This document shows positions 1-64,000 of a stretch of 64,000 bases of DNA, piece by piece; position 1 is the stretch's first letter, and the number at the start of each line of letters is the position of its first letter. The position numbers and the translations under genes were made by a program. Below the pieces are notes generated by a model, which did no database searches, had not been told where the DNA came from, and saw only the letters and a program-made list of their open reading frames with translations. This DNA comes from Zootoca vivipara (taxonomy: Eukaryota). The stretch lies in the NCBI RefSeq assembly GCF_963506605.1, contig NC_083289.1, positions 44,144,001 through 44,208,000 on the forward strand, read 5' to 3'.

Positions 1-386
1 AGTGCAGGAGAGCATGTTCAACAGATTTTGTTGCTCCAGCTCCACACAAGCACAGTCGTTCATTTCCTGGGTTTTTTGCTGAATTGTCTTTCTAACAGTG
101 CCAAAGGCAGCAAATTACAATGAGGAAAGTTAAATGCTCTCCTATACTTTGAGACAGTTAATGCACAAAGTATAAAGCTGCCATGATTCTACAGTTTAAT
201 GAGTTATTAAGAAGTGGAGAACAATTATTTGTTAGCTGCAGTTATCAGATGCTGTTGATCTAAGTCTACTGTTCTTTGAATAACAACGTTGGCCTTCTTT
301 AGCCCATAAATGCCCAAAATGTCAGGAGAGAAGCCCAGCTTATAAATATTCTACTTATTAACCTCTCTCATCCAATGATGAACAAG

Positions 387-476
387 CATAGCTGCCAAGT
401 TATCCCTTTTTTACAGGGATTTTCCCTTATGCTGAATAGGCTTCCTCGCGAGAAAAGCGAAAACTTGGCAGCTATG
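387..476. mobile_element. 90-bp hAT-type MITE
   Basis: TIR CATAGCTGCCAAGTT; 8-bp TSD TGAACAAG. Confidence 0.9.
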
Positions 477-679
477 TGAACAAGAGAGCCCAAGAACAAA
501 AAGGAGAGAAAGCCACCAGGAGCTACTGAAAAAGTGTAAATTTCAGGGCACCATGAAAACGAAAGCTTAATGAATTTAGAACAGGGTGTTGCCTCTTCAA
601 CATTTTGAAGACAGACTCAGATCATAGGTAAAGCAGTCAGTAAGCAGAGTGTAGAAGGGAAGGCATCCTTGCTTCCACT

Positions 680-1950
680 TGGAGCAGATCACAGATCTTA
701 TCCACAGGTTGTTATATCCCCAACAGTCTTTCCCTGGTGAACAACCTGGCTGCTGAATTCTACACCAGCTGAAGTTTCCGAACCATCACGTAAAATGCAC
801 TGCGGTAATCTAACCTAGGGGACGTGGGTGGCACTGTGGGTTAAACTACAGAGCCTAGGACTTGCCGATCAGAAGGTCGGCAGTTTGAATCCCTGCGATG
901 GGGTGAGCTGCAGTTGCTCAGTCCCAGCTCCTGCCAACCTAGCAGTTTGAAAGCACGTCAAAGTGCAGGTAGATAAATAGGTACCACTCCAGCGGGAAGG
1001 TAAATGGCGTTTCCGTGCGCTGCTCTGGTTCACCAGAAGCAGCTTAGTCATGCTGGCCACATAACCCGGAAGCTGTACGCCAGCTGCCTTGGCCAATAAA
1101 GCGAGATGAGTGCCGCAACCCCAGAGTCGGTCACAACTGGACCTAATGGTCAGGGGTCCCTTTACCTTGACAGATGACAGAAGGTAGCCTATCCCTGTCC
1201 AGATAGGGGCACAAGCTGGGCCACCAGCCAAAGCTGATGGAAGACACTCTGCACCACTGACGCCACCTGAGCCTCAAGAGACAGCAATGGATCCGGAAGA
1301 ACCCCCAAGCTGCGAACACGCTCCTTCAGAGGAAGTGGAACCCCATCATCAGCAGGCCACCTCCCATCCATCCCGTCTACGGAACCACCCACTAACAGTG
1401 CCTCAATCTTATCTGGACTGAATTCAGTTTATTGGCTCTCATCCACTCATCCATTACTGAGGTGAGACATTGGTCCAGTACATCCATTGTCACACTTGCA
1501 GAAGTGAAGGAGAAGTAGAGCTGTGTCCAAAACTCCGGATGACTGCGCTCAGCGGTTTCATGTAGATGTGAAACAGCTTGAGGGATAAGACTGAACCACA
1601 AGGAACCCTGCATTGAATGCTCCATGGGACTGAACAGCACTCCCCAAGCATCATATTCTGGAAACAACCATCCAAGTAGGATTGCAACTACCACAAAGCA
1701 GTGCTATTCACCCCCAACTCATATAGCTACTCCAGAAGGATACCATGGTTGATGGTATTGAAGGTCACTTGAGAGGTCAAGGAGAATTAACAGGGTAAGA
1801 TTTCTCTTGTTTTTCTCCCGACAAAGGTCATCATACAGTGCAACTCAAGCAGTTTCTGTGCCAAAACCGGGCCTAAATCCCAACTGAAATGCATCTAGAA
1901 AAATCAGTTTCCTCAAAGAGTGCCTGGATCCGATCTGTGACAACTGTATT
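680..1950 (-). mobile_element. Degraded L2 LINE RT fragment (interrupted by a SINE)
   Basis: WMRANKL, VRSLGVL.D..LSLEAQV and FHIYMKPL motifs with frameshifts. Confidence 0.75.
818..1168 (+). mobile_element. Sauria SINE (inserted into an L2 fragment)
   Basis: tRNA-like head with A/B boxes, shared body, ACCTTT-type tail; six related copies in the window. Confidence 0.9.
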
Positions 1951-1962
1951 AAGGCCTTAGAA

Positions 1963-2093
1963 CAGGCATCCCCAAACTCGGCCCTCCAGATGTTTTGGGA
2001 CTACAACTCCCATCATCCCTAGCTAGCAGGACCAGTGGTCAGAGATGATGGGAATTGTAGTCCCATTTGGAGGGCCAAGTTTGGGGATGCCTG
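1963..2093. mobile_element. Palindromic hAT-type MITE
   Basis: TIR CAGGCATCCCCAAACT; TSD CCTTA(G/A)AA. Confidence 0.88.
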
Positions 2094-2271
2094 CCTTAAA
2101 ACTTTATATCCTGCTGCACTCCTTACTGCAGGAGATTTCAATGCATGCAAAGGAGCAATGATTTAAGTTTATAAGTCCATTACCACCCGATATGGGAATC
2201 AGATACTTGCATTCATTGGGACGGTTTCCAAAGGTACACAATGTTAATTATGTAGGACTCTGTTTAGTTTC

Positions 2272-2580
2272 GGGACGCCGGTGGCGCTGTGGGTCGAATC
2301 CCCACGACGGGTTGAGCTCCCGCTGCTCGGTCCCAGCTCCTGCCAACCTAGCAGTTCGAAAGCACGTCAAAGTACAAATAGATAAATAGGTAAGGCAGGA
2401 AGGTAAACAGCGTTTCCGTGTGCTGCTCTGGTTCGCCAGAAGCGGCTTTGTCATGCTGGCCACATGACCTGGAAGCTGTACGCCGACTCCCTCAGACAAT
2501 AACGCGAGATGAGCGCTGCAACCCCAGAGTCGGTCACGACTGGGCCTAATGGTCAGGGATCCTTTTACCTTTACCTGTAC
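2272..2580 (+). mobile_element. Sauria SINE with a deletion in the head
   Basis: 12-bp TSD CTGTTTAGTTTC (2260 and 2581); ACCTTT tail. Confidence 0.9.
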
Positions 2581-2869
2581 CTGTTTAGTTTCATTTACAA
2601 GGCAGGGGGATTTGAGAATACTAAATGCTACTGCTGATGGAGATCAGCATGGGGAACATACGCATTTTTCAAAATATGGTGGCAACACAATTGATTATGC
2701 AGCATTTTCACAATTAGCATATAGATATGCTGCCCATGTTGAGGCCGGCTCCAATATTTACCGCTCTGACACGGACATGCTTAGTTGGCAGTAATGCCAG
2801 TTTAGAAACTTCCTCTAATAAAGATCGAGATGAGAACTTTAGTTTTGTGAGGATGCCAGAAAGGTGGTT

Positions 2870-3780
2870 GCCTGTCCATCTGGCTGTGTTTCCCCAGCCA
2901 CTCTGGGCGGCTTCCAACAAAAGATTAAAAATACATTAAAACATCAGTCATTCAAAACTTCCCTAAACAGGGCTGCCGTCAGATGACTTCTAAATGTCAT
3001 ATACAGTAGTTGTTTATCTCTTTGACATCTGATGGGAGGGCGTTCCATAGGGTGGGCGCCCCTACCGAGAAGGCCCTCTGCCTGGTTCCCTGTAACATCA
3101 CTTCTCACAGTGAGGGAACAGTCAGAAGGCCCTTGACAATGGGGCATAGCTGCAAAGTTTTCCCTTTTCTCACGAGGAAGCCTATTCAGCATAAGGGAAT
3201 TTCCCTTTAAAAAAGGGATAACTTGGCAGCTATGCAATGGGGGTGGAGACGCTCCTTCAGGTATACTGGGCCAAGGCCATTTAGGGCTGAAAAGGTCAGC
3301 ACCAACACTTTGAATTGTGCCCAGAAATGTACTGGGAGCCAATTTAGGTCTTTCAGGACTGGTCTCAGCAGTCACTCCCAGTTACCAGTCTAGCTGCCAC
3401 ATTCTGGATTAGTTGTAGTTTCCAGGTCACCTTCAAAGGTAGCCCCACGTAGAGCGCATTGCAGTAGTCCAAGCGAGAGATAACTAGAGCATGCACCACT
3501 CTGGTGAGACAGTCCGCGGGCAGGTAGGGTCTCAGCCTGTGTACCAGATGGAGCTGGCAGACAGCTGCCCTGGACACAGAATTGACCTGCGCCTCCATGG
3601 ACAGCTGTGAGTCCAAAATGACTCCCAGGCTGCGCACCTGGTCCTTCAGGGGCACAGTTACCCCATTCAGGACCAGGAAGCCCCCCACACCCACCCGCCC
3701 CGTTCCCCAAAAACAATACTTCTGTCTTGTCAGGATTCAACCTCAATCTGTTAGCTGCCATCCGTCCTCCAACCGCCTCC
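2870..3780 (-). mobile_element. L2 LINE 3' fragment
   Basis: MAANRLRLNPDKTEVL, VVHALVISRLDYCNALYVGLPLK; 3' UTR shared with the copies at 5768, 6950 and 45580. Confidence 0.85.
3145..3234. mobile_element. 90-bp hAT-type MITE (same family, opposite orientation) nested in L2
   Basis: 8-bp TSD CAATGGGG. Confidence 0.9.
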
Positions 3781-3994
3781 CTAGATTCCTAGCTACCTTA
3801 CTGAATTATAGAATTCAGCCCACTGGTTGGGAGTTAACCAGTTAGAACAGGAGTGAAACCTCTTTACAGACACACCCTTATTTACAGTCCTTGACTCAAA
3901 TAGCAGCTCGTTACTGCTTTGCCCCAGAACTTGCTTTAGAATTCCAGACAGGTACGCACAGAAAGGTTTCCTCTTACTTTTAAACCATTACATC

Positions 3995-4579
3995 CATGGG
4001 CGTACCCAGGATCAAAACTAGGGGGGGGGGCAAGGGGAGGGGCCAAGGCACAGAAGGGGAGGGGCCACAAAGTGGGCGGGAACGGCGAACTCGCGCTCCG
4101 CCGGGCTGTGCCCCTCCCTAGAAGCAGGGCTGGTGGGCGGAGGCGGAGCCCAGCCCAGCGGAGCGCGAGTTCAGAGTTCCCGCCCGCCGCGCTGCGCTCT
4201 CTGGTTCCCCGCCGCGCTTGGCCTTGCCAGAGGGCGCGATGGGGAGCTGGAGGGAGGGCGCAGCGCGGCGGGCGGGAACGGCGAACTCGCGCTCCGCCGG
4301 GCTGTGCCCCTCCCTAGAAGCAGGGCTGGTGGGCGGAGGCGGAGCCCAGCCCAGCGGAGCGCGAGTTCGGCGTTCCCGCCCACCGCGCCACACTCCCTGG
4401 TTCCCCGCCGCGTTTGGCCTTGCCTGAGGGCGCGCCGGGGAGCTGGAGGGAGGGTGCGGCGCAGCACGGCGGGAATGGCGAACTCGCGCTCCGCCGGGCT
4501 GTGCTCCGCCTCTGCCCACCAGCCCTGCTTCTAGAGTAGGGCAGCTGCCCTAACTTGCCCCGTGGTGGGTACGCCCTTG
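3995..4579. mobile_element. Non-autonomous hAT-type element with internal GC-rich ~196-bp tandem repeat
   Basis: TIRs CATGGGCGTACCC / GGGTACGCCCTTG; perfect 8-bp TSD ATTACATC. Confidence 0.88.
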
Positions 4580-4755
4580 ATTACATCAGTGCAACACAAG
4601 AAAGACCAGAGTTCCCAGGGGAATAAGTACAACTTCTACATGAGCTCAATTGCTAAAAAACCCTTTTTAAAAAAATTAAGCAGTGCTTATTTTCCCCAGG
4701 TAGTGCCTAGTTCATTACTGACAACATTAATATGTTGTTTAGCAGCAAATCTTAC

Positions 4756-4850
4756 CAGATCACCCTGATGAAAAGTTCAAAGGCTCCTGGGAAGACAAAG
4801 TCGTCACTTCCAATGGCCCAGCGCCTTCCAAACATCACCATCCCAGGCAT
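4756..4850 (-). CDS. DAGLB: Diacylglycerol lipase beta, first coding exon (95 nt); remaining exons lie left of the window
   Basis: Translates [31 protein letters not shown](W), matching the DAGLB N-terminus as recalled; donor TG|gtaag at 4755; acceptor ttctccttcag 30 nt upstream of the ATG (exon 4756-4880); DAGLB is the known neighbour of KDELR2. Confidence 0.95.
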
Positions 4851-5766
4851 TGTGGATGCACTGGTGTGGATCCTCAGCTTCTGAAGGAGAACATACAAAC
4901 ACTATAGAATCTTGCGAGTATACATTTCCTGCCCAAATATAAACATCTATTTTGTTGTACGTTGAAACCAATTTGAGTCCACTTTATCAGGATTTGAACC
5001 GACTCTCCTCCCTCCCCCAATCAATAGTACTGGTCAATTTTTAGATGTAATGGCATACGGCAGTGGTTTTCAACCAGTGTGTTGTGGCACCCTGGGGTGC
5101 CCTGAATGATGGTCAGGGGTGCCGCAGGCAACACTGGCCTCTGTCCTTCCCTCCTCCTCTGGTGCCTTCTTGCGTCTCGGCCTCCCAAAGGCTTGCACAG
5201 CTGATCGTTGCAGCAGCCCTGACTACAAGCTCCCCAAGCAAATGGTGCCTCTGGGGCTGATCAGGGGTGCTTCCCAGGCGGCCCCTGTGGGGCAGTGAGG
5301 CACCTCTCTTTGGGGCAGAGGGGGGAGCTCAGAGCTGCAGCTGCCCAGAGGACTCCCAAGGAGAGGGGAGAGGAGAGGAGGCTGAGGGAACACTCCACAA
5401 GGGAGGGTGTTTGAAAAAGGGCGAGAGGCTGCCAACTCTGCAGGCAAGGGCTGACATAACTGGGCTCCTGATCCCCACAGGGGTGCCACAGAAAGGTCAA
5501 GGGAGCCGTGGACTCAGAATGGCATCCTGTACCTGTTCTTTTTTCCTATCCAATCTGCCCCTGTAAAATCACCCAGGCTACTTTCACAGTCTAAAAGCCT
5601 TCCTTCCCTTCCATACATTTTGCACTGTCAGGATCACCTTCCCAGGATCACAACATCTTGAATTACCTCTCACTTGCTCTCCTGATCACCATCAACCAAA
5701 ATCTCCATTAACTGCCTTAATATTACCACACATTTGATTGAAAAAGCTCCAGAGAAGCCCCACTGC

Positions 5767-5767
<1 letters not shown>

Positions 5768-5798
<31 letters not shown>

Positions 5799-5910
5799 TA
5801 TTTACCGTATACCCCGCCCATCTGGTTGGGTTTCCCCAGCCACTCTGGGCGGCTTCCAACAAAATATTAAAATACAATAGTCCGTCAAACGTGAAAAGCT
5901 TCCCTAAAGG
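5768..5910 (-). mobile_element. L2-type 3' end with (TAT)n tail
   Basis: Matches 2870-2975 and 6950-7137. Confidence 0.7.
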
Positions 5911-6451
5911 GGAGACTTTCTCCAAAACATGAATACTGTACATCCCATTTAAGAGAGTCACCTTAAACACCAAGGCCTTATTGTGGCATATGCTTTTCTG
6001 GATCAAAGCAGCCTTTAGTCTATGAAAGGTTATAGCAACTATGTTAGCCTTTAAGGAGCCACAAGACTCTTAGTCTGTTACAGCTCGTCAAAGAGCCTCA
6101 TAGCACAAGCTTTCAGGGACCAGAGTCCACGTTAAGCCAGTTAATCTTTCATGTCCCACAAGCCTCTTTGTTGCATTTACTGCAACCGACTTAACAGTTG
6201 CGATCTTGTGTATACACTTGCTTGGCAGCAAGCTCCAGGAAGTGCAATGGGGCTTCCTTTCCTCTCGCAGGCTCAGGCTTGTAGCACAAACTTTCACCGG
6301 CAAGAGCAACCTTTCATAAGCCCACAAGTGCTTCTTCTGCCACAATTACACCACTCATTCTCATGCTGCCACAACACACTCTTTTCTTTTTTAATGTGCA
6401 GGTGTGCGTTTTAAATGTTATTATATGTTAAGTGTTGTGGTACTGCTTATA

Positions 6452-6531
6452 CAGGGTGAGTCCTTTAAAAGAGGCCCTGTGGAGACAGAGGACACATGTT
6501 CCACGGGGTCTCTTTTAAAAGACTCACCCTG
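6452..6531. mobile_element. 80-bp mariner-type MITE
   Basis: Near-perfect palindrome CAGGGTGAGTC...GACTCACCCTG flanked by TA. Confidence 0.85.
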
Positions 6532-6734
6532 TAGATGCCCTCTCCCGTTCCCCAAACCCTCTGCTGGGCCCAGCCCTTGCCACACCAACACCCCTCTGGG
6601 GAAATGAAGAAACCACACTTTCACCATGCAAACAAGGGCCCCTGCTTTACTCATGTGATGTGCAGAGATGCTCCTAACCTATTCCCACCTAGAGAGCTCC
6701 TTAACCCATTTCCATCTAAACAGCCCCCTGACCT

Positions 6735-6840
6735 GTTGTTGTTGTTTAGTCATTTAGTCGTGTCCGACTCTTTGTGACCCCATGGACCAGAGCACGCCAG
6801 GCATTCCTGTCTTCCACTGCCTCCCGCAGTTTGGTCAAAC
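6735..6840 (-). mobile_element. Bov-B/RTE LINE 3' end
   Basis: AGTCGTGTCCGACTCTTTGTGACCCCATGGAC motif, (CAA)n tail, TGACCT flanking duplication. Confidence 0.75.
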
Positions 6841-6949
6841 TGACCTATTCCCGCCTAAAGATTCCCCAAACCCATTCCTGCTTAGAAATTCCCCTAACCT
6901 ATTCCCAACTAGAGAGCCTGTTAACCCATTCCTGCCTAAAGAGCCCCCT

Positions 6950-7089
6950 ACCAGACTTTTCAAAGACATCTGAAGGCAGCCCTGTTTAGGGAAGCTTTTA
7001 ATGTTTAATAGATTATTGTATTTTAATATTGTGTTGGAAGCTGCCCAGAGTGGCTAGGGAAACCCAGCCAGATGGGCGGGGTATAAATA

Positions 7090-7137
<48 letters not shown>
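6950..7137 (+). mobile_element. L2-type 3' end with (TAT)n tail, inserted in a minisatellite
   Basis: Reverse-complement match to 2870-3000. Confidence 0.7.
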
Positions 7138-7138
<1 letters not shown>

Positions 7139-7259
7139 TATTCCTGCCTGGAAAGCCCCCTAACCTATTTTCGCCTAGAGAGCCCCTTAACCCATTCCCA
7201 CCTAAACAGCCCCCTAACCTATTCCTGCCTAGAAAGCCCCCATACCTATTCCAGTTACA

Positions 7260-7700
7260 TCCGGGGACTGCACCCCACCTCCCGCCAAAAAGCCCCCTTT
7301 CAAGTCTCCCTCACCCAAGAAGCTGCCCTTGCCACAGCGCCCCCTACTGCGGCTCCAGAATTACCCGCCTCTTACCTGCTCCCCACCGGCTCCCTCTACG
7401 CCTCTCGCTCAAAAGCAGGTCACTTACTGACAACACGGCGTCATGACGCACTGACGTCCGCGCCGCGATTCCGGCTCCTACCTCTTACCGCCCCTGGCCA
7501 CTTTCATCTACGCACGCGCCCTCCTCGGGCACGTGGGGGTGTTTATTGCTGCCGCTGTTGTCGCGGGCGTTGGAGGACGAGCGTGCGCAGAGAAGAGGGG
7601 GCGGGGCTGCCGGGTCTTCATGCCAAAGAGGTACGCATTAAACGGAGAGGGTTCCATGCGGGCACACCGGTTCTGATTAGACGCCTCCATGCGCCGGATA
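7260..7700 (-). promoter_or_regulatory. CpG-island promoter of DAGLB
   Basis: High CpG density; CRE-like TGACGCA (7444) and TGACGTC (7452); E-box CACGTG (7530); GC box (7597-7606). Confidence 0.7.
7376..7500 (-). other. DAGLB: Probable non-coding exon 1 of DAGLB (5' boundary uncertain)
   Basis: CAG|gtaag donor at 7375 inside a CpG-rich island; the coding exon below it starts with a strong acceptor. Confidence 0.55.
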
Positions 7701-9934
7701 AATATTTGCCCAGGAATTTGTAGTCGACTTTTAAGGACAGCTTTCTCCAACCTGATGTTTTGGAAGACTCTTGAGCGGATGCTCCCAAACATCTGGAGGG
7801 CGCAAGGTTGGAAAAGGCTGATTAAAAAGAGGCAGGTTAGGGTTAGATAGACTGAGGCCCCCTTAGGATGCGTTGCTTCGCAAAAAAAAAAAAGTAATCG
7901 CAGGCACCCCACCCCAAAAAATGTAGCAAAGAAGTTTGAGAGAGGAGGATGGCTTTTCAATGGTACGTTTCGCTTTCCGCCTCCCCGACAGCTCTCATGC
8001 TGCAGTCCTAGTCGCGCTTTCCTGGGAGTAAGACATCAGTAAGACTCACTTTGGAGTAGGCATGACTTTCACCGTAAATTAACGCCTGCAAAGCGTTGTT
8101 GTGAAAAAGAACCGATTGCCTGCTTAAAGTCTTTGAATTAATTCTTTTGCATTTCTGCTGTTTGTGCCCCGCCCATGGGGAAGACTGCCAGCTGCAAATG
8201 GGAACCAGACGTTTTACCAGGGAACCGTGGAGAGCGCAACTCTTTGTCTGTATGCCCTTCCTTATTTAGACACATGCGTAGTACCATGGGGCGTCGCTGC
8301 AAGGAGAAGCGCCTGGCAAGGAATGGAGGGGAAAGACCCGTTGGGCCGTTTTGCTGCGGCTCCTGGTGGAAACTTCGATCCAGTACTGCCTCTCAGATGT
8401 TGCTTTGAGAACTCCACGAGGACTAGCGCCTTGGTTAATCCGCGTGGAGAACAAGATTGCACACTTGACCACTTCTATAACTCAAGCCCCATGTATGTTA
8501 ACTCAAGTCAGTTCAATGGGACTTGCACTCAACTGTCAACAGGGTGAAAATTTAATACACCTTTAGATGCCAGGCAAAAAGGTTCCTTTTCAACCAGGCC
8601 TTTGCCTGACTTGATCTACATCCTATACCCTTTTTAAAAATGCTGGCTCTTTTGGATTTTTTTTATTGAGTTGTTGGTTTTGTTTTTATGTATTTGATAT
8701 TTTATGTGAACCGCCCGGAGACCTTCGGGTATAGGGTGGTATAGAAAATTAAATAAATAGACCTTCCTGTTAACGGATAGGAGTTATTTCGAAATAATCA
8801 CACTGGGCTGCAACCTAGCATGATTACAGGAAGCAGAGTTGTTTTGCTGTGGGAAAGTTAGGGTGTAGAACTTGGGTGTTTATTCCCCCCATTTCAGTCA
8901 CTAATTCGGTTATGTCCAAATAGCCTCAAAATTCAGCCCTCTAACAAGTGTTTTGCTATTGGCATGCTTGACAGGTGTTTAACCATGTCTCGTAAATGCA
9001 GGAAGGAGTCACTTAAAATACAAATAAGTTTTGTTCAGCAGCCAGCCCTCAAGGCAGAGCGCGCTTGTGAAAATACAGCACATATCGTAACCCACAACAA
9101 TATACAAAGGGACATATAATCTGTCACTTTCAATAGAGCAGGCTTTTGAGACAGTTTGTGCTGTCAAAAGTTACTCAGTTTATCTGCAAGGTTGCAATTT
9201 CATTTTGCTGCTTCTTCACTCTACTCAGCCCACCAGTCTTTTGACAGATGTTTCTACCTAAACCATACATTTAATAAATGCAACACAGCAGTATAGTCAG
9301 AAAATATATTTTAAACAAAAATTAGACATCTACATGAGTAAGGAGGTTTGAGACTCGGGGACTGCATTTTTCCAGATTAGTTTCCAGGTATGATTGAAGC
9401 TTTCACATAGTCTTTGCAGCATTTGCCTCCATTCTTTGATTACTTCCAATAATTGATTTCCTTCCCCCATTTTGGAGAAGTCTCGGGGAAAGTATTAATG
9501 AGCAAAGTTGGGGAGAGAAGAGAGAAATATGTCTCGATAGTTTGTTTAGACTTCTCCAGCATCTGAGTAGGAAACCCCATTTGGCTAACTATGCCCAAAT
9601 CCAAATGTCTCATTTATTAGGGAATTCTGTGCTTTAAAAACTGATGATTACAGGTGATTATGCACATATTTAAATAGGCTGGTAATTAACAGTGTAGATG
9701 AAATGGCTTGTATATATTTCTCAGGAATTATTTTTTCAATTTCTCTTTTGTGGCTCTTACTAATGCAGTGAAATACTCATAACTGTCAAGATTTGAGGGC
9801 ATTTGTGTCTTTAGATGCAAAGCTCTTTTGTTTTTATAAGTCAGCACAATCAAATTATTTTTAAAGAATTACATTGCTACAACCAATCTTAAAGAAAAGT
9901 TGTAGAGACTTAGTTCCAGAACACCACCACAATG

Positions 9935-11036
9935 TATACCACTTCATAAAATGTTTATTTAGGATGGTAACACAGGATAAGTCATGCAACAGCTCAGTAA
10001 AAAAGGGAATCATGTAAAGTTGATGAAGTATAGTACTTGGTGCTGCTGATTCAGGAACAAGTTTATAAAAAAATCACACTCATTGTCCAAAACTGGTACA
10101 TCTAGAACTGCTTAAAGGCTGAACATGGATATTACTTGTAAAAGTATTTGTATTAAAAAAAAGTTGTAGACAGTTAAAAATTGCCACCTAAAGATTACTT
10201 CAATTGGACAACTATCACAGGTTCATCCTTACAGCTGCAACACTAAGGCTGCTGTGAATGAAAGTAGAACTTTATGCACTCAAAAAATGAGGAACCATTT
10301 TATCCTGAATGAAAAAAAAATGTCTTCTGCTAAACCACAAAAGCAAAGAAATCTATATTAAAAAACCTGCATTGGCACCAAATACTCTCAAGCTGATGTA
10401 TTCAGAAGGTTAAGAGAAGTATCAGACAATATGCACTGGCAGACACTATAGGAGAATGATTATTATTTTAAAATGGAGTAATTAGAACTAAGGACATTCA
10501 TGAAATGGTGACATCCTACCATTAGAATTTTGTCATTTATAGTTTGATTTCAGTTGACACACTATGTTCAACTTTTTAGGGGGTAAATAAATACAGTGGG
10601 ATGAAATTTGAAATCAAGAGAGAAGAACGGTTACCATCCATCAGTCTGCACACACCTGTGTGCACCGAAACAAGTCAGTAATTCAAAAAGAATCATTTGA
10701 AAATAAGAAGTGTTTGCACTTATTCCTGGTCATAAACAACCCCACAAAATCTCACTTTTGGAACTATTCCAATTGAAACTACACACTGAATTAAATTCAC
10801 ACAGTATTAAGTTTCTTTATGTAAAAAATCTTTATACATAGTAATAAAAAAAGATAAAGGCAAGATGCATCAAACAGAAGTCAGCTGGTTGTTCTCTGGT
10901 CCTATACAGCCCACCAATGATTCTTGCAAGAGATGTGGGAGACTGTCTGTTTCAAGCATCTTCACCTTTCGCTTGTGGTAAGGATTGTTCTGTCTAAGCA
11001 TCCAGGATGGCAGATGCTGGCGATTAGTTTTGGCAC
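9935..11036 (-). other. KDELR2: KDELR2 3' UTR to a candidate polyadenylation site
   Basis: AT-rich, apparently repeat-free stretch after the stop; AATAAA at 9959-9954 followed by a GT-rich downstream element; distal sites (e.g. ~9613) are possible. Confidence 0.55.
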
Positions 11037-11071
11037 TTACGCTGGCAAACTGAGCTTCTTTCCCTTGAGTA
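11037..11071 (-). CDS. KDELR2: KDELR2 exon 5 coding part with stop
   Basis: (V)[13 protein letters not shown] after a T-rich acceptor. Confidence 0.95.
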
Positions 11072-14000
11072 CTAAAAAAAAAGAAGAGACAAAACAAGGC
11101 ATTGTTAAATGTATGCACGCATCTAATTACCAACCACCAAAACACTGTTATTCCGTCATGCATCACCAAGATACACTGGGTTGCACCCAAGTAAGTCATA
11201 TTCAGAGCAGCCCCACTGAAGTAAAGAGGTCTAGTCAAAGTATGATGAACTTGGATACAAACCAAAGGGTTTAGTGGAATAATATGAACAAAGCATATAC
11301 AGGGGTACCTCGGTTTACGAACGTAATCCGTTCCGGAAGTCCGTTCTTAAACCGAGGCGCGCTTTCCCTAATGAGGCCTCCCGCCACCAGTGCCCTTCCA
11401 CCATTCGGATTCCGTTCTTAGACCGAGGTAAAGTTCTCAAACCAAGACACTCTTTCCAGTTTTGTGGAGTTTGTAAACCAAATGGTTCTTAAACTGAGGT
11501 ACCACTTTACCGCCTTGTTTGATGTATTCCACCTTGATTTTTTATGAAAGTGCAATTTATAAATATTTAACGAAATAAACAAGGGAGCTTGCTACCCCGA
11601 GGAGACAAAAAGGTAAAGGGGGAGATATGGTGAGAAACAGTGACATTTAATATTAGTAGGATTTGTGAAAATTAATCTCTAGCCTTTTATTATTTTATAG
11701 GCATTTGTAGCCTACAACCATGCAATCCCAAAGCTGGTTGTATACAGCTCAATACAATTAAACCATGTGACATTTTGCAGCCCAGAGACATATGCAAAAA
11801 GGTGAAAAGGCAAAAAACACCTTGGAGGGCATGCTTGGGGCCACCACTGAAAAGGCCTTCTCATGCACTGCTGCCCAATAAACTACATATGGCAGCAGAT
11901 CTACACAGAGGACCTTCCCTGCAAATCTCAATACTGCGGCAGGCCTTTATGGGAAGAGGTGCTACCTCTGATATTTTATAATGTTTAAACTCTGATATTC
12001 AATAGAAGAATTCCGAAGCAAACTTAAAATACATTTGCTTTGCTTATTTTGGGCTGGTAATGCAGACTCCCGAACCAGGGGCAAGATAAGGAAGAAGTGA
12101 CAATACTGGATGAACTGCGAAACTTTCATACAGGATTGAGCCTTGAAGGACCACTGGATTCACTTACTCTCCCCTTGTGTGTAACAATTCCACCCTTTTC
12201 TGGTTTGCAGCAAAGCTCAGCTTGCCACTCTGTCACTGTGTTTGCATGTTGCTTGTGCCCAAGTATGGCTTGTGCTTGCCCTGCAAACCAGGACTAAAAA
12301 CCACATTTCAATCCATCCTCATGTTGTTTTGCAGATAATGCTTTATTATAAATATACTCGGATCTTGGCTGCATTTGACTCTAGCGCTACGCAACAGTGG
12401 GAAATCCCAGAGCACACCAACAACCTCCAAAGTACTGAATAGCTGTGCTTATTTAGAAGAGTAACAGAGCTACGATATTATACACAGCAATATACTGCAG
12501 AAAGCATGTGCAAGGGATCTAGAATACATATAATCTTTAGGGCTACAGAACAGGAAGGCCATGGCCCATGTCTTACCTTTTGTAACATACAAATAGAAGA
12601 AGTCACAGTACAGAATAGTCTGGACCACACCAGCAACGACAGCTATAAGGTCAAAGAATCCCTCAAAGTAGTAGCGCCAAATCCAGTTGATAAGGTACAA
12701 GGCACGGTACAAGCCCAAGAAGAAAAGATAGTGAGTAGTGATGGTTTCTGCCTCCCCAGTTTTACTGATCATAAAAAGTTGGGGGAGAATAGCAACAGAC
12801 TCCAAGTAGATGGAGAAGGTCCACAAGATCTGAAAGAGCAAAACAAAAATGTAAAAGTGATACCATCACTTGGCAGCTTCCACGTCTAGTATGTGTTAAT
12901 CCATATCAAGTGATCCAACTCTTTTACCTCATGCCATCCAATTTTCTTAATATTCTGTACACTTGTTGAATGATCAAAACTAAGTTTAAATCTAAAACTT
13001 TATTTTTTTCATCTCATCCCATTTACGAGTTCTGAAGGTTTGAAATTCATAAAAATTGACAATTTTGGCCTTGCTGGACTACACTAAAACCTTAAAAGCT
13101 CAATCCAGACTTGAGATACCTCAAAACTAAAAACACAAATCTCTTCAGAACTTCATGGGCTTTAATAAGATATGTCACATGATGGATTTACTTTAAATTT
13201 TAAATTTAAGAATTTTGAGAGAGATGATGGGAATAACTTTGGTAATAACAAATTCTTGCCTGCAAACCCCACACATGTAATTTTTAAACATTTTTGGGAA
13301 AAGACTGAATCATATTGTCCTAGAGAGTAGCTTCTTAGCAAAATAATGGATATTAATAGGTAAACGAGAAGAATCCAAAACATCTATAAACTGATGGCAG
13401 GTGCAGGAAAGTCTGGTATGTAATAATGTCTAATAATAATGTCTGATAATAATGTGATAGCACAATGACTTATATACAGGGCGGAAATTAGTAGTGGCTT
13501 GAAATAGTAAAAACCAGAGCAATACCTCTATGGAATTTTGTCCATGTTTTAAGTGTACTATCCTGAAATACTGTAGTATGTAGGGATACTTTTATTAGAA
13601 GTATATTATTTCACCTTGCTGTTAAATAAATGCTCAAAACATCCTACAATTTGATGGACATATTTAAAAGCAATCAACTACGAAATAATGCTTTGTAGTC
13701 TTTATAGTCTTTATACATATGTAATCTTTGTAATCTTTATGCTGTGCTATTTTGTTTAGCAACAGTATGCCCATTTGGTGTGTTTGTTTTCTTCTTTTGA
13801 AAACAAATGAATAAAAAGAATATGGGGCTGAGGCTCTCTGAACACTAAAGGAAAAGCAGAATAAAAATGTAGTAAGAAATAAGGTGGGCAGTACTGATAT
13901 ATGAAAGTTCTCCTGTGCATATCATGGATCAGCTAAAATATAATATGTATATTGTTGCCTATATTTTCCATTTTCTCGACTTTTTAACACATCCTTTAAA

Positions 14001-17000
14001 TAATTGTAGTTCTCCTTAAATTACCCAGATGGCACCAAAGACTTCTCAATTTCTATTTGAGGAACTTAAATTACATGAAGTGAAGGTCATAAGAACCAGC
14101 CCAATTTTTCAATGTTTTTGTTTAGTGAACTGAACACACCACAAATATTTGAATAACTAATTATGTTTAAATAGTTAGGATTATGGTCACTGCGTTGTTC
14201 CTCAGATATAAGGAAAGTCTACCAACACACAATGGTATGAACTGGGATCATCGGATGTACTTCTAACTTCAGTGCTGTATTGCTTCGGTTTAAGATTGCA
14301 TGAAGTGATGCTAGAGCCACCTTCTCCTGTACTCGGGACTAACACCCATTTATGCCTGAAGACCAAACTGGGCTTGAATTTTAGCATGTACCTATACATC
14401 TTCTCTCCACTACGGTTGGCTGAAATCTATCAGGCTCTCCTGAGCTGGAAGGAAGCATGAGGGTCATTCTAGTCCACCCCCTGCAATGAAAGAATCTTTT
14501 TGCCCAACATGGGACTCGAACCCCCAGTTCTGAAATTAAGAGTTTTGTGCTCCACTGACTGAACTATCCCAGATTCTTCATGCTCACGCTCACTGAGCTA
14601 TGAAGCACTCAGCTCTCTGTGGCGTACTAAACCTAATCCTACCAGCACAGAGGTGCCAATGAGCTCTCACGTGAATAATTTTGGAACCCACAGACTCATT
14701 AAACAAAAATCATTGCCTAAATACAGATAAGCAATTTGCACCGAATCACACACAGATTTTGATGACTTTTTACAAGCAAGGCTTTAGGAGAAGTTGATTT
14801 CAAAATCCCTAAAGAATTTTGTTGTTAACCCTGGTTGGGATTTTCCAGCAATATATGGGGGAGCAGCCCACCAAAGCAAAATCTAAGCCAGCCAAACAAC
14901 TAGTGCCAGCTCTTCCAAGCCACTGGACCACGCACAAATACTATATCAAACAAACTGTGCAGCTTTGAGTGAAACATCAAGTTTACAATGCAGCATAAAG
15001 AACAAAGTGTTCTGTTTTATTTCACATTTGCCCAAGTCCTCTTTACATTGTTTCAGAAGCCAATGCTTTATGAATAAACTAACCTCTAGGGGAGAGAAGT
15101 CATGATTGACAAGAAAAGATAGCCCACCAACTGGAACCACAAGGAACTCCACTCTGAATGTATCATGGTTTCCATCATAGGTAGCCTTAAATTTCATGTA
15201 GATCAGGTAGACTGTGGCATACGAGCAGGCAACGTAGATAACCTGAAAGGAAAAGACCCAGATGAGTTATCAGGCTTTTAGTCTGTGTTTCCTCCATAAA
15301 AAGCATTTTATACATACAACAAGGAACAAAAGGGATCTTTGTTGACCATTGAAGCGTGTTCCCCCTTCCTGCTCCCATTTGCTCAGCTACATTCATCAAC
15401 ATATTGCACTGTCTACAACAGGAAAGCTATTATTCATTTTCTTAGGACTGGCTCTTTTTAAACATAGAAAACGGTTACCTGGAACATAAGGAAGTACAAT
15501 TCCCATCCCCTCCCATACCTACAAACTGATTGATTTGGGTTCCTTCAGAAGTTTAAGGAAAGTGGGATCTTCGCATCAAGTTTTAATGGCTTGAAAGCAA
15601 CATAAATATTGTCAATTCTAATGCTGCCCCCCTACCTACTGCAGCTGGAACATTTGTGTGAGAAAAGGTGCAACTACAGTAAACCTGCAACATGTGCTCG
15701 CTTTACTCATGGGATCGCAACTTTAAATAGTCATTAAAACAATCAATCAATGGAGAGCAAGGGAAACCCAGTTCCCCACTGTCCATTTATTTATTTTCCC
15801 TCTACTCACACAGTGGGTTTTCATTGCTTATTGAGCTTTGAGAAGGCAGTGTGAGGGCTCTGGCAGTGTCCCCAAAGCAGCCCTCTGCCTCACTGGGGGT
15901 AGGGGCAGGTTTTTTTTGAATAAACATTTTTATTAGATATTCAAATTTAAATATCTAATCCATTTTCAAATTATACAAATATCAATTAAACAATTAATCC
16001 AAACCTTCTGCCAAATTATACAAATTTAAATTTGACTTCCCATGCTTCAGACTCAGAAAGCCTAGTCCTCTTATAGTCACTGCTTTCTAATCAATAAATC
16101 CAGATCTTATCCAATAGTCTATTAAAATCTTTCTATCTTCTTTCAAGCCCCTGAGTTTTTCGAGCAAGCAAGTTTGAGCAAACCATATATATTTCTGTGT
16201 GAATTTATGCCTATGATTCCTCTATAAATTAGCAGTCTCTTCGCACGCTGGTATCTTGCCAAGTCCGTCCAGAAATCCAAAAATCCTTCTCACAGCCAGC
16301 AGCAGCAATCTTCGAGCAGTCCCCATACATGAAATCTTTAATCCTCTGTGATGTTTGCTCCAGATCGCTCCTCAATATAGCCTTTTCAGGGGAGATTTGC
16401 CAGATCAGAACTATAAACACACATCTAATGTCTTATTTATGGCTCTCTCCCCCTTTGACTAATATCGTAGCCGGCTTTGTCTCCAGTATGGCGGAATCTA
16501 AATTATAGCTGCGTCATAACTCAAAAGTTTCTTGACAGGTTTCCAGCCGCTAATGAGATTGCTTCTCTTTGATGCCCATATTTTGAGGAATCTTTAACCA
16601 CATTCCAAACGAATCCAAAAGTACATACTTTGATTATTTATATTTTCAATTCACAGAGTTTATATATTTTTAAAAAACCATATTAATTCAATAAATTTCC
16701 CACTTTCCGATCTTGCTTGCTTTATAAATGTTGTTTACGGTAGGGGCAGTTTTGGGGGTTCCTGACTTTGCACGATTTTGGCTGTGCGCATGGACCCCTG
16801 GAACTAAACCCTTTTGTAAGTGGTGGGGCCACTGCACTCATATGAACAGTTCTGCACTTTGCAGTGGCTTTTCCCATACAATCTTTCTGCAATTTTCTAT
16901 GGGTTCCAAAATCAGTTGTTGACAAAGAAACAATAATATTTAATATAGAGCATTCTATAGCTAGCTGGTCATTAGAAGAACTACCATTTAAGAATTGGTG

Positions 17001-20000
17001 CTTGAGTTTGCCTTTCTCCTCTTCACTCCCTGTCCCTTTCCCCTTGTTCTTTATATTGTAAGCTGACAAGGCAGGAAATGTCTTGTTTTAATTGATTTGT
17101 ATGTCAACCACTCCAAGAGTCTTTTCGGCTAAAGAGTGGGGTACCAATACTTTAAATAAATGAATTAAAAATAAATAAAAACCACACATCATCTGCACAG
17201 CACATTACAATAGCTACAGCAGCCCCCCCCCCAAAAGCATTCAGTGGTCTGCCAATACCCTTGGGATTTTCAAGTGGTCCATGGGGGGGAAGTTTAGGAA
17301 CCGTTGGTATAAAGTGTCCACTCTCAGGAGTTTCATTACACCACTGTAGTGAATATTTAAACTCATACTGCTCTCTTTATGACTAATGAGGAGAATAGCA
17401 ACCAACTTGAAATAATGGCCTGGCAATCAGGGCCAGGTAGCAGCAGATGTCATGGTCTCTCAGGGACAGACAGCTTCAGTTAGGCAGCCTGCAGCTCCTG
17501 GTTCTTCTAGGTGACATGCATAGATTAGATTGGAAGTAGGCTCAGATCACTATCTAAATTATACACATATTCTGCTTTAGTATATTTGAAGAGTGCTTCG
17601 TTGATTAACACAAGAGGCATCCAACATAGTTAATGAGCCTACAGTTAAAGAAGCAGCTCCCAGCTTCTGTTTTCAGGGCTTCATCCAGAAGAGGTTACCT
17701 TGAGGAAACTGGGCTTCATTATGTTCATGATAAAAATACTGTACACAGACTTAATTATCAAGTGGAGAAGGCCAAGGCCAAGAAAAATTTAATGACTTGC
17801 TGAAGGTCGCACAAACTGTGTCAGATGTGGAATCCAGGTCAGTGCCTAACCAACTAGGCCACAGCAACCCCAGGCGAAATGTTCAAGGTTCTCCGCTCAC
17901 CATCTGTAAGCATATTCTCAGGGAACTAATACTTAGAACACTTTAACAAGCGGGACCTAGTTTCCATGCACTGTAGCACACAGAAAGGGCAGCATGAGTC
18001 ACCATCCCAGAGGTGGTATTCAAATAGCCAATCAGACACAGAAAAATCCCTAGAAAGCAGTGGCCAGGATGCCAACAACAATAACATCTGGAAAGTGCAA
18101 AAGGCAGGATTACAAGTAGCACTAGCCTCCAATACAGAGATTCTGTATTCAGTTTATGACAACCATGTGTCAGGACTAGCCTGGAGAAAACTCACCAATA
18201 ATAACTGGTTATGATTGTTAAGATAAAAAAGAAACATGGTTTGGATAAAGTTACATTTGGGGTGAAGACATAAATTCAAAGCAGTCCTACTAGCAGAGAA
18301 AATTAAGAGATGCTGGCTAATTTTACAGGTGAGGGGCCTGCTCGGGCAATGGGGTTCTGTAGTCAATTTGACGTTTAGTGGGCCTGATGGGAGTGGGAGT
18401 CCACAACATTTAGAGGGCCACAAGATCCCACCCTTAGGCTAAACCAATTTCTTCACTGGATTTGCTAGCTGCCTTTCATTGAAATGATTGTAGGATGGCA
18501 CACAATAGCTTAATACAATGAATTATAATAATAAAAGAACGCAATATTAAAATCCATACATTAAAATTGCTACAGAACATACAGTATAGCAGAATTTCGA
18601 GCAACAGTAACAGTGCATCAGGGCCTGATCAATTCGGTTACTTGCAAACACTTGCATAAGAGAGGCTTCAGACTACAGCAAAAGCTACAAACAAGGAAGC
18701 AAACTGAACCTCCTGGGGTTGCCAAGGTTGTTCTTTGCCGATTCTCTTGTGCCTCCTTTTGGCATTTGCACATGCACTTGCATAAGCAAGCAAAGCACGC
18801 ACAGATATCTGGGTGTCACCCCCCCCCTGTCCCTGGGTCCACAGATGAGAAAAGGGCAGGCTATACAAAAGATGACACTGCATAGCCTCCCAGGATTTCA
18901 AGCTGCATCCCCATCATAAGTAGGGTAGACATTGGATCTTCTTTACCTGCTCCTGTCATTATGGTGGTTCTACTCCGCCAAAGGGAAGGATAATTATTTG
19001 GGGTTGGATCCAGACTTAGTCATGCTTGGAGTAGACCCACGGCAATCAATGAAACTTATGTTAGTCAGGACAAGCTTGCCCCATTGATGGGTCTACTCTA
19101 AACAATTCTAAGTTTGGAGCCAACCTTTCATCAGTAAAATGGCAGGTTCCTAGTTTTGTCTTTACAGACTACACAACTGGCTAATAGCAATAGATCTAAA
19201 CGAACATTTGAAAGAGTCTGATTGTGACTAAGCACAGCTCCATAAACATTTCAGTATCATTTACTTCCAAATAATTAAAGTTGAAGGATTTGTGGCTTCT
19301 TTGCACATCATGAATAGAAAAAAAGCTGGGCAAAAGTTTTCTCATAGACCAAATTAAAACTAGAATCAAATAGAGGATCAGCCCTTATTCTAGGGCTCAC
19401 AGACATGAAGAAAGCTGTGTGAACAAGATGCAATTATGACCATTATGTTTCCCTGACTAGACAGGGAATTTTGGCAGTTATAAGGTAAATGAATTAAGTA
19501 CAGATAAGCACTCCTCATTGGTAGCAACAAACATTCAATGACCATTTGAGACAAGCTTCTAATCACTTTTTTATTCTATCATGCTCTCATATGGGGTGAT
19601 CCCAAAACCAGGGGACAGATCAGATCTACATATCTGTTTAGCACCAGTGATTCTGCAGCACCAAGTGCTCCCATACCCCTCACTGGACTGGCTTTTTTAT
19701 CTTTTTGTATTACAGGTGTAACTTTTTACACCAAGTCATTTTACTTAGCTCACAGTTCATATATTGTAAATATTTCATAACACAACCAGCATATATTGGG
19801 ATCCAATAAAAATTCAGCTGCTTGAGAGGGCATATATATCAGCACAAGTAGGCCAAACTGATCCTCAAGCCCAACCAATACTCATCCCCTTCATGTACTT
19901 GTAGTCATGTAGTCAGAATTGCATAAGCAAACATTCACATTAATCTCAAAACGGAGGTCCGTCAGAAACCCAGCCTTGAAAGTGGGTTTGGTTCAAGGTT

Positions 20001-23000
20001 GGCTTTCTCCACCACACTCTCCCAGCAAGGCTTCCAAGTCAGGATTGCTGCATGCCTGCTTGTGGAGCAGCTGGTGTATTGAATGTATGGAAGTAGACTA
20101 AGAGAGCTATAAAAAGGTCATGTGCACCCAATGAAGGCAGGTCAGTTTGAGCACGTTGCCATACATTCAAGGCATCCCAAGCACAGATTTTACCATGTGA
20201 AGAATTTCAGTTTCCATTTTAAAGGTATAACCGGGGTGGGGGGTGGGGCATAAGGAGTGCTTCCAGGAGACTACTGCTGTTCCGAACACTGTTCCCACTC
20301 CCCTCTAACCTGACTGTCATCCCCATCATCTTTAGTCTTCTTTCATTTCTTGACAAGAAAGTGAAGAAACCTAAAGAGTTAAGAAGGCAGCGACTTCCGC
20401 TTGGGGCGCCGCAGAAGATGGCTGAAAATAAAATCTCTCCAGCTATCACGGGGTAACTAGAGGCTGAGATGGGAGTAATCAGCCTCCCTAAATCTTCCCA
20501 GGGGGTACGGGAAGACGCAGTCTCATCCGCAGATGCCCATCAACCAGCTTCTACTTCGGAAGGAAGGAGGGGCTGGGGGCACTGGATGGAAGCCCCCGAG
20601 ATAGTCTGGCTCTCCTGGAAGCTGCTTTTGCAAAGCGAACCAAGTTCCAATTCTTAAGAGGAAAAATTAGATTTAAGTTTTGGACATGCTTCGGGCGGGA
20701 AATGAGGTACTACGCTGCAAAAACAACCCAGCCACTGAAGGAAAAGTGAATTGAAGAAGGATTACATCAGAGACAGAGTTAGTACCGTATGTGGGAACGG
20801 AATGGAAGTGGGGGGGAGACTTTTTTATTTGTGCCTTTTTATCTTACTTAACAAAAAACCCTAGAAGAACCGTTTATAACATTTATAGCAAGCGAGACTG
20901 GAAAGTGGAATCTGTTGACATAATATGGTTTTTAAAATTAAACTGTGTGGAAATGAAAATATATACAATTAAGGCTTTTATTTTCGGATTTATTTGGAAG
21001 ATGATCAAAGATTTCCCAAATTACTAATATCAAACAGAAGCAAATCTCAGTAGCTGCTGGAGTTTTGTCAATAAACGTTTTGGACTATATCCTGGAAAGT
21101 TTGTGGGTGTGATGCAGTTTTAATTGGGGTTAGCCATGTTGGAATCAAGACCGAGCCACAGATGGAGTCAGAGAGGGAGTTGAGCCTTAAATATATTATT
21201 AGATGTGTGCTTCCAGCTTTGATCTGGCAAAACTCTCCTGGAAAAACTGTATTATGTAACCGGTCTTGAGAAACTAATGAACAGATGCTTGGATTTGATT
21301 TATTTGAATTACATGAAGATGGCGGCGGCAGCAGTAAAAAGACTCTCAGACTATTGGACTGACTTGGCAGAATACCAGCGTGTGAGAAGATATTGCAAAT
21401 CTACGGAAGGGAATCATGGACATAAAATCCACACAGAGTCATATATTGCTTGGTTAAACTCGTTTGCTGGAACAACTCAGAGGCTGTGAAAAGAAGAGGA
21501 TAACAACAGAACTATTGGAAATGACTTTGATTATATTGATTAGAAATGCAGTAAATTATAAGATGATCAGATCCCCCGAAGTCGAAGCATGGGAAGTCTG
21601 AATAGTTTTTTTATAATTTGGCTGAATATTTGGATTAATTGATTGATATTTGTATAATCTGGAATATGATTGGATAGTTAAAGTGGAAAATTAAATAAAA
21701 ATGATTTATTTTTTTAAAAAGAGTTCAGAAGGCAAAGCCAGTTTTGCAAAGCAAATAAATACTAATTAGCAAGACACTGGTCTGAGGGCCCTATACACAT
21801 TTCATGAACCTTTTCTTTTTCTTCACCAAAGGCACTGGGATGATCACATATACACACCTAGTGCTTCTGCTCCAAAACTAAGAAACCCCTCAAGTAAGGC
21901 ACAGAGTCCTCAGAAGGTGAAGAGTCAGACAGGGGTGGCACATCCCATGTCACTGCTTGAGGCAAAATGGGAAGTGCCACCCTGCCCTGCCGCTGCCACC
22001 CTGCAGCTTGCACTGCTTGCCTCACCACCTCCACGCCAAGATCTCTGCAAGATCACACAATTTCGGTGTGATCTTGCCCAAAACCAGCACCAGTGCCGGA
22101 TGTGGTGGGGCAGGTGAGTCACCTGCAGGGGCACCGCCTTGGGGGCTCCCACTGCCTGAGGCAGCAGCCTCACCCCACCCAAGGGCTGCATCAGCCCTAG
22201 AGTCAGGCATACTCCAGGGACACAAAATAGAGCTGGCTTTGTTGCTGGGCAGATACTTTGTAGGAATTTTAAAGAACATAGTCATAGTGATAATAAAACT
22301 GAGAGAACCTGATCAAGCTATCGAAGGACAAACTAAGTTGCAACCATCAGGCAATGCAGCAAACTGCCTCAAGAGCTGACTTCAACTCTTTCAGGCAAAA
22401 CAGTTTATCCATGTGTAAAAAAGAGAAAGCTGTCATCTAGGAGTGAAACTCGTATGACTCAAGACACTGCAGATGACTGGCAACACAAAGGTAATTTATT
22501 GTGACATTTGCAAACCTGCATCTTCCCTACGGCTGGAACACAATGGTTGTTTTTTTAATCAGCAGACCCACATTAACTTTAACATAAACAGGGAGAAGCA
22601 CATTTGAATTTACTTTCAGCCTTTACTCAAAATTACCATGGAGGTGAATTCATTAAGAGGTATGTGGAGACAATTCAGTAGCCCCTCTTGCATATTGAAT
22701 GTATCATACCTTCATAGAAGTGTTATAAAAAGAAATGAATGAAGTGAAGAGATCCAGGTAACGAGTGGTAAACACCAGACCAAAGAGAAGCTGGCTTTTC
22801 CCAGATATACCTAAAGGAATAAAAAGAAGTAGTGTGAGAAAGGGTATTTAAAAACCCAAGCCATGCGAACTATCTTAGTTCAAACACCAAGATTCACTGC
22901 ACAACACCACCGCAATGCAACAGAACCGTATGGTAATCTGAGCTCCAGATTGAAAACCCAGAAGTTTCATATATTGCCACCTATTGCTAGCAATTTTCTG

Positions 23001-26000
23001 CTACTTACCTCTTTTGCTACTATTTGGCTTTTTATTCATAACCAACAATGTACCAGGCACTATACTGAACAGGTCAAATCATAAGAGCATAAGAGCAAAA
23101 GGAATATTTATCAGAAAAGTAGCTAGGTTCACTGAATGCTAATCACTAGAGAGCAACAACAACAAAATGCAACAATGAAGAGAACTAGGGATAGTCCTAT
23201 GGACCACTGTCACTCACAGAATGTCTTCCTATGTTCTACCTCAGAAATGGTTCAGTAGCACTGATCAGGAATCACTGTGTATCAAAGCTGACCACCAGCA
23301 GAAAGGATCATAAATTATTTTTACTAGTTGTGGGCATTTTGCCTATAGGATCACTATAGTAAGTTCAGAGATCACATTTTTGTAAAGATTGTCTCACTTC
23401 ATGTAAAATAGGTGTTGATTACAATACATGCCTCATTACATTGTCATAATGTGGCATCACGTGCAAATTTATTAGCTACGCTCCATTCAGCTCAATGTGA
23501 ACAAAGCAAGCAATAGAGGTTGCATTTTTCAGCAAGATAAAACAAAAGCATGGATGCACTCTATGACTCAGCCTATTTTGTCATGCTATTTTGTCAAGAC
23601 AACTGTTTAGATACCACCTTTCTGCCAATGCATTCAAAAAATGGTATACAATCCAATAGACATGTTACAAATGGAAAAGGGAATGGAGGAAAAGGAAATA
23701 AAAACCAGGCAGAGAGTGTAATGTAATTGTTGTACAGTGGTACCTCTGGTTATGAACTAAATTCATTCTGTAGGTCCATTCTTAACCCAAAACCGTTCTT
23801 AACCTGAGGTACCACTTTAGCTAATGGGGCCTCCCGCTGCCTCCACCATGCAATTTCTGTTCTCATCCTGGGGCAAAGTTCTTAATCCAAGGTACTACTT
23901 CCAGATTAAAGTGTCTGTAACCCGAGGTACCACTGTAATGACCAGACACAACCGGCACCAAGGGAGAAAGTTCTGAGGTGGAAGGAGTCAAACAGCAATT
24001 GGTGCTGGCTGAGCTAACTGACTTTGCAGTCTCTCATTTTTCCCTCTGATAAGAAAAGGTGCTGATGGAAGCCTGAGAATTAGCTGTCCAATACTAAGGA
24101 AGAAGTGTTCAACAACCAAAAACTTACCACAGGTCCCAATTTTTAAGTTACAGTGGTACCTCCGGTTGCGAACGGTATCCATTCTAGAGATCTGGCCGCA
24201 TCCCAAGGAATTTGCAACCGGAGGACCACGCATGCGCACATGGCGAAACTCAGAAAAAGACTTCCGGTTTACCACGTTCACATCCCAAAGATTACGTATC
24301 CAGAGGGATACGTAAGTGGAGGTACGACTGTACTCTTACAGCCCTCTTGTTGCTTATAAGTACTCTTAGTGTCAGATACCGTACCTTTTATTTCAGTAGC
24401 CCCATGACAGTTCAAATTTGTATCCTTTTAATTCGTTACAATATCTGATAAGTCTTTTATACAAAAGGGAAGTAGATGGTAATAATTTTCCCTGTTATAA
24501 TTGTTTTTCTTAACCACCACTTTCCTGTGAAATGTCAGAATGTCATCTACTCTCCCTTTCATCTTGATGCAATTGTTTTCTGTCGATCAACACGGTTTAT
24601 TTAAAAAAAATTGTGTTAAAGAATAAGCAAATATATTTGTTTTGAACATTACCAGTAGCTTTTAAAGCCTTAAATTTGGAAGCCTGCGTATCTCTGTTGG
24701 TTGCCAGCATTCTCTAGAAGTAACACACTTCGATTCAATGTAACTATTTCACATTATACTAGCAATGCTGGTGCTAAACAATTTTTTCTTGTCAGTCTTA
24801 GGAGTGATAACACTAAGCCCCTAGAAGAAAAAAACTATTCTCGTTATGAAAGTGTTTGCATTAATTGATTTGCAAAGGTGTTTTCATCATTTATTAAATA
24901 AACTAATAGGATCTCTACCCAAACATGATCTCACTACATATACTCTTCCCCCTTTGCAAGGACACCTTGAGGCAGGGGTAGTCAACATGGTGCCCTTCAG
25001 ATGTTGCTGGATTTCCAACTCCGATAATTTCTGACCATTGCCTATGCTTCCTGAGGCTGATGGGAGTTGTGGTCCAAACAACTTCTGGATGACACCACAT
25101 TGGTTATCCCTGCTCTGGGGCAAAATAAAAGTCAGAAAGGGTACAACTAATTGTCCCAATGATGCTTTGCTCAAAGGCACAAGAAGCTGTCTCCCAGCTA
25201 CCCAGATCTCACTTGCTCCTTATGGGCTTCCTAGTGTTGAATACACTATGAATACATAGTGTTATAGGCATTGAAAATAAATATACAATAAGCTGGATGC
25301 AGGCTAGGATAGTACATGGAACAAAGTTTAACAATGAATGGGTCATACTCTTAATAGCTATTAAATATATTTAATAGCTATTAACATGCTATTAAAACAG
25401 GTCCCTTTGCATATATAACTGCTCAATCCTTTAACGAAATGAAGTTTCAGTTCATTGAGGTTTACTTCCAAGCACACATGATTGCAGCCAGTTTTCAATT
25501 CTATATAAGTGACCCCTGACCATTAGGTCCAGTCATGACCGACTCTGGGGTTGCGGCGCTCATCTCGCATTATTGGCCGAGGGAGCCAGCGTACAGCTTC
25601 CAGGTCATGTGGCTAGCATGATAGCCGCTTCTGGCAAACCAGAGCAGCACACGGAAACGCCATTTACCTTCCCGCTGTAGTGGTACCTATTTATCTACTT
25701 GCACTTACTTTCGAACTGCTAGGTTGGCAGGAGCTGGGACCGAGCAATGGGAGCTCACCCCGTCGCGGGGATTCGAACTGCTGACCTTCTGATCGGCAAG
25801 CCTTAGGTTCTATGGTTTAACACACAGCGCCACCCACGTCCCCGAGTATATAACCTTACTAATGACTAAGTAGTAAGTCCTTACAGTAAGGACTGTAGTC
25901 AACTGGCCTTACTTTTAAGTAAGCATGCGATAGCGTCAAGCTATAGGGATAATAAGACTGCTTGGTTACAAAACAGAGATATATATTAAGTTAATGAATT

Positions 26001-29000
26001 CTAACTCTAAACAGTTCTGCATATGAGGGGACCCATGGTTTATTCAAACTCTGGCTACTTTTCTACAATAACTCCAGTCTGCAGCTTTAAAAAGAGCTCT
26101 ATTAAATTCCCAGGAATTAGTCAACTGTGAATGATGCATTTTGCCACCAGATAGCATTTCTTCTGCCTTACAAAGTTCACAGTTCAAAATCTACTTGGCT
26201 TGATCATAAAGACTACAAACAAAATTACCAACACAGAATCAGTCTAGAATAGTATTTAGACATAAGAGCACAGTTCAAAGTCAAACCATCAATGCAGGAT
26301 AAACAAGGAATGTGTGTCTAAGTGAAATGTACTGAATAGCTGCAGCAGCTTAAAAAAACGTGTGACTGAGCTTGCTTTCCTTTCTTCCCTTCTTTTTCGC
26401 TCACCTGTCATGTCTCATCTTTTTAGACTGTGAGCCTAAGGGTGTGCCATCTTAAAGCAACTTACAAAAATCTATTCTGAGACTAAAATCAGGGTGTAAA
26501 TGCTGTAAACCAGGCATGTCCAACAGGTAGATCGTGATCTACTGGTAGATCACTGGATGTTTGCGGTAGATCATTGGTAGATTATTGGCTCCCTCCAAAG
26601 AAGCTGAACAACTGTGGCTCCCCTTAAAAAAAGCTCAACATTTACCTCCTCCCTGAAAAAACTCAACAACTTTCACATGAACTGAAAGGGCCTTCCTCCT
26701 TCCTAAAAAAGGGGGTAGATTACTGCCAGTTTTTAACTCTGTGAGTAGATCACCGTCTCTTGGGAGTTGGCCACCCCTGCTGTAAACAAACAGGCACACG
26801 GAAGCATCAGAATGAGTAAGTTCTCATTTCTAGATTAAAATAACAAAAATCTATCTTCAAAATAAGAGCTTAAAACAGCCCTTTTGGGAACAAGTTTTGT
26901 TTTGCAACACAACCAAGGATTTCTTCAGCTGAATAAATTTCTATTGAGGAAATTACATAGGGGTGCAGCAAGAATACAACTGATCTCTCTCTTCCAGGCA
27001 GTTCTGTTTGCCACACCTTCTGTTAGCTGCCACGTCAGACTAGGCCAGGAATCCCAATTGAGAGCCTATTCTCCCAAGCCTTGATTCAGTCATTTGCTTC
27101 CAATTTTCAAATGCAGCTGGCAATACAAGCAAAAGAGCTTGCCAAGCTCTCAGATCAAGTCGGATCACAGGTTAACCCTTTCAGTTACAAATAAATAAAG
27201 GGTCTAGCATGAAAATCTATAAACAGAAGTTCCAGCAATTCAGAAGAACAACCTTGGGACTTGCAAATTATGCATAAAAACCTGCTGTTTCTGCAAAGCA
27301 TTCAGAAAAAGCACAACTATTTAGACTATCTTGTAAGGCTTCACTTTCAGAACTACAGTACTGCAAAAAGACAATGTATCTTGATTAGGATGGTAAAACT
27401 CATTTTCCCCTGCAAGTCCAGAATCTGAAAGGGAAGTTCTAGCCTCAGGAAAGCAAACTACCATCCCCTTTGCTTTAAATCCATTCATTCTATTTGTGCA
27501 CAACTGCCTCAGAATGAATAAGATGTCTGAATGGTAGGATGGGGAGAGAGAGAGAAGTCATACCTACTTCCTGCAGCTCCCTTCACATTGTACCATGATT
27601 TTGCTTGGGCTGAATGCTGCACCAGGAATTTTCTTTCACCTACTACATCAGGCATCCCCAAACTGCGGCCCTCCAGATGTTTTGGCCTACAACTCCCATG
27701 ATCCCTAGCTAACAGGACCAGTGGTCGGGGATGATGGGAATTGTAGTCCAAAACATCTGGAGGGCTGAAGTTTGGGGATGCCTGTACTACATCATTGTGT
27801 GCTAAGAAGGCACTTATTCTGTTCATTCATCTCATTTATATTACTGTGCTTTTCTTGAAGCAAGAAAGAGATGACAAAGTTATTTGACCTGAATATTCAT
27901 CATTATGGAGGAGTTAGCAAATCAGGTTGCCTAGATTTTGACTCATTCAGAGTCTCTGACTTATTACATATTCACTAGCACTATGAAATCTCTCTACCTA
28001 CAACACTATTAAAAGAAAAAGAAAACCCCCAAACCTTTTCTGCACTCCAATGGGATCTTCATCAACAAATATTTCCCATACAGAATACATAAAGGAACAT
28101 AAAGCTCTCTTTTCAGGATACCCTTTCAAAGATATTCATAGAGTTGTCCTACCCTCCCCTTTTTGAAAGACAGAGACAGTAACCTCTACGCTCTAGACTT
28201 CACATATTCCAGTGCTGTATAGGCTTACCAACTCTTTATTTGATGCAACTGCAGGAGTGGCCCCCAATCAATATATTTTATCACATATTACATCCTTCCT
28301 CCAAGGAACTCAGGAACAAAACACACGATCTCTCACATCCTTACCCTAGCAACCTGTGAGGGCGGTTACGGTTCAGAGAGGTCTAAGGCCACCTGACAAC
28401 CTCCACCAGGAATTTGAACCTGGGTGTACCTGGCCCTAGTTCAACACTCTAGCACTGAACTACACTGGCCCCACTCTGCAAGTACCCCAAAAGTTTTCTC
28501 TAGCAGACAGCTCCACTTCTCATAACCTTTAAAAGAAGTCATTTCTCAGATCTCCCCCTTTAGAGGTAGGAGGCATGGCAGGAATACCGTCCCCAAATCA
28601 GCATCACAATCCCCCCAAGCATTCCATGAGCTTCCACAATTACGCCAAACCCTTGCCAAATACAAGAGTAAGTAGGGGAACCCACCACTCCCCCCCAAAT
28701 GAGTACCCCCAAATGCCTAACCTGCTCCAGCCTCCCATAAGCTCCTCACTTACAAGAAATCTCCACCCCATCACCACCCACCCACCTCCACACACCCCAA
28801 ATTGCCCCTCATCTGACGTTCTTGCCCAACTGGACACACAGGAGACAGCATTTTTTTGTGGGAGGGGGGAGGGTTGGAAACCGCTCCACTTCAACATCCC
28901 ATAGTCAACCAAGCTTGCTCCGCCAACACACACAGAGGAGAATATGGGGGCACCATCCCCAAAGTAGGCACTCCCTCCTCAGTCAGGCTCCACCACAACT

Positions 29001-29466
29001 GAAGGAGTGGAACTACCCCCATAAAACAGGAGGGCATAGGGATCACCCCATCCAAATCCCCCCTCCACTAAAGGCAAAGATAAAAGAAAGAGGGGGTGGC
29101 AAGAGGGACGCACCCTCCCCACTCCGCACCCCGAAGTCTCTGAAAGGAAACCCCATAGGGAGGAGAGAGTGACGGGGAGAGTCACCCCCCAAAAAATCCT
29201 GCACCCCAAAATTTCCCCGCTCGTTTCGCAGTGGGTCGAGGGGGCAGAACAACCAGCCCCCCCACTCCCCCCCCGAGGCAAGGGGCCGAGGCGGATCCTC
29301 CCCCCCCCAATGGCCGGGGGTCGACGTCCCTCGCGCCGCCTCAGCCTCGCCAACCGCGCGCCGAGCCCGACGCACCGGCGCACGAGCGGGTCTTCCAGAT
29401 CTTGAGGAGGAGGATGATGATGGCCGCCAGGTGGGAGAGGTCCCCGGTGAGGCGGAAAACGTTCAT
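11037..29466 (-). CDS. KDELR2: KDEL endoplasmic reticulum protein retention receptor 2, complete 5-exon CDS, 212 aa: join(complement 29376-29466, 22710-22810, 15084-15242, 12577-12829, 11037-11071)
   Basis: Exons of 91+101+159+253+35 = 639 nt, all GT-AG and in phase; protein [31 protein letters not shown]...[11 protein letters not shown] has KDELR2-type termini. Confidence 0.97.
11300..11507. mobile_element. Tc1/mariner (Tigger-like) MITE
   Basis: CAG(T/G)GGTACCTC-type TIRs; TA flanks. Confidence 0.8.
12577..12829 (-). CDS. KDELR2: KDELR2 exon 4
   Basis: [84 protein letters not shown]; ttcag acceptor, gtaag donor. Confidence 0.97.
14443..14572 (-). mobile_element. tRNA-Lys-derived SINE, degraded
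   Basis: Same architecture as 43777-43917. Confidence 0.7.
15084..15242 (-). CDS. KDELR2: KDELR2 exon 3
   Basis: [53 protein letters not shown]; ttcag acceptor, gttag donor. Confidence 0.96.
15909..16738 (-). mobile_element. 5'-truncated copy of the same non-autonomous L1-derived family
   Basis: TSD GGTAGGGGCAG at 15898-15908 and 16739-16749; poly(A) at the left end; collinear with ~20872-21717. Confidence 0.8.
20390..21717 (+). mobile_element. Non-autonomous L1-derived retroelement, apparently full length (~1.33 kb)
   Basis: 17-bp TSD AAAGAGTT(A/C)AGAAGGCA at 20373-20389 and 21718-21734; GC-rich 5' end (GACTTCCG...AAGATGGC); AATAAA and A/T-rich tail; homologous to 15909-16738. Confidence 0.8.
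21930..22199. mobile_element. Non-autonomous hAT-like element
   Basis: GC-rich insert with TSD GAGTCAG(A/G). Confidence 0.6.
22710..22810 (-). CDS. KDELR2: KDELR2 exon 2
   Basis: (G)[33 protein letters not shown]; tttag acceptor, gtatg donor. Confidence 0.96.
23735..23935. mobile_element. Tc1/mariner (Tigger-like) MITE
   Basis: TA-CAGTGGTACCTC...GAGGTACCACTG-TA. Confidence 0.85.
24151..24330. mobile_element. Tc1/mariner (Tigger-like) MITE
   Basis: TA-CAGTGGTACCTCC...GGAGGTACGACTG-TA. Confidence 0.85.
25509..25844 (-). mobile_element. Sauria SINE
   Basis: Reverse-complement match to the 818-1168 copy. Confidence 0.9.
26511..26779. mobile_element. Non-autonomous hAT element
   Basis: CAGG...CCTG termini; 8-bp TSD CTGTAAAC; GTAGATC subterminal repeats. 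Confidence 0.85.
27649..27784. mobile_element. Palindromic hAT-type MITE
   Basis: Same TIR; perfect TSD TACTACAT. Confidence 0.9.
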
Positions 29467-30100
29467 GGCGCCGGCGGCCGCGCTGGAGGAGGAGGAGGAG
29501 GTGGAGGAGGAGGAGGAGGAGAAGCGGGGAGAGGAGCCGGCGACCGGACCGAAGATGGCGAGAGCTCAGCGGACACCGAGCGACGTGGCCCGGGGACGTG
29601 GCCAGAGTCAGCCAGCGCGGGCGCGGTGCACGCCGGGAGAAGTGGGGGGGAAGCGGAGAAGGCGGAGAGAAAGAGGAAGAACCACGCCCCCTTCTTTCAC
29701 TTGCTGCCGTTGGGCGGCGCGCGTGAGGGTTCCTTTCCTACGCACGCGCACATTCTCCCACCCACCCACCCCCGCCATCCTCGGAAAGGGCGCACGACGG
29801 ATTTCTTCTTCTGCGCACGCGCGCACATCTTCCACGCTGTAACACAAGACTCGACCTCTGCCGTGCCGCCCTTAGCAGGTGGAGCTGCGCTTGCGCTATA
29901 TGGGGAAGGCTTGTAGCGGGAGCGCGAGAGCGCATGCGCCATTTCCCCTGTTATCCACAATAGCGGGTTTTAAAAAGTCAGTTCCAGACGTGCTGCCGCG
30001 TTTGAATTGGTTGCTAAACTCGCATATGTTTTTGATCGACTGGCATTGCTCTGGCCTGGCGTATTATTGCGTTATGAGTGCTCGGGCATTGTTTTTATGC
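29200..30100 (-). promoter_or_regulatory. KDELR2 CpG island, promoter and 5' UTR
   Basis: Very high CpG density; YY1-like AAGATGGCG (29552), tandem GACGTGGC (29582, 29595), NRF1-like GCGCATGCGC (29930); (CTC)n run in the 5' UTR. Confidence 0.85.
29376..29466 (-). CDS. KDELR2: KDELR2 exon 1 coding part
   Basis: gccATG Kozak; [30 protein letters not shown](G); donor G|gtgcg. Confidence 0.96.
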
Positions 30101-30511
30101 TGAAGTCGAAATTGCGTTGGGTGTTTTAAAAAAAAAATAGAAAAGGCGGTGTGCAAATATGTTCTTAAATGTATGCTTTTTTAAGCTGCTTTTCTGGGCA
30201 TCCGAAGCCGCTCAGGCCTGCTGTTATTTTTACCATAATTATTCAGTTACATTGTAACTGTTAACAAGATGAATGCACAACAAAATCGACTTTAGGGTAG
30301 CAAAGTTTTTCTCAGTTTGGAAAAAAGAGAGAATTGCCCAGGGTCAAGTTATTATGGCGCACATATTAGCTCAAATATAAAGTACTCCAATAATAAATAT
30401 ATATTTGTCACTTTCCACACAAAGCACAGTATAAATTGTGTAAGTAGATCATTAGTGTAATTTATCATTAGACCATGCACAACTTATCACAAGGTAGTAA
30501 CAGTATTACTT

Positions 30512-30950
30512 AGAATCATAGTATTGTAGAGTTGGGAGGAACCCCAAGGGTCCTCTAGTCCAACCCCCTGAAATGCAGGAATCTCAACTAAAACATCCAT
30601 GGCTGATGGCCATCCAACCTCTGCTTACAAACCTCCAAGGAAGAAGAGGCCACCACCTTCTGGGTAAGTCCATTCCCCTATCGAACAGTTCTTACCGTCA
30701 GAAAGATATTCTTGATGTTTAGTTGGAATCTCTTCTTGTAACTTGAATCCATTGGTTTGGGTCCCACCCTCCAGAGCAAGAGAAAACAAGCTTGCTCCAT
30801 CTTCCATGTGACAGCCCTATAGATATTTGAAGATGGGTTATCATATCTCATCTCAGCCTCCTCTTTTCCAGGGTAAAAATACCCAACTCCCTCAACTGTT
30901 CCTCATAAGGCTTGGTTTCCAGACCCCATGATCATATTGGTTGCTGTCTT
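30512..30950 (-). mobile_element. CR1 LINE 3' fragment
   Basis: Nucleotide similarity to 58632-59030; CR1-type tail. Confidence 0.85.
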
Positions 30951-31464
30951 CTCAATACTTCAATTCCTTCAAACTTGATAAGCTATTACGGCTGCATCTG
31001 CCCCAAAGTTCTGTTTTGATGCCATCAGATGCTTAGAAACTTGAGATAATTTTAATCTGTTTTAGTATTATAAGTTTTGTTTGTTTTAAAATAGGGTTGG
31101 AATTTTTTAATTGATCTTATTGTGTGCAGGGCAACAACTGTTTTAGGTGCGTATGTGTGCGTAACACAACCCAGAAGTGGCTGGAACGGGTAGGGCTGGA
31201 ACGGGCAGGGAGGGAACAGACTTACATGTGCTCCACCGATGTGTGCAGGGGTCAGGAATGCAAACCGCCCACCCCTACCCCCCACCCCGTGCAAAACAGT
31301 TGTTGCCTGTTGTATGAATTTAAATAAATAAATGGGGTATGTCTGGCCCAATCTCTTCCAGGTAATTAAGACACAGGTTTTTCAGCAAGTGTTTGGAGGG
31401 GAGGCCTGATTAGACAATAAAATGTACTTTGTCTGCCACTACAGTATTAGTAATTGCTATGTAG

Positions 31465-31619
31465 CATGGGAGTATCCAGAATTTATTTTGGGGGTGGGGG
31501 GCAGAACCAAGGTATTTGTGATGCAATTGGTAAGTTAGTTAAGTATTTTTATTTATTTACTTGATTACTTTATTTACTTGATTAGCTGTTCCCCCTGCAC
31601 CTCTCTGGCTACGCCCATG
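31465..31619. mobile_element. hAT MITE with TIRs related to 3995-4579
   Basis: CATGGGAGTATCCAG / CTGGCTACGCCCATG; TSD CTA(T/C)GTAG. Confidence 0.8.
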
Positions 31620-32778
31620 CTACGTAGTGCTTTTGTTATGAGTTGCTGTGTTTTTATTTAAGGCCCCATCTGCACAGTGCAGTTAAAACGGTATTATACT
31701 ACATTAAACAGTCATGGCTTTCCCCAAGGAACCCTGAGAACTGTAGTTTATAACAAGTGCTGCTTGTTGTTAGAAGGCTCCTATCCCTGTTCATAGAGCT
31801 ACACTCTCCAGAATTTCCTGGGAAGAGGAATTTACTGTGCAGTCAATCAGTAGTAATGGGACACAGTCATCTGTTAAGTGTCTAAGCTCCAGGGAGGGCT
31901 CTCAGTCGCTGGAGTCTCAATGCAAGGAGGGGAAAGCCTTTTACCAAAACACCCAATAGAGCAGGGTTCAAGGTGCAATGAAGCCTCAACAGGGGGAAGG
32001 TAGGTTTGCCATGTGTCCTCTTTTTCAGGTGTAAAATTTCTTTCCAGGTGGATTTTTTTAAAAATTGCCGAAATGTCTCTGGCTATACTTTCTGGATGAG
32101 ACATAGACGTAACTGGTGGTTAAAGACTTGCTTTCGTCTTCTGTTCTCCTGCCCCCCACCCCAGCAATATATCACAACTTCTATAGCTTGCATATAGTAG
32201 GGGTATTTAAAATGAGAGTCGTCATAGCGTCCTCTTTTTTGCTCTTCAAAATATGGCAACCCTACATTTGTTATCACATGGGGGAACGGTTTATATTCTC
32301 GTGTTCTTTTGGAAAAACCAGGACAAGAGAGCATTAGCCTTTTCCTCCGGATGTTCCCCAAAGAATGGTATTCACAGAGAGGTATACAGACAAATGGGTG
32401 CCATGCCAACAATAACAGTCTCTGAACCTGGAGGAAGCATGTCACCATCCATGATTATGAACCATTCTCCGCTCCCTCCTCATTCTCTCTCTCTGAAACA
32501 TGTGCTGCAGCTCCTAGCAACAAGCCTTGAGTGGTGGAGGATGGCAAATGACAGGAATGCAAGGAGATTAGCAATGGGCAAAAAAAGCAGCACCTGTCTA
32601 ATTTTTATTTTCCGATTCCAACAGTGTCTCCACAACAGATGTGAAACATAAATCTATGTTGTTGTTGTTTTTTTAAAAAAACAAACAAACAAACACCAAG
32701 CAATCCATAGTTCTAAACTAGGCATTCTAGTTTAGTGGAAGGAGCAAATATAAAGGGCATGAAGCAGGGATTGCCAAC

Positions 32779-33190
32779 TAGGGCCATCTTTACCCAGGGG
32801 TGGAAGGGATGCGGGGCACCCGGGCACTGAATTCTGGGGGGCGCCAAATGTATACCGGTCCCTCTCAATCGGCGGCAGTGAAAAGCAATGGAGCGAAAGT
32901 CCCTGCCCTCCTCCTCCGTAGCTCTGTTACTCCATAGCGTGAAATATTACTGACGAGTCAGGAAACAAAAGCAGTTTTTCCCGCTGCATCATTGTTACAG
33001 GTGAGTGATTCCCCTCCCCCCCAAAAAGCTCAAGAACTTTGAGTTCGCCCTCCCCCAAAGGTAAGCAACTTTGGTTTCACCCCTTCCCCCAAAAGCTCAA
33101 TAAAAGTTAATTTGGGGGCAGCTAAACTAAATTTGGGGGCACTGGGCGGATCTTTGCACCCCGACGGCGCATATGCTAAAGACGGCCAAC
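32779..33190. mobile_element. Non-autonomous DNA transposon (hAT-like)
   Basis: Inverted ends GGCCATCTTTA / TAAAGACGGCC. Confidence 0.55.
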
Positions 33191-34113
33191 CCAGTGCCCA
33201 CAAGCACTATGGTGCCTGCAGGGCCTTTCCCCTCTAGAAAGTAAATTATAAGGCAAAATGTGCAAGTACCTCCTAAGCAATTTCTGTGAAATGAGAGTGG
33301 GTATGATGTGGTCACCTTGTGTATTTTCTGCCCCCTGGCTTTGAGGATTGCGCCCTGCTGCTGTTAGGCAGCAAGGCCGGCTCACCCATGAGGCAAGGTG
33401 AGACAACTGCCTCAGACCACAGGATCCACAGGGGCAGCAGATCCTGATACAGATCTTTATTCCCCTTTTGCTCCTGGTGTCAATCTCCACTCCCCCACTC
33501 CTTCCCTGGCAGGGAGCGGGGCGTCATTTTGTAGTTCGCCTCAGGTATCAAAATGTCTTGGGCCGGCCTATTCGACATTACCGTGTGTGTGTGTGTGTGT
33601 GTGTGTGATCAATATTGTGTGACCTTCATAATAAGGACCAGCAGCACATAGCTGATTCCCCTTGATAGGCATAAGGTTGTTCGGGGTGGATATCTCTCTT
33701 GTGTTATGCCACACTCCCCTTTTTGTGTTATGCCATTTTGTGTTATGCCCTTCTAGTCTAAGACTGATGCCTGCAGTACTCTCTCAAAACTTGAAATGAG
33801 CCCAACTGGTCCACAAATGTTGGTGACCCCTAGCATAGTGACATAAGTCAGGGATGGAGCAAAGGCAGACTCATCCTTGGTTTAATCAACTCTTTATGAA
33901 TCCTCGATCTTGAGTTCAAAAGAACAGCACCCAGGATCAAAGAAACACATGTTCCAAAGTAAATAAAGGGGCTTGTATCAGCAAATGAATTAAAACAACA
34001 ACAACATCCTGTACCGTTTAATCTTCTGGAACAGAAGCAGCAAATGTATTATCTACCATACCAGAAAAGCTGGGAGGTTTTCCAGCAATTTTAATTCTTT
34101 TAATACATTTTTC

Positions 34114-34253
34114 CAGCTCAGTACAGCATGAGACTCTTAATCTCAGGGTCATGGGTTTGAGCCCCAAATTGGGCAAATAAATCCTGCACTGCAGGGGGTT
34201 GGACTAGATTACCCTTGGGGTCCCTTCCAACCCTACATTCTATTATTCTATGA
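34114..34253 (+). mobile_element. tRNA-Lys(CTT)-derived SINE with CR1-type 3' tail
   Basis: Head resembles tRNA-Lys-CTT (GCATGAGACTCTTAATCTCAGGGTC); tail matches the CR1 3' ends in this window. Confidence 0.8.
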
Positions 34254-34329
34254 TAAACTTATCCAAATAAGCTTGTAAGGTTGTTATAAGTAATCACCCC
34301 CACCAACTTATATTTGCAGAATACAATTC

Positions 34330-34755
34330 TGTCGGGATTGTTACGGCTACTCCCGAGTAAACACACCCAAGTCTGTTCTGTCTTTAACGGTTTTATTGTG
34401 CATAGTATTTACAGTGCAGAGATAGCAGAAAACATGACCTAGCCACTCTCAGAATCCGGCAATGGCGCCCTTCTGCTTCGGGGCCAGCATAAAAGCTTGG
34501 GCACCCCGAAACGCCACCGTCTAACCTTGCGTTTGGGCACGTGCCTCAATTCGGGCGTCGGAAGCAGCTGTGCTCCCTCTCCTACTTGTTGGCTGGCTGG
34601 AGTGCTGCAGGGACTCTGATACATCGCTGAGCCGTGCCTCCTCCACTTCGCTCCCATCCTCATTTCCTCCCTCTGACCCGCTGCTGCCGCTTTCGCTGAG
34701 CAAAGTGCTGGTCAGGATGGTGGGGGGAGGCTCCCTGTAGGGAGTCCCCCTTACA
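34330..34755 (-). mobile_element. Solo LTR (426 bp)
   Basis: TG...CA termini; perfect 5-bp TSD AATTC; AATAAA on the minus strand near 34395. Confidence 0.85.
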
Positions 34756-35375
34756 AATTCAATACAAAATTATTGAAAAAGGTAATTCTGGAGGATTTTT
34801 TAATTTTAGAATAGCATACAAATAATTAAAAACACTTTGTAGACCACACAGGGTTTCATCCCTGACAACCAAATTGCAGTTGAAACATTTACTTTGTAAG
34901 CATGGTAATTCATTTTGGTTCCACAAGAACTTTTGCCATTAACGAAACAAATGGAATTTTCACAGCATTTCTAACATTAGGTTTCAACTGCTAATCCAAA
35001 AGAGAGGGTGAACAAAGAATTTTTTAAAAAAAAGAAAACAATCCTGCAACGTGTTAATTGATCACTTAGCATAATGAACATATTGTAATCCATATTTCAA
35101 TGAGGCATTTTGGCTTCTTGGAGAAAGTATTGTGCCACCTGCTTGCTTCCTTTTGAAGTATCATATAGATTGCATATATGTTATCAAATGCTGATCATAT
35201 TTAAGCATAATCTCCATTTTTTGCAATTAAAATAATCAAACGTAGATTAAAAGATTATATCTAACCACAGGTCACCTTTAAAAAAGTGTGCCCTGACTCT
35301 TAATAAAGAAGGGGGGAACAATTAAAACACAGAAAAACCACATGGTTGTCTTTTCTGGACTATGGTGTTGGACTG

Positions 35376-35767
35376 TAAAAGGTAAAGGTAAAGATAAAGG
35401 ACCCCTGGACGGTTAAGCGCAGTCAAAGGATGGGGTTGTGGCGCTCATCTCGCTTTCAGGCTAAGGGAGCCGGCATTTGTCCACAAACAGCTTTCTGGGT
35501 CATGTGGCCAGCAGGACTAAACCGCTTCTGGCACAATGGGACACCATGACGGAAACCAGAGCGCACGGAAACGCCATTTACCTTCCCGCTGCAGCAGTAC
35601 CTATTTATCTACTTGCACTGGTGTGCTTTTGAACTGCTAGGTTGGCAGGAGCTGGGGCAGAGCAACGGGAGCTCACTCCGTCGCGGGGATTTGAACCGGC
35701 GACCTTCTGATCTGGTGGCGCTGTGGTCTAAACCACTGAGCCTCTTGGGCTTGCTGATCAGAAGGTC
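35376..35767 (-). mobile_element. Sauria SINE (divergent subfamily) with inverted 5' head
   Basis: Body on the minus strand to 35712; head on the plus strand at 35714-35767. Confidence 0.85.
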
Positions 35768-38510
35768 AGAACCTGGAGTCATCTAGTGAACCTGAATGTT
35801 GGGAGATCCAGAACCAATAAGAGGAAGCATTTTTTTACACTATGGAGCTCTCCACTACTCGCTGTAGCAATACCCACCAATTAGATTGGCTTTAAAAGAG
35901 GATTGACAAACTTGTGGAGGATAAGGCTACCCATGGCTACTAGTCATCATGATGGCCATGAGGTTCCAGGGTCAGAGGCATTATGTTTCTGAATGCCACT
36001 TCCACATTGGGAATGGGATAGCTTCCTCCAGGTAGGGATGGGGCAGAATTTCAATTTAAGTTCACATTTAAAGGCAAACCCACCAAATTTGCACTTCCTG
36101 TACCAATGCAGGAACTGAAACCTAGCCGTCCTTCGAAATTCACAGTTCTCCAAATTTTGCAATGCCATTCCCCAGCCAAAGAATGCATACAAATACACAA
36201 ACTAGCTTAAAGTGTCCATGAAATGCATATAATAGTAAAAAATGACATACCAAAATATTAGGGGAAATCGCTTTGCAAATATTCTCACATTGGGGGAAAT
36301 TGCATTTAAAAGTGTGTATTCAAAGGAGAAAATCGCACTAAAATGCTGGCCATTTTTTCATCGGACTTTAAAACAAAATCACATACAGCTGCGGAAATGT
36401 GGACAATGAGAAATCAAGACAACTGAAATTGACAGATCCATCGTCCTTACCTTCAGTGTACCTGGCAGCAGTATGCTATTTTAGGGAGTGGATGAACAGG
36501 CCTGTGGTGTGCACAGCTCTGATCTCCAACAGAAGGGCCCTCAAGAGAAATGGATGCTGGGTTCTGCCTACTTTTGCCCATGTACTGCCCACCACTGGCA
36601 TATAGCCCTCAGAAGGTTACCCTGAAGTGAGAGCAGCCCCCAAGCTGAAAGGACCACTTACCTTCCAGGGACGCAGTGACTGTGGTCTGTCAAAGCCCCT
36701 TGGAGGTTGGGGGACACACCTATGTCCCTTGCGGCTGGCCATTTGCTTTGGCCTCAGTCGGCCACGAGGGGCAATGGGATAACCCACCAAGTTATCAAAT
36801 TCAAACTGGCCTATGGTGGCCAGGGTTTGGGGCAGGGCTTCAGCGGTGGACCTGGAGGACAAATGCCTCATTCTGGTCTGCCAGTTAATATTTAAGCCAG
36901 CTGTGCCAGGTGCCAACGGCACAGTCGGGGAAGCTGAACAACCCACCTACCCACCCTGTAAATTGGCAGTGCCCTAAAGGAATGTGGGCAGTGCGTATGA
37001 AGAACCTTATTGTGGAGATAATTGGTCGCCGTATTCATGGCCAGGGAGGGTTCGCCTTCAGACATATTGGGCCAGTGAGGGGTTGTTGGTTTTTTGCCTT
37101 TGTTGTTTGTCCCAATCTTTCACAGAAAAGGCATTGGGTTGTTAATCTGTTCCCGGTGGGTGAGATGCTACCTCACCTCCTTGAGCAGGTGTGATATCTC
37201 AGAGTACCCTGGTAAAGGGGTCTGGGTGGAAGAATCTGTCTGGAAGTTCATGCAGGGTTGGGGGTGGACGGATGAGCCATAGAACTTCCCATATGGCAGC
37301 CCAGGGGGTCACCTTGGTTGACCTGCGTCTGGAGGTGACCCTTAACCTAGGCACAGCCCTGTTCAATGTCAGCCACCCGTCAGGCAGCTGACTAAGGACA
37401 CATACCCAACGTCAAAGCCTACAGACGTCTGTAATCAATAAAATTCCACAACATGGTTGTGTCAGTTTATTCTGGGAGCTCACTGCGCATGGGCCCATGA
37501 AAGATTCCCCACTTCTGTTCCACATAATACACCATGGAGTTTTCGTAAATTAAGAGCATTCGCACCCGGGTCATAGAGCCAACGGTCTGGATAGTGAGCA
37601 TCTTGTTTCCAGCAGCCGATATCTGTACATTTGAATCATCATTCAACAGCACATTACACTAAATGGGTATTCTGTCCACCATTGGCTCACGTCCCAACAC
37701 CTAGCAACTGAAGGATTTCAACATGAGTGTGTTCTCCTGGTGATTCATTCTAAAAGCTATGGCTATTATTCTACAAACATTACATCTGGTTTTGTAGTGC
37801 CTCGATGGCAATCAATGGCCATTGCTTCTTCTTATGCTCATGGGAAGATGGAAAAGATCACTTGAATGGATTCCTAAGACTCACAGCTACCATACTTCTT
37901 AAAGAGCTCCAATGTTTTTATTTTCTCAGTGCCAGAAGGCTTTCCAAAAGACCGTCTCTGTATCCACCCAGGTGAGCTGTAGCCTTCTGAAAATTGTATC
38001 AAGGTAGAGTGATATTGGGAGGGAAGAAATAATATACAGAAAAATTAGTGCCTGAGATAGCATTTTTACAGCACAATCCTTTAGATGGCTGTTCAAACCC
38101 AATCCCCATTGAGTTCAATGGGACTTGCTCCTAGGGAGCCTTAGATTTAAATCATATACACGCTTCTCTGGGAGCAAGTTCCATTGAACTTAATGGGACT
38201 TACTTCTGATTAAACATGCATAGAGTTGCACTGTACATTTCTAAGCAGACAAAGTGGCATTTAAGGGCATCCTTTGATTATTTTATAGATCTTATTTTTT
38301 CAGTGTGCTACCTACCTGTGTGGGAAGGGAACACCCTTACAAGAACAGTTTACCAAATACATAAGAATACAACAGCAAAAACCAGTCACAAAAGTATTTC
38401 CTGACTTTAAAAGAAACATTTTCAAACTATGTTTTGAAAGCACAAATGTAGCTTTCTTAATAAGCTGCTATCATGGTGTCAAGCGCCCTTAGTGTACAAT
38501 GTTTTGTTTT

Positions 38511-38574
<64 letters not shown>

Positions 38575-38576
38575 AA
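38511..38576. repeat. (AAAG)n microsatellite
   Basis: About 16 perfect units. Confidence 0.95.
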
Positions 38577-38624
38577 TTGAAAAAAAGCATGCTTACCATA
38601 AACTCTTAACAGTGATAATTTGAT

Positions 38625-38692
38625 TCAGGAAACAGGATGCAGGATGAAAGCCGTAAACACCCAAAGACTTAAACTGCAGGAAATTAGAGCAC
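38625..38692 (-). CDS. OTOA: OTOA last coding exon (GPI-signal-like hydrophobic tail and stop)
   Basis: ctcttttcag acceptor; (S)[24 protein letters not shown], in phase with the previous exon. Confidence 0.75.
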
Positions 38693-41600
38693 CTGAAAAG
38701 AGAATGTTGTATTGTGAATTAACAGCATCTCTAACTTGCACATATAGTGAATTCAGCTATCTGAGAAAACATAGGGGAAGGATTCAGAGAGGTCATTATC
38801 TCGACTGAAATTGGCCTATTAGTAATGCATGCTGCTAGCTATAGCAGTCATCTCTTTGCTCCAGGGGACTCTCCCAGCAGTAAGCACTTTGCTCCAGTTG
38901 ACTTGCTTCCTGTTCAGCGCAAACCATAGTTTGCTATTACATCGGAACAAAATAAACAATGGTTTGTGATTACCTTCCAAATCAGAAATGGAAACCACGT
39001 TCAAGCCACATTGAAAGTTGTTTTGCAAATGCAACCAGTTTCCTGGTTTAGGTGGAATAGCAAACTATAATTTACACTATACAGGAAGTAAATGAATTGC
39101 AGTGCTGCTGAGAGTATGGAGTACAAAGAAAAATATTATGGGGTATAGGCAAAGCATTACAGCATTACATCTACACCTCTTACTAGAGTTTGGAGGACAT
39201 ACCTAATGTAATGGGAATTCCAGAAAAACAAAAAAAAGTAGTGTTTTAGACTACTGAGCTTTGTGATGTCACAAGCAATATGTGCCTTATCTACGTTACA
39301 TAGGTAGAAACGACAAACTAGCTGCAGTGTGTGGTTAAAAGAGCAGGAAATGACTAAGATCCTTTGAGAAGATACAGCAGATATAAAAGGAGCATTGCCA
39401 GATCATTTGGGAAATGGGAACTTCTTCAGTGCCTCAATGAAGGAGAGATAATGAAGTTCCACTGTCAGCTGACAGCTGTTTTTGCTCCACGGAAACCCAG
39501 AGGGAGGATACTGGTAGCAGCATCTGTGCTCTCTTGAGAGATTATCCCTGAAGAATCAACGAGCTAGTGAATACAAGGAAATTTGATTTACTCTGTTTGT
39601 ACCAAGCTAGGGGAATAGTAGTCACCTGTAGCAACGCATGACGTCACAGACAGGGATGATGTTGCCAAAGTTGCCATTGAAAAATAAAGAAACCTTGGGA
39701 TGAACCATTGAGGTCCTACGGATCCCATAACTGGGAAGCTGCTTTATACCGAGTTAACATAGGAACATAGTGTTGTGAGGTTGGCAAGCCCTAGACATCA
39801 AAAATTAATACTGTAAATGGTAGGATTTAGATTTTTTTTTAAGATTAAAGGGCAAATTGCTGGCCAGTGGAAAAATTCAGGCTAAGCTTCCTTTCCAAGC
39901 CAGGATAGAGGTGTTAAATTGACAAAAGGAATTGGTGGCCCATCTAAGAAGAATCTTGGGTCTGGGCCAGGGGTCAGCAACCTTTTCCAGCCTTGGGTCA
40001 GTCCACTGTCCCTCAGACCATGTGTTGGGCTGGACTATATTTTTTGGGGGGGGGGGAATGCACAAATTCCTACGCCCCACAAATAACCCAGAGATGAATT
40101 TTAAATAAAAGCACACGTTCTACTCATGTAAAAACACCAGTCAGGCCCCACAAATAACCCAGAGATGCCTTTTAAATAAAAGCACATGTTCTACTCACGT
40201 AAAAACACTAGGCAGGCCCCACAAATAGGGCAATAGGGCAAGCGGGAATTTTTGTGTGTGAGTTTTGGCTACTGCTGGAAGGTGGGGACACAGAGTTTTG
40301 TCTTGCTCTGTGCTGGACCTTAAGCTATGGTGTGATGATCTTGCTGGGAACCTAAAGGGGAAGTGAAGCTGCTGGAGTGCTAATGCTGTGAGCCCCTCCA
40401 TCCTATGCTCAGGTTGCCTATCTGTGTAAATAAACCCATATATCCTAAAGACAACACGGTCTCCACTGACCTTCTTTCCAAGGAAACCAAACATAGTGCT
40501 GGAACCCCTCTCACTGCTCAGTGACCGGGATATGCACAACAATATGAATATAGCCTGAGAGTTGTTATGTTATTATTTTAAACTCACTGTTCTGAACCGA
40601 TGTGTATGTCGGTCTGACTGTGCTCTCATGGAGCGGAAGCTCCTGGATGCTTGTTCTGGCTCCGTCCATCGCCAGCCGAAGACTCTGAAGCTGCAATCCA
40701 TTGAGATGCTGACACTGCAACTCTGTCACCACAGCGGCATTTTCAGGACCAAGGTTTGCTATTTGATCTGGGGACAGCTCCTGGACAAAGCAAAACCAGA
40801 GCTTCATGTTGTTTATTTATGGTGTTCATATCTCAACCTTGTTCACTAAGGAGCTTGGGGTAGTGTGCATGGTTCTCCCCCCATCTCATTTAACCCCCCC
40901 CCACAAGAACCCAGGGAGGGAGGTTAGCCTGAGAGGCAGTGACTGGCCTGAGGTCACACAGCGAGCTTCATGGCTGAGTGGGGATTTGAACCCTGGTCTG
41001 CCAGGTGCTGGTCCAGCACTCTGACGACTACGCCACATCAGCACTCATGAAGGATTTTCCAGTACAGGAGCACTGCACCAGGCGATTGAAAAGTGAGCAG
41101 CACACAGGGCATTGCAGAGTAAATGCATTCAGTAAACAGCACCTAGGAGCCAGTGTGGGGCAGTGGTTCATGTGCTGAACTAGATAAAATGGAGAGGGGG
41201 TGAAGCTGGCATGCTACCTCGAACAACTTGGAGGAAGAGTTGCAACCAGTATTAGCCCTACTCAAAGTAGACCCATTGAAATAAATGGACATGACCAACA
41301 TTGGGGGGGATTTAGTTTGTTTCATTTAGTTAATTTGTTAGGGGTTCTGCATATGTTTGCTTGCGGAGTGAGGGAAATATAATAGTGTAATGCAGTTATA
41401 TCAACATACTTTATTGAACAGATAACATCCTCTGCTTATGTATTTAATTATTCTTGAAAATCCTGTCTGTCTATATCATTTATCATCTATCGTGTGGACA
41501 AGAGTCCAAGAGTATCTGTATTTTCATCTATACAACGTAGAAGGTTGTGTATCTCGCTGGTGTGTGCTGCCAAAGCAGATGCAGGAGCTGAAGAAGGCAA

Positions 41601-44600
41601 TACACCTGCCCAAGCAATCTCCCATATATGACAATTTATCCTCCTAGCGGTTTCTGCTCCATCGTTTCACATCAGCAGCTTCGGAGTCAACCGTCTGTCT
41701 TCATTTGTGCTTGCAAAATGTTACACCAGAAAAACAATGATGCAATCAATGTGATCTGCAAAACGAAGAGATGTCATCGACTGCCTCGGCTGTCGGATCT
41801 TTTCTTCAGGTGCAAAATAATCTGTCGAGTGAGGCCATATTATTAAGCCTTCTTTGAAAACCGGCTACTGTTATAATTGCACAGTAATTATCTTTCCACG
41901 TAGAACAAAGATGGCAATTTGTGCGACTGGCACCTATAATAGCACCTCTGAGTTCTCCTTGATTTTGTAGAACATTCTTCATCTTTCAAAAAATTCTCTT
42001 TTCCCATTTAGAGTTTACAAAAAAGAAAAGGAAAGGATGAGAGAGCCCAGATACTGACTTTCATCAAGAGGAGAGGAGTTTTTTTTTTTTACTTTCTCAA
42101 ACAACAACCCTTGCAGTAGAGGTTGCATCACAAAGCTATTTTTCTTCGGTTAAAAAATCAACAAGCAATATGGTGGAGAGGGTGTGACGCCGAAGTTTAG
42201 TGAAATAGCTCTGCTACATATATGGAACCCCAAGAGACCAATATGGTGGCAACAGCTTTGCTGTGACCCACCTGGGATGGCCTTGCTACTTACCTGTGGA
42301 TCCTGCTTAACCGAGTTCTGACCTGTGTATAAGTCCAGGAATTGCAAATTACATTGGGTTCGCTTTTAAAACACAGAGTAAATGAAAATCTCCTCAATCT
42401 CTACTTCATGTTATGTGCATAACACATTGCTATCATTCACTGGACTTAAAAAAATCCAGCATGCACATGCTATATGCTGCAAAACCCAGGGGAACTCTTT
42501 TATGTCCTTAGCTTCACCACGGAGTAAATGCAACTACAGTATATAGATAGATATCAGCTTTGCTGGAACATGGCCATTGTTACTTATTATTGACTATTTG
42601 TTTATGCTGCCCTTTTACTGTCAGAACAACCCTGTGAGATAAGTTGGGCTAAGAGGTAATAATTGGCCCAAGGTCGCACAGTAAGCTTTGTGGCAAAATG
42701 GGGATTTGAACCCTAGTCTCCTGAGTCCTCGTCTGAAACGCTAACCAAGTGAATGGAACCTTTGGTACCCCCCAGATGTTGTTGGACTGCAACTCCCATC
42801 AGCCCTAGCAAGCATGGCCAATACCCAGGAGTGATGGGAGTTGTAGTGCTGCAGCATCTGGAGGGCCAAAGCTTCCCCACCCCTGCCACTACACCCTGCT
42901 TTAATATTTATAGAGACTTGAGAAGAAGCCCTTCTAAGTGTCTTCCGAATAAAGATACACATTCACGTCACCGTTTATAACAAAGCAGAAGTAATGGGGG
43001 AAAGAATCAAAACATCCACAACACTTACTTTGAAGATTTCATCAGGGATATATTTTATTGCTGTTGGATGGAAATAGGGCATCAATTCTTTATCAAGAGC
43101 TTTTAATTCTTCCCCATTTAAGCCAGCTAGAGAGAAAGGAAAAGATTGAGAGAGTGAGAAAAAGCGATCAGAATGCAGCCTACTTAGTTCACACCACGGT
43201 GGATTAGGTTGAATTTGGGGCAAACGTACATTTCAGAGCCTCTGTATGCTTTAGCTGATCAATATTTGATTCTAAAATGTTTTCAGACACCTTTGGGAAA
43301 TCAGGCCTTTAAGAAAACAAGGAGCTTCTCTGCAGTTAAATGAAAGTTCGATGCGCAACCCTTGTAAAAGTGCACTTTATTAATCCAATTTTCTTTTTCT
43401 TTTGTTTCTGTTTTAAGGGCAAAAGTTGCCATTTCTGCTTGTGCTCTTTCCCATCTCCCATTATTCCGCTTGCAGTCTCCCAAAACATCCATATACAGAA
43501 GGAACATATAAATAAGCTGTGCTACACATATTATGAGCCAATGTCACACAATCCAACATAGCATAGTTGCCAATGTTAGCCATGCTCAGAGTAGGCCCAC
43601 TGAAGTTAATGAACACAAGCAAGTCCTGTCCATTCATTTCAATAGGTCTATTCCGAAGGAATGACACAACCCATAGGGTTGTATCCAACAGCAGTCACAC
43701 TCAGAGCAGACACACTGAAATTAATATCTGTGACTAAGTTAGGTTTCTTCATTTTGGTGGGTCTACTCAGAATAACAGAATTTGTAGAGTTTGAAGGAAC
43801 AACGGGGGTCTTCTAGTCCAACTCCCTGCAATGCAGGGATATTTTGCCCAACATTGGGCTCAAATCCATGACCTTGAGATTAAGAGTCTCATGCTCTACC
43901 GACTGAGCTATCCCAGCTGAGTAAACTTAGTTGGATACAACCCATACTCACCCTGACACATGTCCCATTGAACACAATGGAACATATTTCAAGCAGACAT
44001 GCATAGGATTGCACTTTAAAACTTTTTTTTATTTCAATGGGTTTAATTGCTCCTAACTTGGTTACATTATAAGCCGCCACTACATCCCACCACTATTGGA
44101 TCTAAGGTTAATGGTCGCCAGATACAGGCTAGCAGTTGTTATCAGGAACCTCAATTCATCTTTTCCCTATTTCCCCTTCCGTCTTCTGATACAGAGATAT
44201 AGGCTACAAGGTGGACCACATCCTTGCTACGGATGCGAGCCTCCTTACCTGCAATGTTGCCAGTCTCCTGCAGGATAGATCTGTCCCACCCTGTAGCAAT
44301 TCCAAACACAGACTCTGCCTTCTTCTTAAACTCTTTCAGAACGTTTGTGCTGCATGGCAGAGAGCCAATTCTCGAAACAACAGCACTGCAGAAAGGGCAA
44401 AAGGGGACTGTAATTTTACACAGTTGGAGAAGCCTGAATATTAAAGTAGACTTAGTGGTGCTTCATGCATGAGATTCTTCCTAGACAGCTGTAAGGAATC
44501 ATAATAATATCACGTTCATTTGCACGATGAGTATCTGTATCTATTTTGCTGCTTCCCACAGCTTCCATATATACATGTGCAATTATCACCTGAAAATTTT

Positions 44601-44720
44601 GACACTCGTGGGGCGGCGGAAGAAGCTGTGAAGCAGCTCTGTGCATGAGCTGGATATCAAATGAAAAAAGATGAGATAGCAAATAATATTTAATATGTTG
44701 ATCAAGGCAATCATTTGCAC

Positions 44721-44783
<63 letters not shown>

Positions 44784-47700
44784 GAGTAGGCTAGCACCTG
44801 GCACTAGTTCATGATTCATAGCTTAACATAATAAAAGCCCTGCTTAGGGTTCTCAGGTCAGGAGCATTGCAGACCCTGAGATTGCAGGGCCCAAACCTGC
44901 GACTTTGGGGTAGTCCCTGGTGAAGGCATTCCTTGGTGATGTCATAGGGCAACCCCATGAGATGGAGGTTAATTGAAAGAAGGGAGCAGAGGAAGGCAGA
45001 CACCCCAAAGTGTACCTATGCTGTCATTTGGAGCCAGCCCGTTTGGCTGAAGCTTCAAAGGGAATCTTGCCCACTTGGAGATTCAAGCTCCCCATCCGTC
45101 ACTTGGAGGGGACCAACCAAACCTGGAGACTTCAGGCGAGACTGGAGGTCTGCCAACCCTAGCCCTGTTGGGTTAGGCCAATGGCCCATCTAGTCCAGCA
45201 TCCAGCTTTCACGGTGGTCAGTCAGATGGCTCAATGGGAAGCTCATAAGCAAGACTTGAGTGCCACAGTCCTCTCCCTCACTTGTGATTTGCAGAAACTG
45301 GCAATCGGAGGCAGACTGCCTGCCACAATAGAGGTAGAACAATACACATCATGGCTATTAGCCTTGTCCTCCATGGATTTGTCAAATCCTCTTTTAAAGT
45401 TATCCAATTTGGTGGCCATCACTGCTTGTTGTTGTTGGAGCGAATTCCATAATTCAGTTCTCTGTTGCGTGAAGAGGTCCTCTCCTGAACTTCAGCGTGC
45501 ATACATATTTCCAGTAGTCCCAAGACCTTTTAGTCTCAGCAGGCTTTTAATGTTCAATTGTCAGGGATTCTTAATGATGATTATTTATTTATTTATTTAT
45601 TTATACCCCACCCATCTGGCTGGGTTTCCCCAGTCACTCTGGGCAGCTCCCAACAGAATATTAAAAACACGATCAAACATCAAACATTAAAAGCTTCCCA
45701 ATACAGGGCTGTTTTCAGATGTCTTCTAAAAGTCAGATAGTTGTTTATTTCCTTGACATCTGATGGGAGGGCGTTCCATAGGGCGGGTGACACTACCGAG
45801 AAGGCCCTCTCGCAGTGAGGGAACCACCAGAAGGCCCTCTGAGCTGCTAGCTTTTGAGCTAATATGCTTTTACCAATAAAAAAAATTCCTTCAGTAGCAC
45901 CTTAAAAGACCAACTAAGTTTTTATTTTGGTATGAGCTTTCGTGTGCATGCACACTTCCTCAGATACACTTGAAACACTTGAAGTGTGCATGCACACGAA
46001 AGCTCATACCAAAATAAAAACTTAGTTGGTCTTTAAGGTGCTACTGAATGATTTTTTTTTATTTATGCTTTTACTACTGTTGCTAATACTATTAGTATTT
46101 CACATATTTGTTTTAACTGTATTCTGTTTTAGTACTCTTTATTGTAAGCTTGGGGATTTTTTTTTGGTAAGGAACATTTCTCAGAAAAGTTTATGACTTT
46201 TACTGTTAATATTATTATTTATGTACTCAGTTTATTAGTTGCTTGCTACATGAAGAGTCTCTAAGCAACTTAAAAAAAATAGGAGCTCAACATGCAAAAT
46301 AAAATCAGAGATCACAATAAAAGCCATACAACATTAACTTTTTTCTAATTTATCTCTCGTAAGTGCATTGTTGATGGAAGAAATGTGGTGTTGTACCTGA
46401 ACTCAACTGCATTTATAGATTCGATCTCTGTGGAGTTCAGAGCACAAAGATTATGGCCTAGTCCAGCCAAATCAAAGCTTTTCAAGGTGTCCATTCCTTG
46501 ACCTGAGTCTTCCAGAAAGCCCTGTAAAATTGACCTGGCCTGAAAAACAAACACAACGAAGATCTAACTCAGTTAAAAGCAGTTAAATTAGAAGGTCGCA
46601 ACAAGACTCTGCACCCCAGGAAGCTATGATGCAACTGATTATCATAGAATCAGGATGTCTGCACACAAAATAATGATAAAAGCGGCTTTTGCATTGAAAG
46701 TGAAAAAGAACTTCTTTTAACCCACAATGCATGTTCTAGTCAAATATTGTCCATGAATCAGGATGTCACCGAGGCAAAGAAGGACCTTAAAGGCATCACT
46801 GAAACCTGGTGGGATGAGTCTCGTGATTGGAATGTAGTAACAGAGGGATTCCTGCCAACCTAGCAGTTCGAAAGCACGTCAAAATGCAAGTAGATAAATA
46901 GGAACCGCTACAGCGGGAAGGTAAACGGCGTTTCCATGGGCTGTTCTGGTTTGCCAGAAGCGGCTTTGTCATGCTGGCCACATGACCCGGAAGCTGTACG
47001 CCGGCTCCCTCGGCCAATAATGTGAGATGAGCGCGCAACCCCAGAGTCGGTCACGACTGGACCTAATGGTCAGGGGTCCCTTTACCCTTTAATAGAGGGA
47101 TACAATCTATTTCAGAGAAATAGACCAAACAGGAAAGGAGTAGGATTAGCGTTATATGTCAGGGATGTGTATACCTGTGAAGAGATCCAGGATTTAAAAC
47201 TTCAAAGCCAAGTTGAGTGTATCTGGGTCAAAATCAAGGGAGAGAAAAATAACCGTGATCTCATTGTGGGAGTTTACTATAGATCCCCAAGCCAAACTGA
47301 GGACACAGATGATGCCTTCCTGGAACTGATGGCCAAGCATTCAAAAAGAAGTGAGATAGTAGTAATGGGGGATTTCAACTATCCTGATATTTGTTGGATG
47401 TCAAACTCAGCCAAGAGCATAAGGTCGAACAGATTCCTCACTGCCCTTGCAGACAATTTCATTGTCCAGAAAGTGGGAGAAGCAACAAGAGGATCAGCCA
47501 TTTTAGATCTGGTCCTAACCAATAGTGATGACCTGGTTACTGGGGTAGAAGTGGCAGGATCATTAGGTGGGAGTGACCATGCTCTTCTGGAGTTTATTAT
47601 ACAGCGGAAAGGAACAACCAAGCATACTAAGACTCAAATCCTAGACTTTAAGAAAGCCGACTTCAGAAAACTTAGAGAAACGCTGGGTGAAATCCCATGG

Positions 47701-50700
47701 ACAGTAATACTAAAAGGGAAGGGAGTTCATGATGGTTGGGAGTTTGTTAAAAGGGAGATATTAAAAGCACAACTTCAGGCAATACCAATGAGACGGAAAC
47801 ATGGAAGGTGCCTAAAGAAGCCAGGGTGGCTATCTAAAGAACTTTTAACTGAGTTAAGATTTAAAAGGGATATGTACAAAAAATGGAAAAAGGAGGAAAT
47901 CACCAGAGAGGAATTCAAACAAATAGCCAGAACGTGTAGAGACAAAGTCAGAAAAGCTAAAGCACAGAATGAACTCAGGCTTGCTAGAGAGGTAAAAAGC
48001 AACAAAAAGGGCTTTTATGGGTAGCAAAAGGAAGAACAAGGAAACAGTGGGGTTACTTAGGGGAGAAGATGGTGAACAGTTTGCCCGCTGCCCTCCCCCC
48101 AGCTGTAGGGCGGCTGAGTGGGAGGAGGCAGGCAGACTCCTCGGAGGCCCCGTGGAGCTTCCTGCCCTTATGGGCGACTCGCCCAACCCCTGGCGCCCAA
48201 GCGGCTTCCTCCGCCACTGGCCCGTCCCAGCCTTTTCTGCCACACGGAGCTGCTGTAGAGGGGGAAGAGACACTAGCTAGGAATGTGCTTACATCTCTGG
48301 CTCAGTAAATGAGAAGCCGCCGTCGCCACCCCATTCCCAATCTGCTGCCAGTTTTTCTATATGGCAACCATCCTACGGTAGATTCCCCTTTAGACACACT
48401 CACCTGCGTAGGGCTCCATTCTGTTTGCTGGCTGAGTGCAACAACGGTATCAATAGACCCCAAATCCAGCATTCCAATTTCAGTCTCATTTAGCACTGCA
48501 GCAATGTGCCCAAGGGAAACGATGTGGTAGCTTTTCCAGCTAGTCAGGGGGCCCGAAGACTTTAAAACAACAACAACATATTGGGGTTAGCCAGGAATTA
48601 TCCCAGGGCAGGAGGTGTGACACCTCACTTTTTTTAAAAAAAGAGAACTTTTTAAAAACAAATGATCATTTAAAATCAATAATGCGGCATAAAGTAAACA
48701 AAGATCGCAGCCACACATAAGGGGTAAAACAAGTAACATAAGTTTTTATAAAAAAAATTAAAACTAAAACTAAAACAATGGTTACTCCTATCTGCTGGGT
48801 TGACATATGGAACGTTAATGGAATTTATTCTAAGAATATAACAAAAAATCTACATCTTTTGAAATATCTGATGAAAACTGCTAAGAATTTAACATGTCAA
48901 TTATGCACACATGCCCCTTACTTTTATTTGATTTTTGGGGAGGTGTGTGTGTATAATTGTTTTTGCATTATGTATATATATATTTTAAAAAACCCCTGTA
49001 ATAATAAAATTAAAAACACAAAACAAAATAGTAAAAACTATTTCAGAGCTATGGCTGTCTTTTGGTTTGAGCTTAACAGTGTAGTTTTGCTAAAAATACC
49101 TGCTGTCTGAAGGATTATACATGGTTTTAGGACATTACAGAAGCAAGCACGTAGCTTCCAGCTGAGCACAGCTGGTGCATGCTAATCTTGATGGTAATTT
49201 CTATGGGCTGGAGAGATCACCCTCTAAGGATTTTTTTCACACAAAAAAAACCCTCAGCAAGCAGCTTTTGACTCATGACAGCAAATCATCGGATCAATCT
49301 TGCTGTTAAGATTGAAGTGGCTTTGGCTTGTTCTATGGTTGCAGCGTTCCTCCCCGCATGTAAATGGTGGCAGCCACTGGCTTTTTTTCTTTTCTTTCGC
49401 TGGCGTGGGAGCAGAAACTGTCAGATTCTAAGCACTGTGCAGCCCTGGGAATCTGTGGTTTCCTCGGAGGAGGAAGATTAGGACACCCCATCTAGGACCT
49501 TCACACTGCCAGTTAGAGATGGGTGAATATGTAAATGTTGGTTTCTCTCAGTTTCTCATCTTTCCAACCTTAAATCCAGCTCTCCACATTTCCGTGTTAA
49601 TTACATGGGAGTGTAATCTGTTCTGAGGCAAATCACAAATATTTTAAAAAACCGTTGGAGATGCCGGGGATTGAATTTGTGACCTTCTGCATGCAAGGCA
49701 AATGTTCCACCACTGAACTACAGCCCTCCCACATCTAGGACTCAGCTACATTAGCCATGTTACAACGCTATAACTGTGTTATAAACATGCAACACCAGAT
49801 GGCACTGTAGAGCACAAAACTTTGTCTATGCGATTCTACATGGAGTTTTTCTTTTTCTTTTGTTATAACGATTTAATTTATGACTTATTTATAGTGTGCT
49901 TTTCCCCCTGGGTGTAGATCCAGCCCTAGTTTGGCCTTAAGTCGACATTCAACCTATTGTCATAGATCTAGGATACCAGAGTCTGTTAGGGAATGGCAGA
50001 AATGAATAAATTGTAGTATTCAGATAATATTTGGGATATGGAGGGACAATACAAGCAGCAGAACTGTGCCAGACAAGAAATTCCAGGCCAGGCTAGCTAG
50101 TTGAAGAGCCATTAAGGATCACTGGGGAGCCCTAAGAGCAATTGGCAATGCAAAAAGCTATCCTTCCCTGCCTGTTCGAAGGAGTGGACAGAGACAGGAG
50201 GTTTGGGAGGCTGCCAAGATGATTGGGGGGGATGTGATGTCACAGGAAAATTTGCCCTTTTTGAAATGTAAAGGTGTTCTGGGAACAGGAAGGAGGAAGG
50301 ACCATCTTGGCACTGGCTGGAGGAGCCTGCCCCGAGAGACTGGGAGTGATGGCTGGCTGCTGCTATGGGCCCCATGAATCTTGGAGGGGAGAGACTGTGG
50401 GAGAGATTCATGAGGTCTGTGAGGGGGAATTCTGTCAGGAGGGTTCGTTCTGACGTGGTAGAGCTGAGGAGAGCCGAGAACTCTCAGTATATGCTCTAAG
50501 GTTTTGAATCGCAGAAGACTGTTAAAAATAGACAAGCCACAGTCCCACACGATGTTCACAAGAAAAAGTATCCTCAGAGGGAATACTTTGACAGGAAAGG
50601 GCAGTAGTGGTTCCGAGGCAATGAGGATTTTGGGGTCTGTAAGGGACCCAGGTGGCGCTGTGGTTAAACCACTGAGCCTAGGGCTTGCTGATCAGAAGGT

Positions 50701-53700
50701 CGGCGGTTCAAATCCCTGTGACGGGGTGAGCTCCCGTTGCTTGGTCCCAGCTCCTGCCAACCTAGCAGTTCGAAAGCACGTCAAAATGCAAGTAGATAAA
50801 TAGGAACCGCTACAGCGGGAAGGTAAACGGCGTTTCCATGTGCTGCTCTGGTTGTCATTCTGGCTACATGACCTGGAAGCTATACGCCAGCTCCCTCGGC
50901 CAATAATGCGAGATGAGCGCACAACCCCAGAGTCGGTCACGACTGGACCTAATGGTCAGGGGTCCCTTTACCTTTACCTTTAAGGGAAACAGCCCAATTA
51001 AAAACCTAAGTCCCTGAAGTGTGTGTGGAGAAATCTGATCTATGGAAGATGTGTAAAAGTAACCTTAAGCCTGAACCCCTCTGTCGCTCGTGATTCATTC
51101 TCCATTGGGGATTTCACCTAAGAGAAAGGGAAACAGAGGCCTGGTGCAGCGGTGCTAGGGAGAGAGAGGGCCAATGCGCCATTGCACCCTCCCTCCATCG
51201 AAAGCTTTAGGCATAAATATGTGTCCAATAAATCATATTTCCTAAAGACGCTAGATTCTGGGGTGCCTCGATTTTCCCAGCGGAAACACAACCCTGGGTT
51301 AGCGCTGGGAACCCCTGTGGAATCTTGCTGCTGCTCAGCAGAGATTGGGGGTATTTTATGTAACAGTATTTTATGATGCATCAAAGTGGGAATCACTCAA
51401 CCCCACTAACCACACTCAAGCTCAAGTAAATGCACATCTAAGGAGGTTTGGTTAAAAAAACAACAACAACTCTTCATAGCTACCTCCTTAGCTTTCTCTT
51501 TCAGCGCAGCAAGCTGAGAGGTATCGAAATGGACCACGGAGCCAAGGATTTCCACAGTCTTGGCGAAAGTGCCTGGATCCATGCAGGCCAGCTCTTGAGC
51601 TGACCAGAACATGTTGGCTTCTGATAATTTCATAATCTCCTCTGAGGAAGGTGCCATGACGTCTGCGCAATCTGGTACCGAAGAAGATATATTTGCAGAG
51701 AGGTTAATCACCGACACAAACTCATTGACTGTAATGCTAAGTGGTAATTAGATTGTAATGCTAATCTTTTGCAAGATTACTGCCACGTTGGGGGGGGGTG
51801 CAGCCACAACTTCCATTACAAGGCAGGTTACTGCCACAGTGCAGATGTTTCATTTGACACTTCTGTTTCTCTGGGGGGGGGGGGCTCATCACCTTAGACT
51901 TCCTGTTACAGGGCTCCATGTGCGAGAGTTTTTGCCTTGGATATCCCAAGCGCATTTGGATTTCACCTATTGCCTACATTGAATAAGTTAGGTTGAGATA
52001 GCCTTGGCCAGGAATGGGAGACCTCTGGCCCAGGGGGAAATTTGGCCCTCCAGGCTTTCCTACCTGGCCATTGGGACACTACCCAGGCCACACCATCCTA
52101 TATAATAAAGTCCTAGTGTCTCTGTGTCCAATCCCTGTGTCCGTGGGTTTGCGCTACTGCACATGTGCCCCACGGGCAGCCGTTGGGACTTGGAGCGCAG
52201 AGACACGAGGCATTCGGCTCCCTCCCTCCCTCAGTTCAGTCAATCAGTCCGCCAGTGCGGACGGGACGGTCTGCTCTGGCCGGTTGGTCGGCCGGTGTTG
52301 GATGGAGGGTCCCGTCCGCCTCACCTGCTCTCTATGGAATGTACTGGGGGCGGCTGCCGAGTGGGAGCGAGGACTCTATGGGCGCAGGCAGTGCCGCTAC
52401 TGCCGCTGAGGAAAGGTGAGAAGGAGGGAAGCCGCGGCGCTGGCGGGTGGGTTGGGGGGTGGGGGTGGGTTGGCTGTGGTGGGTGTGTTAAAAGCTGGTG
52501 AGGGGATGAAGAGAGGCCAAAGAAGTGCCAGGGCTTTGGGGAGGGAACGTGTGCGTGCGTGCGTGCGTGCGCGCGCCCTCCCTCCCTCCCACGCGAGCCA
52601 GCAAGCGAGAGGCGCGCTCGCGAGGGTTTTTACAAATGTTTGACAACATATGTTCTAGCGCCCGTTTATTTAACGGGCTCAATGACACTAGTTAAGTATA
52701 ATTGTTTAAGTGTACACTGAAATGGAAAATAACTTTGTATGTGTATTGCACAAGGTGTAACATTGTAAAAGTCCATTGAAGCCAGGCATGCCAAGTAGGA
52801 GGGGAGCTAGGGGGGCAGCCCCCCCCAAATTTCCAGGCCCCCCAATTTCAATAATGGGCTGGGCCCCCTCAAAGTTCCGTGGTGGCTGTGCACAAGTGAC
52901 ACTGCGTCATGCGCAAGGGACATCAGCACGCCATGGAGTATGCGAGCATGCTGCAGGGGGTGCTGATGTCCTGTGTGCATGCTGGGGGGGGTGCACACAT
53001 GGCATGTTGATGTCGCTCAACCCCCGGCCCCCTCAACCACAGGGGCAAGGCAGCACGAGTGATTGAAGCTAAGCAAGGGCAGCAGAGACCCTTACAATTG
53101 ATAATTAACTAAGAATGTACTTATCTCTGCTCCTCTGTCCTGAGGTGTTTAACTCACACAAAATGGAGATTTGCAACTGAGTATCTTTCTCATCTGATCT
53201 AAAGTCAGTCTTTGTTCTCCCTGTGAAAGCAACCAAGGAGGATGGTGTGCTAATGACTCCCTCTCCAGGAACACAGCTTGAGGCTGGAATGCAGGCTGTG
53301 TGCAAAAGGACAGAGCTTTGGTTTTTCAGTTCTGGATGAAGTAATTTCATATTTCTAATATGCTGTACCTGTGCTTGCCTGTACCTATGCAACTATTTGG
53401 ATGTAACGTTGTTTTGAGTGTTTTGGAACAAGTTCCGTTAGTAAAACTTTTGAACCATACTTTTTAGACTGGACAATTTTTATTTCAAGGAGAGTCAGTT
53501 TTCATTTATCCTAATGCTTCCAAAAGTGCAATATTAATAGTTACAGGTAGGTAGCCGTGTTGGTCTGAGTCGAAGCAAAATAAAAAAAAATTCTTCAGTA
53601 TCTGAAGAAGTGTGCATGCACACGAAAGCTCATACCAAAATAAAAACTTAGTTGGTCTTTAAGGTGCTACTGAAGGAATTTTTTTATTTTGCAATATTAA

Positions 53701-53891
53701 TAACTGCACTACACCCTCTCTCCAAGCCACACCCTTCACTGGTCCTGCTTTAGATTAGATTAGATTTATTTATTGTCATTGTGTAATTACAATGAAATTG
53801 GATGAATTTGTAACGTACTTCAACATTTTTGCCTGGCTGGAAACGTATCCTTACACTCTGATAATGCTTGTCTGCATGGAAGATAAAGGTG

Positions 53892-53927
<36 letters not shown>

Positions 53928-56900
53928 TGTAAAAATTGGGCTACTGTAAAAAGGTAAAATTTGCATTCCTTGCTCTACTCACTTTTGCCTCTGGTCTCAC
54001 CTATCACTTGCATATGGCCCCCAGAAGCTTGCTCTGAAGGGAATGTGGCCCTTGAGCTTAAAAAGGTTCCAAGCACTAGCGCCTACTGGGATGCATCAGC
54101 CAACATCTTTTTAAAATAAATAAATAAATCAGTTAACGTCTGTCCGAGCCCTTAGAAAAGTGTGGCTTTGCAATTTTACCTAAAAAAGAAAACAACTTTG
54201 CATTGGGCTATCTCCTGTAATAAAGTAGAACATCACAGATGCTGGTAAGGAGCCAAGTTTCCCCCCACTAAGCAAATTACAGCGAGGATGTACCAAAGAG
54301 ATTTGTACTTGGAAAGGAAGCGAAAGGAAGGATTTGCTTCAATCAAATAGAACTACAGAAGCCAGCAAAACATTCTAACAAGATTGTGTCTGCTGAGCCA
54401 ATGGAGGGAGGGTCAATAATAAACAAACAGTAAATCTGATGTCTACTAGCAAAAATCCATTCATCATCTGTCAAACGGGAATTGCTTCACATTTTTAGAA
54501 ACAAAACGGGGGTGTTACTCCACATCCTCTCTCTTTGATGTAAACAATACTCATGAAGAGGCAAGGATGGACAAATTTGTCAGTGTTGGTTTCTCACTGA
54601 CCTGCCTGCTGTCTCACCCCTCTCAGGAAGCAACAGAGCCCCACCTGCTATGAGGCCAATACTGCAGCTTCACCCCACCCGGTGAACCACTTTTCCTTGC
54701 TTTGTTTTTTTTTTTTAATGAAACCTAGTACAGTGGTACCTTGGTTCTCAAATGCCTTGGTACTCAAACAACTTGGAACCCAAACATTGCAAACCTGGAA
54801 GTAAGTGTTCCAGTCAGACTAAGTCCAGCCCAAAGGCCTGGCGGAACAGCTCTGTCTTGCAGGCCCTGCGGAAAGATGACAAATCCCGCAGGGCCCTGGT
54901 CTCCTGGGAAAGAGCGTTCCACCAAGTTGGGGCCAATACTGAAAAGGCCCTGGCCCTAGTTGAGGCCAATCTAGCCACCTTATGGCTCGGGATCTCCAGA
55001 ATGTTGTTTGTGGACCTTAAGGTCCTCCGCGGGGCATACCAGGAGAAGCGGTCCCGTAGGTACAAGGGTCCCAAGCTGCATAGGGCTTTAAAGGTCAAAA
55101 CCAGCACCTTAAACCTGATCCTGTACTCCACCGGGAGCCAGTGCAGCTGGTAAAGCACTGGATGAATGTGATCCCGCGGCCAGGACCCCGTAAGGAGCCT
55201 CGCCGCGGCATTCTGCACCCGCTGGAGTTTCTGGGTCAGCTTCAAGGGCAGCCCCGCGTAGAGCGAGTTACAATAATCAAGCCTAGAGGTGACCGTTGCA
55301 TGGATCACTGTGGCCAGATCAGGGCGAGAGAGGTAAGAGACCAACTGCTTGATACGGCGGAGATGGAAAAAATGCCACCTTAGCTGTGGCTGCAACCTGA
55401 GCCTCCATGGAAAGGGAGGCGTCGAAGGTTACACCCAAACTCTTGACAGAAGGCGCTGGCACTAATTGAGCCCCTGCAAGAGATGGGAGTTGGCCCCCCA
55501 ACCCCATGTCGTCCCGACCCAGCCAGAGGACCTCTGTCTTCAAAGGATTTAGCTTCAACTGGCTCCCACGTAGCCATCCATCCACAGCTCTTGTGGGTCT
55601 TTTTTTGTTTTTGTGACTGTGTGGAACCTAGTTCAGCTACTGATTGATTGATTGATTGTGTGACTGCAGTACATTGTTTATTGCTTTCATTTTATGGATC
55701 AATGGTCTTGTTAGATAGTAAACTCCATGTTAAATTGCTGTTTTAGGGGGGGTTGCATTACTTTCTATGGGAAACTGCGCCTTGGTTTTGGAACGCTTTG
55801 GTTTTGGAACGGACTTCCGGAACAGATTAAGTTTAAGAACCAAGGTACCACTGTATAAATATTCATTTGAGACAATAGACAAACAAAGCCAAACTCAGCA
55901 GCAGCATCTTTTTCTGCAGCACAAAGCCAGCAGTGCATTCTACCTACCAGAAGTCAAACCAGGTGTTGCCCCTGGGATGCTGGAGTTGTGGATAAATTCG
56001 AATTGAGCCAAGAGCAGCTCCTCAGTTGGCAGAACTGGCCCAGTCATCTTTGATGCTATTTCCGAGATGGTATCAGGAAACTTTAAGGAGAGGGAGGGAT
56101 AAACTAAAGATGGTCATTATTATCATGCAAGGTGCACTGGCTGAAACGACATATTCTGCCAACTATGAAAGGTGAAGGAGCCCTGTCTTCTTTTGCATTA
56201 GGCCACCCTAGATAGCAATACGCTGCAACATTTTGTTGCAGGTCCAGCTTGTCACGATTAATAGCCATGAGTTTGTTTGACCTCCTTTTAAAACCATCTA
56301 AGTCAGCCGCCACCACTACATCCAAATCCAGTGAATTCCACAAATAAATGGTGTGCTATGGGAAACAGCAACTCCTTACTGTCAATCTCAAATCTATTGG
56401 CCACTAATTTTGTTGGGTGATCCCCCACAAGTTCTAATGCAGTTCGAGGGAGAGAATGAGAGAGAGAGAGCGCTACCTCTATCCGCTCTCTTTGCACTAT
56501 GCATCATTTTATTACAATAAAAAGGCAAGTGTTTTTTTTTATTTTCAAGGCAAATGTTGCATCTTGCAAGGACTCTATATATACTACTAAGTGAACTCAT
56601 CTGAGTGTGGGTCCTTCGGAAGCCAAAATGGCACAACCGAAACACAAGTGTGTGGCAAAGGGTTGTCAAAGGTAGTATCAGTAGCCTTGGGGGAAACCCC
56701 AAGGTTTTCAGAAGTACAGGGGTGGGTGGGACTCAAACAATGAAGACAGAACTTGCTCAGTGGCTACAGAACACTGCCTGTTGGGGAAGAGGACAAAAAG
56801 TAGAGGGGAGGGGGAATGGAATGGCAGATCCTGGAAAAGGTCGTCACTGGCTAGCTGGAATTGAGAACAGAAGCAAAGCAGAATTGCACATACTTCAGCA

Positions 56901-59495
56901 AGAATTCTGACAGTACCTTTTCCACAAGGATGTTTAATTCAGCTTTTGGCAGAAGGGCTACGAACGATCCAACGTCCTGCGTGGTTTCAGCCGTCCAGTT
57001 TCTTGGGGAACTTGGAAATACATTTTGGAATATGGTGTGAACAAAGAAATATCAGAGCATGCCACAATGCATAAATAAATGATGTAGCAAATGTACCAGT
57101 AAAATCCATATGCTGGAACACAGGCAATAGCTATGCAAAAATGCCCTTTTGTCGCTTTCTTTACATACGATCTTTAAAAATTATTACTTAGACCTGTGTT
57201 CAATGGACATCACTTCCCCACATGCCTCTACTGTAAATTGTGCGATTCTCCTATGTTCTGATTGATTGAAGAAAGTGATCAACTTTAAGGTGAAAGCCCT
57301 TTCCCATTAATGGTTATATACCGTGTGTTAAATGAATACAACATAATTAATTTTTTTAAAGTGTCACGCTGCTGCACCAAGATTATTATTCTCTTACCCG
57401 TGCAATTCGATAAGTCTGTGCTTGATTTCCGTCTTCTGATCATCGCTGAGATGATGGCATAGTCCGAACTGGTGAAGGGCTGTTGCCATCGCTTCCCGCG
57501 AGATTCCCTCACAAATAAACGCTGGGGGTAGATGGCAAACGAGATTTCCAAGCAAGTCAATGTCATATTCATCGATGGCCGAGCCGTTCTGAAATAAAAA
57601 AGCCAGTGCGTGAGCGATTCTGATCAAGCTACGAGATGGAATGAGTTCTGCAGAACCGCTAAAAACATAGAGAAAACAACCATTAAAAACAGTTAAGAAA
57701 ACCTAAGGGTTTCTTTCCTCTGGGTATTATGTTGAGTTCCTTTTCCCCAGCTTCATTCCTGGTTTTCTTTGTTGTTTGGCTTGCTGCTGCTTTAATGAGC
57801 TAGTTTGGGTTGTTTTGTATATTATGTTTTTAAAATTGTTGTTTTGTATGGTGTTGCCCGGGAAAGACTTGGGGAGCCTGTGCGGACCCCGAAGTGGGAC
57901 ATACACCTTTTAACGAAACAAAATAGTGTCATATTCTTACCAGGCAGTCTTGCACTTTTTGCAGAATTGCTTGTTTCTTCTGCCTATTTGAAACAAGACG
58001 GTCAAGTTCAAGCTTCCCCAGGCTGGTCACAAAAGGGGCACAGAGAGGTCCTGAAATGGATTCCAGATACTCAGCGCTAAAGGAAAGATTTAAAATGTCG
58101 GCTTTAGGGAAGAAGAAACTAGGATCTTTAGAGCACTGCATACTAAAATTCATTTATCCGTGTATCCCACCTTTCCTCTGAAGGGCACTGTATGATATAC
58201 ATTGGGTTCCTATAGCCCAGGGATGAAGAATGTCTGGTTCCGCCAGATGTTGTTGGACTGTATCTCCCATCGATCCTAGCCATTGGTGATGCTGACTAGG
58301 CATGATGGGAGATGGAGTCCAGCAACACATGGAGGGCAACAGGTTCCCTCTACCCTGGTGTGTACGTAGATATATAGGATTGTGGCTTCACAGCAGAGAG
58401 CAGAAACCTTTACTTCTGTTCTCTGCTTATCCAAGAACCCTTGTGTTTCTTTAGTGTGTGGGAAAGATCTGAGTGACAAGCAAAGCTTACACTCTCTTAT
58501 AGATGTGGAGCAGCCATTGCTTCATCCCAGAATCCTATGAGTGTAACCTGAAATCTAGCATCTGAGAGGGATTTGTTCAGTCTGCCATTGCCATCTTGGA
58601 ACTATTTATAATTCATTTATTTATTGCATTTCATAGAATCATAGAAGGTACCCAAGGGTCATCTAGTCCAACCCCCTGCAATGCAGGAATCTCAGCTAAA
58701 GCATCCATGGCAGATGGCCATCCACCTCTTCCTAAAAACCTCCAGGAAAGGAGAGACCACCTTCTGGGGAAGTCCGTTTCAATGCCAAAGAGCTCTTACT
58801 GTCAGAAAGTTTTTTCGAATGTTTAGTCGGAATCTCCTTTCTTGTAACTTGAAGCAGTTGCCTTGAGTACTATCCTCAGGAGAAAACAAGCATGCTCCCT
58901 CTTCCATATGACAGCCCTTAAGATATCTGAAGATGGCTGTTGTATGTCCTCTCAGTCTCCTCTTTCCCAGGCTAAACATACCCAGCTCCTTCAAGTGTTC
59001 CTCGTAAGGCTTAGTTTCCAGACCCCTGGCCATCTTGCTTGCCCTCCTCTGCACACCTTCCAGCTTGTCAACATCCTTTTTAAATTGTGGCAGCCAGAAC
59101 TGGACACTGGACTCCAGGTGTGGTCTGGCCAAGGCAGAATAGAGTGGTACTATTACCTTGATCTGGACACTATACTTCTGTAGATGCAGCCTAGAATAGT
59201 TTAGCTTTTTTTGCTGCTGCATCACACTATTGACTCATGTTAAGCTTGTGGTCCATTTATACCCCAACTTTCCCCCCTAGAATCTCAAGGTGGCATACTG
59301 TACATGGCTCTCCCGCACCTCATTTAATCCCCCACAACAACCCTGTGTTTTTGCTTTTCAATGGACCAACAAGGGTACCTTTGCTTTTTATTAAAATAGG
59401 TGTGTGAGAGAGAGAACTTACGGAAGCACTGATAAGAGAAAGGGTGGCACAGATGCATTGGAGAGTATCCAAAATTTCCAAGCCAGACAATTGAT
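38625..59495 (-). CDS. OTOA: Otoancorin (stereocilin/mesothelin family, GPI-anchored): 3' part, 12 coding exons; 5' exons lie beyond the right edge
   Basis: Twelve GT-AG exons join in one frame; the translation follows recalled human OTOA C-terminal motifs (NCLAWK, WTAETTxD, APSS..I.KLxEAN, LDLxSIDTV, LKSFxLxGLG, LDKxLMPYF, ELSxxQIAxLGPENAA) and ends in a hydrophobic tail. Confidence 0.93.
39968..40226. mobile_element. hAT-like fragment with ~70-bp internal tandem repeat
   Basis: CAGGGGTCAGCAACCTTTT terminus; CCCCACAAATAACCCAGAGATG unit repeated just over twice. Confidence 0.6.
40244..40541 (+). mobile_element. LTR-like 3' fragment
   Basis: AATAAA followed by ATATATCCTAAAGAC, ends ACAACA; related to 51220-51365. 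Confidence 0.45.
40588..40780 (-). CDS. OTOA: OTOA penultimate coding exon (193 nt)
   Basis: [64 protein letters not shown]; gtgag donor. Confidence 0.9.
40850..41037 (-). mobile_element. MIR/CORE-like (Squam3-type) SINE; related copies at ~28345-28470, ~42625-42745 and ~59270-59347
   Basis: GGATTTGAACCC B-box reverse complement; CCAAGGTCACACAG-like core. Confidence 0.65.
43029..43126 (-). CDS. OTOA: OTOA exon (98 nt)
   Basis: [32 protein letters not shown]. Confidence 0.92.
43777..43917 (-). mobile_element. tRNA-Lys(CTT)-derived SINE with CR1-type tail
   Basis: Reverse complement GGATAGCTCAGTCGGTAGAGCATGAGACTCTTAATCTC followed by the CR1 tail. Confidence 0.8.
44249..44385 (-). CDS. OTOA: OTOA exon (137 nt)
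   Basis: [45 protein letters not shown](A). Confidence 0.92.
44722..44783. repeat. (TTTC)n microsatellite
   Basis: About 15 perfect units. Confidence 0.95.
45580..45845 (-). mobile_element. L2-type 3' end
   Basis: Similar to 2870-3130; (TTTA)n tail. Confidence 0.7.
45874..46063. mobile_element. Penelope-like element terminal-repeat fragment in inverted (fold-back) configuration
   Basis: Two ~80-bp arms are near-perfect reverse complements; flanking duplication TATGCTTTTAC (45863 and 46064); contains a hammerhead core. Confidence 0.8.
45930..45967 (-). ncRNA. Minimal type I hammerhead ribozyme motif (Penelope-associated)
   Basis: GUAU-CUGAGGA-A-GUGUGCAUGCACAC-GAAA-GC-UC|AUAC: conserved core, palindromic stem II, 4-bp stem I, minimal palindromic stem III (AGCU). 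Confidence 0.7.
46397..46539 (-). CDS. OTOA: OTOA exon (143 nt)
   Basis: [47 protein letters not shown](S). Confidence 0.92.
46783..48080 (+). mobile_element. CR1 LINE internal fragment (ORF2 endonuclease domain and linker)
   Basis: [34 protein letters not shown] and GGSDH motifs; ORF 47167-48024. Confidence 0.9.
46850..47089 (+). mobile_element. 5'-truncated Sauria SINE nested in a CR1 fragment
   Basis: TSD TAA(C/T)AGAGGGAT at 46838 and 47090. Confidence 0.9.
48404..48559 (-). CDS. OTOA: OTOA exon (156 nt)
   Basis: [52 protein letters not shown]; ttttaaag acceptor, gtgag donor. Confidence 0.9.
49958..51365 (+). mobile_element. LTR-like element (left boundary uncertain)
   Basis: TG...CA ends; AATAAA..ATAT.TCCTAAAGAC 3' motif shared with 40244-40541; imperfect 4-bp flanks. 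Confidence 0.5.
50643..50981 (+). mobile_element. Sauria SINE nested in an LTR-like element
   Basis: Head, body and (ACCTTT)n tail. Confidence 0.9.
51484..51671 (-). CDS. OTOA: OTOA exon (188 nt)
   Basis: [62 protein letters not shown]. Confidence 0.92.
52096..52691 (+). mobile_element. Non-autonomous Helitron
   Basis: 5' TCCTATATAATAAA and 3' CTAG termini, inserted between A (52095) and T (52692), no TSD; subterminal hairpin GCCCGTT-tattt-AACGGGC at 52660-52678. Confidence 0.9.
52783..53061. mobile_element. Non-autonomous hAT-like element
   Basis: 8-bp TSD ATTGAAGC; imperfect TIRs. Confidence 0.65.
53540..53690. mobile_element. Penelope-like element terminal-repeat fragment, partly inverted
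   Basis: Same sequence family as 45874-46063; flanking duplication GCAATATTAATA (53528 and 53691). Confidence 0.8.
53598..53635 (+). ncRNA. Minimal type I hammerhead ribozyme motif (Penelope-associated)
   Basis: GUAU-CUGAAGA-A-GUGUGCAUGCACAC-GAAA-GC-UC|AUAC. Confidence 0.7.
53896..53926. repeat. (GT)n microsatellite
   Basis: Seen directly; another at 33583-33607. Confidence 0.95.
54731..55853. mobile_element. Tc1/mariner (Tigger-like) non-autonomous element containing an L2 fragment
   Basis: TA-CAGTGGTACCTTGGTTCT...AGAACCAAGGTACCACTG-TA. Confidence 0.85.
54812..55590 (-). mobile_element. L2 LINE fragment nested within a Tc1/mariner-type MITE
   Basis: [45 protein letters not shown] motifs. 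Confidence 0.88.
55948..56080 (-). CDS. OTOA: OTOA exon (133 nt)
   Basis: [44 protein letters not shown](D). Confidence 0.85.
56917..57010 (-). CDS. OTOA: OTOA exon (94 nt)
   Basis: [31 protein letters not shown]; phases 2 and 0 fit the neighbouring exons. Confidence 0.9.
57398..57588 (-). CDS. OTOA: OTOA exon (191 nt)
   Basis: [63 protein letters not shown](G). Confidence 0.92.
57941..58076 (-). CDS. OTOA: OTOA exon (136 nt)
   Basis: [45 protein letters not shown]; tttag acceptor, gtaag donor. Confidence 0.9.
58632..59255 (-). mobile_element. CR1 LINE 3' fragment
   Basis: [12 protein letters not shown]...VQFW.PQFKKD...[13 protein letters not shown]; (ATTCTATG)n tail. Confidence 0.9.
59422..59495 (-). 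CDS. OTOA: OTOA exon (74 nt)
   Basis: [24 protein letters not shown](P); ttgcag acceptor, gtaag donor. Confidence 0.9.
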
Positions 59496-59607
59496 CTGCA
59501 AAGAGGACATCCTTAAATCATTTTTAGATATATGTGATTGTCAATGAGCAATGGAAAAAGCAGCAGCAGCAGCAGGAGCAGCAGCTATAATCCTCAATAG
59601 GTTAGTT

Positions 59608-59723
59608 CAGGCATCCCCAAACTTCGGCCCTCCAGAAGTTTTGAGACTACAATTCCCATCTTCCCCGACCACTGGTCCTGTTAGCTGGGGATCATGGGAG
59701 TTGTAGGCCAAAACATCTGGAGG
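59608..59723. mobile_element. Palindromic hAT-type MITE lacking its right TIR
   Basis: Same family; GGTTAGTT present on both sides. Confidence 0.8.
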
Positions 59724-59998
59724 TTAGTTGCTCATAACTTCCAGGCAATATCCAGACGTATCTATCCATACCACACCTTCATGCAATGTAACATAACAGC
59801 ACTTATGACATCCACATAACATAGCAGCACATAACACAACATCCACAAATGTGTAGATGTGCTGCTGTGAAGATGTGGGTCGTAACACCAGACCCCCAGA
59901 CCCCCATAATATAACATGACACCACATCTCCATAACATACCAGCCAAAGTCACACATCCATATGCAAACTGTGGCCAATCACCGGTTTGCAATTTCTC

Positions 59999-62900
59999 TT
60001 TTTTTTTTTTATTATTTTTTTATGTTTAATCTTTATTAAGTTTAAAATCAATATAAAACAAAACAATTCTCTAAAATAAAAGCAAAATCAATACATACAT
60101 ATATAATCATACAAATTCAAACGAAGCTTATTCCATCTTCTCAAATATATCGTCAACTTGTCTTATATATCTTCCATTCTGTCTTCACATCTTCTTTTGT
60201 AATTCGACTTCCCCTTCTCTTCTATCCTGACTATGACATTGTTTATCCTCCTACTGCTTACATTAACTTTCCTCCTTGGAATACTACAAAATATTGGTTT
60301 CTAACCCAAGTTCTTTTAAGTATACTCCAAATTTTCCCCAATTGTCAATAAATTTTTTATTGGAACCGCCCCTAATTGAATTCGTCAATCTCGCTAAATC
60401 AATATAACCGATTAATTTCTCTTGCCAATCTCTAATAGTGGGTACTTCCTTACTTTTCCATAATTTTGCAATTAAAATTCTCGCCGCCGCTACCGAGTAT
60501 AAAAATATCTTTTCATCTTTTTTTTCCACTTCCTCTTCAACCATTCCTAATAGGAAAGATTCTGGAGTCTTCTTTATGTTGTATTTGAATATTTTCTTTA
60601 ACTCTTCTAACACTCCATTCCAGAAAGGTTTAATTTTTGGGCACTGCCACCAGATATGTAGGAACGTACCTACTTCTCTTTCACACCTCCAGCAATGATT
60701 ATCTTTAACTTTATACATTTTATGGATTTTGACCGGCGTCAGATACCACTTATAGAACATTTTTATTAAATTTTCTCTAATTGTTTCTGACGCCGTGAAT
60801 TTCCATGTTACACTCCAGAGTTTTTCCCACTTATCCATTTCTATTGCTTTCCCTAGATCCATTGCCCACTTCGTCATTGTCTCCTTCACGACTTCATCCT
60901 TCACTTCCCATTCTAGAATGGTGTTATATACTTTGGATATAATTTTCCGTTCACTATGTAGTAGACTTTTTTCAAGTAGGGATGGTTCGGACATAAACCC
61001 TCCTTTTTTCATATCCTCTTGAAACCTACTATTTAATTGATAATATTGGAGCCACCCTGCCAATTGCTGCTTAACATCTTCATATTTTTTAATTTTAAAT
61101 ACCCCTTCTTTTTCCTCTATTAAGTCCTTATACTTTATCCATTTTCCATCATTATTTACTTTTTTCACTGTTATTATTTCGATAGGTGACAACCATTTTG
61201 GTGTCTTCGGTTCCATCAGAGGTTTATGTCTTTCCCATACCTTCAATAGAGATTTTTTAATAACATGCGTGTTAAACCCTTTATGTATTTTTACCTTTCC
61301 ATCCTGCAAGTAGGCATGCCAACCCCATCTATTTTGAAATCCCTCTAGATCTAGTAGCTCGTGATTTTCCAAGGTAATCCATTCCTTTATCCAAAGAAGG
61401 CTTGCGGCATCATGATAGATTTTTAGGTTAGGAAGCCCCAGTCCTCCTCTCTCTTTTATGTCGGTTAATAATTTAAATTTTACTCTGGCTGGTTTATTGT
61501 TCCATATAAATTTGGATAGATCTTTATTCCATTGTTTAAACATTCCACTTCCTGTTCCTAGGATTGGGAGCATTTGAAATATGAACAGCATTCTCGGTAG
61601 AACATTCATTTTAATGGTCGCTATTTTGCCCAGAAGTGATAAATTTAGTCTTTCCCATATTTCTAAATCTTTTTTAACCCCATTCCAAATTTTGACGTAA
61701 TTATCCTTTACCAGATTATTAGTATTATTAGAGACCCAAATTCCTAAATATTTAGCCTTTTTAACCACCTTCAATCCTACTCTCTCTTGTAACCTTTCAA
61801 TCTCCTCTTTCCTTAAGTTTTTGACCAACATATTCGTTTTATCTTTATTTATGCTAAACCCCGCTAACTCCCCAAATTCTCTAATTTTCTCTAATGCTTG
61901 GGGTACACTTTCCTCTGGATCCTCCAATGTAAGAATAATATCATCAGCGAACGCTTTTAATTTATGGGTGTCTCTTCCCCTTGTTATTCCTTTAATCCTC
62001 TCATCCTCTCTTATGTTTTTTAGCAGAAATTCTAAGCACAGGATGAATAATAATGGGGAAAGAGGGCAGCCCTGCCTTGTTCCTCTTTGTATCTGGATTT
62101 CCTCTGCTAATTCTCCATTTATAATCAGTTTGGCTCTCTGTTTATTATAAATTGCTCCTATACCTTTTACAAATTTTCCTCCAAAACCCAATTTTTCTAT
62201 TCCTTTTTTCATAAATATCCATAGGACTTTATCAAATGCTTTTTCTGCATCCAATAATAAAAGGGCCGCTTTCTTATTTATTTTCACACTTAGATACTCC
62301 AAAATATCTATAATATTCCTCATATTGTTATACATTGATCTCTTTGGTAGGAACCCCGTTTGGTCTTTGTTAATTAATTTTCCTAATATAATTTTCATCC
62401 TATTTGCCAATATGTCTGTAAATAATTTGTAATCATTATTTAACAAGGATATAGGGCGGAAATTTTTAATCTGTGTTGTGTCCGAATTTGGTTTGGGAAT
62501 TACCACAATATAAGCTTCTTCCCACGATTCTGGGATTGTCCCTTTTTCTAGGATGTTATTCATTAATTTCTTTAATGGATCTAATAATACCTTACCAAAT
62601 TTTTTATAATATAGTGATGGTAACCCATCCATCCCTGGTGATTTTCCACTCTTAGCTCTCTTAATTGCCTCCTGGATTTCTATATTTGAAATACTTTTAT
62701 TCATTAACTCCATCTCTCCTTCTTCAATTTTAGGTATATTAGTTTTTTCAATATACTCTTCCACTTTTTGGCAATCAATTTTCCCCTCTGTATATAATTT
62801 TGAGTAAAATTGTGCAAATGTTTTCGAAATTTCTTTGGGCTCCATTATCGTCCTTCCCCCTTCTACTAATTTCGTTACCAATCTTTCTTTCCTCTTTTCC

Positions 62901-64000
62901 TTTAATTGCCAGGCTAAATATTTTCCAATTTTATTAGAGTATTCAAAACTTCTTTGTTTCAAATATCTTATCTTATTTTCTATTTCTTTGTCAAGTATGT
63001 TCGATACTTGACTTTGCAACACTTTTATATTTCTTTTCAAATCTTCTTTATCCATTTTACTCACTTTCCCTATTTCCAATTCATTTTTCCTAATTTCTTT
63101 CAATAAATTGCTTAATTTCTGTTCCTTTTCCTTCTTTTTCCAGCTACTTTGACTTATGAAAAATCCCCTAATCACTGCCTTTCCGGCATCCCACACTGTG
63201 TTTATATTTGTTTCTTGATTTAAATTTATTTCCAAATACTCTTTTATTACATTCTCCGCCTTTTTAACCACATTTTCATCTTCCAGTAATAACTCATTCA
63301 TTTTCCATCGTTTGATTGTCTTTTCTATTCCTGCTATTTCCATCAATACCGGGTTGTGGTCAGATACAGTTTTGGGTAAAATATCAATTTTTTTACATCT
63401 TAATAATATATCCTTGGTTGACCAAATCATGTCAATTCTGCTTTCCGAATTTTGTGGGTGGGAAAAGAAAGTGAATTGTTTTTGTGTTGGGTGTAAGCAT
63501 CTCCATATATCTGTTAGGTCTAATTTATCTACTAATTGGAAGAAGGTTTTTGGGAGTTTCCCTTCTTTTTTCCTTTTTTCTTCATTTGATTTATCATAAT
63601 CTGGAGTTACAATTCCATTTAAATCCCCCATTACAATATGTTTTTGATCACTATATTCCATTAGGATATTTTCTAATTTTTGATAAAAGACAGCTTTATT
63701 TTCATTTGGTGCATATATTCCTGTTATAAATATATTATCCAAATTTTTTTGTATTTTAACAATATTAATTCTGCCATCATTATCTTTATAAATTTGTACT
63801 GGGTTCAATTTGGGATTTATATACATTACCACTCCTTTCTTCTTTATTGTATCTGAGGAGATAAATTCCTCCCCTAATTTTTTATTAATCAATAATTTAC
63901 GGTGCTTTTTGGCAATATGCGTTTCTTGCAGACATATAACATCTAATTTCCTTTTAGCCAATAAATGTTCTACCCTATTCCTTTTCACTTTGCTGTTTAG
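59999..64000 (-). mobile_element. L1-clade LINE: ORF2, 3' UTR and poly(A) tail; 5' part outside the window; intronic and sense to OTOA
   Basis: 3.7-kb open frame, ~260-nt 3' UTR, AATAAA at 60037-60032, A-rich tail at 60021-59999. Confidence 0.95.
60284..64000 (-). CDS. L1 ORF2p (APE endonuclease, reverse transcriptase, CCHC knuckle); start codon beyond the window edge
   Basis: EN motifs LQETH, GIYAPN, MGDLN, SRID, SDHNP; RT motifs KSPGMDG, RPISLLNNDYK, DAEKAFD, GTRQGCPLSPLLF, FADD; C-terminal CWRC-x8-H-x4-C; frame stays open to 64000 (LNSKVKRNRV...). Confidence 0.95.
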   Translation of the reverse strand, partial: LNSKVKRNRVEHLLAKRKLDVICLQETHIAKKHRKLLINKKLGEEFISSDTIKKKGVVMYINPKLNPVQIYKDNDGRINIVKIQKNLDNIFITGIYAPNENKAVFYQKLENILMEYSDQKHIVMGDLNGIVTPDYDKSNEEKRKKEGKLPKTFFQLVDKLDLTDIWRCLHPTQKQFTFFSHPQNSESRIDMIWSTKDILLRCKKIDILPKTVSDHNPVLMEIAGIEKTIKRWKMNELLLEDENVVKKAENVIKEYLEINLNQETNINTVWDAGKAVIRGFFISQSSWKKKEKEQKLSNLLKEIRKNELEIGKVSKMDKEDLKRNIKVLQSQVSNILDKEIENKIRYLKQRSFEYSNKIGKYLAWQLKEKRKERLVTKLVEGGRTIMEPKEISKTFAQFYSKLYTEGKIDCQKVEEYIEKTNIPKIEEGEMELMNKSISNIEIQEAIKRAKSGKSPGMDGLPSLYYKKFGKVLLDPLKKLMNNILEKGTIPESWEEAYIVVIPKPNSDTTQIKNFRPISLLNNDYKLFTDILANRMKIILGKLINKDQTGFLPKRSMYNNMRNIIDILEYLSVKINKKAALLLLDAEKAFDKVLWIFMKKGIEKLGFGGKFVKGIGAIYNKQRAKLIINGELAEEIQIQRGTRQGCPLSPLLFILCLEFLLKNIREDERIKGITRGRDTHKLKAFADDIILTLEDPEESVPQALEKIREFGELAGFSINKDKTNMLVKNLRKEEIERLQERVGLKVVKKAKYLGIWVSNNTNNLVKDNYVKIWNGVKKDLEIWERLNLSLLGKIATIKMNVLPRMLFIFQMLPILGTGSGMFKQWNKDLSKFIWNNKPARVKFKLLTDIKERGGLGLPNLKIYHDAASLLWIKEWITLENHELLDLEGFQNRWGWHAYLQDGKVKIHKGFNTHVIKKSLLKVWERHKPLMEPKTPKWLSPIEIITVKKVNNDGKWIKYKDLIEEKEGVFKIKKYEDVKQQLAGWLQYYQLNSRFQEDMKKGGFMSEPSLLEKSLLHSERKIISKVYNTILEWEVKDEVVKETMTKWAMDLGKAIEMDKWEKLWSVTWKFTASETIRENLIKMFYKWYLTPVKIHKMYKVKDNHCWRCEREVGTFLHIWWQCPKIKPFWNGVLEELKKIFKYNIKKTPESFLLGMVEEEVEKKDEKIFLYSVAAARILIAKLWKSKEVPTIRDWQEKLIGYIDLARLTNSIRGGSNKKFIDNWGKFGVYLKELGLETNIL

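What the first reader, a model, noticed from the sequence alone, without database searches (positions are those of the whole stretch)
45874..46063. Hammerhead ribozyme core on the OTOA sense strand, embedded in a Penelope fold-back
Seen: the minus strand at 45967-45930 reads GUAU CUGAGGA A GUGUGCAUGCACAC GAAA GC UC|AUAC. That is a complete hammerhead core with an extra A after A9, a palindromic stem II, a 4-bp stem I and only an AGCU palindrome as stem III. It sits in an OTOA intron in the transcribed orientation, in one arm of an ~80-bp inverted repeat whose other arm has lost the CUGA box. Established: Penelope-like elements carry minimal hammerheads thought to work as dimers. Inference: the pre-mRNA holds a latent self-cleavage site (between 45934 and 45933) that the antisense arm could sequester, and the long hairpin could be an ADAR or Dicer substrate.
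Basis: partly seen in the sequence, partly recalled or inferred. Interest (0 to 1): 0.7.

Follow-up and report, generated by a model that had tools for sequence, protein, structure and literature searches.

The report
Zipped hammerhead in Penelope insertion stump
The small self-cutting RNA motif is really there, in an intron of a lizard inner-ear gene, but it is one of about 19,000 identical copies left by a known jumping-gene family, and its mirror-image neighbour is predicted to zip it shut, so it is likely inert and ordinary.

Summary
The 38-nt core (45967-45930, minus strand) lies sense to OTOA in a 2-kb intron, in one arm of an 84/83-bp inverted repeat. The unit is a 190-bp insertion (45874-46063) with an 11-bp target-site duplication. 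Its arm ends long copies that encode reverse transcriptase, a Cys linker and GIY-YIG endonuclease: a Neptune-type Penelope-like element. The 34-nt core occurs 19,097 times in this genome, so a copy here is expected by chance; OTOA holds three. Minimal core, inverted arms, TSD and heavy editing of lizard Penelope RNA are all published. The antisense arm is transcribed first, and the hammerhead fold costs 32-45 kcal/mol in context, so cleavage is unlikely. Three RNA runs showed no OTOA reads, so this copy is untested. Six family reads from another locus look hyper-edited. One small oddity: this copy lacks the tail that 34 of 35 other inverted pairs carry at one end. The scan noted the same thing before in other genomes. 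Verdict: ordinary passenger.

The parts
45863..45873 (+). left copy of the 11-bp target-site duplication
   Evidence: direct repeat with 46064-46074
45874..45977 (-). arm 1: 3' part of the pLTR, sense to OTOA, carries the whole hammerhead core; no tail
   Evidence: matches the 3' end of long RT/GIY-YIG copies; 1 extra base near 45904 against the family
45930..45967 (-). minimal type I hammerhead (stem I 4 bp, C3 at 45963, extra A, palindromic stem II, 4-nt palindrome for stem III, C17 at 45934)
   Evidence: 19,097 exact copies of the 34-nt core
45959..45980 (.). hairpin loop and inversion junction; holds the 5' strand of stem I and C3-N7; a 9-nt tandem duplication (45966-45974 / 45975-45983) marks the joint
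45981..46063 (+). arm 2: inverted, 5'-truncated pLTR end starting at G8; antisense in the OTOA transcript and transcribed first; no tail; 2 changes against the family at 46049 and 46052
46064..46074 (+). right copy of the target-site duplication
   Evidence: a related species' contig leaves the window sequence exactly here
46399..46542 (-). OTOA exon upstream of the host intron (aa 922-969 of P0001)
   Evidence: tblastn 100% over 48 aa
44214..44387 (-). OTOA exon downstream of the host intron (about aa 970-1015 of P0001)
   Evidence: tblastn and AG/GT ends
53540..53689 (+). second copy of the same family in another OTOA intron, core antisense to OTOA, inverted tail, 13-bp TSD (53527-53539 / 53690-53702)

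Best explanation
This is a 190-bp, head-to-head stump of a young and very abundant Penelope-like retroelement (Neptune type) in an OTOA intron, and its hammerhead is a passenger that is predicted to be locked inside an 84-bp hairpin and is likely inactive. Likely origin (inferred): the element's RT/GIY-YIG protein cut both target strands about 11-12 nt apart. It primed short cDNAs from both ends on the pLTR RNA. The two cDNAs stopped after 83-104 nt and were joined at a short homology just 5' of the core, leaving the TSD. In the OTOA pre-mRNA the antisense arm is made first and would capture G8 to C17 and the 3' strand of stem I as they emerge. The likely fate of the RNA, where OTOA is expressed, is A-to-I editing and removal with the intron, not self-cleavage.
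For: Shown: the arm is the 3' end of copies with 778- and 783-aa open frames holding RVT_1 and GIY-YIG (2 of 2 fetched). 19,097 exact cores, control 0. 34 of 40 listed ORF-stretch hits are identical over 251 bp, so the family is young. Head-to-head pairing dominates: among the first 100 cores, 14 '-+' neighbours against 1 '+-' within 2 kb. TSD present. A related species' contig runs 46 letters past 46064 on letters unlike the insert (1 of 1 such run laid). Computed: the hammerhead fold costs 32.3 kcal/mol when the core has just been made and 45 kcal/mol later, against 4.1-7.3 without the antisense arm. Published: the same minimal core with low or no activity unless dimeric (PMC4209133); protein-assisted cleavage, both strands cut and extended, no RNA-seq ends at the cut site (PMC11167929); inverted 5'-truncated arms, tail and TSD (PMC8557442, PMC3846280); more than 40,000 hyper-edited sites in lizard Penelope (PMC5625713).
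Against: Inactivity rests on nearest-neighbour folding; cleavage was not assayed. Editing or a helicase could open the hairpin. OTOA does contain a second sense core without an antisense arm, 33.4 kb upstream (fold cost only 5.1 kcal/mol), so a partner exists in principle. This copy has no tail at either end, unlike 34 of 35 other inverted pairs, so its making or later repair was not fully typical. The two-sided priming step is inferred from an in vitro study of another clade (Poseidon).
Confidence: 0.9

Rival explanations
1. A conditional self-cleavage site in OTOA pre-mRNA: editing or the element's own protein opens the hairpin, and the core dimerises with the upstream sense copy or with an abundant family transcript, cutting the intron and lowering or altering OTOA mRNA.
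For: All core residues are intact. A second sense core lies in the same gene. Family RNA is abundant (1,013-3,664 reads laid per run from about 6% of each run). The Anolis Poseidon hammerhead cleaves when its protein is added (PMC11167929).
Against: 32-45 kcal/mol barrier. The modelled active dimer is -11.1 against -36.0 kcal/mol for the competing stem II duplex. In the edited-looking reads the changes hit A15.1 (6 of 6) and A14 (2 of 6), which would likely disable the core. The tail and ORF start, where the protein binds in PAc, are absent here. No pile-up of read ends anywhere on the family sequence in 3 of 3 runs (weak, these libraries do not capture ends well).
Confidence: 0.04
2. Same identity and same inactivity, but the inversion arose by self-priming or template switching of one cDNA, or by copying an antisense template, rather than by priming from both cut strands.
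For: A 9-nt tandem duplication at the junction. Several subfamilies carry a natural 7-nt inverted match between the pLTR 5' of stem I and G8-stem II (seen). PMC3846280 argues for self-priming on an antisense template.
Against: 34 of 35 inverted pairs carry the tail on exactly one end, with 12-16-nt duplications in 31 of 35. This fits two separate initiations at the two start sites described in PMC11167929.
Confidence: 0.25
3. A miniature inverted-repeat DNA transposon or a miRNA precursor that resembles a hammerhead by chance.
For: Perfect hairpin; Rfam miRNA-precursor models score E 3e-9 to 1e-4.
Against: All Rfam hits are below gathering score and reflect pairing only. The arms continue into an RT/GIY-YIG ORF in long copies. 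Spacer and length differ in every fold-back (145-218 nt between landmarks in the 15 examined), unlike a MITE family.
Confidence: 0.01

Closest known systems
Minimal hammerheads (min-HHR) of metazoan Penelope-like elements (Cervera and de la Pena 2014, PMC4209133; parts 1-2 of 4 of the text read)
   Same: Extra nucleotide between 9 and 10.1, G10.1-C11.1, long helix II, 4-5-bp helix I, palindromic 15.2-16.2, place in the pLTR, thousands of dispersed single copies, opposite-strand pairs 100-700 bp apart; reported in turtle and snakes.
   Different: Lacertid family with 19,097 exact copies (the paper gives about 4,000 in coelacanth and about 9,000 in Xenopus); here the second arm is cut inside the core. 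Supplementary alignments were not seen, so an identical squamate motif may already be listed.
EN+ Penelope-like elements, Neptune/Nematis type, with an inverted 5'-truncated copy, optional 30-40-bp tail and TSD (PMC8557442 and PMC3846280; passages read)
   Same: RT, a CX2-5CxxC linker and C-terminal GIY-YIG in long copies; inverted pLTR ends; TSD; tail on one end in 34 of 35 other pairs.
   Different: This copy is extremely short and has no tail at either end; Neptune against Nematis was not resolved by a tree.
PAc, Poseidon element of Anolis carolinensis (Frangieh et al. 2024, PMC11167929; parts 1-2 of 4 read)
   Same: Lizard PLE with a pLTR hammerhead, two RT start sites that define the tail, AT-rich targets.
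   Different: A different clade (Penelope/Poseidon lacks the Cys linker, PMC8557442); no activity was measured for the present family.
Hyper-edited Penelope repeats of lizard brain (Porath et al. 2017, PMC5625713; passages read)
   Same: Penelope is the massively edited LINE-class repeat in lizard (over 40,000 sites).
   Different: That study does not deal with this locus or with hammerhead residues in the passages read.

Membership tests
min-HHR of metazoan PLEs | Intact C3-A9 and G12-A15.1 boxes, U16.1-H17 | tested here: met
min-HHR of metazoan PLEs | Extra nucleotide after A9, G10.1-C11.1, long helix II, 4-5-bp helix I, palindromic 15.2-16.2 | tested here: met
   against PMC4209133
min-HHR of metazoan PLEs | Lies in the pLTR of a PLE | tested here: met
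   same sequence follows the ORF stop in L062 and in L023, L009, L028
min-HHR of metazoan PLEs | Self-cleavage as a dimer or with protein | not testable with these tools
   folding only; no read-end pile-up in 3 RNA runs, weak
Rfam hammerhead families | Covariance-model hit | tested here: not met
   0 hammerhead families among 17 matches at E<=10; expected for a motif without stem III
EN+ Penelope-like element | Single ORF with RT and C-terminal GIY-YIG in long copies | tested here: met
   RVT_1 E 1e-10 and 3e-12, GIY-YIG over cut-off, 2 of 2; both copies seem to lack the 5' end
EN+ Penelope-like element | Inverted 5'-truncated pLTR with TSD | tested here: met
EN+ Penelope-like element | Optional 30-40-bp tail at one end | tested here: inconclusive
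   absent at both ends of this copy; present at one end in 34 of 35 other pairs; described as optional (PMC8557442)
Neptune/Nematis clades | CX2-5CxxC motif between RT and EN | tested here: met
   C-X4-C-X2-C before GIY-YIG in both ORFs; definition from PMC8557442
Neptune clade proper | RT phylogeny; match to Repbase or Dfam entries | not testable with these tools
   no reference set held; the passages read of bioRxiv 10.64898/2026.07.22.740005 name Neptune and Poseidon as the groups found in vertebrates
Conserved (domesticated) intronic hammerheads of amniotes (recalled, no call) | Single copy, conserved across species, canonical stems | tested here: not met
   19,097 copies; apparently absent at this site in a related species; no stem III

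The most novel reading that the evidence does not exclude
Fold-back and editing act as a safety catch on some 19,000 dispersed hammerheads: sense-strand intronic cores without an antisense arm cut host pre-mRNA when the element's protein is present and are purged, while zipped copies like this one survive, and A-to-I editing of A14/A15.1 disables those that open. OTOA, with one zipped and one unzipped sense core, would be a direct test case.
Probability: 0.06. Interest if true: 0.55.

Novelty: new member of a known kind. Interest (0 to 1): 0.08.

Why it matters
As a single locus it matters little: it is one of roughly a thousand tight fold-backs (rough estimate) and 19,097 identical cores. The family is a good substrate for an open question, whether metazoan PLE hammerheads ever cleave in vivo, because it is young, very abundant and transcribed. 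A genome-wide orientation test in introns would answer whether hosts feel these ribozymes.

Tried and rejected
Rfam scan: no hammerhead hit; miRNA-precursor hits rejected as generic hairpin matches. Mesothelin Pfam search of the genome did not reach the window (13 matches elsewhere); OTOA was then verified by homolog search and tblastn. A pattern meant to count fold-backs gave 3,117 matches but is confounded by native pLTR sequence: only 13 of 30 fetched loci (11 distinct, all from the first 7.5 Mb of one contig) are real fold-backs, so only a rough figure of about a thousand is given. Sequencing-run search: no RNA holder listed. Three raw RNA runs of one study had zero depth on the OTOA exon and on the unique intron (20 of 29 bins empty), so nothing could be learned about this copy's splicing, cleavage or editing. 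A same-species contig (X7, depth 5) stops exactly at 46064, while X2 and X3 run 29 nt into the insert: a weak hint of an empty allele, not used as evidence. Core conservation across 113 copies (N7 the only freely varying position) is biased by how the loci were picked and is only suggestive. Lunse et al. (RNA Biol 14:1499) was not held; it is known here only through PMC6765202 (passages). No supplements were read. The landmark missed the window's own copy because of its extra base; that copy was read.

Full report
Observation. The minus strand at 45967-45930 reads as reported: stem I of 4 bp, C3 at 45963, an extra A after A9, a 14-nt palindromic stem II, G12-A15.1, a 4-nt palindrome where stem III would be, and C17 at 45934. 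The inverted repeat has arms 45875-45958 and 45981-46063 with a 22-nt spacer. It folds at -127 kcal/mol, z -19, better than 200 of 200 shuffles. The second arm starts at G8, so it is truncated rather than mutated. Rfam gave no hammerhead family among 17 matches.

Host gene. One exon's frame finds 12 proteins, 10 of them named otoancorin, all squamate; the best is from a lacertid. tblastn with that protein maps OTOA on the minus strand, with exons 46542-46399 and 44387-44214 either side of the insert; the 5' exons lie in the next 20 kb of the contig. The core is therefore sense to OTOA, about 430 nt into a 2-kb intron.

What it is. The arm has 568 first-look candidates in the genome; 40 were scored and gave 47 matches at 95-100% identity. 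The 34-nt core occurs exactly 19,097 times (9,480 + 9,617; reversed control 0). That is about 0.85 per 64 kb. The window has two, one in each orientation, and a third family copy lies in the 5' part of OTOA. Longer copies extend upstream into a GIY-YIG frame. Of 30 loci fetched by an ORF stretch, 2 were open over the whole 1.5-kb flank; both were fetched and hold 778- and 783-aa frames with RVT_1 and GIY-YIG. In L062 the frame is followed by the same hammerhead pLTR end and a tail. A C-X4-C-X2-C motif precedes the endonuclease, the mark of Neptune/Nematis in PMC8557442 (passages). 34 of the 40 listed hits to a 251-bp ORF stretch are identical, so the family is young. In a related species a contig follows the right flank to 46064 and then runs 46 letters unlike the insert; two same-species contigs enter the insert, and one stops at 46064 (4 of 20 holders laid). 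This fits a recent insertion; polymorphism is only hinted.

The architecture is the family's norm. Among the first 100 cores of one contig, neighbours within 2 kb are head-to-head 14 times and tail-to-tail once. Of 30 loci from a junction pattern, 13 (11 distinct) are tight fold-backs; the raw count of 3,117 is confounded and not used. Of 35 distinct inverted pairs in other loci, 34 carry the tail at one end, 1 at neither, none at both, and 31 have a shared flanking word of 12-16 nt. Inverted 5'-truncated copies, one-sided tails and TSDs are described in PMC8557442 and PMC3846280 (passages). The window copy departs in one detail: no tail at either end and an 11-nt TSD. Its right end has two changes against the family, and the TSD start shares 5 nt with the tail start. 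So the tail was likely skipped or lost through that short homology (inference).

How it was made (inferred). PAc protein cuts and extends both DNA strands and starts at two RNA sites that bound the tail (PMC11167929). Two short cDNAs, one per strand, joined at a short homology would give a head-to-head stump with a TSD. I take this reading partly from an earlier scan note and tested only its tail-asymmetry prediction. Self-priming (PMC3846280) remains a rival; a 9-nt duplication at the joint fits either.

How it behaves (computed, not measured). On the OTOA strand the antisense arm is transcribed before the core. Forcing the hammerhead fold costs 32.3 kcal/mol at the moment the core is complete and 45 kcal/mol afterwards; without that arm it costs 4.1-7.3. 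Even two free cores prefer a 14-bp stem II duplex (-36.0) to the double-hammerhead form (-11.1) in this model. Published minimal cores do not cleave as monomers and cleave poorly as dimers (PMC4209133); the PAc core needs protein, and no RNA-seq ends were found at its cut site. Against this reading: OTOA holds a second sense core 33.4 kb upstream with no antisense arm (fold cost 5.1 kcal/mol), so a partner exists in principle.

RNA. Three raw runs of one study (about 6% of each read) gave 3,664, 1,621 and 1,013 reads, 99% running on into other sequence, so they come from other copies. The OTOA exon and unique intron had zero depth and no pile-up of ends was seen. This copy is untested. Six reads in one run carry a 39-nt stretch in which 8 (4 reads) or 10 (2 reads) of 17 T are C, with no other change against the family sequence, in two non-nested patterns (compared by eye). 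That is what A-to-I hyper-editing of hammerhead-sense RNA would give, and it hits A15.1 and A14. The reads lack this copy's extra base, so they come from another locus, and no DNA of the same animal was checked. Heavy editing of lizard Penelope is already published (PMC5625713, passages).

Comparison and verdict. Every element is known: minimal PLE hammerhead, inverted stump, TSD, editing. Four literature searches were aimed at the family and the mechanism, not at this locus, so I do not claim the lacertid family is unpublished. The scan has earlier notes of the same kind in other genomes (unchecked, not used as support). Interest 0.08.

Noticed in passing
L064 about 5310-5450 (G000:C14, core C3 at 44223407), OTOA 5' part: Third family copy in OTOA: sense strand, core boxes intact with a G-U at 10.1-11.1, no antisense arm, ending about 20-30 nt before a splice acceptor; a better candidate for latent cleavage than the flagged copy (fold cost 5.1 kcal/mol).
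   Followed up: partly
window 53540-53689: Second copy, core antisense to OTOA, with an inverted tail joined straight to the core and a 13-bp TSD.
   Followed up: yes
35 inverted pairs in L002-L096: Tail on exactly one end in 34 of 35 pairs, never on both; duplications mostly 12-16 nt. The window copy is a rare tail-less exception.
   Followed up: partly
RNA run X21 laid on 45850-46600: Six reads with 8 or 10 T-to-C changes in 39 nt, touching A15.1 and A14 of the core; source locus unknown.
   Followed up: partly
window 45966-45983 and L064: Of 101 distinct cores, only the two sense copies in OTOA share the same slipped sequence 5' of stem I; probably independent slips at a repeated 6-mer, not explained.
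   Followed up: no
window 46064, run X7: A same-species contig ends exactly at the TSD start, as a heterozygous empty allele would cause; depth 5, weak.
   Followed up: no
window about 45580-45850: A very high-copy repeat (SINE-like; the name Sauria SINE is recalled, no call) lies just left of the insert (depth table).
   Followed up: no
window 47026-48024 (+): 332-aa open frame of a LINE-type endonuclease (Exo_endo_phos_2) in the next OTOA intron, antisense to OTOA; CR1-like by recall.
   Followed up: no
window 12470-15266 (-): Exons of an ER lumen protein-retaining receptor (KDEL receptor) gene downstream of OTOA.
   Followed up: no
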